NCBI GenBank assembly: GCA_964624955.1
Contig: CAZUZF010000003.1
Coordinates: forward strand, 1-36,878
Origin: an uncultured Gammaproteobacteria bacterium
Lineage (GTDB): Bacteria > Patescibacteriota > Microgenomatia > Levybacterales > UBA12049
Reading direction: 5' to 3'
Length of the DNA stretch: 36,878 nucleotides
Shown: positions 1 to 36,878 of the stretch, piece after piece
Layout: each line of letters opens with the position of its first letter
Numbering within the stretch: position 1 is the stretch's first letter
Translations under genes and position numbers: made by a program
The notes under the pieces: model-generated
Databases searched by the model: none
What the model saw: the letters and a program-made list of their open reading frames with translations, nothing else
What the model was told of the DNA's origin: nothing

Positions 1-72
1 CAATATGCATCTCTTGATCCCGGCATATCTCCCATTGGAGTTGAACAAACAGGGCAAGGTTGAGTTCTTAAA

Positions 73-747
73 TTATTTCTTTGTTTTCTTTTCCTCATTT
101 ATACTTTCAATAATATCAATTATTTCCAAAAGGTTATCAATCTTTTTGAAAGCAAGTTTCTCAAGTTTTGGATCTTTTGTCTTATACAAAACTCCTCTTT
201 TTGTAAACTTAAATGCATCCATATCATTATATGCGTCTCCTATAAAAAGAGAGTCTTGTGGGAATATGTTCAACATCTTGCATAAAGATTTAATTTCAAC
301 AACCTTTGCTTTGGGATCTTCATCTACGCACTTAAATTTAACAAACATATCATTTTTATCAAACACAACGGTAATATTTGCCCTCCAATATTTTATGCCA
401 AAGTGTCTAGCTACTTTTGAAACATAATCCTTTGAACCGCTTGAGATAATGGCAATTTCAATTCCTTTATTTTTAAGATATTCAACAAGAGCTTTTCCAT
501 CTTTATTGATAGTGTAGTTTTTAAAATCCAAAATCTCGTAATATGTTTTTCTATTTAAACCACCCTTTTTGTAATAGTCTTCAATATTTTTGTTCCACTG
601 ATCAAATGAAAGCTTATTATCGTAATAATCTAGATACCATTTAAGATCTAGACCTGCCGGCAAAGCTACTGCTTTTGCTATTTTTGCCCAGGGGTTTCCA
701 AAAAGAAGTATTCCATCGCAGTCAAAAAAGACAATCTTTACTTTCAT
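73..747 (-). CDS. HAD-superfamily hydrolase, subfamily IB (phosphoserine-phosphatase-like)
   Basis: 224-aa ORF with HAD motif I FFDCDG (DxDG), motif II IISSGS and motif IV GDAYNDMDAF. Its ATG overlaps the TGA of the upstream GT-C gene (ATGA). Confidence 0.75.
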   Translation of the reverse strand: MKVKIVFFDCDGILLFGNPWAKIAKAVALPAGLDLKWYLDYYDNKLSFDQWNKNIEDYYKKGGLNRKTYYEILDFKNYTINKDGKALVEYLKNKGIEIAIISSGSKDYVSKVARHFGIKYWRANITVVFDKNDMFVKFKCVDEDPKAKVVEIKSLCKMLNIFPQDSLFIGDAYNDMDAFKFTKRGVLYKTKDPKLEKLAFKKIDNLLEIIDIIESINEEKKTKK

Positions 748-2333
748 TCTCCTTTATAATGTACCAGCTTATATACCTTTACAACCGACACATTCCAACT
801 ATCCTCAATTTCTGCTCTTCCAAAGCCTGCAATCTCCCATAAAGAATTTCCAAGTGGTTCGCAGGGTACGCTTTCGCAGACAATAAAAAGCTGGTCAGTA
901 ACGGACTTCCTTTGGGGATCTGCTCCTTCATATTGTATTGTAGTTGGAGGATGATTCCAGATTGTAAAGAAATATCTATAAGCATGATCGCTGTTTCCCC
1001 CAGTTATAATTGCAAAATTAAAAGGCTTTGCATTTGTTTTTGTCATAACAAAATCAGCTATTGTTCTCATCTGGTTTAGTTGCCTGTTTGGTTCATACTT
1101 AAAAGGAATCCCGTAAAGATTTAAGGTTAAAATAATTAGAAAAATTAACATGGCTAAATACTTTGAAAAGTTTTTTAAATATTTTTTATTCTCCCAAATA
1201 AAATTTAAAGTCAGGCCTACCAATATAAAGGGAAGGGGGAACATAAAGGCAAAATAGTAATCATAGATATCTTTTTTGTAAAAGCCAAAAAGTAAAATTC
1301 CAAAGCTTAACCAAAAGAACAAAAGTGAATATTTATAGAAACTATCGTTTTTTTGCCTAAGTGATTTATAAAAATAAAAACCTAGGATAATTACTGAAGA
1401 CAAGGCAATAACTAAAACAAAGGCAATCCATGTATTTAAAACAAGATTACTGTGCCAGAAAAACTGCTCTTTGGGTGGAAAGGTAAAAATAAGTCTTCCA
1501 AACAGTCTAAAAAATACATCAAAGACTGTTACAAAAAAATTGCCATTTGCTCCAGTATTACCTGAAGTTAGTAAAAATGCGGTTATGCTTTTAAAATCCA
1601 AAAACCCGTGCCTAAATTCAAACGCCAAAAACGGTGACCAGCCAATTATAAATCCTATAAAAACGCTTATATATCTTTTAATAAGATCTCTTATTGAATC
1701 TTTATTTAAACTTTTAAATAATGTTGTAAATAAAACATAGAAAAAAATTACAGCTGACAGGAAAAGTGCAAGGTAATGAAGCTGCATTGCAATTCCTAAA
1801 AGTATTCCACTAACAAAAAACAGTTTCAGACTTTTTTTCTGCAATGCCTCAAAGACAGTAAGCAGTGTTAAAAGCGAGAAAAAAGGCAAAGGATTAGGAT
1901 TCCAGGAAGATCTGGAATAGGCTATAACCAAAGGAGAAACTGCGTATAAAAGGGATGCAAAAATTGCAACTTTTTTTCCAAAAAATCTATTTGCTACAAA
2001 ATAAATTAAGAATACTGTTGAGATTCCAAATAAGGCAACCATAACAGCAGGACCCACAGGGTCATAGTTAAATAAAAACAGAAATGGAGCCATGAAATAA
2101 TAATAAATGGGGCCAAGGAAAAATCCTCCAACCGAGGATGTTGGCCCCAAGAGTGTTAGTTTGCCGTGTAAAATATTATAGACAACCAACACATCTCTTC
2201 CCTCATCTCCTAAAAATGTCATGTAATCGCCAATTCTATATAGCCTTAAAAAAGAAGCAAATAAGATAATTGCAATTAGAATTAGGCCATCAAAGGTTTT
2301 TAAGTAGTTGAAAATTGATAAAACTTTCTTCAT
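744..2333 (-). CDS. Polytopic GT-C fold glycosyltransferase (GT39/PMT_2 or ArnT-like; polyprenyl-phosphate-sugar dependent)
   Basis: 529-aa ORF with about 12 hydrophobic segments. It has an acidic first-loop motif, FLGDEGRD, right after TM1, as in PMT/ArnT-type enzymes, and a soluble C-terminal domain of about 100 aa. It is translationally coupled to the GT2-GtrA gene upstream. Confidence 0.7.
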   Translation of the reverse strand: MKKVLSIFNYLKTFDGLILIAIILFASFLRLYRIGDYMTFLGDEGRDVLVVYNILHGKLTLLGPTSSVGGFFLGPIYYYFMAPFLFLFNYDPVGPAVMVALFGISTVFLIYFVANRFFGKKVAIFASLLYAVSPLVIAYSRSSWNPNPLPFFSLLTLLTVFEALQKKSLKLFFVSGILLGIAMQLHYLALFLSAVIFFYVLFTTLFKSLNKDSIRDLIKRYISVFIGFIIGWSPFLAFEFRHGFLDFKSITAFLLTSGNTGANGNFFVTVFDVFFRLFGRLIFTFPPKEQFFWHSNLVLNTWIAFVLVIALSSVIILGFYFYKSLRQKNDSFYKYSLLFFWLSFGILLFGFYKKDIYDYYFAFMFPLPFILVGLTLNFIWENKKYLKNFSKYLAMLIFLIILTLNLYGIPFKYEPNRQLNQMRTIADFVMTKTNAKPFNFAIITGGNSDHAYRYFFTIWNHPPTTIQYEGADPQRKSVTDQLFIVCESVPCEPLGNSLWEIAGFGRAEIEDSWNVSVVKVYKLVHYKGE

Positions 2334-3460
2334 TTATGAGGTTTTTTGCGCCAGATTACAAATCTATACATCGTAAAATTATAGATAAGAAGTACTCCTG
2401 TTGCTAAGACAAAATAGATATAAGGAAGAGGAAATTCCCTACCAAATAATATTTCCCCAAGCTGGATAAGTCCTGATTGGATGAAAAATACTCCTGTATT
2501 TGAAGTTGCAAAAAAAGCTGCCATTTTTTTAAGGTAGGAAAAAGGAGTGCTCGATTTTTCTTTTTTAAATGTCCAAAGGTTATTTAAATTGTAATTGGAA
2601 AAAATTGCAAGCTGGGCTGATATTTGATTGGAAACTCCCAATGGAAAATTTGTAGAACTGACCAAAAGTCTATAGACAATTAATTGCAAGAAAAAGCCTA
2701 TTCCACCAACTACCAGAAATTTTCCAAATGAGCCATAAATTATTCTTACCGTAATAACAAAGATTAGTGTTCTTATAATCGTTTCAATTCCTGGAATTTT
2801 TGATTTTCCTCTTGTTCTGTCTTTTGCATTAAAGGGAACTTCCGCAACTTTAAAGCCATCCTTAACTGCGTTATATAAAAATCCTACCTGAAAGGTATAA
2901 CCTGTAAACTTATCAAGTTTTTCCTTTTCTTTTAAAAACACTTCTTTTTTTATTGCCCTGTATCCCCCCGTCCAATCATGTATCCCTTTTACCCCAAACA
3001 ATAATTTTATAAATAAATTTCCATAGACTGACATTATTTTTCTATGAATCCCCCAATCGGCTGGTATTGATCCTCCCTGGCTGTATCTTGTACCTACCAC
3101 AAAATCAAACCCTTGATCAATTTTTTCTAGAAACTGGGGAATTTTATTAGGATCATGGAAAAGGTCAGCATCCATTTCAAACATTACATCAGCATTCAAA
3201 TTTTGTATTGCATAACTCATTCCCCTCAAATATGCTGCTCCAAGACCTTTCTTTTTGCCAATAGAGATGTCAATATTGTCGTATTTTTTCATGTATTCCC
3301 TTACAATATTTTCTGTTCCATCTGGAGAGCTATCATCAGCAACCAAAATGGACATTTTGTGGTTTTTAATTTTGGGGAAAATATCGTTTTCTAAGATTTC
3401 TATTAAGCGTTCAATATTTCCTTCTTCATTGTATGTGGGAATAACAATAACTACGTTCAT
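2330..3460 (-). CDS. Polyprenyl-phosphate sugar synthase (Dpm1/Ppm1/GtrB-like GT2 domain) fused to a C-terminal GtrA-like 4-TM domain
   Basis: 376 aa. The N terminus VIVIPTYNEEGNI...VADDSSPDGT...EMDADL is a GT2 (DPM synthase-like) signature. The C-terminal ~130 aa, FLVVGGIGFFLQLIVYRLLV..., has four TM helices typical of GtrA. Confidence 0.8.
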   Translation of the reverse strand: MNVVIVIPTYNEEGNIERLIEILENDIFPKIKNHKMSILVADDSSPDGTENIVREYMKKYDNIDISIGKKKGLGAAYLRGMSYAIQNLNADVMFEMDADLFHDPNKIPQFLEKIDQGFDFVVGTRYSQGGSIPADWGIHRKIMSVYGNLFIKLLFGVKGIHDWTGGYRAIKKEVFLKEKEKLDKFTGYTFQVGFLYNAVKDGFKVAEVPFNAKDRTRGKSKIPGIETIIRTLIFVITVRIIYGSFGKFLVVGGIGFFLQLIVYRLLVSSTNFPLGVSNQISAQLAIFSNYNLNNLWTFKKEKSSTPFSYLKKMAAFFATSNTGVFFIQSGLIQLGEILFGREFPLPYIYFVLATGVLLIYNFTMYRFVIWRKKPHK

Positions 3461-3473
3461 CTATATAATTAAA

Positions 3474-4427
3474 TCATAAACCCTTAAAATATTCTATTGT
3501 GTCAGATAAACCTTCCTTAAGTCCTATTTTTGGAGACCAGTTTAAAAGCCTTTTGGCTTTGTCTATATCAGGTTTTCTCTGATGGGGATCATCCAAAGGC
3601 AAACTTTCGGATAGAATAATTTCAGATTTAGAATTGGTTAGTTTTTTAATAAAGCTAGCATATTCTAAAACAGAGTGTTCATCTTCAGATCCTAAATTTA
3701 CAACCTCACCTTTTGTGTTTTTTTCAAACATTAGTTTTACAAGACCTTCTACCATATCCTGTATAAAACAAAGCGATCTTGTCTGATTTCCGTCACCAAA
3801 AACTGTTAAAGGCTTTCCTTCTAATGCTTGTAATATAAACTGAACAATCATTCTTTTGTCTTCTTTCATCATGCCGGGACCATAGGTATTAAAAATCCTG
3901 GCAATCCGTCCATCTACATCCTTAACCCTCACAAAATAGGAAACAATTGTCTCACCAAACCTTTTTGATTCATCATAGACAGAACGGGGTCCTGTTGTTG
4001 AAACATTTCCCCTGTATTCCTCCGTTTGGGGATTTTCCAGGGGATCTCCGTATACTTCAGACGTTGAGGCAAACAAAAACTTGGCGTTATTTTTTAATGC
4101 AAAATTTAAAAGTTCAAAAGTGCCTAGTGTATTTGCTCTCATTGTTTCTAAAGGAAAAGCATGGTAGCTAATTTTGCTATGGTGATTTGGGGAAGCAGGA
4201 GATGCGAGGTGAAACATATAGTCTGCTTTTACACTGTCTGAAAGAGGCTTAGTAATATCATGCTTGATAAAGCTAAAATTATCGTTTTTTAATAGCTTTT
4301 CAATATTTTTAGGACTACTTGATATGAAATTATCTACACAAATTACCTTAAAGTTTTTAGATAAAAGGTATTTACAAAGATGTGTACCAATAAAACCAGC
4401 GCCACCGGCAACCAAGCAAGTTTCCAT
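3474..4427 (-). CDS. uxs: UDP-glucuronate decarboxylase (UDP-xylose synthase), extended SDR
   Basis: 317 aa that align over the full length in my reading with UXS1. Shared segments are GGAGFIGTHL, HLASPASP, ASTSEVYGDP, YDESKRFGE, ARIFNTYGP and DDPHQRKPDI. Confidence 0.85.
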   Translation of the reverse strand: METCLVAGGAGFIGTHLCKYLLSKNFKVICVDNFISSSPKNIEKLLKNDNFSFIKHDITKPLSDSVKADYMFHLASPASPNHHSKISYHAFPLETMRANTLGTFELLNFALKNNAKFLFASTSEVYGDPLENPQTEEYRGNVSTTGPRSVYDESKRFGETIVSYFVRVKDVDGRIARIFNTYGPGMMKEDKRMIVQFILQALEGKPLTVFGDGNQTRSLCFIQDMVEGLVKLMFEKNTKGEVVNLGSEDEHSVLEYASFIKKLTNSKSEIILSESLPLDDPHQRKPDIDKAKRLLNWSPKIGLKEGLSDTIEYFKGL

Positions 4428-4507
4428 ATTCTATACTCAATTGTAGCTTAAAATCGCTCTTGTGAAAAGGATGAGTTTTTGCTAAAGTAAAGTAAAAGAT
4501 TTATTAC

Positions 4508-5515
4508 ATGAAAAAGGCACTTATCATTGGAGTATCATCACAGGATGGCTCATACCTTGCGGAATTACTACTGGACAAAGGTTACGACGTCACAGGAACT
4601 GTAAGGCATACTACAAACTTCTATCAGGAAAATATTACTCACTTATATGGAAAAATAGGTATTGAGGCAGCAGATTTAATAGATATTGAAAGCATTGCAA
4701 GCGCTGTTAGAAAAAGCAAACCTGACGAAGTCTATAACATTGCAGCTCAAAGCATCCCTGCTGACAGCTGGACCCATCCTTTTTATACGGGTGAGGTAAC
4801 AGCATTAGGTCCTGTTAGAACCATGGAAGCAGTTAGGCATTTTGCTTCAAATGCCAAATTTTACCAGGCAACGAGTAGAGAAATCTATGGAAATATAGAG
4901 GCAGATACTGCAACCGAAGGGATAGCTTGCGATGCAAACAATCCTTACGGTATTGCCAAAGCCTATGCCTATATGATGACAAGATGTTATAGGCAATCTT
5001 ATGGCATGTTTGCCTGCGGAGGAATTCTTTTTAACCATGAGAGCCCAAGAAGAAGTTTGCATTTTGTAACCAGAAAAATAACGGCTGCTGTTGCCTGTAT
5101 TAAAAACGGGGTTAAAAATCTTCCTTTAAATGAACTTGGAGAACCATTGGTAGATGGTAGGGGAAAATTGCATCTTGGAAACCTGGATTCAAAAAGGGAC
5201 TGGGGATACGCAAAGGATTATGTGGAGGCAATGTGGCTTATGCTGCAAAACCCAACTCCTAAAGACTATGTTATCGGAACAAATAAGACATATTCCGTAA
5301 GGGAGGCTTGTAAGATTGCTTTTGAATACGTAGGTCTTAACTGGGAAGACCATGTTGTGTCAAATGAAAAACTATTCAGACCAACTGAAATTAAAGAATT
5401 AAAGGGAGATTACTCCCTTGCCAAAAAAGAATTGGGCTGGGAACCAAAAACATCATTTGAGCAGCTTTTGAAAATAATGGTAGAAGCAGATCTTGAACGT
5501 TTTAAAATGCACTAG
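4508..5515 (+). CDS. gmd: GDP-mannose 4,6-dehydratase
   Basis: 335 aa with SSQDGSYLAELLLDKGYDVTG, NPYGIAKAYAY and GILFNHESPRRSLHFVTRKIT, all hallmark Gmd motifs. Confidence 0.9.
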   Translation: MKKALIIGVSSQDGSYLAELLLDKGYDVTGTVRHTTNFYQENITHLYGKIGIEAADLIDIESIASAVRKSKPDEVYNIAAQSIPADSWTHPFYTGEVTALGPVRTMEAVRHFASNAKFYQATSREIYGNIEADTATEGIACDANNPYGIAKAYAYMMTRCYRQSYGMFACGGILFNHESPRRSLHFVTRKITAAVACIKNGVKNLPLNELGEPLVDGRGKLHLGNLDSKRDWGYAKDYVEAMWLMLQNPTPKDYVIGTNKTYSVREACKIAFEYVGLNWEDHVVSNEKLFRPTEIKELKGDYSLAKKELGWEPKTSFEQLLKIMVEADLERFKMH

Positions 5516-5537
5516 CTTTAAAAATTAGCTTTAAAGC

Positions 5538-6494
5538 TTAAACATTCTTTCTCCAATATTCTAGAATTTCTTTTAAGCTTTGTTCTATTGGTATTTGCGG
5601 CTTCCAACCAGTTAAAGTAGTTACTTTTCTATTATCACATAAAAGCTCTGGGTTATCGCTTGGGCGAAGTAAGGCTTTGTCAACCTCAACCTTAATTTTT
5701 GCATCTGAAAATGAAAGAAGTATATCTAAAACTTCAGATATTTTATATGATTTGCCTGAACCAATATTATAGACTTCCCCTGCCCTTCCTTTTTCCATTA
5801 GAAGAGTATAGGCTTTAACCATATCTTTTACGTTTGTAAAGTCTCTTTTTGCTTCTAAATTACCAACTGTTAAAATTGGCTCTCTTTTGCCTTTTTCTAT
5901 TTCAGCTATTTTTTTGGCAAAGGCGCTGGTTGCAAATTGGGCTGATTGACCCGGTCCTATATGATTAAAGGGCCTTGCTCTTATAATATTTAAGTTGTAG
6001 GAAAGGTGATATTGAAGGCCCATATAATCTTGGGCTATTTTTGAAGTAGCATAGGGGCTTGCAGGTTTAAGTGGGGTGTTTTCATCTATGGGAAGATCTT
6101 TGGGGCCAACTATTCCATAAACTTCGGCAGATGAAATAATCATTATTTTTGGATTTAATCCTACTTTCCTTACAGCTTCAAAAAGATTCAGCTGAGAAAC
6201 AATATTATTTGTTATCACAAGTGAGGGCTCTTCAAAACTTTGCGCAGCAGAGGCAAGGGCAGCTAAATGGTAAATTTCGTTAGGACTAGTTTTTGCTACC
6301 ACTTCAAAAACCCTTTGACTGTCCATTAAATCAAGTTGGTAGAGTTCAAGGCTTTGGGAAATGTCTGAAATTAGATCTTGATGTTTTTGGCTATGAAAAG
6401 TTCCCATTACTTTAACATCTTTTAAGTTTAGGAGAGAATGCGCAAGATAACTTCCTGCAAATCCGGAAATACCTGTAATTAAAATCTTTTTCAT
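5538..6494 (-). CDS. rmd: GDP-4-dehydro-6-deoxy-D-mannose reductase-like SDR (Rmd-like)
   Basis: 318 aa with ITGISGFAGSYL, SPYATSKIAQDY and RPFNHIGPGQ, which resemble Rmd. It is convergent with gmd. The exact sugar specificity cannot be proven from sequence. Confidence 0.65.
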   Translation of the reverse strand: MKKILITGISGFAGSYLAHSLLNLKDVKVMGTFHSQKHQDLISDISQSLELYQLDLMDSQRVFEVVAKTSPNEIYHLAALASAAQSFEEPSLVITNNIVSQLNLFEAVRKVGLNPKIMIISSAEVYGIVGPKDLPIDENTPLKPASPYATSKIAQDYMGLQYHLSYNLNIIRARPFNHIGPGQSAQFATSAFAKKIAEIEKGKREPILTVGNLEAKRDFTNVKDMVKAYTLLMEKGRAGEVYNIGSGKSYKISEVLDILLSFSDAKIKVEVDKALLRPSDNPELLCDNRKVTTLTGWKPQIPIEQSLKEILEYWRKNV

Positions 6495-7786
6495 TATCTG
6501 CCAACACCCTGATACGTTATATCAAGTCTTGCAACCTCCAAAGGATTATAAATATTTCTTCCATCTAAAATTACTGGGTTTTTCATTACATCTTTTATTT
6601 TTGACAAATCCAGTTGCTTAAACTCGTTCCATTCTGTAAGAACAATCAAAAGGTCAGACTCTTTTGCTGCGGAATAGGAATCCTCACAAAACTCAATGCC
6701 GCTAAAGATTTTCTTGGCATTTGCCATTGCAATTGGGTCATACGCTTTAATTTTTGCACCCATTTTTTTCAAATCGTTAATTATAGGGATTGATGGGGCG
6801 TCTCGCATATCATCAGTATTGGGTTTGAAAGAAAGACCAAGTACTGCAATTGTTTTCCCTCTAACATTGTCTTTTAAAAGCTTCTTTGCTTTTTTGACAA
6901 TATCATCCATTGCCTGCCTATTTATTTCATCAACTGCTTTAAGAAGAGAAAAATCATAACCATAGGAATTGGCAATTGAAATTAGGGCTTTGACGTCTTT
7001 TGGAAAACAACTGCCCCCGTATCCGGCGCCTGGAGATAGAAACTGACTGCCAATTCTATTATCAAGTCCTACTCCTTCCAATACTTTTATACCATCGGCA
7101 CTAGATAATTCACTAAGTTTTGCTATTGCGTTTGCAAAAGATATTTTTGTTGAAAGAAATGCATTGGCTGCATATTTAATCATTTCTGCTGTTTCAATAT
7201 TTGATAAAACATAGTTTCCGTCAATTGGTTCATGAAGCTCTATAAGAATACTTTGGGCTTTTTGGCTTTCTGTTCCAATGACAATTCTATCCGGATGTAG
7301 TGTGTCTGAAATTGCCTGACCCTCTCTTAAAAATTCAGGAACAGATGCTACATCAAATTCAGCTTTTTCAGGTTTTACTTTTTCAATAATCTCTTTTGTT
7401 TTTTTGTAAGTACCAACAGGGACTGTGCTTTTGGTTACAACAACCGTATATCCATCAAGATGTTTTCCAAGTTTTTCTGCCACTTCAAAAACAACAGAAA
7501 GATCTGCTTGCCCATTATCTTTGGGAGGAGTTCCAACTGCAATAAAAACCACTTTTGAGGCGGCAATTGCTTGGTCGTAATCAAGGGTAAATAAAAGTCT
7601 TTTGGCAGAAACATTTCTTTGGACAATTTCAGAAAGTCCTGGTTCGTAGATTGGGATTATTCCTTTTTTAAGATTTTCTATTTTTTCAGGGGTATGCCCA
7701 ATTACCCAAACTGTATTACCCAAATCTGCAAAAACAGCTGCGGTAACAAGACCAACATATCCATGCCCTATAAAAGTTATTGTCAT
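6494..7786 (-). CDS. ugd: UDP-glucose 6-dehydrogenase
   Basis: 430 aa with an N-terminal Rossmann segment ITFIGHGYVGLVTAAVFADLG and the catalytic segment GYGGSCFPKD. Confidence 0.9.
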   Translation of the reverse strand: MTITFIGHGYVGLVTAAVFADLGNTVWVIGHTPEKIENLKKGIIPIYEPGLSEIVQRNVSAKRLLFTLDYDQAIAASKVVFIAVGTPPKDNGQADLSVVFEVAEKLGKHLDGYTVVVTKSTVPVGTYKKTKEIIEKVKPEKAEFDVASVPEFLREGQAISDTLHPDRIVIGTESQKAQSILIELHEPIDGNYVLSNIETAEMIKYAANAFLSTKISFANAIAKLSELSSADGIKVLEGVGLDNRIGSQFLSPGAGYGGSCFPKDVKALISIANSYGYDFSLLKAVDEINRQAMDDIVKKAKKLLKDNVRGKTIAVLGLSFKPNTDDMRDAPSIPIINDLKKMGAKIKAYDPIAMANAKKIFSGIEFCEDSYSAAKESDLLIVLTEWNEFKQLDLSKIKDVMKNPVILDGRNIYNPLEVARLDITYQGVGR

Positions 7787-8652
7787 AATTGTGTCTTTAT
7801 AATACTCAGTCCTTCTTCAAATGTATGCATTACTACTCCGAGCTGTCTTATTTTAGCATTGTTCAAAGCCGATGAAAAGGGTTCAGGAGGACGGCCAACC
7901 AAAAACTCTTTCCTTGTAGTCTTTCCTATAAGACTTTCATCTAAATTAAATGCTTTGGCAATTAAAATAGCGGCATCATAAACACTAACTATTTGACTTC
8001 CTACTGTATGATACAAACCTAAAGCGTTTTTTTCTATTAAGATGTCAAGAGCATTGGCCAAATCATCTATAAATGTTGGGCTAATAAGCCTATCAGTAAG
8101 TACTAAAATTGGTTTTTTTTCAGTTAACCATTGCCTAAAAAACCTTACAAAATCAGGTTTTTCAAAAGAAGCTCTATAAGGATATGCCGTTCTGGCAATA
8201 ATCCACGGTGTTGACATGCTTTGGACAATTTTTTCCGCTTCGTATTTTGTAATTGCATAAAAACTAAGTGGGTTTGGCTTTGCACCTTCGCTAAACCCGC
8301 CTTCCGGCATTTTGTCACCGCCTAAAAGCATGTCTGTTGAGAAATGAATAAGTTTTTTGTTTGTTACGCTGCACGCCTTTGTGACGTTTTGCGTACCGAG
8401 TACATTTATTCTCCAACAAATGCTTTTGTCCTTCAATCCTTTTTCTTTCTCTGCTTCCTTTACATCAGTATAGGCTGCCAAATGTAAAACTAGTTTACCG
8501 TCAAACTTGGAGACTGCATTTAAGACTTGCTCGTAGTTTGTAATATCAACACCTGTTGACCTGCTTAAATTTTGGAAGGTATATTTATCTTTTAGAAGAT
8601 CTATTATTCTTGAGCCAATTAAACCGTTTAAGCCTGTTCCAAGTATTTTCAT
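7783..8652 (-). CDS. rfbD: dTDP-4-dehydrorhamnose reductase-like SDR
   Basis: 289 aa with GTGLNGLIGSRI, HLAAYTDV, STD and YAITKYEAE, an RmlD-like layout. It overlaps ugd by 4 nt. Confidence 0.7.
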   Translation of the reverse strand: MKILGTGLNGLIGSRIIDLLKDKYTFQNLSRSTGVDITNYEQVLNAVSKFDGKLVLHLAAYTDVKEAEKEKGLKDKSICWRINVLGTQNVTKACSVTNKKLIHFSTDMLLGGDKMPEGGFSEGAKPNPLSFYAITKYEAEKIVQSMSTPWIIARTAYPYRASFEKPDFVRFFRQWLTEKKPILVLTDRLISPTFIDDLANALDILIEKNALGLYHTVGSQIVSVYDAAILIAKAFNLDESLIGKTTRKEFLVGRPPEPFSSALNNAKIRQLGVVMHTFEEGLSIIKTQL

Positions 8653-8669
8653 AAAGATTTTGGCAGTAT

Positions 8670-9689
8670 TTAAAAACCAAGGTCACCAAATTGTTTGTTG
8701 TAGTAGTCTTTAAATTCTCCTGATTTTATTTTTTTCCACCAATCGGCATTTTCCTTGTACCAGTCTATTGTAATTTTCAAAGCATCATCAAGATTGTGTT
8801 TTGGCTCCCAGCCAAGTTCTCTGTTAATTTTGCTCCAATCAATGTCATACTTTCTATCATTTCCGGGTCTATCGGCAACCATTTGGATTAGATCTTCAGG
8901 TTTTCCCATAATTGAAAGGATTTTTTTGACAATCTCAAGATTTGACATACCGCTTTTTAATCCCCCTACCAAATATGTTTCGCCAATTTTTCCTTTTTGT
9001 AAGATTAACTCAATTGCAGATATATGATCTTCAACAAACAACCAATCCCTCTCATTTTTACCATCACCGTGTATTGGGATTTTTTTGCCTTCCATTGCAT
9101 TGGTTATGGCAAGGGGAATGAGTTTCTCGGGATACATTGCGGGACCAAAATTGTTAGAGCAGTTGCTGATTGTAATTGGCAAATTATATGTATAAAAATA
9201 CGCTCTAACTAAATGGTCTGACCCTGCCTTTGTTGCAGAATATGGACTTCGTGGATTGTATCTTGTATCTTCGTTAAACTGGTTTTTATTACCAATTTCC
9301 AAGGTCCCAAAGACTTCATCGGTTGACGTGTGATGGAAGTGCTTTATGTTATTTCTCTTTGCAACCTCTAAGAGAGTGTAAGTCCCAACCAAATTTGACT
9401 GGATAAATGGCCATGGATCTATTATTGATCTGTCAACATGCGTTTCTGCGGCAAAATGAACAACAGTATCAACGCCTTGCATAACTTTTTCAACTAGTGG
9501 CATATCCGTAATATCGCCTTTAACAAACTGGTGTCTTGGGCTGTCTATGACTTGTTTGAGATTAACCATGCTTCCTGCGTAGGTGAGGTTATCAATATTA
9601 ATGATATTATCGTCTGGGTGGTTTTTGATCCAATAATTAATAAAATGGGAACCAATAAATCCTGCTCCGCCAGTGACCAATAGCTTCAT
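8670..9689 (-). CDS. rfbB: dTDP-glucose 4,6-dehydratase
   Basis: Motifs LLVTGGAGFIGSHF, TDEVFG and YSATKAGSDHLVRAY. I place the start at Met23 of the track ORF (MKLLVTGG). The 22-aa extension has no homology-like character and would abut rfbC. Confidence 0.88.
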   Translation of the reverse strand: MKLLVTGGAGFIGSHFINYWIKNHPDDNIINIDNLTYAGSMVNLKQVIDSPRHQFVKGDITDMPLVEKVMQGVDTVVHFAAETHVDRSIIDPWPFIQSNLVGTYTLLEVAKRNNIKHFHHTSTDEVFGTLEIGNKNQFNEDTRYNPRSPYSATKAGSDHLVRAYFYTYNLPITISNCSNNFGPAMYPEKLIPLAITNAMEGKKIPIHGDGKNERDWLFVEDHISAIELILQKGKIGETYLVGGLKSGMSNLEIVKKILSIMGKPEDLIQMVADRPGNDRKYDIDWSKINRELGWEPKHNLDDALKITIDWYKENADWWKKIKSGEFKDYYNKQFGDLGF

Positions 9690-9743
9690 ATTTACTTTTC
9701 TAATCTTACCATGTATTGTTTGTAAACTCAACTTAAATTGTGC

Positions 9744-9749
9744 TATATT
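9744..9749 (+). promoter_or_regulatory. Candidate -10 box (TGcTATATT, extended -10) 8 nt upstream of the rfbC ATG, with no Shine-Dalgarno
   Basis: Sequence tgtgcTATATTagccatatATG. The spacing implies a leaderless or near-leaderless transcript. Confidence 0.35.
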
Positions 9750-9757
9750 AGCCATAT

Positions 9758-10390
9758 ATGGATGATAAATATAAACTTGCTATTGACCCTTCCGATCCCA
9801 ACTTTCCCAAAATGATTAAGACAACAGAAATTCCTGGTCTTTTAATTTATCAAAGAGAAGTATTTGAAGATAATCGCGGTTTTTTTCATGAAATTGTAGA
9901 GCTTAGGGATTTGGAAAAAGTTTTAGGTAAAAATATAAATGTGGTGCAAAGCAACCATGCAAGATCTAAGCCTAATGTTATACGGGGATTTCATAGTGAG
10001 CCTTGGGAAAAAATTATTTATGTGGCAAAAGGGCAAGTTATGGCGGCAGTTGTAGATTTTAGAATAGATTCTCCTGCTTTTGGAAAAGCAGTAAAAATTA
10101 ACTTAGGGGACGACAATAGAAATACAGTCTATTTACCTTTGGGGATGGGAAATTCATTTTGTGTAACTGGAACTGACGATGCAGAATACTTCTATATGAT
10201 TACTAATTACTTTGAGGGAAAACCAACGCCAGCTGTATCATATAATGATCCAGTGATTACAAAACAATTTGGAGGATGGCCTATACAAAATCCAATAGTA
10301 AGTGAAAAAGACCAAAGCTACCCAACTCTTAAAGAAAAATTTGGGAGTTTGGTTGACTTTTCAAAATTCCCCTGGTTAAGGCAAGAATAA
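9758..10390 (+). CDS. rfbC: dTDP-4-dehydrorhamnose 3,5-epimerase family protein (cupin)
   Basis: 210 aa with DNRGFFHE and RGFHSEPWEKIIYV, the RmlC variant seen in actinobacterial-type enzymes. It is divergent from rfbB. Confidence 0.8.
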   Translation: MDDKYKLAIDPSDPNFPKMIKTTEIPGLLIYQREVFEDNRGFFHEIVELRDLEKVLGKNINVVQSNHARSKPNVIRGFHSEPWEKIIYVAKGQVMAAVVDFRIDSPAFGKAVKINLGDDNRNTVYLPLGMGNSFCVTGTDDAEYFYMITNYFEGKPTPAVSYNDPVITKQFGGWPIQNPIVSEKDQSYPTLKEKFGSLVDFSKFPWLRQE

Positions 10391-10396
10391 GCTTAC

Positions 10397-11338
10397 TCAA
10401 GTTACTTTTATACTTGCTATTGCTTTATTTTCCAAAAAACCAATTGTTTTATCAATTAACCAGTATAGGAAAAATGGATATTTGTTTTTATAATTTTTTC
10501 TATAAAATATCCTCATGGCATTAAAACGCTCCCTTTGCAGCATTTTTTTAGTTTCAATATTTGCGGTTGTAATTTCCTGTGATTGTTGTTTTATTCCGCT
10601 TGCCGCACCGCCTATGTGCATAATTGACTTTTGGCCAATGTAGTATATTTTGTAACCAAGTTTTTTTATGTTCATACAAAATTGCAAATCTTCACCGTAG
10701 AAAAAATAATCTTCATCCCACCAACCAACTTTCTCACCAATGCTTTTGGGAACAATCATAAAAGCTCCCTCTATTGCATCTACTTCATGTGTTGTATTTA
10801 AATCTTTCCATCCCAATGTGTAGCCTGCAAATATCTTACTTTTAGGAAAAATTCTTTGTAGTCCTGAAAAATAGCAAAATGCATTCCAGAGAATTGGAAA
10901 TCCCCTGTGGCAATTAAAATCAAGGTTGCCATCTTTGTTAATTAACTTACATGACGAAGCTCCAGCGTCTTTGTGGGAATCCATGAAATCTATCATGTAA
11001 TTTAACACATGCTTATAAACAATAGTGTCTGGATTTAAAAATAAAATATATCTTCCTTTTGCATAAGGAATACCCTTATTATTTCCTTTTGAAAAACCTA
11101 AATTACCTCCGTTATCTATAATATGAAATGTTTTTATTTTTGTTTTATTTTTATATTGTTTAAAATACTTAAAAGTTCCATCAGTTGAGCCGTTATCCGC
11201 CACGATTACTTCATAGCTTCCAGATGCAACCAAATCAGGGTAATTTTCTTCTATTGATCTGACAGCATCAAAAGTAATGTCTTTTGTGTTATAGGTCAAA
11301 ATTATTATTGATAAATCTGTTCTTTGGTTTTGTGCCAT
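10397..11338 (-). CDS. Family 2 glycosyltransferase (rhamnosyltransferase-like)
   Basis: 313 aa with LSIIILTYNTKD, VADNGSTDGT, NLGFSKGNN, LFLNPDT and a YGEDLQFC (ED) motif. Confidence 0.8.
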   Translation of the reverse strand: MAQNQRTDLSIIILTYNTKDITFDAVRSIEENYPDLVASGSYEVIVADNGSTDGTFKYFKQYKNKTKIKTFHIIDNGGNLGFSKGNNKGIPYAKGRYILFLNPDTIVYKHVLNYMIDFMDSHKDAGASSCKLINKDGNLDFNCHRGFPILWNAFCYFSGLQRIFPKSKIFAGYTLGWKDLNTTHEVDAIEGAFMIVPKSIGEKVGWWDEDYFFYGEDLQFCMNIKKLGYKIYYIGQKSIMHIGGAASGIKQQSQEITTANIETKKMLQRERFNAMRIFYRKNYKNKYPFFLYWLIDKTIGFLENKAIASIKVT

Positions 11339-11347
11339 ATCTTTTTA

Positions 11348-12232
11348 CTACCTAATAGCCTCTAAAGCTTCTCTATAAGTTTGTTTTAAATATTGGTTTT
11401 TAAAAATAGTACCAATTAGAATAAGAAGATATGCTTTTGAAACCATTATTAGTTTTAGAAAAAAATATTCTAATCTAGTTTTATGTTTTCTATAAAAATA
11501 CAAAAGGTTTTTATAAATATTAACAATTGCAAAAGTTCGATTGGTACTTCCGTGTTCGGCGTGCAAGACATAGGTAAAGGGATAAAAATACGCTTGGTAT
11601 CCTTTAAGCTTTGCCCTGTAACAAAGCTCCATATCCTCTGTATACATAAAGATTTTTTCATCAAATCCCTTAAGACGCTCGAATATGTCTTTTTTTATCA
11701 TCAAAAGTCCTCCCTTTACCCAATCAACTTTAACTATTTGCTTTGGACTTTTATCTAAAAGCCCAAGTCTTTGAAATCCCAATAAAAGCATTAATACCTT
11801 AGGGAGATTATAAAAGCTGCCTGCAGACGGCTGCATTGATCCATCCCTGTTTCGCAGTTGCCCTCCTAAAATAGATACATGTGGATTATCTTCTAAATAT
11901 CTTGCCATCTTTAATACTCCCGCATCCTTGACAACCGTATCGTTGTTTAAAAATAACATGTAATCTCCACTTGCTTTAGATTCTCCAAGATTACATCCTT
12001 TGCCAAAGCCTAGATTAATATTACTTTCAACCAGTTTAATATTTTTATATTTTTTTCTTTTAATGTGGTTTCCTATCTTTTTAATGTCTTTTTCTCCTGA
12101 AGCGTTATCAACAATAATAAGTTCTATTTTGTCTTTTTCAAACTCTTCTCTAAATTGTTGGTATAAAGAATCCATACATAAAACTGTTAGATTTTCCTTT
12201 TTATAATTTATGGTAACTATTGAGATAAGCAT
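11348..12232 (-). CDS. Family 2 glycosyltransferase
   Basis: 294 aa with ISIVTINYKK, VDNASGE, NLGFGKGCN, LFLNNDT and a YTEDMELC motif. Confidence 0.8.
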   Translation of the reverse strand: MLISIVTINYKKENLTVLCMDSLYQQFREEFEKDKIELIIVDNASGEKDIKKIGNHIKRKKYKNIKLVESNINLGFGKGCNLGESKASGDYMLFLNNDTVVKDAGVLKMARYLEDNPHVSILGGQLRNRDGSMQPSAGSFYNLPKVLMLLLGFQRLGLLDKSPKQIVKVDWVKGGLLMIKKDIFERLKGFDEKIFMYTEDMELCYRAKLKGYQAYFYPFTYVLHAEHGSTNRTFAIVNIYKNLLYFYRKHKTRLEYFFLKLIMVSKAYLLILIGTIFKNQYLKQTYREALEAIR

Positions 12233-12499
12233 TTACATTCCTCCCAAGAATATGAAAAATATTATTGAAAGACCTAGCAGGCCTATTAACAAATATTCAA
12301 TTGCTATTTTTCTGGTTAATTCGTGATTGAGCTTGTGATGTAAAAGACCCCAGCATACGTATAAAACTACCGTTATAATAATTATTAAAACTTGAAGATT
12401 TAAATCTGGAGAAGCAAAAGCAGTAGCCAAAACCCCAGCGCTAAAAATTATCAAAATCAGTAAATAATAGTTTAAATGTTTTACAAATTTTTTAATCAT
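12233..12499 (-). CDS. Small integral membrane protein (3 predicted TM helices), unknown function
   Basis: 88-aa ORF packed between neighbouring genes with no gaps. Its hydrophobic segments fit membrane helices. Confidence 0.5.
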   Translation of the reverse strand: MIKKFVKHLNYYLLILIIFSAGVLATAFASPDLNLQVLIIIITVVLYVCWGLLHHKLNHELTRKIAIEYLLIGLLGLSIIFFIFLGGM

Positions 12500-13437
12500 T
12501 AAATTATATATCCTTTAATAATCACTAAAATTAGAGCCAAAATAAGACCAAGAAACATAATATGATCCAGATTATGCCCCACAAACCTTAAAATCTTCTT
12601 TCTTTCAATTATTATCATATCCAGTATAAAGACAAACATAAATATTGTTACGGCAATTCTTGCGATATTGGAAGAAAAATTTTGGGCATTAATAAGAGGT
12701 TTTATCTGCGTTGTCGGCTCCTTTGCAAAAGTTTGCATTTTTTCTTCTGAATTACTAGACGGAGTAGCTCTCTTTTCAGTTTGCTCATTTACAACAGGCG
12801 TTTGTTTAGGCCTTTCTACAGAGGCCTGGGCAACTTCGGCAATTCCTTGTTCTGGTTTTGTTGGTACTTTTGCAAGTGTAGTTGTTCCAAACATTTCTAC
12901 AACCAATACTGTTTCTTCTCCGTTTAAATTTCCCGTTAAAACAGCAAAGCCAACATTGGCATAATTTCCTGAAAGTATGTTTTGCTTATGCGAATCGCTT
13001 GCCATCCAGGCATTTACTACATCTGAAGAGTTTGTATACCCTCTTGCCAAGTTTTCCCCTGCGAAGGTGTAGTTATATCCAGCATTTCTTATAAATACCC
13101 AAGGGCTTGTTCCATCCGGAGAAATGTGCGCCCAATATCCTTTTGACAGCATATCGCTTCCTTTTCCTGCCGCTGCTTGATTTAATTTTTCATCCAAAGT
13201 TAAGGGTGGTAATCCATTCTCTTGTCTTTTTTGATTGGTTAAAACCAGTAATTGATCAATTGAGACATCTGAAGCAATACCCAAAACTTGTGGAAAATTA
13301 GTCTTTACAACAGACATTAAGATTCCGCCAGAGAAAAAGAAAATGATAAAGAGAAAAATAATTTTATGGTGCAAGACTTTAGGTCTATAATTATTTGAAG
13401 TTTGCGGGGTAAAGAAATGAGATAAAAGTTTGAGCAT
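12499..13437 (-). CDS. Membrane-anchored CAP/SCP (PR-1, YkwD-like) domain protein
   Basis: 312 aa. An N-terminal TM is followed by LTNQKRQENGLPPLTLDEKLNQAAAGKGSDM...HISPDG...GENLARGY...AWMASDSHKQNIL (CAP domain), a polar linker and C-terminal TM helices. Confidence 0.7.
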   Translation of the reverse strand: MLKLLSHFFTPQTSNNYRPKVLHHKIIFLFIIFFFSGGILMSVVKTNFPQVLGIASDVSIDQLLVLTNQKRQENGLPPLTLDEKLNQAAAGKGSDMLSKGYWAHISPDGTSPWVFIRNAGYNYTFAGENLARGYTNSSDVVNAWMASDSHKQNILSGNYANVGFAVLTGNLNGEETVLVVEMFGTTTLAKVPTKPEQGIAEVAQASVERPKQTPVVNEQTEKRATPSSNSEEKMQTFAKEPTTQIKPLINAQNFSSNIARIAVTIFMFVFILDMIIIERKKILRFVGHNLDHIMFLGLILALILVIIKGYII

Positions 13438-13440
13438 AAC

Positions 13441-13764
13441 TTAATTATATACTGGCTCTTCCAATTCTCCAACTTGTTTTCCATTTACTGGGATTTTAAG
13501 TAAAAAAGACAGGGCATTTGCAATCGAGATTCCAACCCTAAGGCCCGTAAAAGAACCTGGGCCTTTATTTACTTTTATTTCCGATAAGTCTTTTGGTTTA
13601 AGATTTTTTTGTTTTAGGACTTTTTCTATTAATGCCAAACAGGCTTGAGATTTTAAATTCTTTGAATATACTATAATTTCTTTAATTTCTTTTTTTCCAT
13701 TAATACTTAAGCCAATTTGTATTCTTTTATTATCTGATGTGTCTATGGTTAATACATTTGCCAT
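13441..13764 (-). CDS. tsaB: TsaB (YeaZ)-like protein, N-terminal half only
   Basis: 107 aa with LTIDTSD...IGL and GPGSFTGLRVGISIANAL, which match the TsaB N-terminal ASKHA subdomain. The next gene starts 4 nt after its stop, so there is no room for the C-terminal half. Confidence 0.65.
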   Translation of the reverse strand: MANVLTIDTSDNKRIQIGLSINGKKEIKEIIVYSKNLKSQACLALIEKVLKQKNLKPKDLSEIKVNKGPGSFTGLRVGISIANALSFLLKIPVNGKQVGELEEPVYN

Positions 13765-13766
13765 AT

Positions 13767-14348
13767 CTATATCTTAATATCTAAAGCGCCGTAACGCAAA
13801 ACTTTCCAGGGCTTTTGAGTACAATCGACAACTGTGGAGGCATTTTTTAAAGTACATTTCCCGTCTAGTACCAAATCAACCGATTGAACAATATATTTAT
13901 TCAGCATATTTTTTGAGTAAGGAGTTTGTTCACCATGTATATTGGCAGAGGGAGCTAAAATGGGAACACCAACTTTCTCAATAACCTCTAATATTTGATT
14001 ATATTGGGGCATTCTTATACCAACAGTTTCTCCTCCGCCCCTCACCAGATCTGGAACTAGACTTTTATTTGCGGCTAAAACAATTGTTAATGCCCCAGGC
14101 CAATATCTACTGATTAGTTTTTCCTCAACCTCTTGTGTGTCAGCCTCCCAATATTTTTTTGCCATTTGTAAACTTGATACCAAAACAGGAGCTGCCATAT
14201 TGGTTGGTCTTTTTCTTATTTGAAATAGTCTCTCAATGGCTTTTTGGCTATCAATCCTGCAGCCAATTCCAAAAGCCGTATCGGTTGGAAAAACTATTAT
14301 TCCACCTTTATTTAGTATCTTTACCGCCCGATCAATTTTACTATTCAT
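13767..14348 (-). CDS. tsaC: L-threonylcarbamoyladenylate synthase (YrdC/Sua5 family, single domain)
   Basis: 193 aa with GGIIVFPTDTAFGIGC, RPTNMAAPVLV, PGALT and APSAN motifs. Confidence 0.85.
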   Translation of the reverse strand: MNSKIDRAVKILNKGGIIVFPTDTAFGIGCRIDSQKAIERLFQIRKRPTNMAAPVLVSSLQMAKKYWEADTQEVEEKLISRYWPGALTIVLAANKSLVPDLVRGGGETVGIRMPQYNQILEVIEKVGVPILAPSANIHGEQTPYSKNMLNKYIVQSVDLVLDGKCTLKNASTVVDCTQKPWKVLRYGALDIKI

Positions 14349-14773
14349 GATTTTTTGATTACTATTTTCCTTGTGGTTTCATTTATGTATTCAAATTGTA
14401 AATCAATTCGTTTTGAAGGCATTAAATCAAAAAGCTTTTCAGCCCATTCAATTGCAGTGATATTTTCATCATCTTTTAAAATTTCATCTATCCCAATGCC
14501 TTGCAGATCATAAATTGTTTGAATTCTATAAAGATCTATATGATAGAGGTTTAAATCGCCAATCTCATATCGCCTTGCAATTATAAAGGTTGGGGAAATT
14601 ATTCTTTGCGTAATACCAAGGCCTTTTGCAAGTCCTTGCACAAAGCTTGTTTTACCACTTCCCAAATTTCCGTAAAGGCAAAGTATGTCTCCTTTTTTGA
14701 GAGCTTTGGCAAAATCAGATGCAAATCTTTGGGTTTGTTTTAGGTTATTGGATATAATAGTTTTAGATTCCAT
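14345..14773 (-). CDS. tsaE: tRNA t6A biosynthesis ATPase TsaE (YjeE)
   Basis: 142 aa with Walker A GNLGSGKTSFVQGLAKGLG, SPTFII, HIDLYR and IEW. Confidence 0.85.
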   Translation of the reverse strand: MESKTIISNNLKQTQRFASDFAKALKKGDILCLYGNLGSGKTSFVQGLAKGLGITQRIISPTFIIARRYEIGDLNLYHIDLYRIQTIYDLQGIGIDEILKDDENITAIEWAEKLFDLMPSKRIDLQFEYINETTRKIVIKKS

Positions 14774-15653
14774 TTGTTTTTGTCTTTAAAAAGTTTCTAT
14801 ATGATAAGGCAACTACTATACCACAAAGAGAAAGAAAAAGTACTCCCAAAGATATAAAAACAACTCCAATTACATTGCTTTTTTGTTTGTTTGGAACGCT
14901 AGCTTTTGTTTGGTCTTTACTGTCACCATTTGTATTTTCTAAGCTATCATTACTTTGAGAGATACCTAAAACATTTGCTTGAACTGTTGGAGTAATAGTT
15001 GATGTAAGTGTTGGTGTTGGGGTTTTGGTAGGACTTGGAAGAGGAGTTAGTGTTGCAGTTGGTTTTGTGGTTGGGGTAGGCGTTGGAGATTTTGTTGGCG
15101 TTGGTGAATTAGTAGGTGTATTTGTAGGTTGTGGCGTTGGTGTTAAGGTAGGCGAAGGCGAGGGCGTTGGCGCATTTAAGGTAATAGTAAGAGTATTGGA
15201 GTCTCCGCTTGTAGGACTTGTGCTATTTCCAGTAAATCTTCTAAACCTTATTGTATACTGACCAGGTCCTATGTAATTTGAGTTTTCTGGATTGTTTTTG
15301 GCCTTTAGCTTTCCAAACCATGCACCTGATACTGGAATAAAATTGAATAATTTAGTTTTAATCTCTTCAGTCGAAGAGGGAGAACTAAAATAATCAACAT
15401 ATTCCCCAGAATTATTGTATGTATAACCAAAAAAATCCTTAGAATCATCTAAAACCTTAAGCTCTGCTTGTAGGTAACAACCAGAGGTTGAACAGCTAGA
15501 AATTATCAAGCCTGAAATCTCAGCATCAACTTCTATCTCATCGTTTCCCGTAATTGTAGGATTAGATATTGTAAAGGTAATTGCGGCAAAAGCAGATTTG
15601 GGAAATATGCTAGATAATAATAAAAAAGCAATTAAAAATATTATTGCTCTCAT
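14763..15653 (-). CDS. Secreted, C-terminally membrane-anchored surface protein with a Pro/Thr-rich stalk
   Basis: 296 aa. It has a signal peptide MRAIIFLIAFLLLSSIFPKSAFA/A, a beta-rich domain of about 135 aa, a PT-rich linker of about 64 aa and a C-terminal TM VIGVVFISLGVLFLSLCGIVVAL followed by basic residues. There is no LPXTG motif. Confidence 0.7.
   Translation of the reverse strand: MRAIIFLIAFLLLSSIFPKSAFAAITFTISNPTITGNDEIEVDAEISGLIISSCSTSGCYLQAELKVLDDSKDFFGYTYNNSGEYVDYFSSPSSTEEIKTKLFNFIPVSGAWFGKLKAKNNPENSNYIGPGQYTIRFRRFTGNSTSPTSGDSNTLTITLNAPTPSPSPTLTPTPQPTNTPTNSPTPTKSPTPTPTTKPTATLTPLPSPTKTPTPTLTSTITPTVQANVLGISQSNDSLENTNGDSKDQTKASVPNKQKSNVIGVVFISLGVLFLSLCGIVVALSYRNFLKTKTNGI
14982..15173 (-). 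repeat. Low-complexity coding repeat encoding (P-T/S)n, APTPSPSPTLTPTPQPTNTPTNSPTPTKSPTPTPTTKPTATLTPLPSPTKTPTPTLTSTITPT
   Basis: Imperfect ggtgttgg/ggcgttgg-type reiteration on the plus strand. It creates a spurious 78-aa G/V-rich plus-strand ORF (15025-15261). Confidence 0.85.
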
Positions 15654-15675
15654 TTAATAAATTCTTATTTTAAAA

Positions 15676-16914
15676 TCAATTAGGTATCGTATGAAGATAC
15701 CAGGTTGTAAGTCCTCCATCGTGTATAACTTTTGCATAATAGAGCTTTCCATTCCTGCAGTTATAAGATCCGCCATATAATTTTCCAGATTTGATTGTTT
15801 TAACTGTAGCTGAAGATGAATCCATATCAATACCAGTATGCACTCCCCCTGAATAAAAGTTTTTGGCAAAACTGTGTGATCCGTAAGCTTGGTTTATTAT
15901 AATAGGCTCATTTAAAGGCCAAGGAAGCTCACCTGTTGGATTTATTGTTCCATAAACGCTATAACTATCAGGAGAGTAAGAATAGGAGAAACTCACTCCT
16001 CCCTTTAAATAATTATTTGGATCTTGGACTGATCCGTCTTTTTGTATTTCAAAATGTAAATGAGCTCCTGTAGAACAACCAGGGCTTACGCCGTATGAAG
16101 CTATTGTGCCAATAGAATCCCCTTGATTAACATCTCTCATATAAGAATCTACTCCCCCTCCAAAAACAATCGCCCTTTCAGCTTGCGCTTGCTCTAAAAG
16201 TCTTTGATATCTTGCTTCATCATTTTTTGTTACTTCAAGCAAAGCTTGCTTATTTTTTTTGTCCTGTGCAAGCTGGTTGGTATACTGTTCTAACTGAATT
16301 TTTAATGCTTCTACCTTAGCCTTTTTTTCTTCAAATATTTCTTTTTGATTTGCATAGTCTACTTTTGCCTGCTGTGTTTGGTAGATGAGTTGTTTGTCAT
16401 GAGCCTGGGCTCTTTTTAAATAATTAAGCCTTGATAAAAAATCAGAAGCATCTGAAGATGTAAGAAGAATCTGCAATGGTTGTATTGTTCCCACTTCATA
16501 GGTTGCAACCACCCTGTTAATTAAAACTTCAACCAGTTCATTTAAAGATTTTTCAAGGCCTGATATTTTTTTGGTAGCTGTATCAATGTCTAATGTGATA
16601 TCGGTTATTTGCTCCTGGGTAGACGCTATTTGATATTCAGTTAATTTTATCTGATTATCTATTACGCCAATTTGGGAAGAAAGAGTTTTTTTCTCTCCTT
16701 CTTTTTCACTTATTTTATTCTTAAGGTATTCTACGCATTGATCATTGTTTAATTTTTGTTCTGCGCATTCAGGAATGGTTGCTGCAGTTGATGATGAAGG
16801 GATGGGAGTTGGCGTTGTTTCAGCAAGAGAATAAGCGCTAGAAAAAATTAGGACCAAAAGACAAATTGAAAATATGAATAGTTTTTTTAAAAGATTCATA
16901 GAACATAAATTCAT
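15676..16914 (-). CDS. Secreted coiled-coil M23 (LytM-type) metallopeptidase, EnvC/PcsB-like position after ftsEX, with inverted catalytic-motif order
   Basis: 412 aa with a signal peptide and a heptad-rich region of about 200 aa. GCSTGAHLHFEI (HxH) lies at aa 279-290 and GGVHTGIDMD (HxxxD) at aa 356-364, and the protein ends ...WYLHTIPN. It overlaps ftsX by 4 nt. Confidence 0.8.
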   Translation of the reverse strand: MNLCSMNLLKKLFIFSICLLVLIFSSAYSLAETTPTPIPSSSTAATIPECAEQKLNNDQCVEYLKNKISEKEGEKKTLSSQIGVIDNQIKLTEYQIASTQEQITDITLDIDTATKKISGLEKSLNELVEVLINRVVATYEVGTIQPLQILLTSSDASDFLSRLNYLKRAQAHDKQLIYQTQQAKVDYANQKEIFEEKKAKVEALKIQLEQYTNQLAQDKKNKQALLEVTKNDEARYQRLLEQAQAERAIVFGGGVDSYMRDVNQGDSIGTIASYGVSPGCSTGAHLHFEIQKDGSVQDPNNYLKGGVSFSYSYSPDSYSVYGTINPTGELPWPLNEPIIINQAYGSHSFAKNFYSGGVHTGIDMDSSSATVKTIKSGKLYGGSYNCRNGKLYYAKVIHDGGLTTWYLHTIPN

Positions 16915-17777
16915 TTAAGATATCTAAGTACAGCAAGAAAGCTTGAGATAATACCAAGAAGGGTTGCCAAAAGCAGTTCAAATCCTAAAAGTATTAGAAG
17001 ATCAATGTAAGGAACTGGAATAACCGGAATACCTTTTAGGAAAGATTCTAAAAATGGAGTCGCGTATAAAAGCGTTGCGGTTGAGATTGCCCAACCAATT
17101 GCAGCACCAATAACTCCATAAAATATGCCCTCAATGATAAAAGGCCATCTTATATACCAACTCGTTGCGCCAATTAAACGCATTATTTCTATGTCTTCTT
17201 TTTTGTGCGATATTTTTATACTAATTATTGTCACCATTATAAAAATGGAAACTAAAGAAAGAAGAACTATTAACGCAATTCCAATTTTTCTAACCGCATT
17301 TGTCCAGTTAGTTAATGCTGAAACTACATCTTTTTGATAGATTACTTCAGAGACAATTGGGGATTTTTTCAAAGCGTCTGAGATTTCTCCCAAATCTTCA
17401 ATTTCTACTGCGGAAATTTCAAATGAAGCTGGCAAAACATCTGCTGTAACTAAATCAAGTAGAAGTGGGTCATCCTTATTTTGCTCCCTGTAAATATTTA
17501 AGGCGTCTTCTTTGGAAACATATTTTATTGATGCTACTTTTCCGCTTTGGGAAAGCTGATTTTCCAAAGCGTTTATATCAGCTTGGGGTGCATCATTTTT
17601 GAAAAACGCGGTAACTTGTGGTTTTGATTCAAAAAAATTAATAATTTTAGATGAGCCTACTAATAAAAAAGTAAAGAAAGATACGACCAGAAAAGTTAAT
17701 GTCATTATTAAAATTGCAGCCAATGCCTGATACGGCGATCTTCTAATGTTTCTTGCAGCTGTACTTATATATTTCAT
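16911..17777 (-). CDS. ftsX: Cell-division ABC transporter permease FtsX
   Basis: 288 aa. The N terminus is AARNIRRSPYQALAAILIMTLTFLV, followed by a large extracytoplasmic loop and 3 C-terminal TMs. It follows ftsE with a 4-nt overlap. Confidence 0.85.
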   Translation of the reverse strand: MKYISTAARNIRRSPYQALAAILIMTLTFLVVSFFTFLLVGSSKIINFFESKPQVTAFFKNDAPQADINALENQLSQSGKVASIKYVSKEDALNIYREQNKDDPLLLDLVTADVLPASFEISAVEIEDLGEISDALKKSPIVSEVIYQKDVVSALTNWTNAVRKIGIALIVLLSLVSIFIMVTIISIKISHKKEDIEIMRLIGATSWYIRWPFIIEGIFYGVIGAAIGWAISTATLLYATPFLESFLKGIPVIPVPYIDLLILLGFELLLATLLGIISSFLAVLRYLK

Positions 17778-18589
17778 TGTTTTTCCTCCCTTTCTTTATC
17801 ATCTTTTTCTTGCTCTTTGTTACTGTGCTGAGGCTTATGGGATTTTTCTTGGGCTTGCTGTGTATCCTCTGTTTTCTCTTGTTTTTCTTCTTCTTGCTTT
17901 TCTTCATGCTTTTTGCCCTCATGGTGGCCTCTTTCTTCTTTAACAATCTTTCCTTTATCCAAATGAACAACTCTTTTATTCATGCTTTTTACAATATCAG
18001 TGTTGTGTGTTGCCATAATAACCGTTGTTCCCACTTTATTTATATCCGATAAAAGCTTTACTATTTCCCATGAGGTCGCAAGGTCCAAATTGCCTGTTGG
18101 CTCATCAGCAAGTAGAATTTCCGGGGAAAGAACAAGAGCTCTTGCAATTGCGGTTCTTTGCAACTCTCCTCCTGAAAGCTGAATGGGAAACTTATCCCGA
18201 TGCTCTAAAAGACCAACTTGTCTAAGAACTTCTTCAACTCTAACTAACGCATTTTTTGCATTTTCTCCGGAAACCTCTAAAGGAAGCACTACATTTTCAA
18301 AAATAGTTCTGTCTGCCAAAAGTTTTAGGTCCTGAAAAACTACCCCTATCTTTTTCCGAAAAGAAGAGAGTTTTCCTTTGGGAAGCTTTGCAACATCGAA
18401 TTCGTTGACAAAGATAGTCCCTTCTGTTGACAAAGTATCTCTTATTAAAAGCCTAAAAAGTGTAGTTTTACCAGATCCTGTTGGACCAACTAAAAAAAGA
18501 AATTCTCCTTTATCAACTAATAGAGAAACATCTGAAAGACCAAGAGTTCCTGTTGCAAATTTTTTGGATACTTTATCTAGTTTTATCAT
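17774..18589 (-). CDS. ftsE: Cell-division ATP-binding protein FtsE with a ~50-aa Lys/Glu-rich C-terminal tail
   Basis: 271 aa with Walker A GPTGSGKTT, signature LSGGELQR and Walker B LLADEPTGNLD. The ABC core ends near aa 217 and is followed by EERGHHEGKKHEEKQEEEKQEK... Confidence 0.88.
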   Translation of the reverse strand: MIKLDKVSKKFATGTLGLSDVSLLVDKGEFLFLVGPTGSGKTTLFRLLIRDTLSTEGTIFVNEFDVAKLPKGKLSSFRKKIGVVFQDLKLLADRTIFENVVLPLEVSGENAKNALVRVEEVLRQVGLLEHRDKFPIQLSGGELQRTAIARALVLSPEILLADEPTGNLDLATSWEIVKLLSDINKVGTTVIMATHNTDIVKSMNKRVVHLDKGKIVKEERGHHEGKKHEEKQEEEKQEKTEDTQQAQEKSHKPQHSNKEQEKDDKEREEKQ

Positions 18590-19062
18590 TACAAAACCTC
18601 AACTCTTCCTACGTCCATAAGCCAGCCAGCGTGTTGAGCTTTTTGCGTTTCTCCCCAGACCTTTATTTTTCTGGCTACAAACTTTGAAAGATCTACGATT
18701 GATGAAGTAAGATAAACGTTTTGGCTCTCTCCGCCCGGTCTTTCAAGATGAAAAGCGCCTTCACCTTCTATTCCGCCTTCTTTTAAAGTTCCCTCGACAA
18801 CATCCTTAAAAGTCTTTGTATCATCAGAGCCAACTACTGTTCCTTTGGGCGCTTCGGATAAATTCAAGATTCCACCAGTTTGCGAAGTTGCATTCTTTCC
18901 GCCTGTTGACGAAAGGAAAAAGCCGGTGAGTATTCCAACAACTACTACCAGGGTTAAAGCAACAATAATTTTAGGAGAATATTTTGATTTGAAACTTTCC
19001 TTATCGAAATTTTTGATTAAAGGCTGCTCTTGCGTTTTTTGATCTAATTGTTCTTTTTCCAT
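18589..19062 (-). CDS. N-terminally anchored extracytoplasmic protein, unknown function
   Basis: 157 aa with a single TM IIVALTLVVVVGILTGFFL followed by a ~100-aa soluble domain. Its stop overlaps the ftsE start by 1 nt. Confidence 0.55.
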   Translation of the reverse strand: MEKEQLDQKTQEQPLIKNFDKESFKSKYSPKIIVALTLVVVVGILTGFFLSSTGGKNATSQTGGILNLSEAPKGTVVGSDDTKTFKDVVEGTLKEGGIEGEGAFHLERPGGESQNVYLTSSIVDLSKFVARKIKVWGETQKAQHAGWLMDVGRVEVL

Positions 19063-19119
19063 TAAAATAAACTTTCACCCCCTCATCTAGTAAACCATAT
19101 TCTACCCATTTTATCAACC

Positions 19120-20124
19120 CTAAAGCTGCCTTAACTCCTCTTCTATAAACTGGTCTATTTCCCCATCCAAAACAGCTTGCGCATTTGACGTTTCAAAACC
19201 TGTTCGCAGGTCTTTTACCATTTTATACGGATGCAAAACGTATGATCTTATCTGATTTCCGAAAGCTGGTGTTTTATACGCTCCCTTAAGACTTTGTTGC
19301 TTCCTTTTCTTCTCCTCCTCTGATAAAAGCCAAAGCTTTGCACGAAGTATTTTTAATGCGTACTCTCTGTTTTTCCCCTGATATCTTTCTCCGGAAGCGG
19401 TAACTGTAATTCCTGTTGGTTTATGTTTTAGCCTTACAGCTGTTGCTACTTTATTGACATTTTGTCCTCCCTTGCCTCCGCTTCTAAAAAAATCCCACTC
19501 TAAATCTTCCTCTTTTAAAAGAGTATCATTTTCTTTGTCAATAATTGGCAAAACCTCAACCAAGGCAAAAGAAGTTTGTCTTAGTTTATCTGCATTAAAA
19601 GGAGATTGCCTAACAAGTCTGTGCACTCCTGCCTCATGCTTTAAATATCCATAGGCAAAATTTGCGTTTATAGAAATTACAACACTTTTTATTCCTGCTT
19701 CTTCTCCTCTCACTTCCTCAACTGTTTCAAAGCTCCATGATTTTTTTTCAAAATACCTTGTATACATTCTGTTAAGCATATTTGCCCAATCCATTGCCTC
19801 AACCCCGCCTTGACCGGAGTGAATAGATAAAATTGCAGGACCCTTATCATATGGATTCGAGAAATACAAAAGATTCTCAAGTCTCTCGACCAGTTCTTTC
19901 ATACTACCCACGTCTTTTGCATTGATTAAGTCTGAAAGTTTTTCATAGTCTGCAATTTCCTCCTGTAAGTTTGCCAATTCCCTCATTTTAGCTGTAGCAA
20001 GTTGCGGGTTTTTCCAAAATGAAGGATCTGTTGACTGCGCCTCTATTGAAGACGCCGAGTATCTTTTTTCATCAATATCTATTTTTTCTAAGATTTTTTT
20101 TGCTTTAACTAAAATGTCATCCAT
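19120..20124 (-). CDS. prfB: Peptide chain release factor 2, encoded without a programmed frameshift
   Basis: 334 aa with the SPF tripeptide (VRQSPFNAD) and the GGQ motif ([12 protein letters not shown]). The ORF is continuous from the ATG, which lies 1 nt after the stop of the upstream gene. Confidence 0.9.
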
Positions 20125-20125
20125 A

Positions 20126-21391
20126 TTAAATTAAAAATGAAAATAAAACAAAAATAGCTACAATGGCCATGACTAATGTAATTGCCCAGCCCATTATATT
20201 AGAAACTAACGGATTTGTCCTCCCATTCATAATTTCTTTGTTATTTGAAATCCGCATAATAAGGATAAGTAAAATTGGGGCACAAAGTCCGTTAAGTATT
20301 GCAGCCCAGTAAAGTATTTCAAATGGTTTAAAAGGCAAAAATCCAATTATTAGGCCAAGCAGTGTGGCAAGGGCAATAACAAAATAAAAAGTGGGGGCTT
20401 GCGAAAATCTTTTATTAAGTCCTGTTGTAAAACCAAAGCTTTCAGAAATTGCATAAGAAGCGCTTCCAGCAAGTATTGGAACTGCCAAAAGCCCTGTTCC
20501 AATAATACCCAAGGCAAAAAGTAAAAAAGCAAAATCTCCTGCAATTGGTCTTAGAGCCAAAGCTGCTTGATCTGCAGTTTCAATGGTTCTTATCCCATTA
20601 ACATTAAGCGTTGAGGCAGTGGTTACGATTATAAAAAACATGACCAGATTTGAGAAAAACATGCCTATTGCCGTATCAAGCCTTAAGTGCCTAATATCTT
20701 TGCCTGTTATATGAGGCTTTCCCCTCCCCATGCTTGCAATTTTGTGATGCATGATTTCTTCCTCAACTTCTTCATCAGCCTGCCAGAAAAAAAGGTAGGG
20801 TGAAATGGTAGTTCCTAAAATGGCAACAATATTTAATAGATATTCTTTGGAAAAGTAAATTGTGGGTAAGACAGTTGACTTAAGTATTCTAATCCAATCC
20901 TGCTTGACCACAAAAGCAGCAAAGATATAGGCAAAAAGAGAAAATGTTAAGTATTTAAGAATCTTTGAGTAAGTTTGGTATGATACAAAAATCTCCAAAG
21001 TTACGGTAGTTACTGTTAAAACAAATAACCAAAAGACAAAGGGAAGATTAATAACAAGCTTTGCTGAAGCTGCCATGGCAGATAGATCAGCCGCAATGTT
21101 TATAGTATTTGCAAAAAATAAAACAAAAACCGCAAAGTATAAAATCCACTTTGGATAATATTTTCTGATTATTCCTGAAAGTCCCATTCCAGTTGCAAGA
21201 CCAATTCTTCCGCAGATTTCCTGAACAATTGTCATAAAAGGAAAAGAAAAAAGAGCTGTCCAACTTTGGGAATACCCAAACATTGCTCCGGTTTGGGAAT
21301 AAGCTGCGATACCTGAGGGGTCATCGTCTGCAGCGCCGGTTATAAATCCAGGACCTAAAACTTTTAATATTTTTTTAAGCTTCTCTCTCAT
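20126..21391 (-). CDS. NRAMP/SLC11-family cation transporter with non-canonical binding-site motifs
   Basis: 421 aa with about 11 TMs. The TM1 segment [28 protein letters not shown] carries DPSG where classical MntH has DPGN. The TM6 region [12 protein letters not shown] lacks the Met-Pro-His motif. Confidence 0.75.
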
Positions 21392-21398
21392 CTTTCAT

Positions 21399-21779
21399 TT
21401 AAAGCCCGCTGCAAATTCTCTCACAAGTACTTTTAAGTTGGCTTTTGGGTAAATCTTGAAGAGACTTTAAATCGTTAATAATTTTTTGTACCTGCGGGGA
21501 AGAGGTCGCAATCTCAGCAACATCTAGATTTTGAGCTTGAGTTTTTAAATTATTAATATTTGACTGTATTCCCTCCCTTATACTATTCGAAAGCTCTTTA
21601 GTATCAACACCCTTGACCTGCTGGTTAGTTTTTTGAGGAGCTTTTGAATAATTTTGATCCAAAAGATATGATCTAAACTTAAGGCCAACAAAAACAATTA
21701 AAACTACCAAAACAAAAGTTATAAAGATTTTTTTCTTATCCCAAACAATCTCTTCTTCTATTTTTTTTGTTCTTGCCAT
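21399..21779 (-). CDS. N-terminally anchored hypothetical protein
   Basis: I place the start at Met23 of the track ORF (MARTKKIEEE...). It has one TM IFITFVLVVLIVFVGL followed by a polar helical region. No family was recognised. Confidence 0.45.
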   Translation of the reverse strand: MARTKKIEEEIVWDKKKIFITFVLVVLIVFVGLKFRSYLLDQNYSKAPQKTNQQVKGVDTKELSNSIREGIQSNINNLKTQAQNLDVAEIATSSPQVQKIINDLKSLQDLPKSQLKSTCERICSGL

Positions 21780-21853
21780 TTGACTTAATTGTAGGCAATA
21801 AGGTCTTATTTTGCAATCAAAATATTTGTAATTAAAATAAACCAAAATAATAG

Positions 21854-21859
21854 TATAAT
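21854..21859 (+). promoter_or_regulatory. Consensus -10 hexamer TATAAT 7 nt upstream of the uppP ATG, with no Shine-Dalgarno
   Basis: Sequence aatagTATAATtaagtttATGgac in the 87-nt divergent gap that follows once the 21399 gene is started at 21779. Confidence 0.4.
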
Positions 21860-21866
21860 TAAGTTT

Positions 21867-22640
21867 ATGGACTACATTGTGGCCGTTATTCTTTCAATTG
21901 TTGAAGGAATAACCGAATTTTTGCCCATATCCTCAACAGGACATCTTATCCTTACCTCTGAAATTTTAAAAATACAACAAACAGATTTTGTAAAAGACTT
22001 TGAGATAGTAATTCAGCTTGGGGCAATACTTTCAATAGTTGTTTTGTATTTTAAAGTTTTTTTTCAAAGCAGACAAATTTGGAAAAGGATAATAACTTCC
22101 TTTATTCCAACCGCAATTGTTGGATTTATACTTTTTAAGTTTATAAAACAATATTTACTCGGAAATCTTTACATTACTCTTTTTGCTTTACTAATTGGTG
22201 GAATTTTACTTATTATCCTAGAGCTTTTATATAAGGAAAAAGATCACCATGTTGATGCAATCGAGAAAATGCCTCTTAAAAACGCATTTTTAATAGGAGT
22301 CTTTCAGTCAATTGCTGTTATTCCAGGCGTATCAAGGTCTGCGTCAACCATAGTTTCTGCTCTTTTTTTGGGAACTAAAAGAAAAGCAGCCGCAGAGTTT
22401 TCCTTTTTACTTGCAGTTCCGACAATGCTTGCAGCAACTTTTTTTGATATGTTAAAAAGCAATTTTTCATTTAGTTTGAGCCAGTGGTCTATCCTTGCAA
22501 CTGGATTTATTTGTTCATTTATAGTGGCAATTATTGTTGTAAAGCTATTTTTAAGATATTTACAAAACCATAGCTTCATTTCCTTTGGGATTTATAGGAT
22601 TGTTGTAAGCCTCATTTTTTGGTATATTCTTATAAAATGA
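21867..22640 (+). CDS. uppP: Undecaprenyl-diphosphate phosphatase
   Basis: 257 aa with EGITEFLPISSTGHL and PGVSRSAST motifs and 7-8 TMs. Confidence 0.9.
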   Translation: MDYIVAVILSIVEGITEFLPISSTGHLILTSEILKIQQTDFVKDFEIVIQLGAILSIVVLYFKVFFQSRQIWKRIITSFIPTAIVGFILFKFIKQYLLGNLYITLFALLIGGILLIILELLYKEKDHHVDAIEKMPLKNAFLIGVFQSIAVIPGVSRSASTIVSALFLGTKRKAAAEFSFLLAVPTMLAATFFDMLKSNFSFSLSQWSILATGFICSFIVAIIVVKLFLRYLQNHSFISFGIYRIVVSLIFWYILIK

Positions 22641-22939
22641 ATACGTTTGATAAGGTCTACGATCTTGTGGCATCAGTTCCAAAAGGCAAGGTTACAACTT
22701 ACGGGGCAATTGCAAAACTTTTATCCATCGATCCAAGGGTAGTAGGATTTGCTTTGCATGCAAATTCCGACTCGCAAACTATTCCCTGTCATAGAGTTAT
22801 TAACTCAAAGGGAGAAATCTCTAGTGGCTATGCCTTTGGGGGAGCCCATATTCAAAAACAAATGCTTGGAAAAGAAGGAATAAAATTTAATGTAGAAAAC
22901 AAAGTAGACCTTAAAAAATACGGTTATTTATTATCCTGA
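22637..22939 (+). CDS. MGMT-family protein (O6-alkylguanine-DNA alkyltransferase C-terminal DNA-binding domain only, active-site Cys retained)
   Basis: About 100 aa with VPKGKVTTYGAIA and the IPCHRVI (PCHR) active-site motif. I place the start at MNTFDK, which overlaps the uppP stop by 4 nt (ATGA). Confidence 0.75.
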   Translation: MNTFDKVYDLVASVPKGKVTTYGAIAKLLSIDPRVVGFALHANSDSQTIPCHRVINSKGEISSGYAFGGAHIQKQMLGKEGIKFNVENKVDLKKYGYLLS

Positions 22940-23262
22940 CTTTTAGTTTCTTTTATATCTTCCAATAACTCTTTTGCAATTTTATCTATTTCGTTTTTAA
23001 GCTTATTCTCTATATCCCAAACCTTCTCTTTAAGATGAGATAAGGTTTTATCATGGTTTTCCAATGATAAATTTTTTAAAAATATTTTTTTATCTTCAGG
23101 GGTTAACTGATCTAATACCTTGGAAACAACTGCCGTATGTATATTTGCCTCAACCAAGGATAATAAATGAACTCTTTCCTTAGATTTTACATCAAGTTCT
23201 GCTATTTCCAAAGTTATATGCGTGGTCTCAACCAAATGTGAATAAAAATGTTTTTTTGCCAT
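22924..23262 (-). CDS. Hypothetical helical protein
   Basis: 112-aa ORF that is charged and helix-prone, with no recognisable motifs. Its 3' end overlaps the convergent MGMT gene by 16 nt. Confidence 0.45.
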   Translation of the reverse strand: MAKKHFYSHLVETTHITLEIAELDVKSKERVHLLSLVEANIHTAVVSKVLDQLTPEDKKIFLKNLSLENHDKTLSHLKEKVWDIENKLKNEIDKIAKELLEDIKETKSQDNK

Positions 23263-23286
23263 AATTTTATTAATCTTTATTTTATA

Positions 23287-24153
23287 TTATAAACTAACAG
23301 GTCCCAAAGGTATCTTATTTTCCGGATCATCTACAAAAAAATACAGTACAGGTCCTCTTTGTGAGCCGTCTACTCTTTCTAGATATCTCATCACTTCAGG
23401 AGAGCCACCCAATTGCTTACCTGTCCAGGAAGCAGGACCAGAGTCTGCAATTACGGCTACTATTGCTTTTCCATTGTTGGGATTTACCAAAAGCATCTTT
23501 CTGTACTTAAAAAAATCCATAAATTCTTTTACATTTTCATTAAAACCAGGGGATAAAAAGGTTTGAACCGCTATGTAATATTTTTCTCTTAAATTATCCT
23601 CTACTGTCATTTCATTCCTTGAATTGGCAAAGTATCTAAAAGCACCAAGCCCTGGCGCCATTCCATAACTTCCATATTCCATAGCTTCCTGGGGGCTTTC
23701 AAAATGAGCGTACATACTGTCTCCTGGAAATCTTGCTAAATGCTGCTCTTGACCTATAATTCCATATTGGGTGTTAAGCCTTTTGCCTAACAATTCTCCT
23801 TTCACCCCAATGCCAAAAGTCCTGGATAATACTTCTGTTACTTTTACCTCCTCATCCAAAGTTAATGGCCTTACATCAGCAGGCAATACGTTTTTTAAAT
23901 CGTAAATAAGAAAAACTCTTTTATCTACAGGTTCTTGTTGAGAAGCGTTTGCAGAAAATGAAGCAGGAATTTGAGGAATGATTGGGTTAGTAAGAAGATA
24001 TAGGCCTGCTATTGAACCAACCGCCAGCTGCTTTGAATTGTTCTCAAGCCAGTCAAAAGCTTCTTTGTGTTTTTCAAAAATTTCCTTTTGTAAATCCTTA
24101 TGTTTCTGTGTCCACTTTTTTAAAAGCTTTTGATAATGAATACTTTTACTCAT
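23287..24153 (-). CDS. Membrane-anchored extracytoplasmic protein with a C-terminal RlpA/expansin-like (double-psi beta-barrel) signature
   Basis: 288 aa with a TM LAVGSIAGLYLLTNPII. The C-terminal segment KMLLVNPNNGKAIVAVIADSGPASWTGKQLGGSPEVMRYL resembles the V.N..NGksv.V.v.DrGP...iDLS core of DPBB lytic-transglycosylase-like domains. The family assignment is tentative. Confidence 0.5.
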   Translation of the reverse strand: MSKSIHYQKLLKKWTQKHKDLQKEIFEKHKEAFDWLENNSKQLAVGSIAGLYLLTNPIIPQIPASFSANASQQEPVDKRVFLIYDLKNVLPADVRPLTLDEEVKVTEVLSRTFGIGVKGELLGKRLNTQYGIIGQEQHLARFPGDSMYAHFESPQEAMEYGSYGMAPGLGAFRYFANSRNEMTVEDNLREKYYIAVQTFLSPGFNENVKEFMDFFKYRKMLLVNPNNGKAIVAVIADSGPASWTGKQLGGSPEVMRYLERVDGSQRGPVLYFFVDDPENKIPLGPVSL

Positions 24154-24178
24154 GCATATAAATCATAGCAAATTTAAG

Positions 24179-25912
24179 CTAATCAACAAAACCATAAACA
24201 AAAGTATCACCAAATTTCTCTTTTAAAACAAGTCCTTCATTCTTGTTTAAATTTGATAAAACATAATTTCCATCTCCTAAAAGATAATATTTATTCTTAT
24301 AAAGGCTGTCATATTGATCTTTATTAACAACTATAAAATCAACCTCCATTGCCTTAATTTTATTAATAGACTCTGCTCTTGGAAAATTATTAAATAGATA
24401 TAAAACATCCTTTTGCCATTGTTGAGGTGAAAAACCGCTATATCCATTTACAGTTTTTCTAAAGCTTTTTGTGTAAAAATACTCCCTTTCAAGTTCTATA
24501 GCTGAATTTGGGGAATTCCAGTTAAAGATAGGCATAAAAATAAAGACTGAATTTTTTGGTGTAGCATCTATCCACTCATAAACTTTTGGAAACTCACTTA
24601 TGGATAAAACCTTATAAAATTTCATTGGGAAATTATATTCCGCTACAATTCCTAAAATTAAAACTAAATAGATAAGAAAAGCCTTTCTAAAGTTTTTTAA
24701 AATTATGGGTAAAATTAAAGCAATTAAAACAGCAAGGCAAAATATAAAAAGAATTTCCCATCTTGCAGAATTTCTAAAACCGGAAAAGCCAGGGATAATG
24801 TAATAAAAAAGCGCGTAGGGCAAAATAACGGGAAAAGGAGAATGAATAGTTTGTCTTGCAAAATGAAGTGCAGGACCAAAACTTAAGATTAAACCTAAAA
24901 GTCCTGTTGTTAAAAAGCTTTTTTGTAAAATATTGCCTTTCCTAAATCTTTTAATGCAGTAAAAAATTACAAAAAGGGAAAGAACGCTAAACACCAAACC
25001 AATATATCCCGTCTTTATTTCATCTGTCCTTGTATATTTTTGAGTATTGGATATGCTCATAAGCAAAGGTTGAAAGATCGTGTGCTCATTTGGGTAAATT
25101 AAGTCCTCAGGCTGAAGAGCAAAGTGAATTGCATCTCTTATATCCCGTTTTGCGTTATATTCTCTGTTTACATCCAGGTATGGTTTAATTATTGGTATAA
25201 CTAAAAGTATTGAAAATAAAACTATTAATATATTATTTCTTGTAAATATTTTCTTTATTGTCTTTCTATCTCTAAGCCAAAGAAAGAAAAGGTAAATGGA
25301 ATAAAAAAAGATTAAAAAGTAAGCCGGTAAAAAACTATTGTAGATTTGTAAAAGAAAAAAAAGCAAAGACAAGAAAAGATAACGGGATTTAAAGGTTTTT
25401 GTAAAATAAATAAAAAATAAAATAGATATTGGGATCCATTGAATTGAAAGAATTTGAATATGGGTTTTTTTATCCAACAATACAGGTGAGAAAATAAGTA
25501 AAAGTCCTGAGATCAAAGATGCCCAAAAATTTTTGGTTAAGTAAAAAGCAAGAACAAAGGTAAAGAATCCAACCATAAAGATTGAAGAAAGCAGGGTAAA
25601 ATTAACTATTGCAATTGGTTCCTTAAATAAAACCAATGGTATTATTCCCAAAACACTTGAAGTAATAAAAGTTTCCGAATAAGCAATTGGATTTAAGTAA
25701 GGATAATAAATAGAGCCTTCAAAAATACCTAATGGATTTGTAAAAAGTGAGTGAACCACCCAGTTCATTACGTAAGCTTCCAAATATTGGTCACCAAAAC
25801 CTGTTATGAATTTTCCTAAGTTAAAAATAAGAGGATATGTAATATAAACAGCACTTATTAAAAAAATAAGAAAGGCCAAAAAATATTTGATAAATTTATC
25901 TTTAAAAAGCAT
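24179..25912 (-). CDS. Large polytopic membrane protein, GT-C-like putative glycosyltransferase with a C-terminal extracytoplasmic domain
   Basis: 577 aa with about 12-13 TMs. It has an acidic/aromatic first loop (GFGDQYLEAYVMNW) and a soluble C terminus of about 150 aa. The architecture parallels the 744-2333 protein, but the sequence differs. Confidence 0.5.
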   Translation of the reverse strand: MLFKDKFIKYFLAFLIFLISAVYITYPLIFNLGKFITGFGDQYLEAYVMNWVVHSLFTNPLGIFEGSIYYPYLNPIAYSETFITSSVLGIIPLVLFKEPIAIVNFTLLSSIFMVGFFTFVLAFYLTKNFWASLISGLLLIFSPVLLDKKTHIQILSIQWIPISILFFIYFTKTFKSRYLFLSLLFFLLQIYNSFLPAYFLIFFYSIYLFFLWLRDRKTIKKIFTRNNILIVLFSILLVIPIIKPYLDVNREYNAKRDIRDAIHFALQPEDLIYPNEHTIFQPLLMSISNTQKYTRTDEIKTGYIGLVFSVLSLFVIFYCIKRFRKGNILQKSFLTTGLLGLILSFGPALHFARQTIHSPFPVILPYALFYYIIPGFSGFRNSARWEILFIFCLAVLIALILPIILKNFRKAFLIYLVLILGIVAEYNFPMKFYKVLSISEFPKVYEWIDATPKNSVFIFMPIFNWNSPNSAIELEREYFYTKSFRKTVNGYSGFSPQQWQKDVLYLFNNFPRAESINKIKAMEVDFIVVNKDQYDSLYKNKYYLLGDGNYVLSNLNKNEGLVLKEKFGDTFVYGFVD

Positions 25913-25919
25913 TAAGACT

Positions 25920-26999
25920 TTAAATAAATTCTTCTAAAGCTTTAATTAGTCTTTTAACGTCTTCTATTGTATGTGAAGGAAAATTACCAATACGAATATG
26001 TTTATCCTTATTTTCTCCATAGCCTCTACCTACAAATATGCCAATTTTGTTTAAAAAGCTGATTACATCCTTAGATGATCCTTTTGTTTTTGCAACAATT
26101 GTAGTTTGTGAGCGAACATTTGTATCTCCTACAAGTGGTTCAAAATATGAGTTGTTATCTAAAAATTCATAAATAATTTTTGCTTTTCGTACAGTTTCCT
26201 TTCTAATCTTACTAATCCCGTATGAAAGCATATCTTTTAAGACTTTATTTAACAGATAAATTGCCAAAACATTTGGCGTTTCAGGAGTCTCTGCTTTTTT
26301 AGAATAAGATAAAAGGGTTGGAAAATTGTGATACGTACCAATATCTTTTTTAAGTTTTAAAAGTTTTTGGGCTTTCTCTAATGCTTTTGGACTCACAACT
26401 ATTATACCAAGTCCTGAAGGCAGACCAAAGCCTTTTTGAACCGAGAAAAATACCAAATCAAGATATTTGTAATTTAAATTTCCAAAAGGAACTGCGGAAA
26501 CACTATCAACCGCTATAAGCAAATTTTTATTTTTAATCTCATAAACTTTTTCCATTGGAAAGTAAATTCCGCCACTTGTGTCATTTTCTGTAGCACACAA
26601 AAGCTCATAATTGGATAAGTTAAGATTTTTTAATTTATCACTATCTATTCTTTCTCCAAAGTTAGCCTTCAGGCTTTCTGCCTTTTTACCCAGGCCTTTT
26701 GCAATATTAAAAAATTTATCACCAAATGCTCCTGTTATTAAATGAAAACTTTTTTGATCCACACAATTATTTATAGATAATTCCATCCCCTCAGTTCCTG
26801 AGGAAATGAAAAAGACATTGTAGCTTGATGGAATTTTTAGAAGTTTTTTAAGTAATCCTACATTTTCAGAAAACATTTGATGGAATAAATCACCTCTGTG
26901 AGAAATGGATAAAATGTTATTGGTAATTCCATTTTTTAAATGTTTTGCTACCGTAGGATAATTTTGGGAAGGGCCAACTGTAAAAAAGACTTTTTTCAT
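25920..26999 (-). CDS. serC: Phosphoserine aminotransferase
   Basis: 359 aa with FTVGPS, ISHRGDLF, SGTEGME and SVQKGFGLPSGLG (PLP lysine). The ATG directly follows the serB-serA stop. Confidence 0.8.
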   Translation of the reverse strand: MKKVFFTVGPSQNYPTVAKHLKNGITNNILSISHRGDLFHQMFSENVGLLKKLLKIPSSYNVFFISSGTEGMELSINNCVDQKSFHLITGAFGDKFFNIAKGLGKKAESLKANFGERIDSDKLKNLNLSNYELLCATENDTSGGIYFPMEKVYEIKNKNLLIAVDSVSAVPFGNLNYKYLDLVFFSVQKGFGLPSGLGIIVVSPKALEKAQKLLKLKKDIGTYHNFPTLLSYSKKAETPETPNVLAIYLLNKVLKDMLSYGISKIRKETVRKAKIIYEFLDNNSYFEPLVGDTNVRSQTTIVAKTKGSSKDVISFLNKIGIFVGRGYGENKDKHIRIGNFPSHTIEDVKRLIKALEEFI

Positions 27000-28892
27000 T
27001 TAATATAATATTCTTAATTTTATTGTTTCTTCTATATTTTTAAGCTTAATTTGTAAATCATCCGAATATTTTTTGTTAATATCTGTAATTACACACCCAA
27101 TTATATCATTTGTGCCTAAGATTTGATTCTCAATATTTGCACCGCTCTCAAAAAGAGCAGTATTAATTTTTGCAAGGACTCCAGGAACGTTTTTATGGAT
27201 ATGGATGAGTCTATGAATTTTTTGCATTTGAGAAAGATTAAGATTCGGAAAGTTAACAGATAGAGTAGTATTCCCAATATCTACAAAATCCATAAGCTTC
27301 TTACTAACAAACTCTCCAATGTCTTCTTGTGCTTCTTCCGTGCTTCCTCCGATGTGAGGAGTAAGAATAACATTTGGTAAGTTTCTAAGCAGTGATGTAA
27401 ATTTCTCTCCATTCCCGTTTGGCTCATTTGGAAAGACATCAACAGCCGTACCCTTAATTTTTCCATTAACAATATATTTACGTAAGGCTTGAATATCCAC
27501 TATAAAGCCCCTGCTTAGATTTAAGAATATGACTCCGTCTTTCATTTTTTTGAACTCTTTTTCACCTATTAAGTTGACATTAGATTTTCTTCCATCAACA
27601 TGTATTGTTATAACATCAGAGAGCTGTAAAAGCTTGGGAAGAGTTTGGCATTTTTTTACGTTTCCAATCGCCAATCTTTCAACTATGTCATAAAAATAAA
27701 CCTCCATGCCTAAACTTTGGGCAATAACCCCAAGTTGCGTGCCGATATTTCCGTAACCCACTATTCCCAAATGTTTTCCTCTAACTTCATGGCTTCCTCT
27801 TGCAGATTTATCCCAAATTCCAAGATGCAATTTATTATTTTTGTCAATTACGTTTCTATAAAGAACTATTATTTCCGCAATCGTAAGCTCGACTACGCTT
27901 TTGGTATTACTGTAAGGAGCATTAAAAACAACTATTCCTTTTTTTGTACATTCCAAAAGGTCGATCCTGTCAGTCCCTATACAAAATGCGCCTATGGCAA
28001 TTAGTTTCGGAGCATTTTCCAAAACTTTTTTGGAAATGGCGGTTTTTGATCTGACACCAAGTATTGAGACGTCTTTGATTTTTTCTATGAGACTTTCTTC
28101 ATCCAAAGCATTTTCTAAAAGTTCGGCATCGTATCCCTGATCTTCAAATTTTCTTGCTGCAGATTTATCAATATTTTCAGTTAATAAAACCTTCATCTTG
28201 CTTTTTGGATAAGACAGAGCCCTTGGGAGATTTAGGGAAAACAAAAACTCATCAAAACTATGAACTATTAAATCTGCTTTTTTAACTACGCTTTCTCTTT
28301 TTACATTCTCACAAAAGGCGACAAATTTTACGCTTTTGTTTAGCTTCTTTATTTCAAAATCCGTATATCCATCTCCTAAAACAAACACATTTCCTTCTAA
28401 ATGTAATGATTTTACGACTCTTGCCTTACCGTTTTCTTGAGAGAGAATATTTTTCTTGTCAAATCCCAAAACCTTATTGTTTTTACAAATAAAACTATTA
28501 GAAAGAATATGGTTTTCTAAAATACCAAACTTTTTAACAACAGGATAAATATATTCCTTAAATCCTCCGGAGATAATATAGATATTATCACTATGTTTTT
28601 TGAAAAAATCTTTATTCCTTTTAATAGAAGGCGTAATTTTTGTTTTAAGATGTTTTATTAGTTTATCTATATCCTCCTTTTTTATTGGGAGAAGAGATAA
28701 TCTTTTTGATAAAGACTCTGAAAACTTTATCTTTCCTTCCATGCCTAAAGCTGTAGTTTTCTTAATTTCCTTCGTAATTTCATCTTTATCGAGATTTTCT
28801 TTAAGAACAATCTCTGAAAGTTCGTCAATTGCTTCCACCTTTATAAAAGTGCTGTCAAAATCAATTATGTAATAGTTTTTCATTTTTACCAT
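27000..28892 (-). CDS. serA: Bifunctional fusion of phosphoserine phosphatase (HAD, SerB-type) and D-3-phosphoglycerate dehydrogenase (E. coli-type SerA with ACT domain)
   Basis: 630 aa. Residues 1-~230 carry IIDFDSTFI (DxDxT), ISGGF and GDGYTD. Residues ~233-630 are collinear with E. coli SerA (GAFCIGTDRIDL, GIVGYGNIGTQLG, TPHIGGSTEEAQ, HRLIHIHKNVPGVLAKIN, ...KLRILY). Confidence 0.88.
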   Translation of the reverse strand: MVKMKNYYIIDFDSTFIKVEAIDELSEIVLKENLDKDEITKEIKKTTALGMEGKIKFSESLSKRLSLLPIKKEDIDKLIKHLKTKITPSIKRNKDFFKKHSDNIYIISGGFKEYIYPVVKKFGILENHILSNSFICKNNKVLGFDKKNILSQENGKARVVKSLHLEGNVFVLGDGYTDFEIKKLNKSVKFVAFCENVKRESVVKKADLIVHSFDEFLFSLNLPRALSYPKSKMKVLLTENIDKSAARKFEDQGYDAELLENALDEESLIEKIKDVSILGVRSKTAISKKVLENAPKLIAIGAFCIGTDRIDLLECTKKGIVVFNAPYSNTKSVVELTIAEIIVLYRNVIDKNNKLHLGIWDKSARGSHEVRGKHLGIVGYGNIGTQLGVIAQSLGMEVYFYDIVERLAIGNVKKCQTLPKLLQLSDVITIHVDGRKSNVNLIGEKEFKKMKDGVIFLNLSRGFIVDIQALRKYIVNGKIKGTAVDVFPNEPNGNGEKFTSLLRNLPNVILTPHIGGSTEEAQEDIGEFVSKKLMDFVDIGNTTLSVNFPNLNLSQMQKIHRLIHIHKNVPGVLAKINTALFESGANIENQILGTNDIIGCVITDINKKYSDDLQIKLKNIEETIKLRILY

Positions 28893-28893
28893 T

Positions 28894-28915
28894 AAAAAAC
28901 CTCCCTTTTGGGAGG
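28894..28915 (-). terminator. Hairpin CCUCCC-AAAA-GGGAGG followed by U6, 1 nt before the serB-serA ATG. It reads as an intrinsic terminator, and its 3' arm is also the Shine-Dalgarno.
   Basis: Minus strand reads gcagagCCTCCCaaaaGGGAGGttttttaATG. The stem is plus 28900-28905 / 28910-28915 and the T-run is 28894-28899. Confidence 0.55.
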
Positions 28916-29028
28916 CTCTGCTTGTTATTTGTTATTTCTTACAATACCATAAACCTCCCAAAGTTCAAATAGGAACTTAATGAAGGTGAAAAATTATTGT
29001 AAACGTCAACTCTGCTATTCATGTTTTT

Positions 29029-29056
29029 ATTATACATTAACAATCTTAACTGTCAA
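29029..29056 (-). promoter_or_regulatory. Near-consensus sigma-70-type promoter (TTGACA - 16 nt - TATAAT) between the secA stop and serB-serA
   Basis: Minus strand reads TTGACAgttaagattgttaatgTATAAT. The -35 is at 29051-29056 and the -10 at 29029-29034, which predicts a leader of about 130 nt. Confidence 0.5.
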
Positions 29057-29065
29057 TAAAGAATT

Positions 29066-31768
29066 TTAGTTAGGCCAGTGACAATTTTTATATTTAACAG
29101 GAGTACCATCTGGTTTTTTATTTCCACACCAACATGGATCATTTCTTCCAAGTTTCTTCTTTGGCTTAATAGTTTTTTGATTATCTGATACTTCTTTGTT
29201 TATATTTTCTCCTGCTGCACTTTGGGTAACACCAGGTCTATCTAGTGGATTTTCAACAGGTGGATTTTGATGGACATGAATTTTATAAATTCTATGTACC
29301 ATTTCATCATCTATTGCATTTATTAATTGTTCAAACATTGTATACGCTTCATTTTTGTACTCAACTAACGGGTCTTTTTGGCCGTATCCTCTTAGACCAA
29401 TGCCCTGTCTTAAGTTGTCTATTGCGTCTAAGTGATCTACCCAAAGATTATCAATAACAGAAAGCGAGACAAATTTTTCAAGCTGCCTCATAACATCCTC
29501 TCCCATATCTTTTTCTCTTTTTTGATAAATATCATTTGCAATATTTACTAAAAAGTTTATTTTATCTTGCAAACTTCTAAGTTGCTCAAGCTGGCTGACA
29601 ATTTGCTTTAGTGACGGTTCATCAAAGGGAATAATCGTTCCGAAACTTTCTGCCATTTTTTCAGAAGGTGATTTTCCATCCTCAAAGCCTTCTAAATACA
29701 TATTTACAATCTCGGCAATACTTGCATGGATTTTTTCAATTAAATCCTCTCTTAAGTTACTGGATTTTTCATCTGTTTCTAAAATTGTTCTTCGTCTTTG
29801 ATAAATTATTTCTCTTTGTTTGTTTAATACATCATCATAGTCAACCAAATGTTTTCTGATATCAAAATTATACCCTTCAACCTTAACTTGGGCTTGCTCG
29901 ATAGCACGGGATACAAGAGGATGTTGAAGGGGAACGTCTTCTGGCATGTTAAATCTGGTCATAAGAGAAGAAATTGTATCTCCTCCAAAAAGCCTCATAA
30001 TATCGTCATCAAGGCCTACAAAAAACTGTGAAAGACCAGGGTCTCCTTGTCTTCCACTTCTTCCCCGCAGTTGATTATCAATTCTCCTTGACTCATGTCT
30101 TTCAGTTCCAATAACATATAATCCTTCTAAGCTTACTACCTCCTTGTGTCTCCTTTCCCATTGACTCCACTCCTTTGAATCTTTCTTATCAGTTCCATCA
30201 GGATTTTTAGGAGGCTGACCGCCTAAGATAATATCAACGCCGCGTCCTGCCATATTGGTTGCAACAGTAACTGCGCCTTTTTCTCCTGCTTTTGCAATAA
30301 TTTCAGCTTCTCTTTCATGGTTTTTGGCATTTAAGATTTCATGTTTTATACCTTTTCTTTTTAGAAGTTCGCTTACTATCTCATTTTTATCAATTGAGGT
30401 TGTTCCAACCAAAACAGGCTGTCCTTTTTTGTGTGCTTTTTCAATTTCAAGTGCAACAGCAGTAAACTTTGCCCTTGCTGTTTTGTATATTGCATCTGGC
30501 ATATCCCCTCTTATCATGTCTTTGTGTGTTGGGATAACAATAACATCAAGCTTATAAATTTTATGAAACTCTTCTGCTTCTGTTACCGCAGTTCCTGTCA
30601 TACCTGCCAAAATTTCATACATTCTAAAGTAGTTTTGCAGTGATACTGTTGCAAGTGTTTTAGATTCTCGCTGAATTGATACATTTTCTTTTGCCTCTAT
30701 TGCCTGGTGAAGCCCTTCAGAAAGCCTTCTTCCAATCATAAGTCTTCCTGTAAACTCATCAACCAAGATTACTTCACCCTCCTTTACTATATAATCTTTT
30801 TCTTTGTGAAATAGGGTTCTTGCTTTAAGTGCCGCTTCTAAATGATAAACAGTATCAAAGTCTTTCTCATAAATGTTGGCAATACCATAAAGCTTTTCAA
30901 TCTTTCCAATTCCATGGTCTGTTAAATGAGCGGTTCTAAGTTTCTCATCAATTTTGTAGTCAATTTCAGGCGTTAGTTTGTCAACCAGTCTTGCATACTC
31001 ATAATATTTCTGCGTTGGCTCTTCATCCGGTGCTGAAATAATATGGGGAGTTCTTGCCTCATCAATTAAAACAGAGTCAACTTCATCAACAATGGCAAAA
31101 TAAAAACCTCTTTGTGTCAGCGAATTTTTGTCTTGTGCCATATTATCCCTTAGATAATCAAAACCAAACTCGGAATTTATGCCATAAACAATATCAGTTT
31201 CATAAGCCTTCCTTCTTTCAATTGGTGACAAATGCATTAGTCTTACATCCAAAGCTTCTTTATTGGTAAATTTGGGATCAAATAAAAAAGACTGCTCGCT
31301 TATTATTGAAGAAACAGTTAATCCCAAAAAATTAAAGATTGGACCCATCCAACCAGCATCTCTTCTTGCCAAATAATCATTGACAGTAACCAAATGAACA
31401 CTTTTACCTGTAAGGGCATGTAAAAAAAGTGCTGGGGTAGCAGACAATGTTTTTCCTTCTCCTGTTTTTTGCTCTGCAATTTTTCCACGGGCCAAAGAGG
31501 CTGCTGCCATAAGCTGAACATCAAAAAGCCTTAAACCCAATGTTCTTACACCTGCTTCTCTAACCAAGGCAAAAGCTTCAGCCATGATACTTTCCAGTGG
31601 TTCGCCGTCTTCTACTCTTTCTTTTAGCTGCCTTGTTTTTTTGGGGAAATCCAAAGCCTTTAATTTTTTGACTTTTTCCTCCAAGCTATTAATTTGTTCA
31701 ACTAAGGTATCAAGTTTGCCAATTTCTTTTTCGTTTGTGTCAAATAATTTACCAAAGATATTTAACAT
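29066..31768 (-). CDS. secA: Preprotein translocase ATPase SecA
   Basis: 900 aa with the DEAD-like motor motifs (MATGEGKT-like QKTGEGKTL, DEVDSVLIDEARTP, TNMAGRGVDI) and a C-terminal zinc-finger tail CWCGNKKPDGTPVKYKNCH. Confidence 0.95.
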   Translation of the reverse strand: MLNIFGKLFDTNEKEIGKLDTLVEQINSLEEKVKKLKALDFPKKTRQLKERVEDGEPLESIMAEAFALVREAGVRTLGLRLFDVQLMAAASLARGKIAEQKTGEGKTLSATPALFLHALTGKSVHLVTVNDYLARRDAGWMGPIFNFLGLTVSSIISEQSFLFDPKFTNKEALDVRLMHLSPIERRKAYETDIVYGINSEFGFDYLRDNMAQDKNSLTQRGFYFAIVDEVDSVLIDEARTPHIISAPDEEPTQKYYEYARLVDKLTPEIDYKIDEKLRTAHLTDHGIGKIEKLYGIANIYEKDFDTVYHLEAALKARTLFHKEKDYIVKEGEVILVDEFTGRLMIGRRLSEGLHQAIEAKENVSIQRESKTLATVSLQNYFRMYEILAGMTGTAVTEAEEFHKIYKLDVIVIPTHKDMIRGDMPDAIYKTARAKFTAVALEIEKAHKKGQPVLVGTTSIDKNEIVSELLKRKGIKHEILNAKNHEREAEIIAKAGEKGAVTVATNMAGRGVDIILGGQPPKNPDGTDKKDSKEWSQWERRHKEVVSLEGLYVIGTERHESRRIDNQLRGRSGRQGDPGLSQFFVGLDDDIMRLFGGDTISSLMTRFNMPEDVPLQHPLVSRAIEQAQVKVEGYNFDIRKHLVDYDDVLNKQREIIYQRRRTILETDEKSSNLREDLIEKIHASIAEIVNMYLEGFEDGKSPSEKMAESFGTIIPFDEPSLKQIVSQLEQLRSLQDKINFLVNIANDIYQKREKDMGEDVMRQLEKFVSLSVIDNLWVDHLDAIDNLRQGIGLRGYGQKDPLVEYKNEAYTMFEQLINAIDDEMVHRIYKIHVHQNPPVENPLDRPGVTQSAAGENINKEVSDNQKTIKPKKKLGRNDPCWCGNKKPDGTPVKYKNCHWPN

Positions 31769-31770
31769 AC

Positions 31771-31881
31771 TTACTCAAGTCTAGCACATTCTAGCCTCAA
31801 AAAAAATCCCTCAACCTTGAGGATGAGGGATCCCAATTGATCAATTGGTAAATTTGGTAATGCTCCAAATAGCTTACCCAT
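31771..31881 (-). CDS. Candidate upstream mini-ORF 2 (36 codons, MGKLFGALPNLPIDQLGSLILKVEGFFLRLECARLE), ending 2 nt before the secA ATG
   Basis: My own translation of the minus strand. The ATG follows the TAA of mini-ORF 1 in the same frame (agaTAAATGggt). The ORF spans the palindrome and the terminator hairpin. It is below the track length cutoff. Confidence 0.3.
   Translation of the reverse strand: MGKLFGALPNLPIDQLGSLILKVEGFFLRLECARLE
31799..31830 (-). terminator. Strong intrinsic-terminator-like hairpin plus U8 upstream of secA
   Basis: Minus strand reads UCCCUCAuCCucaaGGuUGAGGGA followed by UUUUUUUU. It forms 7 bp, one mismatch and 2 bp with a tetraloop (plus 31807-31830), and the A-run is at plus 31799-31806. 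Confidence 0.7.
31833..31848. repeat. Perfect 16-bp palindrome CCAATTGATCAATTGG
   Basis: Read directly from the sequence. It lies 2 nt from the terminator stem and is preceded on the minus strand by a tandem TTACCAAAT/TTACCAATT repeat. Confidence 0.9.
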
Positions 31882-31911
31882 TTATCTCTTCTTCTTTCTT
31901 CTCTTTGCCAT
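31882..31911 (-). CDS. Candidate upstream mini-ORF 1 (9 codons, MAKRRKKKR) with a good Shine-Dalgarno
   Basis: Minus strand reads aaaGGTAGGTGAaatataATGgcaaagagaagaaagaagaagagaTAA. The SD-like GGTGA lies 6 nt before the ATG. Confidence 0.3.
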   Translation of the reverse strand: MAKRRKKKR

Positions 31912-31979
31912 TATATTTCACCTACCTTTCTTTTAGAACTAGTCTTTTAATCTAAAAATAGTACTTAACTTAAGTTTAT

Positions 31980-32006
31980 ATTGTAATATTTTAAGTCTAA
32001 TGTCAA
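31980..32006 (-). promoter_or_regulatory. Possible promoter for the secA leader (TTGACA, then TACAAT after a 15-nt spacer)
   Basis: Minus strand reads TTGACAttagacttaaaatatTACAAT. The -35 is perfect but the spacer is short, so this is tentative. Confidence 0.3.
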
Positions 32007-32077
32007 GAAATTTTGCTTGCTTCAAAACGAGGACTTTAGATTGATTTAGCAGTAAATTTTAATAAAGCTTCCTTTTA

Positions 32078-33301
32078 CTATTTTATTACACTTTTACCCA
32101 AATATTTTTGCAAAATCTTTGGAATTAAAATACTACCGTCTTTTTGCTGATAATTTTCCAAAATTGCAATGATTGGTCTTGTGGAAAACGCAGTACCATT
32201 TAAAATATTTACATATTTTCTCAAATCTCCATCCTGGTATTTAACATTAAGCCTCCTTGCTTGGAAATCAGTTGTTGTAGAAGTTGACGTAACTTCCCTG
32301 TACTTTCCCTCTGAGGGAATCCAGGCCTCTAAATCATATTTTCTTGCAGTTGGATAACCTAAATCGCCAGTACACATTTTTACAACCTGGTAGGGAATGT
32401 TTAAAGCCGAAAGCAACTTTTCTTCTAAGGACAAAAGATATTCGTGTTCTTTATCATCTTCTCCCTCTTTGGTAAAAGAAACCATCTCGACTTTATCAAA
32501 CTGGTGAACTCTTAAAATTCCTCTTGTATCTTTTCCATAACTTCCAGCTTCTCTTCTAAAACAGGTTGAAAACCCAACGTACCTTCTGGGAAGATCTTTG
32601 GCATTTAAAATTTCATCTTTGTGTATTGCAACAATAGATTGTTCACTTGTTCCAACTAAAACAAGATCGTCTTTATCTAAAATATACATGTCTTTATCTC
32701 CGCCGTTTTCCATGTACCCAAGCCCTCTCATTACTTGCGTTTTTATTAATACAGGCGGAATTATGGGGATGAATCCTTCTTTTAAGAGAATATCAAGCGC
32801 AAGTTGTCGTAGAGCAAACTCTAAAAGCACTCCATCATTTTTTAAATAATAAAATCTTGCACCTGAGATTTTAGAAGCCCTGGTAACGTCAATAATGTCT
32901 AAGTTTTCTCCTAAAAATAGGTGATCTTTTGGCTTAAAATCAAATTTTGTGGGATTTCCTACTTTCTTTATTACCTCATTATTCTTTTCATCTTTGCCAA
33001 CTTTTACATCGTCCTTTGCAATATTTGGAATTTTCAAAAGATATATATTTAATTCTTCCCTAACTGCATTTAGAGCGTGTTCATGTTGTTCAAGTTTTAT
33101 TTTTATTTCCTTACCCTTTTGAATATTTTTGTCTTTTGCTGCCCTATTTCTTTGTTCACGAAGAGATTGAACCATTGTATCAAGCCCTCGAACTTTATTA
33201 TCAAGCTCTAGTACATGTTCAATATTAACTTCAATACCCTTGTCTTTTGCTTTTTTTACGATAAGTTCAGGATTTTCTCTAATAAATTTAATATCAAGCA
33301 T
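32078..33301 (-). CDS. serS: Seryl-tRNA synthetase
   Basis: 407 aa with MLDIKFIRENPE, an N-terminal coiled-coil arm, and class II motifs FRREAGSYGKDTRGILRVHQF and GTAFSTRPIIAILENYQ. Confidence 0.93.
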   Translation of the reverse strand: MLDIKFIRENPELIVKKAKDKGIEVNIEHVLELDNKVRGLDTMVQSLREQRNRAAKDKNIQKGKEIKIKLEQHEHALNAVREELNIYLLKIPNIAKDDVKVGKDEKNNEVIKKVGNPTKFDFKPKDHLFLGENLDIIDVTRASKISGARFYYLKNDGVLLEFALRQLALDILLKEGFIPIIPPVLIKTQVMRGLGYMENGGDKDMYILDKDDLVLVGTSEQSIVAIHKDEILNAKDLPRRYVGFSTCFRREAGSYGKDTRGILRVHQFDKVEMVSFTKEGEDDKEHEYLLSLEEKLLSALNIPYQVVKMCTGDLGYPTARKYDLEAWIPSEGKYREVTSTSTTTDFQARRLNVKYQDGDLRKYVNILNGTAFSTRPIIAILENYQQKDGSILIPKILQKYLGKSVIK

Positions 33302-33899
33302 ATTTTTTAATAATAGGTATTAATTTTTGGATAGCTTTATATCTGTGATTATATAACTTTTGCTCTAGATTTGAAAGTTCGTTTTCGTAAAAGAACTTTT
33401 TTATTTTAGGAAGGTAAAAGAATGACCTGAAAGGATACCCTTTTATAAAATTTGGTTTTGGGTTTTTAGAAATTATTCCGTTTACTTGTCCTGCTCTACT
33501 AAAAACTTTACCGTTAGGAAGGGCAAATGAGACAATTGTTCTAAATCTTGCTTTCCTGTTGTTATCAGGCAATATCTTTAAAATTTTAAACATGTGATTT
33601 ATCAATTCTTCATCAGTAGAATGATGCCCAAGCCATCTTCTTGTTTGAATGCCTGGCTTATTATTCAGTGCTGATATTTCAATTCCGCCATCATCTGCAA
33701 TTGTTAAAAGATTTGAGATTTTTGCAAAAAACAAAGCTTTCTTGACAGAATTTTGTCTATATGTTTTTCCATCCTCTTTAATGTCTTTGTCAATTTTTAA
33801 ATCTTCCAAAGAAACAAGCTCAAAAGATAATTGCTTTAAAAAATCTTTAAATTCATTAAATTTCCCCAAGTTTTTGGTTGCGATGAGAATCTTTTTCAC
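33294..33899 (-). CDS. rdgB: Non-canonical purine NTP (dITP/XTP) pyrophosphatase, RdgB/HAM1 family
   Basis: 201 aa with ILIATKNLGKFNEF and ADDGGIEISALNNKPG. It has a GTG start and overlaps serS by 8 nt. Confidence 0.8.
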   Translation of the reverse strand: MKKILIATKNLGKFNEFKDFLKQLSFELVSLEDLKIDKDIKEDGKTYRQNSVKKALFFAKISNLLTIADDGGIEISALNNKPGIQTRRWLGHHSTDEELINHMFKILKILPDNNRKARFRTIVSFALPNGKVFSRAGQVNGIISKNPKPNFIKGYPFRSFFYLPKIKKFFYENELSNLEQKLYNHRYKAIQKLIPIIKKYA

Positions 33900-33906
33900 A
33901 AAAAAG

Positions 33907-33915
33907 AGTATACCA
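33907..33915 (-). promoter_or_regulatory. Extended -10 element TGgTATACT 7 nt upstream of the rdgB GTG start, with no Shine-Dalgarno
   Basis: Minus strand reads aaagTGgTATACTcttttttGTGaaaaag. Confidence 0.3.
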
Positions 33916-33957
33916 CTTTTAAAATTTAACCATATAGTGTTATATAATGGGGCGAAA

Positions 33958-34158
33958 ATGGTAGAGAAAGATAGAATTACAGATGAAGCTGCTAAACCTA
34001 ATACGCAAATATCCCCTCAAGGATTAGATTCTGGTGTAATTAATCATTTATCTGAAGATGAACCATATCATCAAAAAGTGAGACTTTGGAGAAGGATAAG
34101 AAGACACCAAAGAGTATTTGATTTAACAAGAAGAAACTCCAGGTCTAGACCTCATTAA
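33958..34158 (+). CDS. Orphan small basic protein (66 aa), hypothetical
   Basis: This is the internal ATG of the 33649-34158 track ORF that falls inside the 245-nt gap. TATAAT lies at 33943-33948, 9 nt upstream. The C terminus RLWRRIRRHQRVFDLTRRNSRSRPH is very basic. The 3' end overlaps the convergent lysK by 14 nt. Confidence 0.3.
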   Translation: MVEKDRITDEAAKPNTQISPQGLDSGVINHLSEDEPYHQKVRLWRRIRRHQRVFDLTRRNSRSRPH

Positions 34159-35671
34159 ACCTTTTTTTAACAAACTGTTTGTCTAAGGATAGTATAAGCC
34201 AAGCAGCTTTTGGACCATAGTTTTTACCAAGTAAAGATAAATAAATGGCAGTAAAAGTATCTTTACCGTTTAATCCATAAAATTTTCCAATGTCATAAAT
34301 TCTTGTCTGAAAGTCTTTTGGTTTCCATTTTTTATCAAGCTCGTTTGCAATTTGAACTAGGGCTTTTTTTTGCTCACTAGATAAATTACTTACAATTTCT
34401 GGAAGACTTTCTTGTACAGTAAATTTTTCATTTTCAGGGGCATATTTTTCTACCCAGTTTTTGGCATAGAAAGCCCAGTCCTGCAAATTATTTTTTTTAA
34501 TTTCACCTTCCATGTTTGGCATTTGTACCCATTGTGTTAGAAGTGAAAATCTAACAGATGGAGGTTTTTTAATATTCTCACTAACTTGAGAAAGCTCAAA
34601 AATTCTGGCAAGATCGCTATCGCCTTTGTTAAAATATGCATCAGAAGCTTTTTGATAATCATCAAATAGATTTGCGATTACATTAGGCTGTGCCGGATCA
34701 AAATTAATCTGTGTATTTACTTTAATTCTAGTCATTAAAAATCTGATTAACTCAGGGGGTAAAATATCCAACATATCTAATGCTGCAACTCCAACGCCTC
34801 TTGAAGAAGACATTTTTCTTCCTCCTATTAAAATCCACTCATAAGGTATTGGGAAAGGAACGGGATAACTTAAAACTCTTTTGCAAACCTGGCTTGCCAA
34901 ATCATGAGAGCCACCTTTTGACATGTGATCTTTTCCAGCTCCTTCAATTGTTATTCCTATTGCTTTCCATTTTGCAGGCCAGTCAATTTTCCAGGGAAGT
35001 TTTCCAACAATTTCTCCATCACCACTGAAAGGAGAAATTTTACCTTTTTGTCCGCAGCCTTTTGTCCATTTTACTTTATCAACTACACACTCGTAGGTTA
35101 CCAATTCTCCATCCCAATCTGAAACTAACGTTGTTGAGACTTTACCGCAATTTGGACAATATATTTGAAACGGATACCAATCGCTTGGTAATTTTTTATC
35201 ATACATTTCCTCATAGATTTTTCTAACCTCAGAAGCATTATCTAAAACATCTTTAATCATTGGATTCATAAGTCCCTTGGTATATAAGTCTTTCGTCCAA
35301 ATAATTTCAGGCTTGCAGCCTATTGCGTTAAATACTTTTTGGAAATCAGCTGCATAATATCTTGCATAATTTTCAAAACCTTTAACAGGTGAGGGAATTT
35401 TAAATAAAGGCATGCCAAGATAGGGTTCAAATTTTTCCCTATCTAAATACGAGGGAATATCATCCATTGGATCGTGGTCTTCAAAGACATAAGTGTATTT
35501 TGCTTTAACCCCTCTACCTAGAAGCGCTTTATAGACAAGGTCATGGATGACAACACCTCTTAGAGCACCAACATGTACCCTACCTGAGGGAGTTTTCATA
35601 TCATCCACCCAGTATGGTTTAAATTTTCTCGATTTAATTATTTTGTCAGCAACGCTGTCAGCCCAAAACAT
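34145..35671 (-). CDS. lysK: Class I (archaeal-type) lysyl-tRNA synthetase
   Basis: 508 aa with TPSGRVHVGALRG in place of HIGH, KMSSSRG (the class I LysRS form of KMSKS) and a Cys cluster YCPNCG...CG. Confidence 0.8.
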   Translation of the reverse strand: MFWADSVADKIIKSRKFKPYWVDDMKTPSGRVHVGALRGVVIHDLVYKALLGRGVKAKYTYVFEDHDPMDDIPSYLDREKFEPYLGMPLFKIPSPVKGFENYARYYAADFQKVFNAIGCKPEIIWTKDLYTKGLMNPMIKDVLDNASEVRKIYEEMYDKKLPSDWYPFQIYCPNCGKVSTTLVSDWDGELVTYECVVDKVKWTKGCGQKGKISPFSGDGEIVGKLPWKIDWPAKWKAIGITIEGAGKDHMSKGGSHDLASQVCKRVLSYPVPFPIPYEWILIGGRKMSSSRGVGVAALDMLDILPPELIRFLMTRIKVNTQINFDPAQPNVIANLFDDYQKASDAYFNKGDSDLARIFELSQVSENIKKPPSVRFSLLTQWVQMPNMEGEIKKNNLQDWAFYAKNWVEKYAPENEKFTVQESLPEIVSNLSSEQKKALVQIANELDKKWKPKDFQTRIYDIGKFYGLNGKDTFTAIYLSLLGKNYGPKAAWLILSLDKQFVKKRFNEV

Positions 35672-35709
35672 ATATGTAATTATATTGCTTCTTTGCCTAA
35701 CATTAAAGA

Positions 35710-36756
35710 CTAGATAAGCTCATTTGCCTTTAGAAGCTCTGCGTTAAGTATAGCCGCTCCTGCAGCTCCCCGTATAGTATTGTGAACTAAAAGTGTAAAT
35801 TTAATATCAAAAATATTAGATTTCCTAATTCTTCCAATACTTACTGACATTCCATTATTAATATCTCTATCTAAAATAGGCTGTGGTCTATCGTTTTCCA
35901 TTCGAACAATGATTGGATTAACTGGTGCACTTGGAAGGTTTAATTTTTGAGGAAGACCTCTAAAATTTCTAAAGACTTTTAAGACTTTATCTATGCTTGG
36001 TTTTTTAATAAGTTCAACTGTTACTGATTCCAAATGTCCATCTCTTACGTTAACTCTATTGCAATGAGCGGAAATTATCATATTTGCATCGTCTATTTTT
36101 CCGTTTAAAAAACTACCAAGTAGTTTTAATGGTTCAGTTTCAACTTTTTCTTCCTCATCCCCTATATATGGAACAACATTATCGACTGCATCAAGTGAGG
36201 CAACTCCTGGGTATCCTGCCCCAGATAATGCCTGCATTGAAGTAACCAAAACTTTACTTATTCCAAATGCGTCATGCAATGGTTTAAGAGCTATCGTTAG
36301 CCCAATAGTTGTGCAATTGGGATTTGTAACAATAAAGCCTTTTCCTTTAAGCCTTTTCCTTTGTACCTTTATTAAATCTAAATGCTCCGGGTTTACTTCC
36401 GGAATAAGAAGTGGAACGTCTTTATCCATTCTATGGTTTTTGGAATTACTGATAACAACGTACCCATTTTTAGCAAACTCTTCCTCAATAGGACCTGCAA
36501 CTGATGAATCAAGCGCGCTAAATACCACTCCAGCATTAAAGTCGGGTTTACATAAACGTAGTTTCATTTTAGCTAATGTTGGGGGAATTTTTGGAGAAAC
36601 TTTCCAGTTCACAACATCAGCATATCTTTTACCAAAGCTCGTTTCTGAGGCGCAAAGATATTTTACTTCAAACCACGGATGACCATCCAGAAGTTGCACA
36701 AACCTTTGGCCAACATTTCCGGTTGCACCCAGTATTCCAACAGGTATTTTTCTCAT
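35710..36756 (-). CDS. asd: Aspartate-semialdehyde dehydrogenase
   Basis: 348 aa with [14 protein letters not shown], the active-site segment NPNCTTIGL and [10 protein letters not shown]. Confidence 0.88.
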
Positions 36757-36878
36757 ATTAAATCTAGTCCTTTCAAAACCTCTTTTAATATTAGCTTATT
36801 TTTCTCTTCCATTGGAACTAAAGGCAATCTGAACACTTCCTCAATTTTTCCCATTAGATATAATGCTGTTTTAACAGG
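36753..36878 (-). CDS. dapA: 4-hydroxy-tetrahydrodipicolinate synthase, C-terminal 41 codons (partial, runs off the window)
   Basis: My own translation is [41 protein letters not shown], which matches the conserved DapA C terminus (PVK.al...G.....RLPL.p). Its TGA overlaps the asd ATG (ATGA). Confidence 0.7.

Follow-up and report, generated by a model that had tools for sequence, protein, structure and literature searches.

Sequence evidence for a circularly permuted M23/LytM domain in a putative FtsEX-associated cell-wall hydrolase of CPR/Patescibacteria

The protein encoded next to ftsE-ftsX in the window (the complete stretch of 36,878 nucleotides analysed here) is, with a probability of about 80%, an FtsEX-associated cell-wall hydrolase of CPR/Patescibacteria (Levybacteria-like), the catalytic module of which is an M23/LytM zinc metallopeptidase domain that has undergone natural circular permutation. 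At the sequence level, the clean circular permutation of the M23 domain beside FtsEX is confirmed far beyond chance: the conserved motifs appear in the order HxH, HxxxD and His instead of the canonical order HxxxD, His and HxH, and the two exchanged segments sum to exactly one M23 domain, with no overlap and a break of 4-6 residues that separates the catalytic-His strand from the next strand. As judged by homology from the profile match and the complete set of motifs, the protein is a member of the M23 family, in which solely the canonical order of the motifs is not found.

Results

Gene location and operon context

The gene (15676..16914, minus strand) codes for 412 amino acids plus stop codon, comprising a coiled-coil region and the circularly permuted M23 domain. 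As noted in the preliminary description, it directly follows ftsE (ABC ATPase; 17774..18589, minus strand; Pfam ABC_tran, 1.1e-32) and ftsX (permease with extracellular domain; 16911..17777, minus strand; Pfam FtsX_ECD, 3e-19, and FtsX, 2.3e-14). By coordinates, the ORFs of ftsE and ftsX share 4 nt, which suggests translational coupling; the FtsE protein possesses an unusual K/E-rich C-terminal tail of ~50 aa. By analogy to other FtsEX systems, the coiled coil would be expected to dock on the extracellular domain of FtsX. A 4-nt overlap had also been claimed for ftsX and the M23 gene, and this point stood in part only: the start ATG of the latter indeed overlaps the ftsX stop codon in the sequence ATGA at 16914..16911, but this is conditional on the choice of start codon, because codon 6 is a second in-frame ATG (several homologs begin there). 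The tight linkage of the M23 gene to ftsX is independent of this choice.

A conserved ORF of 157 aa without Pfam match is located between prfB and ftsE (18589..19062, minus strand); relatives of it were detected by tblastn in the equivalent position at most of the 80 related loci retrieved, and it possibly belongs to the same operon as ftsE, ftsX and the M23 gene. In tblastn comparisons with the proteins of the window, the gene order prfB – 157-aa ORF – ftsE – ftsX – permuted M23 was found at 74 of these 80 loci; among the six exceptions to the ftsEX order, four are contig ends, and two loci (L043 and L048) are without ftsEX within 4.3 kb upstream. The other genes of the window are of housekeeping type (dTDP-rhamnose and nucleotide-sugar genes, glycosyltransferases, UppP, SecA, SerRS, and t6A genes).

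Domain architecture of the 412-aa protein

The hydrophobic N-terminus (aa 1 to ~30; 16825..16914, minus strand; sequence MNLCSMNLLKKLFIFSICLLVLIFSSAYSLA), which comprises a helix at residues 6-25 in the AlphaFold2 model, is a putative signal peptide or membrane anchor, and the protein is probably exported. An antiparallel coiled-coil hairpin of ~190 aa follows (aa 57-250; 16165..16746, minus strand), as delineated by the AlphaFold2 helices (57-139, 146-152, and 156-250), with its turn at ~aa 140-155; the Pfam family CC_PcsB matched aa 117-185 with 26.4 bits, just below the cut-off of 27. The helix end preceding the M23 domain (aa 226-248, T.NDE..YQ.LL..A.AE) is highly conserved in an alignment of 60 sequences and might, as a speculation, be regarded as a candidate autoinhibitory or coupling element.

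The catalytic module consists of two segments and a connector. Segment A (aa 255-303; 16006..16152, minus strand) corresponds to the canonical C-terminal third of M23 (Pfam model positions 62-96 of 96; lysostaphin chain positions 96-138); it holds the V.QGDSIG strand and the HxH motif (H285, codon 16060-16062; H287, codon 16054-16056) and ends with DPNNYL. Segment B (aa 330-412; 15679..15927, minus strand) corresponds to the canonical N-terminal two-thirds (Pfam model positions 2-51 of 96; lysostaphin chain positions 28-84) and comprises the WP motif, the HxxxD motif (H359, codon 15838-15840; D363, codon 15826-15828), a beta-hairpin, and the WYLH strand (H408, codon 15691-15693). The S/Y-rich connector of ~25 aa between both segments (aa 304-329; 15928..16005, minus strand) leads from the canonical C-terminus to the N-terminus of the canonical domain; it is conserved, and its length ranges within the family from ~6 to 30 aa. 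The protein terminates four residues after WYLH (...WYLHTIPN, followed by TGA at 15678..15676); this early stop, the ORF, and the positions of H285, H359, D363 and H408 agree with the preliminary description.

Based on the established knowledge on lysostaphin and LytM, H359, D363 and H287 would act as zinc ligands and H285 and H408 as catalytic histidines. The earlier assertion that the full set of these residues is present is borne out by the alignments for all five positions.

Evidence for circular permutation

The Pfam family Peptidase_M23 (PF01551) matched the protein with 35.4 bits (gathering cut-off 28.7), split in two stretches with exchanged model coordinates, as had been anticipated for a HMM search: aa 261-299 aligned to model positions 62-96 of 96, whereas the C-terminal 85 residues alone aligned to positions 2-51. 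If aa 329-412 were joined in silico to aa 258-305, the resulting de-permuted construct gave a single, unbroken match over model positions 2-96 of 96 with 44.3 bits, which is about the sum of the partial scores. The same exchange was apparent in the comparison of the last 163 residues with lysostaphin (4qp5_A): Residues 105-160 of this fragment aligned to chain positions 28-84 (GGMHYGVD…WYMH), residues 18-56 to chain positions 96-138 (HLHF motif); H359 and D363 thereby fell on HYGVD of lysostaphin, H285 and H287 on HLHF, and H408 on WYMH.

A family profile of 151 positions, constructed from 42 diverse permuted domains, found matches in 43 M23 chains of the PDB (best E = 2e-18), and the order was swapped in every chain that was matched on both halves; a collinear match of the profile to a solved PDB chain was not found. 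In 9gy1_A, for example, profile positions 94-150 aligned to chain positions 38-92 and profile positions 3-49 to chain positions 98-142, i.e. end and start of the profile abut within five residues of the canonical domain. In the doubled-sequence permutation test, 15 canonical M23 domains were compared with the family profile as single and as tandem copy. The single copies revealed two swapped partial matches; all doubled domains (15/15) yielded one collinear match over profile positions 2-150 of 151 that extended across the junction, with a score (69-98 bits) about as high as both partial scores combined. The claim of a swapped M23 order in the FtsEX-adjacent protein is therefore upheld by the Pfam, lysostaphin and family-profile alignments alike, and the interpretation as a complete permuted domain, not a truncation, by the uninterrupted match of the de-permuted construct and by the doubled domains.

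Structure prediction

The full-length AlphaFold2 model revealed a long helical hairpin and a C-terminal, beta-rich domain (domain pLDDT ~90-97; overall pTM 0.44); the Gly-rich linker between coiled coil and M23 domain was poorly modeled (pLDDT < 50 at residues 247-253). If residues 249-412 were modeled alone with the full-length alignment reused, mean pLDDT was 93.4 and pTM 0.89, and segments A and B plus the connector, the latter with a short strand and a helix at pLDDT 96-98, assemble into a single compact domain in this confident prediction. Foldseek comparison of this domain model against the PDB, carried out with a sequential aligner that is handicapped by a permutation, returned no M23 chain (best E = 0.17); against BFVD, the equally sequential search yielded a cyanophage internal virion protein besides one marginal viral match (E = 5.5e-4, TMq 0.44). 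Because of the sequential aligner, these results are evidence neither for nor against the permuted fold. With the full-length model, Foldseek retrieved EnvC in FtsEX complexes (8tzl_E, 6tpi_A), RipA/RipC (6ewy, 8idd_E, 8idc_E) and PcsB (4cgk) from the PDB; these matches are dominated by the coiled coil and are uninformative on the catalytic domain.

Conservation and distribution

A word-indexed search yielded 1060 homologs; the best 120 of these were all ~390-420 aa in length, and the few with a named source originated from Levybacteria or Patescibacteria MAGs. The names given to homologs at their source were “hypothetical protein” in four cases, “CwlO-like” in several, and “peptidoglycan DD-metalloendopeptidase family protein” in one. 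The 60-sequence alignment shows no exchange at H285, H287, H359, D363 or H408, and all of its proteins terminate 2-4 residues past WYLH; in the wider alignment of 42 sequences, H285, H287, H359 and D363 are likewise invariant, and H408 is conserved in at least 90%.

HMMER comparison of aa 249-412 with 1.84 billion cluster representatives (50% identity) resulted in 658 matches, 84 of them below 1e-10. Among the best 150 of the 658 matches, ~100 aligned in one collinear stretch; in 79 the HxH motif preceded HxxxD, with the protein end 51-60 aa after HxxxD, while 35 were canonical (end at least 97 residues after HxxxD) and ~10 were tandem M23-M23 proteins, the rest being mostly fragments or cases missed by the regular expression for motif order. 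One conserved peptide pattern, searched for in 185,579 GTDB species genomes, revealed a relative in at least 256 of them, and the survey of homologs in related genomes gave a uniform picture: all 80 species-level loci retrieved from the 256 detected possess the permuted order, none the canonical order. Those record titles that specify a lineage point to Levy-, Curtiss-, Gottesman-, Woese-, Pace-, Roizman- or Daviesbacteria or to “Patescibacteria group”; a batch of third-party assemblies with the titles “uncultured Gammaproteobacteria”, “Pseudomonadales” and, in one case, “Vitreimonas” displayed an identical gene order, and these titles are suspected to be mislabeled.

Among 267 unique permuted domains, H408 and W332 are each present in 264, P333 in 267, and Q342 in 266, none of which had served as selection criterion. 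Cys280 and Cys386 are both present in 263 of the domains, both absent in two, and only one of them is present in a further two; since the pair varies too little to show real covariation, its pattern is only suggestive of a contact between segments A and B. Three variants (P0236, P0256, and P0272) have connectors of merely 6-8 residues, which suggests that the canonical termini are close in space; a search with the short-linker domain of P0236 found a 147-aa fragment as sole collinear relative.

Discussion

Proposed mechanism and alternative readings

Most likely, by analogy to known FtsEX-dependent enzymes, the permuted M23 protein is a catalytically active, FtsEX-regulated peptidoglycan endopeptidase. 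According to this model, the polypeptide chain would enter the domain at the strand before HxH and run to the canonical C-terminus, the ~25-residue connector would then cross to the canonical N-terminus (WP motif), and the chain would pass HxxxD and the beta-hairpin before it stops just past the catalytic-His strand; segments A and B would thus fold into one domain with a single Zn site. The tip of the coiled-coil hairpin would dock on the extracellular domain of FtsX, as in EnvC, PcsB, CwlO and RipC, ATP hydrolysis by FtsE would relieve autoinhibition, and the released enzyme would cut peptidoglycan cross-links (peptide bridges) at the septum. FtsX binding and ATP-dependent regulation of the protein are thereby extrapolated from these analogous systems.

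Alternatively, the permuted domain might have an EnvC-like role and, without being catalytic itself, serve as an activator or scaffold by which a separate amidase or hydrolase is turned on. Architecture and gene position match those of EnvC, and the NCBIfam EnvC model gave a weak match over the coiled coil, albeit with 25.8 bits compared with a cut-off of 270. Against this role, all five positions for metal binding and catalysis show no or almost no variation down to ~30% identity, whereas EnvC-type LytM domains are generally without metal ligands; moreover, no gene for an amidase or a second wall hydrolase was found among the scanned ORFs of the 37-kb window, which is a small sample. Because of the intact active site, direct hydrolysis is favored over activation in the manner of EnvC, and the latter is judged unlikely.

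A second alternative retains the permuted arrangement but assigns the active site to two chains: Segment A of one protomer would complement segment B of another in trans in a domain-swapped dimer. Coiled-coil hydrolases such as PcsB dimerise, and the monomer prediction for the permuted protein is compatible with swapping. Yet the connector is conserved and confidently modeled within a monomeric domain (pTM 0.89), it is reduced to 6-8 residues in P0236 and P0256, and the permuted module also terminates unrelated giant proteins that do not have the coiled coil (P0177 and P0253), which renders complementation in trans very unlikely. Finally, the notion that the arrangement is without function, be it two decayed M23 domains or degenerate remnants, a truncated domain, a frameshift or assembly artefact, or chance motifs, is effectively refuted by its conservation in 80 of 80 species genomes examined (256 detected) with invariant catalytic residues and by pieces that sum to exactly one domain with E-values down to 2e-18, even if the segments probably descend from two tandem copies.

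Origin and possible significance of the permutation

The likely origin of the permuted hydrolase domain is a tandem M23-M23 duplication with subsequent loss of the outer halves: In tandem M23-M23 proteins, the region “C-half – linker – N-half” is collinear with the permuted domain and the spacing between the motifs is similar. It is doubtful, though conceivable, that the permutation was more than a neutral rearrangement and constitutes an adaptation that rewired FtsEX control. In this case, the chain termini, formerly at the back of the domain, would have been relocated to the break next to the catalytic-His strand; the coiled coil would be attached near the active-site groove, with the H408 strand as free C-terminal end, and its FtsE-driven movement could directly assemble or disassemble the catalytic site without displacement of a separate inhibitory element. 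If true, this would represent a new mode of hydrolase gating that is common to a large part of the CPR.

The M23/LytM proteins belong to the best-studied enzymes of the cell wall (e.g. lysostaphin, LytM, EnvC, and ShyA), and no description of a permuted member was found. As a permuted M23 domain matches the standard profiles only partly, a dedicated model would mend the annotation in hundreds of CPR genomes. The permutant constitutes a natural experiment on the positions at which new termini are compatible with the M23 fold, and the tandem-domain proteins from which it likely arose can still be observed, a benefit for the engineering of lysostaphin-like enzybiotics. The putative pairing of FtsEX with a permuted M23 protein furthermore provides a testable model for wall splitting in minimal cells. 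The finding is accordingly of interest for protein evolution, enzybiotic engineering and CPR cell division; it does not establish a new category of system.

Comparison with known systems

In line with the preliminary description, a permuted M23 fold appears to be undescribed: No permuted M23, LytM or EnvC was found in the full-text literature searched, which was limited to freely accessible titles, and permutation is never mentioned in a 2022 review on M23. Natural circular permutants are known from the NlpC/P60 proteins, namely YaeF/poxvirus G6R and the LRAT-like proteins (PMC6403190). Similar to the M23 case, the permutation swaps the order of catalytic residues in a superfamily of peptidoglycan hydrolases; fold and chemistry are different (Cys-His, papain-like), and the likeness is restricted to analogy. 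For the HABAS/barrel-sandwich-hybrid fold class, in which the authors include peptidase M23, circular permutation is reported to relate three topologies that occur in different families (PMC11515920); those permutations, however, separate unrelated families (NusG, RNAP insertions), and a permuted M23 peptidase is not among them (PMC11515920).

With the canonical M23 domains of lysostaphin (4QP5), LytM (2B0P), ShyA and Csd3, the permuted protein shares HxxxD, the catalytic His and HxH together with their flanking sequence, and homology is significant for both halves. In contrast to these domains, the halves are swapped, the old termini are joined by the connector, and the new termini lie between the catalytic-His strand and the next one; the WP…Q residues and the Cys280/Cys386 pair set the permuted family further apart from canonical M23.

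EnvC of E. coli and V. cholerae (PDB 6TPI, 8TZL) is exported and encoded or acting together with FtsEX; it resembles the permuted protein in this link to FtsEX, its long antiparallel coiled coil, and its C-terminal M23/LytM domain. The LytM domain of EnvC, however, has canonical order and is catalytically degenerate with loss of the metal ligands, whereas the permuted protein retains all catalytic residues, a difference that had been pointed out before and is supported by the invariance of the ligands; the EnvC chains of the PDB match the permuted-family profile only over the segment on the HxH side. Because of the retained ligands and an NCBIfam EnvC score far below the cut-off, the permuted protein is not an EnvC sensu stricto.

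PcsB of S. pneumoniae, CwlO of B. subtilis and RipC of M. tuberculosis are FtsEX-regulated, active hydrolases. Like these proteins, the permuted protein combines a coiled coil with a C-terminal hydrolase domain that is catalytically competent, as predicted in the present case; in contrast, CHAP or NlpC/P60 cysteine peptidases are replaced here by a zinc M23 domain. The favored reading is that the protein follows the logic of PcsB, CwlO and RipC with an M23 engine and not that of an EnvC-type activator: the CPR would combine FtsEX and M23 in the manner of the Gram-negative EnvC, but the active site would be intact like that of the Gram-positive PcsB, CwlO and RipC.

Cysteine pair and connector variants of the permuted M23 domain

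In the protein encoded by the cpM23 gene (the permuted M23 peptidase following ftsE-ftsX), each of the two permuted segments carries one cysteine residue, C280 (16075..16077, minus strand) and C386 (15757..15759, minus strand). Both were co-present in 263 of the 267 unique permuted domains, both being missing from two short-linker variants, and they may form a disulfide that staples the two permuted segments together. A further conserved pair, C50/C60 (near 16735..16767), is located right behind the signal peptide of the same protein. Among the homologs, P0236, P0256 and P0272 possess a permuted M23 domain with a connector of just 6-8 residues; they are devoid of the cysteine pair, and their hairpin (“GYG…idHggG”) is nearer to the canonical one in appearance. 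These variants either branched off early or arose through a permutation event of their own. The JGI name of P0236 and P0256 is EnvC; P0272 is unnamed.

Gene neighborhood and taxonomic labels of related loci

A 157-aa ORF with a hydrophobic N-terminal segment (18589..19062, minus strand) is positioned between prfB and ftsE; it had no Pfam match, tblastn revealed relatives at the equivalent position in the majority of the 80 related loci, and it may encode a CPR-specific partner of FtsEX. The ABC ATPase domain of FtsE (271 aa in total) ends at about residue 165-220, and a Lys/Glu/Gln-rich C-terminal tail of ~50 residues (…EERGHHEGKKHEEKQEEEKQEK…; 17774..~17930, minus strand) extends past it. Directly downstream of the cpM23 gene, a 296-aa protein is encoded (14763..15653, minus strand) that carries a signal peptide and a C-terminal membrane anchor as well as a long tract rich in Pro, Thr and Ser; no Pfam match was obtained for it, and about 17 of the related loci had relatives downstream. 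The t6A gene cluster (13441..14773, minus strand) comprises TsaE, Sua5/TsaC and a 107-aa ORF whose match to the TsaD/TsaB family model is confined to the beginning of that model; this ORF encodes a putative truncated TsaB-like protein.

The GC content across the 80 loci ranged from 0.31 to 0.51. Many of the GTDB records with CPR-type prfB-ftsEX-cpM23 synteny are titled “uncultured Gammaproteobacteria” or “Pseudomonadales”, one “Vitreimonas sp.” (L001, L005, L006, L008 … L080, about 38/80, plus L030); these are probably third-party MAG records that carry a wrong label.

Other genes of the window

At 25920..28892 (minus strand), a single 630-aa protein unites a HAD phosphatase-like domain with a D-2-hydroxyacid dehydrogenase and an ACT domain, and a class-V aminotransferase is encoded next to it; the pair appears to be a SerB-SerA fusion plus SerC, i.e. 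a compact serine pathway. The three consecutive ORFs of 112, 288 and 577 aa (22924..25912, minus strand) had no Pfam match at E <= 1e-5.

Permuted module in large proteins and tandem M23 proteins

Very large proteins, namely P0177 (1256 aa), P0253 (2174 aa), P0207 (894 aa) and its cluster-mate P0271 (2492 aa), also carry the permuted M23 domain close to their C-terminus and lack the EnvC-like coiled coil; the domain therefore behaves as a mobile module. One cluster of these large proteins is annotated as endonuclease/exonuclease/phosphatase family. Two or three copies of the canonical M23 domain occur in tandem in P0198, P0215, P0217, P0219, P0221, P0222, P0225, P0231, P0250 and P0257, whose “C-half – linker – N-half” aligned collinearly with the permuted domain; such proteins are plausible models of a duplication intermediate.

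What the first reader, a model, noticed from the sequence alone, without database searches (positions are those of the whole stretch)
31769..32006. Structured secA leader with two in-frame mini-ORFs reading through an intrinsic terminator and ending 2 nt before the secA start
The 309-nt gap upstream of secA (minus strand) contains the following, in order. A TTGACA/TACAAT promoter-like pair. A good SD (GGTGA) with a 9-codon ORF, MAKRRKKKR. A TAA immediately followed in the same frame by an ATG opening a 36-codon ORF, MGKLFGALPNLPIDQLGSLILKVEGFFLRLECARLE. A perfect 16-bp palindrome, CCAATTGATCAATTGG. A GC-rich hairpin plus U8 (31799-31830). The second ORF is translated across both the palindrome and the terminator, and its TAA (31771-31773) lies 2 nt upstream of the secA ATG, which has only a weak SD of its own (GAG). 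This geometry suits translation-dependent anti-termination and termination-reinitiation coupling. In concept it resembles the nascent-chain monitors SecM-secA, MifM-yidC2 and VemP-secDF2, although I see no sequence similarity to them. The basic stretch followed by a partly hydrophobic stretch also looks loosely like a signal-peptide n-region and h-region split by one stop codon.
Basis: partly seen in the sequence, partly recalled or inferred. Interest (0 to 1): 0.65.

Follow-up and report, generated by a model that had tools for sequence, protein, structure and literature searches.

The report
Conserved oligolysine micro-gene upstream of secA
The gap before secA in this Levybacteria (CPR) genome is probably not a secA leader: it holds a separate, phylum-wide conserved mini-gene for a 9-residue lysine/arginine peptide, with its stop codon buried in an RNA hairpin and its own terminator, while secA appears to start from its own leaderless promoter.

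Summary
Comparison with 150 distinct serS-secA spacers from related Levybacteria splits them into conserved and accidental features.

Conserved in 137 of 150 spacers:
- a TTGACA-N17-CAnnAT promoter;
- a very strong Shine-Dalgarno site (AAGGAGGTGA);
- a 9-34 codon ORF encoding MA/MP followed by Lys/Arg (69 peptide variants).

Conserved in most of those 137:
- hairpin P1, whose base contains the stop codon;
- a near-invariant palindrome P2 (123 spacers), which shares one strand with P1;
- a covarying GC hairpin followed by a U-run, in all 123 spacers with P2.

Not conserved: the second ORF. An ATG-started ORF reaching secA occurs only in this window (1 of 137).

secA has its own extended -10 box (TGnTAnnnT), 6-9 nt before the ATG in 120 of 150 spacers. 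This includes spacers that lost the element. Leaderless starts are the norm in this Shine-Dalgarno-poor genome.

Folding predicts that a ribosome at the stop codon switches P1 to P2, but the terminator forms in every state, so I found no antiterminator.

Best reading: an autonomous, translated micro-gene of unknown function, not a SecM-like monitor or a reinitiation leader. No transcript data were available.

The parts
32016..32046 (-). Conserved block upstream of the mini-gene promoter (AATCAATCTAAA at 32046-32035; TTTTGAAGCAAG at 32027-32016). Its role is unknown. It could be an UP-element-like region or a factor-binding site.
   Evidence: At least 80% column conservation across 104 aligned promoters. 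Coordinates.
32001..32006 (-). -35 hexamer TTGACA of the mini-gene promoter
   Evidence: Present upstream of the mini-ORF in 136 of the 137 spacers that carry it.
31978..31983 (-). -10 hexamer CAATAT with a 17-nt spacer. The family consensus is CAcgAT, with A2, A5 and T6 conserved.
Evidence: Position-specific counts over 104 promoters.
31918..31926 (-). Shine-Dalgarno site (GGTAGGTGA here; AAGGAGGTGA in most relatives)
   Evidence: A Shine-Dalgarno site lies 5-9 nt before the start codon in the relatives parsed, and 137 of 150 spacers have a Shine-Dalgarno-preceded mini-ORF. Only about 5 of 36 genes in the window have any such motif.
31882..31911 (-). Mini-ORF MAKRRKKKR plus TAA. This is the conserved polybasic micro-gene.
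   Evidence: 137 of 150 spacers carry it, with 69 distinct peptides of 9-34 aa that all begin MA, MP or MG and are Lys/Arg-rich, and the frame is kept through indels. AAG makes up 67% of its Lys codons, against 20% in secA of the same genomes.
31849..31884 (-). Hairpin P1. Its base includes the mini-ORF stop codon (TAAATGGGTAAGC pairs with GCATTACCAAATTTA).
   Evidence: 85.9% of cells paired against 14-48% for slid registers, with compensatory inner pairs. TAG stop codons covary with C in the partner strand, 8 to 0. P1 appears in the window fold.
31833..31848 (-). Palindrome/hairpin P2 (CCAATTGATCAATTGG; family core TACCAAyTGATCAnTTGGTA)
   Evidence: Present in 123 of 137 elements and near-invariant. 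Its 6 stem pairs never vary. Nearly all of the 120 metagenome hits to the motif lie between serS and secA, apart from a few chance matches and two loci with insertions.
31799..31831 (-). Intrinsic terminator of the mini-gene: GC stem 31831-31806 and U8 31806-31799
   Evidence: In 123 of 123 elements with P2, a hairpin (mean -16.3 kcal/mol) plus a run of 3-9 T lies close after P2, within 0-4 nt in 120 of them. There are 108 distinct stem sequences with several pair types at stem positions 5-9. Found by the terminator scan.
31794..31800 (-). TTGAGGC motif, a second copy of the TTGA(A/G)GC motif at 32025-32019. The two copies flank the mini-gene as direct repeats.
   Evidence: They are the only intergenic copies in the window. 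A single copy remains in spacers that lack the element.
31778..31788 (-). Extended -10 promoter of secA (TGTGCTAGACT; -10 hexamer TAGACT at 31783-31778), 9 nt before the ATG
   Evidence: TGnTAnnnT occurs in the last 45 nt of 142 of 150 spacers and is 6-9 nt from the ATG in 120 of 150. It is also present in spacers that lack the element. Other operon-first genes in the window have the same layout.
31766..31768 (-). secA start codon. No Shine-Dalgarno site precedes it, so it is the predicted 5' end region of a leaderless mRNA.
   Evidence: The SecA_DEAD domain starts at residue 8. N-termini align across 150 loci.
31771..31881 (-). ORF2 (36 codons). It is open in this window only and is judged a chance frame over P1, P2 and the terminator.
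   Evidence: 1 of 137 spacers has an ATG-started ORF of at least 30 codons ending near secA. The closest relatives (SecA 85-86% identical) have TTG and stop 25-26 nt before secA.

Best explanation
The spacer holds an autonomous micro-gene that sits between serS and the secA promoter.

Predicted from sequence and comparison, not measured:
- A sigma-70-type promoter (TTGACA-N17-CAATAT) makes a transcript of about 170 nt.
- The strongest Shine-Dalgarno site in a Shine-Dalgarno-poor genome loads ribosomes onto a 9-codon ORF encoding MAKRRKKKR. Relatives encode MAK(K/R)n, 9-34 aa. After probable removal of the first Met, the product is an oligo-Lys/Arg polycation.
- The stop codon forms the base of hairpin P1.
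- In most relatives a ribosome on the last codons or the stop codon must melt P1. The shared strand TTACCAA then pairs downstream to form the conserved hairpin P2.
- In the window's own clade that strand is duplicated, so P1 and P2 can coexist.
- RNA polymerase ends the transcript at a GC hairpin plus U8 in every predicted state.
- secA is transcribed separately from an extended -10 promoter that abuts the terminator, and is translated as a leaderless mRNA.

Inferred:
- The product that matters is the peptide, made in quantity from a short stable message. By analogy with minigenes, this could involve repeated translation by the same ribosome.
- The peptide would act as a nucleic-acid-binding or ribosome-binding polycation.
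- The P1/P2 exchange couples the 3' RNA structure to translation. Its output is unknown.
For: Coding and translation signals:
- The mini-ORF with a Shine-Dalgarno site is conserved in 137 of 150 distinct spacers. There are 69 peptide variants and at least 16 ORF lengths, all in frame.
- AAG makes up 67% of Lys codons in the mini-ORF against 20% in secA of the same genomes, higher in 118 of 120 loci. A-runs rarely exceed 8.
- Arg substitutes freely for Lys, and position 2 is Ala, Pro or Gly.

Own promoter and terminator:
- The promoter is conserved.
- The terminator is present in 123 of 123 elements with P2, with 108 distinct covarying stems.
- The terminator forms in all simulated ribosome states.
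- I found no selected complementarity between the Shine-Dalgarno site and the terminator's 5' arm.

secA independence:
- secA's own extended -10 box lies 6-9 nt from the ATG in 120 of 150 spacers, and is kept in the 13 spacers without the mini-ORF.
- Leaderless layout is usual in this genome.
- The element is ancestral and was lost cleanly from this locus at least 5 times.
- Mobile genes are inserted between the element and secA in L183 and L137.

Other:
- The element is single copy per locus.
- Minigene analogy: PMC4231749 and PMC6495379.
Against: - No transcript, ribosome or peptide data exist for these uncultured organisms. The one run labelled RNA looks like DNA, because it holds a 106-kb contig.
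- The element lies immediately upstream of secA in nearly all of about 175 loci. Insertions occur far more often on the serS side than on the secA side. That would also fit a cis role for secA.
- The near-invariant sequence of P2 and the conserved P1/P2 competition are not explained by a plain peptide gene.
- AAG is the rare Lys codon, so its enrichment could serve a translation-speed sensor instead of slippage avoidance.
- Nine residues is very short for a functional protein.
- The longer variants have no detectable homology to any known peptide.
Confidence: 0.55

Rival explanations
1. Translation-sensing leader for secA, using ORF1 only. The polybasic, AAG-rich mini-ORF reports ribosome or Lys-tRNA capacity. 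The P1/P2 exchange changes terminator efficiency or RNA stability. Read-through transcripts then add to secA expression on top of the leaderless promoter.
For: - The element abuts the secA promoter in nearly all loci. The terminator-to-ATG distance has a median of 28 nt.
- The exchange resembles an attenuator's 1:2 versus 2:3 pairing. P1 forms in 109 of 123 free RNAs, and P2 forms in 114-119 of 123 with a ribosome at the stop codon.
- The ORF uses runs of the rare Lys codon AAG, as some leader peptides use rare codons.
- Most internal genes in this genome start without a Shine-Dalgarno site, so an internal secA AUG could still be translated.
- A TTGA(A/G)GC motif is shared by both promoter regions.
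Against: - No antiterminator was found. The terminator forms in 123 of 123 spacers in all states.
- Pairing between the Shine-Dalgarno site and the terminator arm is no better than with shuffled arms.
- Arg replaces Lys freely, for example 4 of 8 basic residues in the window.
- secA keeps its promoter in at least 5 lineages that lost the element.
- The window's clade has a duplicated strand that abolishes the P1/P2 competition.
- A classical attenuator elsewhere in this window (28894-29022) does show overlapping antiterminator and terminator arms, so the organism uses that design where it applies.
Confidence: 0.2
2. Dual-function or regulatory small RNA. The RNA is the effector, through the invariant P2 hairpin or the single-stranded TTGATCArTTGGTAA segment. 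It would bind a protein or another RNA. Translation of the mini-ORF only gates which form is exposed.
For: - P2 is conserved far more strictly than pairing needs, loop included.
- P1's apical part is free to vary while its base competes for the same strand.
- The loop holds the self-complementary UGAUCA.
- The transcript is short, has its own promoter and terminator, and is single copy.
Against: - No target is known.
- Complementarity to the secA 5' coding region is not conserved.
- Some members (L064, L034, L045) lack a proper P2 but keep the ORF, a hairpin and the terminator.
- The polybasic composition and frame of the ORF are conserved more widely than P2.
- There is no Rfam match.
Confidence: 0.15
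3. DNA-level reading. The 16-22 bp palindrome is an operator for a dimeric transcription factor that controls the secA promoter.
For: It is a perfect, near-invariant palindrome that occurs once per locus and lies upstream of the secA promoter.
Against: - Its distance to the secA -10 box varies, because the terminator-to-ATG distance ranges from 16 to 401 nt. Its distance to the mini-ORF stop codon and to the terminator is tight.
- One arm also pairs with an upstream copy through a variable-length, covarying hairpin that includes the stop codon. That only makes sense in RNA.
- No regulator gene is nearby.
Confidence: 0.05
4. Two in-frame mini-ORFs are translated across the palindrome and the terminator, giving anti-termination and termination-reinitiation at the secA ATG, in the manner of SecM.
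For: The geometry exists in this one sequence.
Against: - ORF2 is absent from 136 of 137 relatives' spacers, including the closest relatives, which share 85-86% SecA identity.
- The frame is not conserved.
- The similarity between GKLF in ORF2 and FGKLF in SecA is specific to the window.
- secA has its own promoter.
Confidence: 0.02

Closest known systems
mccA minigene with ribosome-controlled terminator (microcin C operon; PMC4231749, PMC6495379)
   Same: - A tiny ORF (7 codons there, 9-12 typical here) with a very efficient Shine-Dalgarno site.
- An intrinsic terminator just downstream that would give a short monocistronic RNA.
- Ribosome occupancy affects RNA structure and stability.
- ORFs of roughly 2-15 codons can be translated repeatedly by one ribosome.
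   Different: - No MccB-type modifying enzymes lie downstream. The next gene is secA, with its own promoter.
- Masking of the terminator by upstream RNA is not supported here.
- The peptide is polybasic rather than ending in Asn.
- The stop codon is embedded in a conserved hairpin that competes with a second hairpin.
Amino-acid leader-peptide attenuators (trpL, hisL, leuL, pheL; established knowledge)
   Same: A short translated ORF dominated by one kind of codon, followed by mutually exclusive hairpins and an intrinsic terminator upstream of another gene.
   Different: - The terminator is not part of the alternative pairing and forms in all states.
- The downstream gene has its own promoter after the terminator and has nothing to do with lysine.
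- Arg substitutes for Lys.
Secretion-monitoring arrest peptides SecM-secA, MifM-yidC2, VemP-secDF2 (established knowledge)
   Same: A small ORF upstream of a Sec-pathway gene.
   Different: The known monitors are much longer, carry a signal or membrane segment and a C-terminal arrest motif, and act by opening a hairpin that hides the downstream Shine-Dalgarno site. Here the peptide has 9 basic residues and no hydrophobic segment, and secA has no Shine-Dalgarno site and is leaderless.
Very small, highly basic ribosomal proteins bS22, bL37, bTHX and eL41 (PMC10085706)
   Same: Very small, extremely basic peptides from easily overlooked ORFs (bS22 is 33 aa). They fill rRNA pockets.
   Different: - No sequence match.
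- Most members here are only 9-12 aa and of low complexity.
- Ribosome association is untested.
Dual-function small RNAs (SgrS/SgrT, RNAIII/hld, SR1/SR1P; established knowledge)
   Same: A short transcript with its own promoter and terminator that carries both a small ORF and conserved structured RNA.
   Different: No base-pairing target has been identified. The ORF is much shorter, and its stop codon is built into the structure.

Membership tests
Leader-peptide transcription attenuator | Short translated ORF enriched in the sensed amino acid's codons | tested here: met
   A Shine-Dalgarno site plus ATG plus a Lys/Arg-rich ORF occurs in 137 of 150 spacers. However, Arg substitutes freely for Lys.
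Leader-peptide transcription attenuator | Ribosome position selects between mutually exclusive hairpins | tested here: met
   P1 forms in 109 of 123 free RNAs. P2 forms in 114-119 of 123 when 8-14 nt from the stop codon are blocked. This is not met in the window's own clade, where the shared strand is duplicated.
Leader-peptide transcription attenuator | One alternative (the antiterminator) excludes the terminator hairpin | tested here: not met
   The terminator forms in 123 of 123 spacers in all simulated states. Pairing between the Shine-Dalgarno site and the terminator's 5' arm is no better than with shuffled arms.
Leader-peptide transcription attenuator | The regulated gene depends on read-through and has no promoter after the terminator | tested here: not met
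   An extended -10 box lies between the terminator and the secA ATG in 142 of 150 spacers, 6-9 nt from the ATG in 120. This is a prediction only; no transcription start site has been mapped.
SecM/MifM/VemP secretion monitors | N-terminal signal or membrane segment that engages the Sec/YidC pathway | tested here: not met
   All 69 peptide variants are polybasic with no hydrophobic stretch.
SecM/MifM/VemP secretion monitors | Arrest motif, and a stalled ribosome that opens a hairpin hiding the downstream Shine-Dalgarno site | tested here: not met
   secA has no Shine-Dalgarno site. The ORF ends about 110 nt before secA, upstream of a terminator.
mccA-type minigene with ribosome-controlled terminator | ORF of about 7-15 codons with a very efficient Shine-Dalgarno site and an intrinsic terminator just downstream | tested here: met
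   The modal ORF length is 9-12 codons. The Shine-Dalgarno site is AAGGAGGTGA. A terminator is present in 123 of 123 elements with P2.
mccA-type minigene with ribosome-controlled terminator | The terminator is masked by upstream RNA unless a ribosome is bound | tested here: inconclusive
   In the truncated RNA, the minimum-energy fold pairs the terminator's 5' arm with the Shine-Dalgarno region in 62 of 123 spacers. The complementarity equals that of shuffled or reversed arms. In vitro transcription is needed.
mccA-type minigene with ribosome-controlled terminator | Downstream genes modify the peptide (MccB-like) | tested here: not met
   The neighbours are lysS, rdgB, serS, secA and a HAD/2-hydroxyacid-dehydrogenase fusion.
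Very small basic ribosomal proteins (bS22, bL37, bTHX, eL41) | Detectable sequence relationship to the family | tested here: not met
   NCBIfam and Pfam gave no hits at E up to 10 for six variants of 20-34 aa, and the PDB sequence search gave none for one 22-aa variant. The 9-aa form is too short to test.
Very small basic ribosomal proteins (bS22, bL37, bTHX, eL41) | Physical presence in purified ribosomes | not testable with these tools
   The organisms are uncultured, and I did not look for a ribosome structure from this group.
Intrinsic (Rho-independent) terminator | GC-rich stem-loop followed directly by a U-run, with the stem kept by compensatory change | tested here: met
   Mean -16.3 kcal/mol, 108 distinct stems, T-run of 3-9.
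Leaderless mRNA (secA) | -10 element placed so that transcription starts at or next to the start codon, with no Shine-Dalgarno site | tested here: met
   The -10 box ends 6-9 nt before the ATG in 120 of 150 spacers. Other operon-first genes in the window have the same layout. The transcription start site itself cannot be tested here.
Any Rfam family | Covariance-model match at the gathering score | tested here: not met
   No match in the window or in six relatives. The only sub-threshold matches are driven by the terminator.

The most novel reading that the evidence does not exclude
Levybacteria carry a phylum-wide, single-copy gene of only 9-12 codons. Its oligo-lysine product would be a functional cellular polycation, for example a ribosome or nucleoid component in these reduced cells. 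It would be made by repeated translation of a short stable mRNA. Its stop codon sits inside a translation-gated RNA switch (P1/P2) that reports ribosome occupancy to an as yet unknown partner. That would be one of the smallest conserved bacterial protein-coding genes, coupled to a new kind of ribosome-sensing 3' structure.
Probability: 0.3. Interest if true: 0.75.

Novelty: new variant of a known kind. Interest (0 to 1): 0.55.

Why it matters
If the reading holds, annotation pipelines miss a phylum-wide conserved gene because it is only 9 codons long. The gene also uses the strongest Shine-Dalgarno site in a genome that otherwise mostly lacks such sites and starts its operons with leaderless mRNAs.

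It gives a concrete, testable case of three things:
- a functional micro-peptide in uncultured CPR bacteria;
- an RNA structure that is rebuilt by the terminating ribosome, with the stop codon paired inside a hairpin;
- how tightly terminators and leaderless promoters are packed in reduced genomes.

It also corrects an attractive but wrong idea, namely a SecM-like monitor for secA in CPR bacteria.

Tried and rejected
1. ORF2 as a coding frame. Rejected: it is present in only 1 of 137 spacers, and the frame relative to the conserved bases is shifted.

2. Antisense or mimic relation between TTGGTAA in the hairpins and TTTGGTAAA in secA codons 5-7 (GKLF against FGKLF). Rejected: that residue and codon vary among relatives (G, S, T or N; GGT or GGA).

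3. A reverse-strand hydrophobic ORF (MLQIAYQLFLLLLFLCH...) as a type I toxin. Rejected: an ATG start occurs in only some elements, in different frames, with a Shine-Dalgarno-like motif upstream in only one, and I saw no plausible leaderless -10 box upstream by eye.

4. mccA-like masking of the terminator by the Shine-Dalgarno region. The duplex energy is -8.5 kcal/mol, against -9.15 for reversed arms and -8.0 for shuffled arms, so there is no selected complementarity.

5. The palindrome as a DNA operator, dif site or parS site. Its distance to the secA promoter varies, the flanking genes are co-oriented, and RNA-level covariation involves the same strand.

6. Known families. Rfam, Pfam, NCBIfam and PDB sequence searches gave no hits.

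7. Transcript evidence. No RNA run holds the window sequence. The single run labelled RNA-Seq that matches a relative contains a 106-kb contig and covers serS, the spacer and secA alike, so it is probably DNA and uninformative.

8. tRNA-Lys mimicry. The TCAGTTGGTA segment resembles a tRNA D-loop from memory. It could not be tested because the fetched loci contain no tRNA-Lys gene.

9. A tiny TTG-ATC-ArT-TGG-TAA ORF inside P2. It is not kept in the window or several relatives, judged by eye.
Full report
**Observation.** On the minus strand serS ends at 32078 and secA starts at 31768, which leaves a 309-nt spacer.
- TTGACA at 32006-32001;
- TACAAT at 31985-31980, with a spacer of only 15 nt; CAATAT at 31983-31978 has the canonical 17-nt spacer;
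- the Shine-Dalgarno site GGTAGGTGA at 31926-31918;
- ORF1, MAKRRKKKR plus TAA, at 31911-31882;
- ORF2, ATG plus 36 codons, at 31881-31771, ending 2 nt before the secA ATG;
- the palindrome CCAATTGATCAATTGG at 31848-31833;
- a GC hairpin at 31831-31806 and a U8 run at 31806-31799, which the terminator scan also reports.

**Source and comparison set.**
- The SecA protein is identical to one on a groundwater MAG contig, GCA_016182215.1.
- The 80 best SecA relatives in GTDB genomes are Candidatus Levybacteria (Microgenomates, CPR), with 57-86% identity over the SecA N-terminus.
- serS-secA synteny is kept in most of them. The spacer is about 250-400 nt in most and 33-85 nt in about a dozen.
- A metagenome scan for the palindrome core TACCAAyTGATCAnTTGGTA gave 120 further loci. 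All but a few chance matches lie between serS and secA.
- After removing duplicates I had 150 distinct spacers.

**What is conserved.**
- 137 of the 150 spacers carry a Shine-Dalgarno site (mostly AAGGAGGTGA), then 5-9 nt, then a start codon and a Lys/Arg-rich ORF.
- There are 69 distinct peptides of 9-34 aa. Examples are MAKKKKKKK, MAKKKKRKK, MPAKKKAAKKKKK and MPVKKKTAHKKTTTKKATSKKTKTKAKKRK. All begin MA, MP or MG.
- The first T-A-A/G triplet after the purine run is always in frame with the ATG, across at least 16 different ORF lengths. That is hard to explain without translation.
- AAG makes up 67% of Lys codons in the mini-ORFs, against 20% in secA of the same genomes and 21% in the window's genes. 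It is higher in 118 of 120 loci, and A-runs rarely exceed 8. This fits selection against slippery poly-A. It could equally be a deliberate run of the rare codon.
- The promoter is conserved: TTGACA, a 17-nt spacer, and a CAcgAT -10 box with A2, A5 and T6 fixed. A strongly conserved upstream block precedes it.

**What is not conserved.**
- Only the window itself has an ATG-started ORF of at least 30 codons that ends within 10 nt of secA (1 of 137).
- The nearest relatives (L001 and L002, SecA 85-86% identical) have TTG instead of ATG and stop 25-26 nt before secA.
- The window carries a 1-nt insertion (TAAATGGGTAAG against TAGTTGGTAAG). This puts its ORF2 in a different frame relative to the conserved nucleotides.
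- The distance from the stop codon to P2 falls in all three frames, in 75, 28 and 20 spacers.
- ORF2 is therefore a chance open frame over structured RNA.

**RNA structure.** Three hairpins follow the stop codon.

P1:
- It has a conserved base in which the stop codon itself pairs: 5'-UAAUUGGUAA with 5'-UUACCAAUUG.
- Its apical part varies in sequence and length with compensatory changes.
- On a MAFFT alignment, 85.9% of cells pair, against 14-48% for slid registers. The covariation score exceeds 499 of 500 shuffles.
- The third base of the stop codon covaries with its partner. The counts are TAA with T 51, TAG with T 11, TAG with C 8, and TAA with C 0.

P2:
- It is near-invariant and its 6 stem pairs never vary, so covariation says nothing about it.
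- It uses the same UUACCAA strand as P1.

Terminator:
- It is present in 123 of 123 elements that have P2, lying 0-4 nt after P2 in 120 of them.
- The mean energy is -16.3 kcal/mol. There are 108 distinct stems with several pair types at stem positions 5-9, and a T-run of 3-9.

**Translation-dependent exchange.**
- In minimum-energy folds of free RNA, P1 forms in 109 of 123 spacers.
- If 8-14 nt starting at the stop codon are made unavailable, as under a terminating ribosome, P2 forms in 114-119 of 123.
- The terminator forms in 123 of 123 in every state.
- P1 alone averages -11.5 kcal/mol and P2 alone -7.2 kcal/mol.
- In the truncated RNA, before the terminator's 3' arm exists, its C-rich 5' arm often pairs with the G-rich Shine-Dalgarno region (62 of 123). 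That complementarity is no better than with reversed or shuffled arms, so I do not read it as an antiterminator.
- In the window and its closest clade the UUACCAA strand is duplicated. P1, P2 and the terminator then all coexist.
- The exchange is therefore conserved in most of the family but is dispensable.

**secA has its own promoter.**
- An extended -10 box (TGnTAnnnT, mostly T(A/G)TGnTAAAAT) lies in the last 45 nt of 142 of 150 spacers. It ends 6-9 nt before the ATG in 120.
- It is present in the 33-85 nt spacers that lack the element. In the window it is TGTGCTAGACT at 31788-31778, 9 nt before the ATG.
- The U-run of the terminator ends a median of 28 nt before the ATG.
- In the window only about 5 of 36 genes have a Shine-Dalgarno-like motif. 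Several operon-first genes show a -10 box 7-8 nt before their start codon.
- A leaderless secA with no Shine-Dalgarno site is therefore ordinary for this organism. The mini-ORF's Shine-Dalgarno site is the exception.

**Distribution.**
- On a neighbour-joining SecA tree, the element occurs throughout the sampled Levybacteria. It is missing from at least 5 separate small clades.
- In those clades the whole unit is gone and one copy of a TTGA(A/G)GC motif remains. In element-bearing spacers that motif flanks the unit as a direct repeat.
- In L183 a toxin-antitoxin pair and another gene separate the element from secA. In L137 a Bro-N-like gene does so.
- Larger insertions occur more often on the serS side.
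- The polybasic mini-ORF occurs once per locus in 1.5 Mb of fetched DNA.

**Database and literature checks.**
- No Rfam family reaches its threshold in the window or in six relatives.
- NCBIfam and Pfam gave no hit for six peptide variants of 20-34 aa, and the PDB sequence search gave none for a 22-aa variant.
- My literature searches found no description of this element.
- Useful analogues are the mccA minigene and tiny basic ribosomal proteins. For mccA, a bound ribosome induces termination, stabilises a 105-107 nt message, and can translate a 7-15 codon ORF repeatedly (PMC4231749, PMC6495379). The ribosomal proteins are bS22, bL37 and eL41 (PMC10085706).

**Interpretation.**
- The best-supported reading is an autonomous, translated micro-gene with its own promoter and terminator, packed against the leaderless secA promoter.
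- Shown by comparison: the coding frame, the Shine-Dalgarno site, the promoter motifs, P1 covariation, the terminator, the secA -10 box, and the independent losses.
- Inferred: that these signals work as in model bacteria, that the peptide is the functional product, and that it acts as a polycation. The free exchange of Arg for Lys, and Ala, Pro or Gly at position 2 (which allows Met removal), point to charge rather than Lys-tRNA sensing.
- The conserved P1/P2 competition and the invariant P2 remain unexplained. They keep two rivals alive: a cis role for secA, and an RNA effector role.
- A classical attenuator in the same window, described under the passing observations, shows what an overlapping antiterminator and terminator look like in this genome. 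The secA-upstream element lacks that overlap.

**Limits.**
- All sequences come from metagenome assemblies of uncultured bacteria.
- Promoters and transcript ends are predicted, not mapped.
- Folding results are thermodynamic only.
- No RNA run was usable.

Noticed in passing
window 28894-29056, minus strand (spacer between the secA stop and the next gene): Candidate serine leader-peptide attenuator.
- Promoter TTGACA-N16-TATAAT at 29056-29029.
- A leaderless 27-codon ORF, MNSRVDVYNNFSPSLSSYLNFGRFMVL, at 29022-28939, with a Ser cluster.
- GGGAGG inside the ORF end can pair with CCTCCC, the 5' arm of the terminator CCTCCC-AAAA-GGGAGG-T6 at 28915-28894.
- The terminator's 3' arm doubles as the Shine-Dalgarno site of the HAD/2-hydroxyacid-dehydrogenase/ACT fusion (serB/serA-like). 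An aminotransferase class V gene follows.
- It is conserved in L002, where the cluster is SPSSSS.
   Followed up: partly
whole window (36 predicted genes): Only about 5 of 36 genes have a Shine-Dalgarno-like motif. Several operon-first genes, for example those starting at 9758(+), 24153(-), 33899(-) and 35671(-), have a -10 box 7-8 nt before the start codon. This suggests widespread leaderless mRNAs.
   Followed up: partly
window 32019-32025 and 31794-31800; also L026, L062, L072, L074: The motif TTGA(A/G)GC, or its complement GCCTCAA, flanks the mini-gene as a direct repeat. These are its only intergenic copies in the window. Spacers that lost the element keep one copy before the secA -10 box. 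This could reflect repeat-mediated deletion or a shared regulator site.
   Followed up: partly
window 32016-32060 and the equivalent region in relatives: The 60 nt upstream of the mini-gene's -35 hexamer are unusually conserved (blocks GATTTTTG, CAATCTAAAC and TTTTGAAGCA). GCCTC just after serS is sometimes complementary to GAGGC. The purpose is unknown.
   Followed up: no
window 31833-31845; relatives' segment GATCAGTTGGTAA: The conserved segment TCAGTTGGTA matches, from memory, the common tRNA D-loop sequence (GCTCAGTTGGTAGAGC). The variant ATCAATTGGT matches part of E. coli tRNA-Lys. This could not be tested because the fetched DNA contains no tRNA-Lys gene.
   Followed up: partly
L183 167-919 and L137 3646-4497: Mobile-looking insertions lie between the element and secA. 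In L183 there is a 107-aa ORF plus a 123-aa ORF whose sequences look like a ribbon-helix-helix antitoxin and a PIN-domain toxin. In L137 there is a gene that looks like a Bro-N/antirepressor. All three were judged by eye from the translations.
   Followed up: no
L078 (255-nt serS-secA spacer): A decayed version of the element. The promoter and a GC hairpin remain, but there is no Shine-Dalgarno site, no polybasic ORF, no P2 and no U-run.
   Followed up: no
L037 and L053, last 100-190 nt before secA: In these two relatives the TATGGTAAGAT-type promoter is followed by a structured leader of about 90-190 nt with extra GC hairpins before the secA start. secA is therefore not leaderless everywhere.
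   Followed up: no
window 31882-31955, plus strand: The complement of the Lys run gives Leu/Phe/Ser-rich open frames (for example MLQIAYPFISSSFFSLPLYF...) that superficially resemble small hydrophobic toxins. The start codon and frame are not conserved.
   Followed up: yes
run X5 laid on L107 4600-5600: A public run labelled 'METAGENOMIC RNA-Seq' holds a 106-kb contig and covers serS, the spacer and secA alike, so it probably contains DNA. One 2.7-kb contig begins within about 2 nt of the predicted mini-gene transcription start and runs into secA. That cannot be interpreted without knowing what the library contains.
   Followed up: partly
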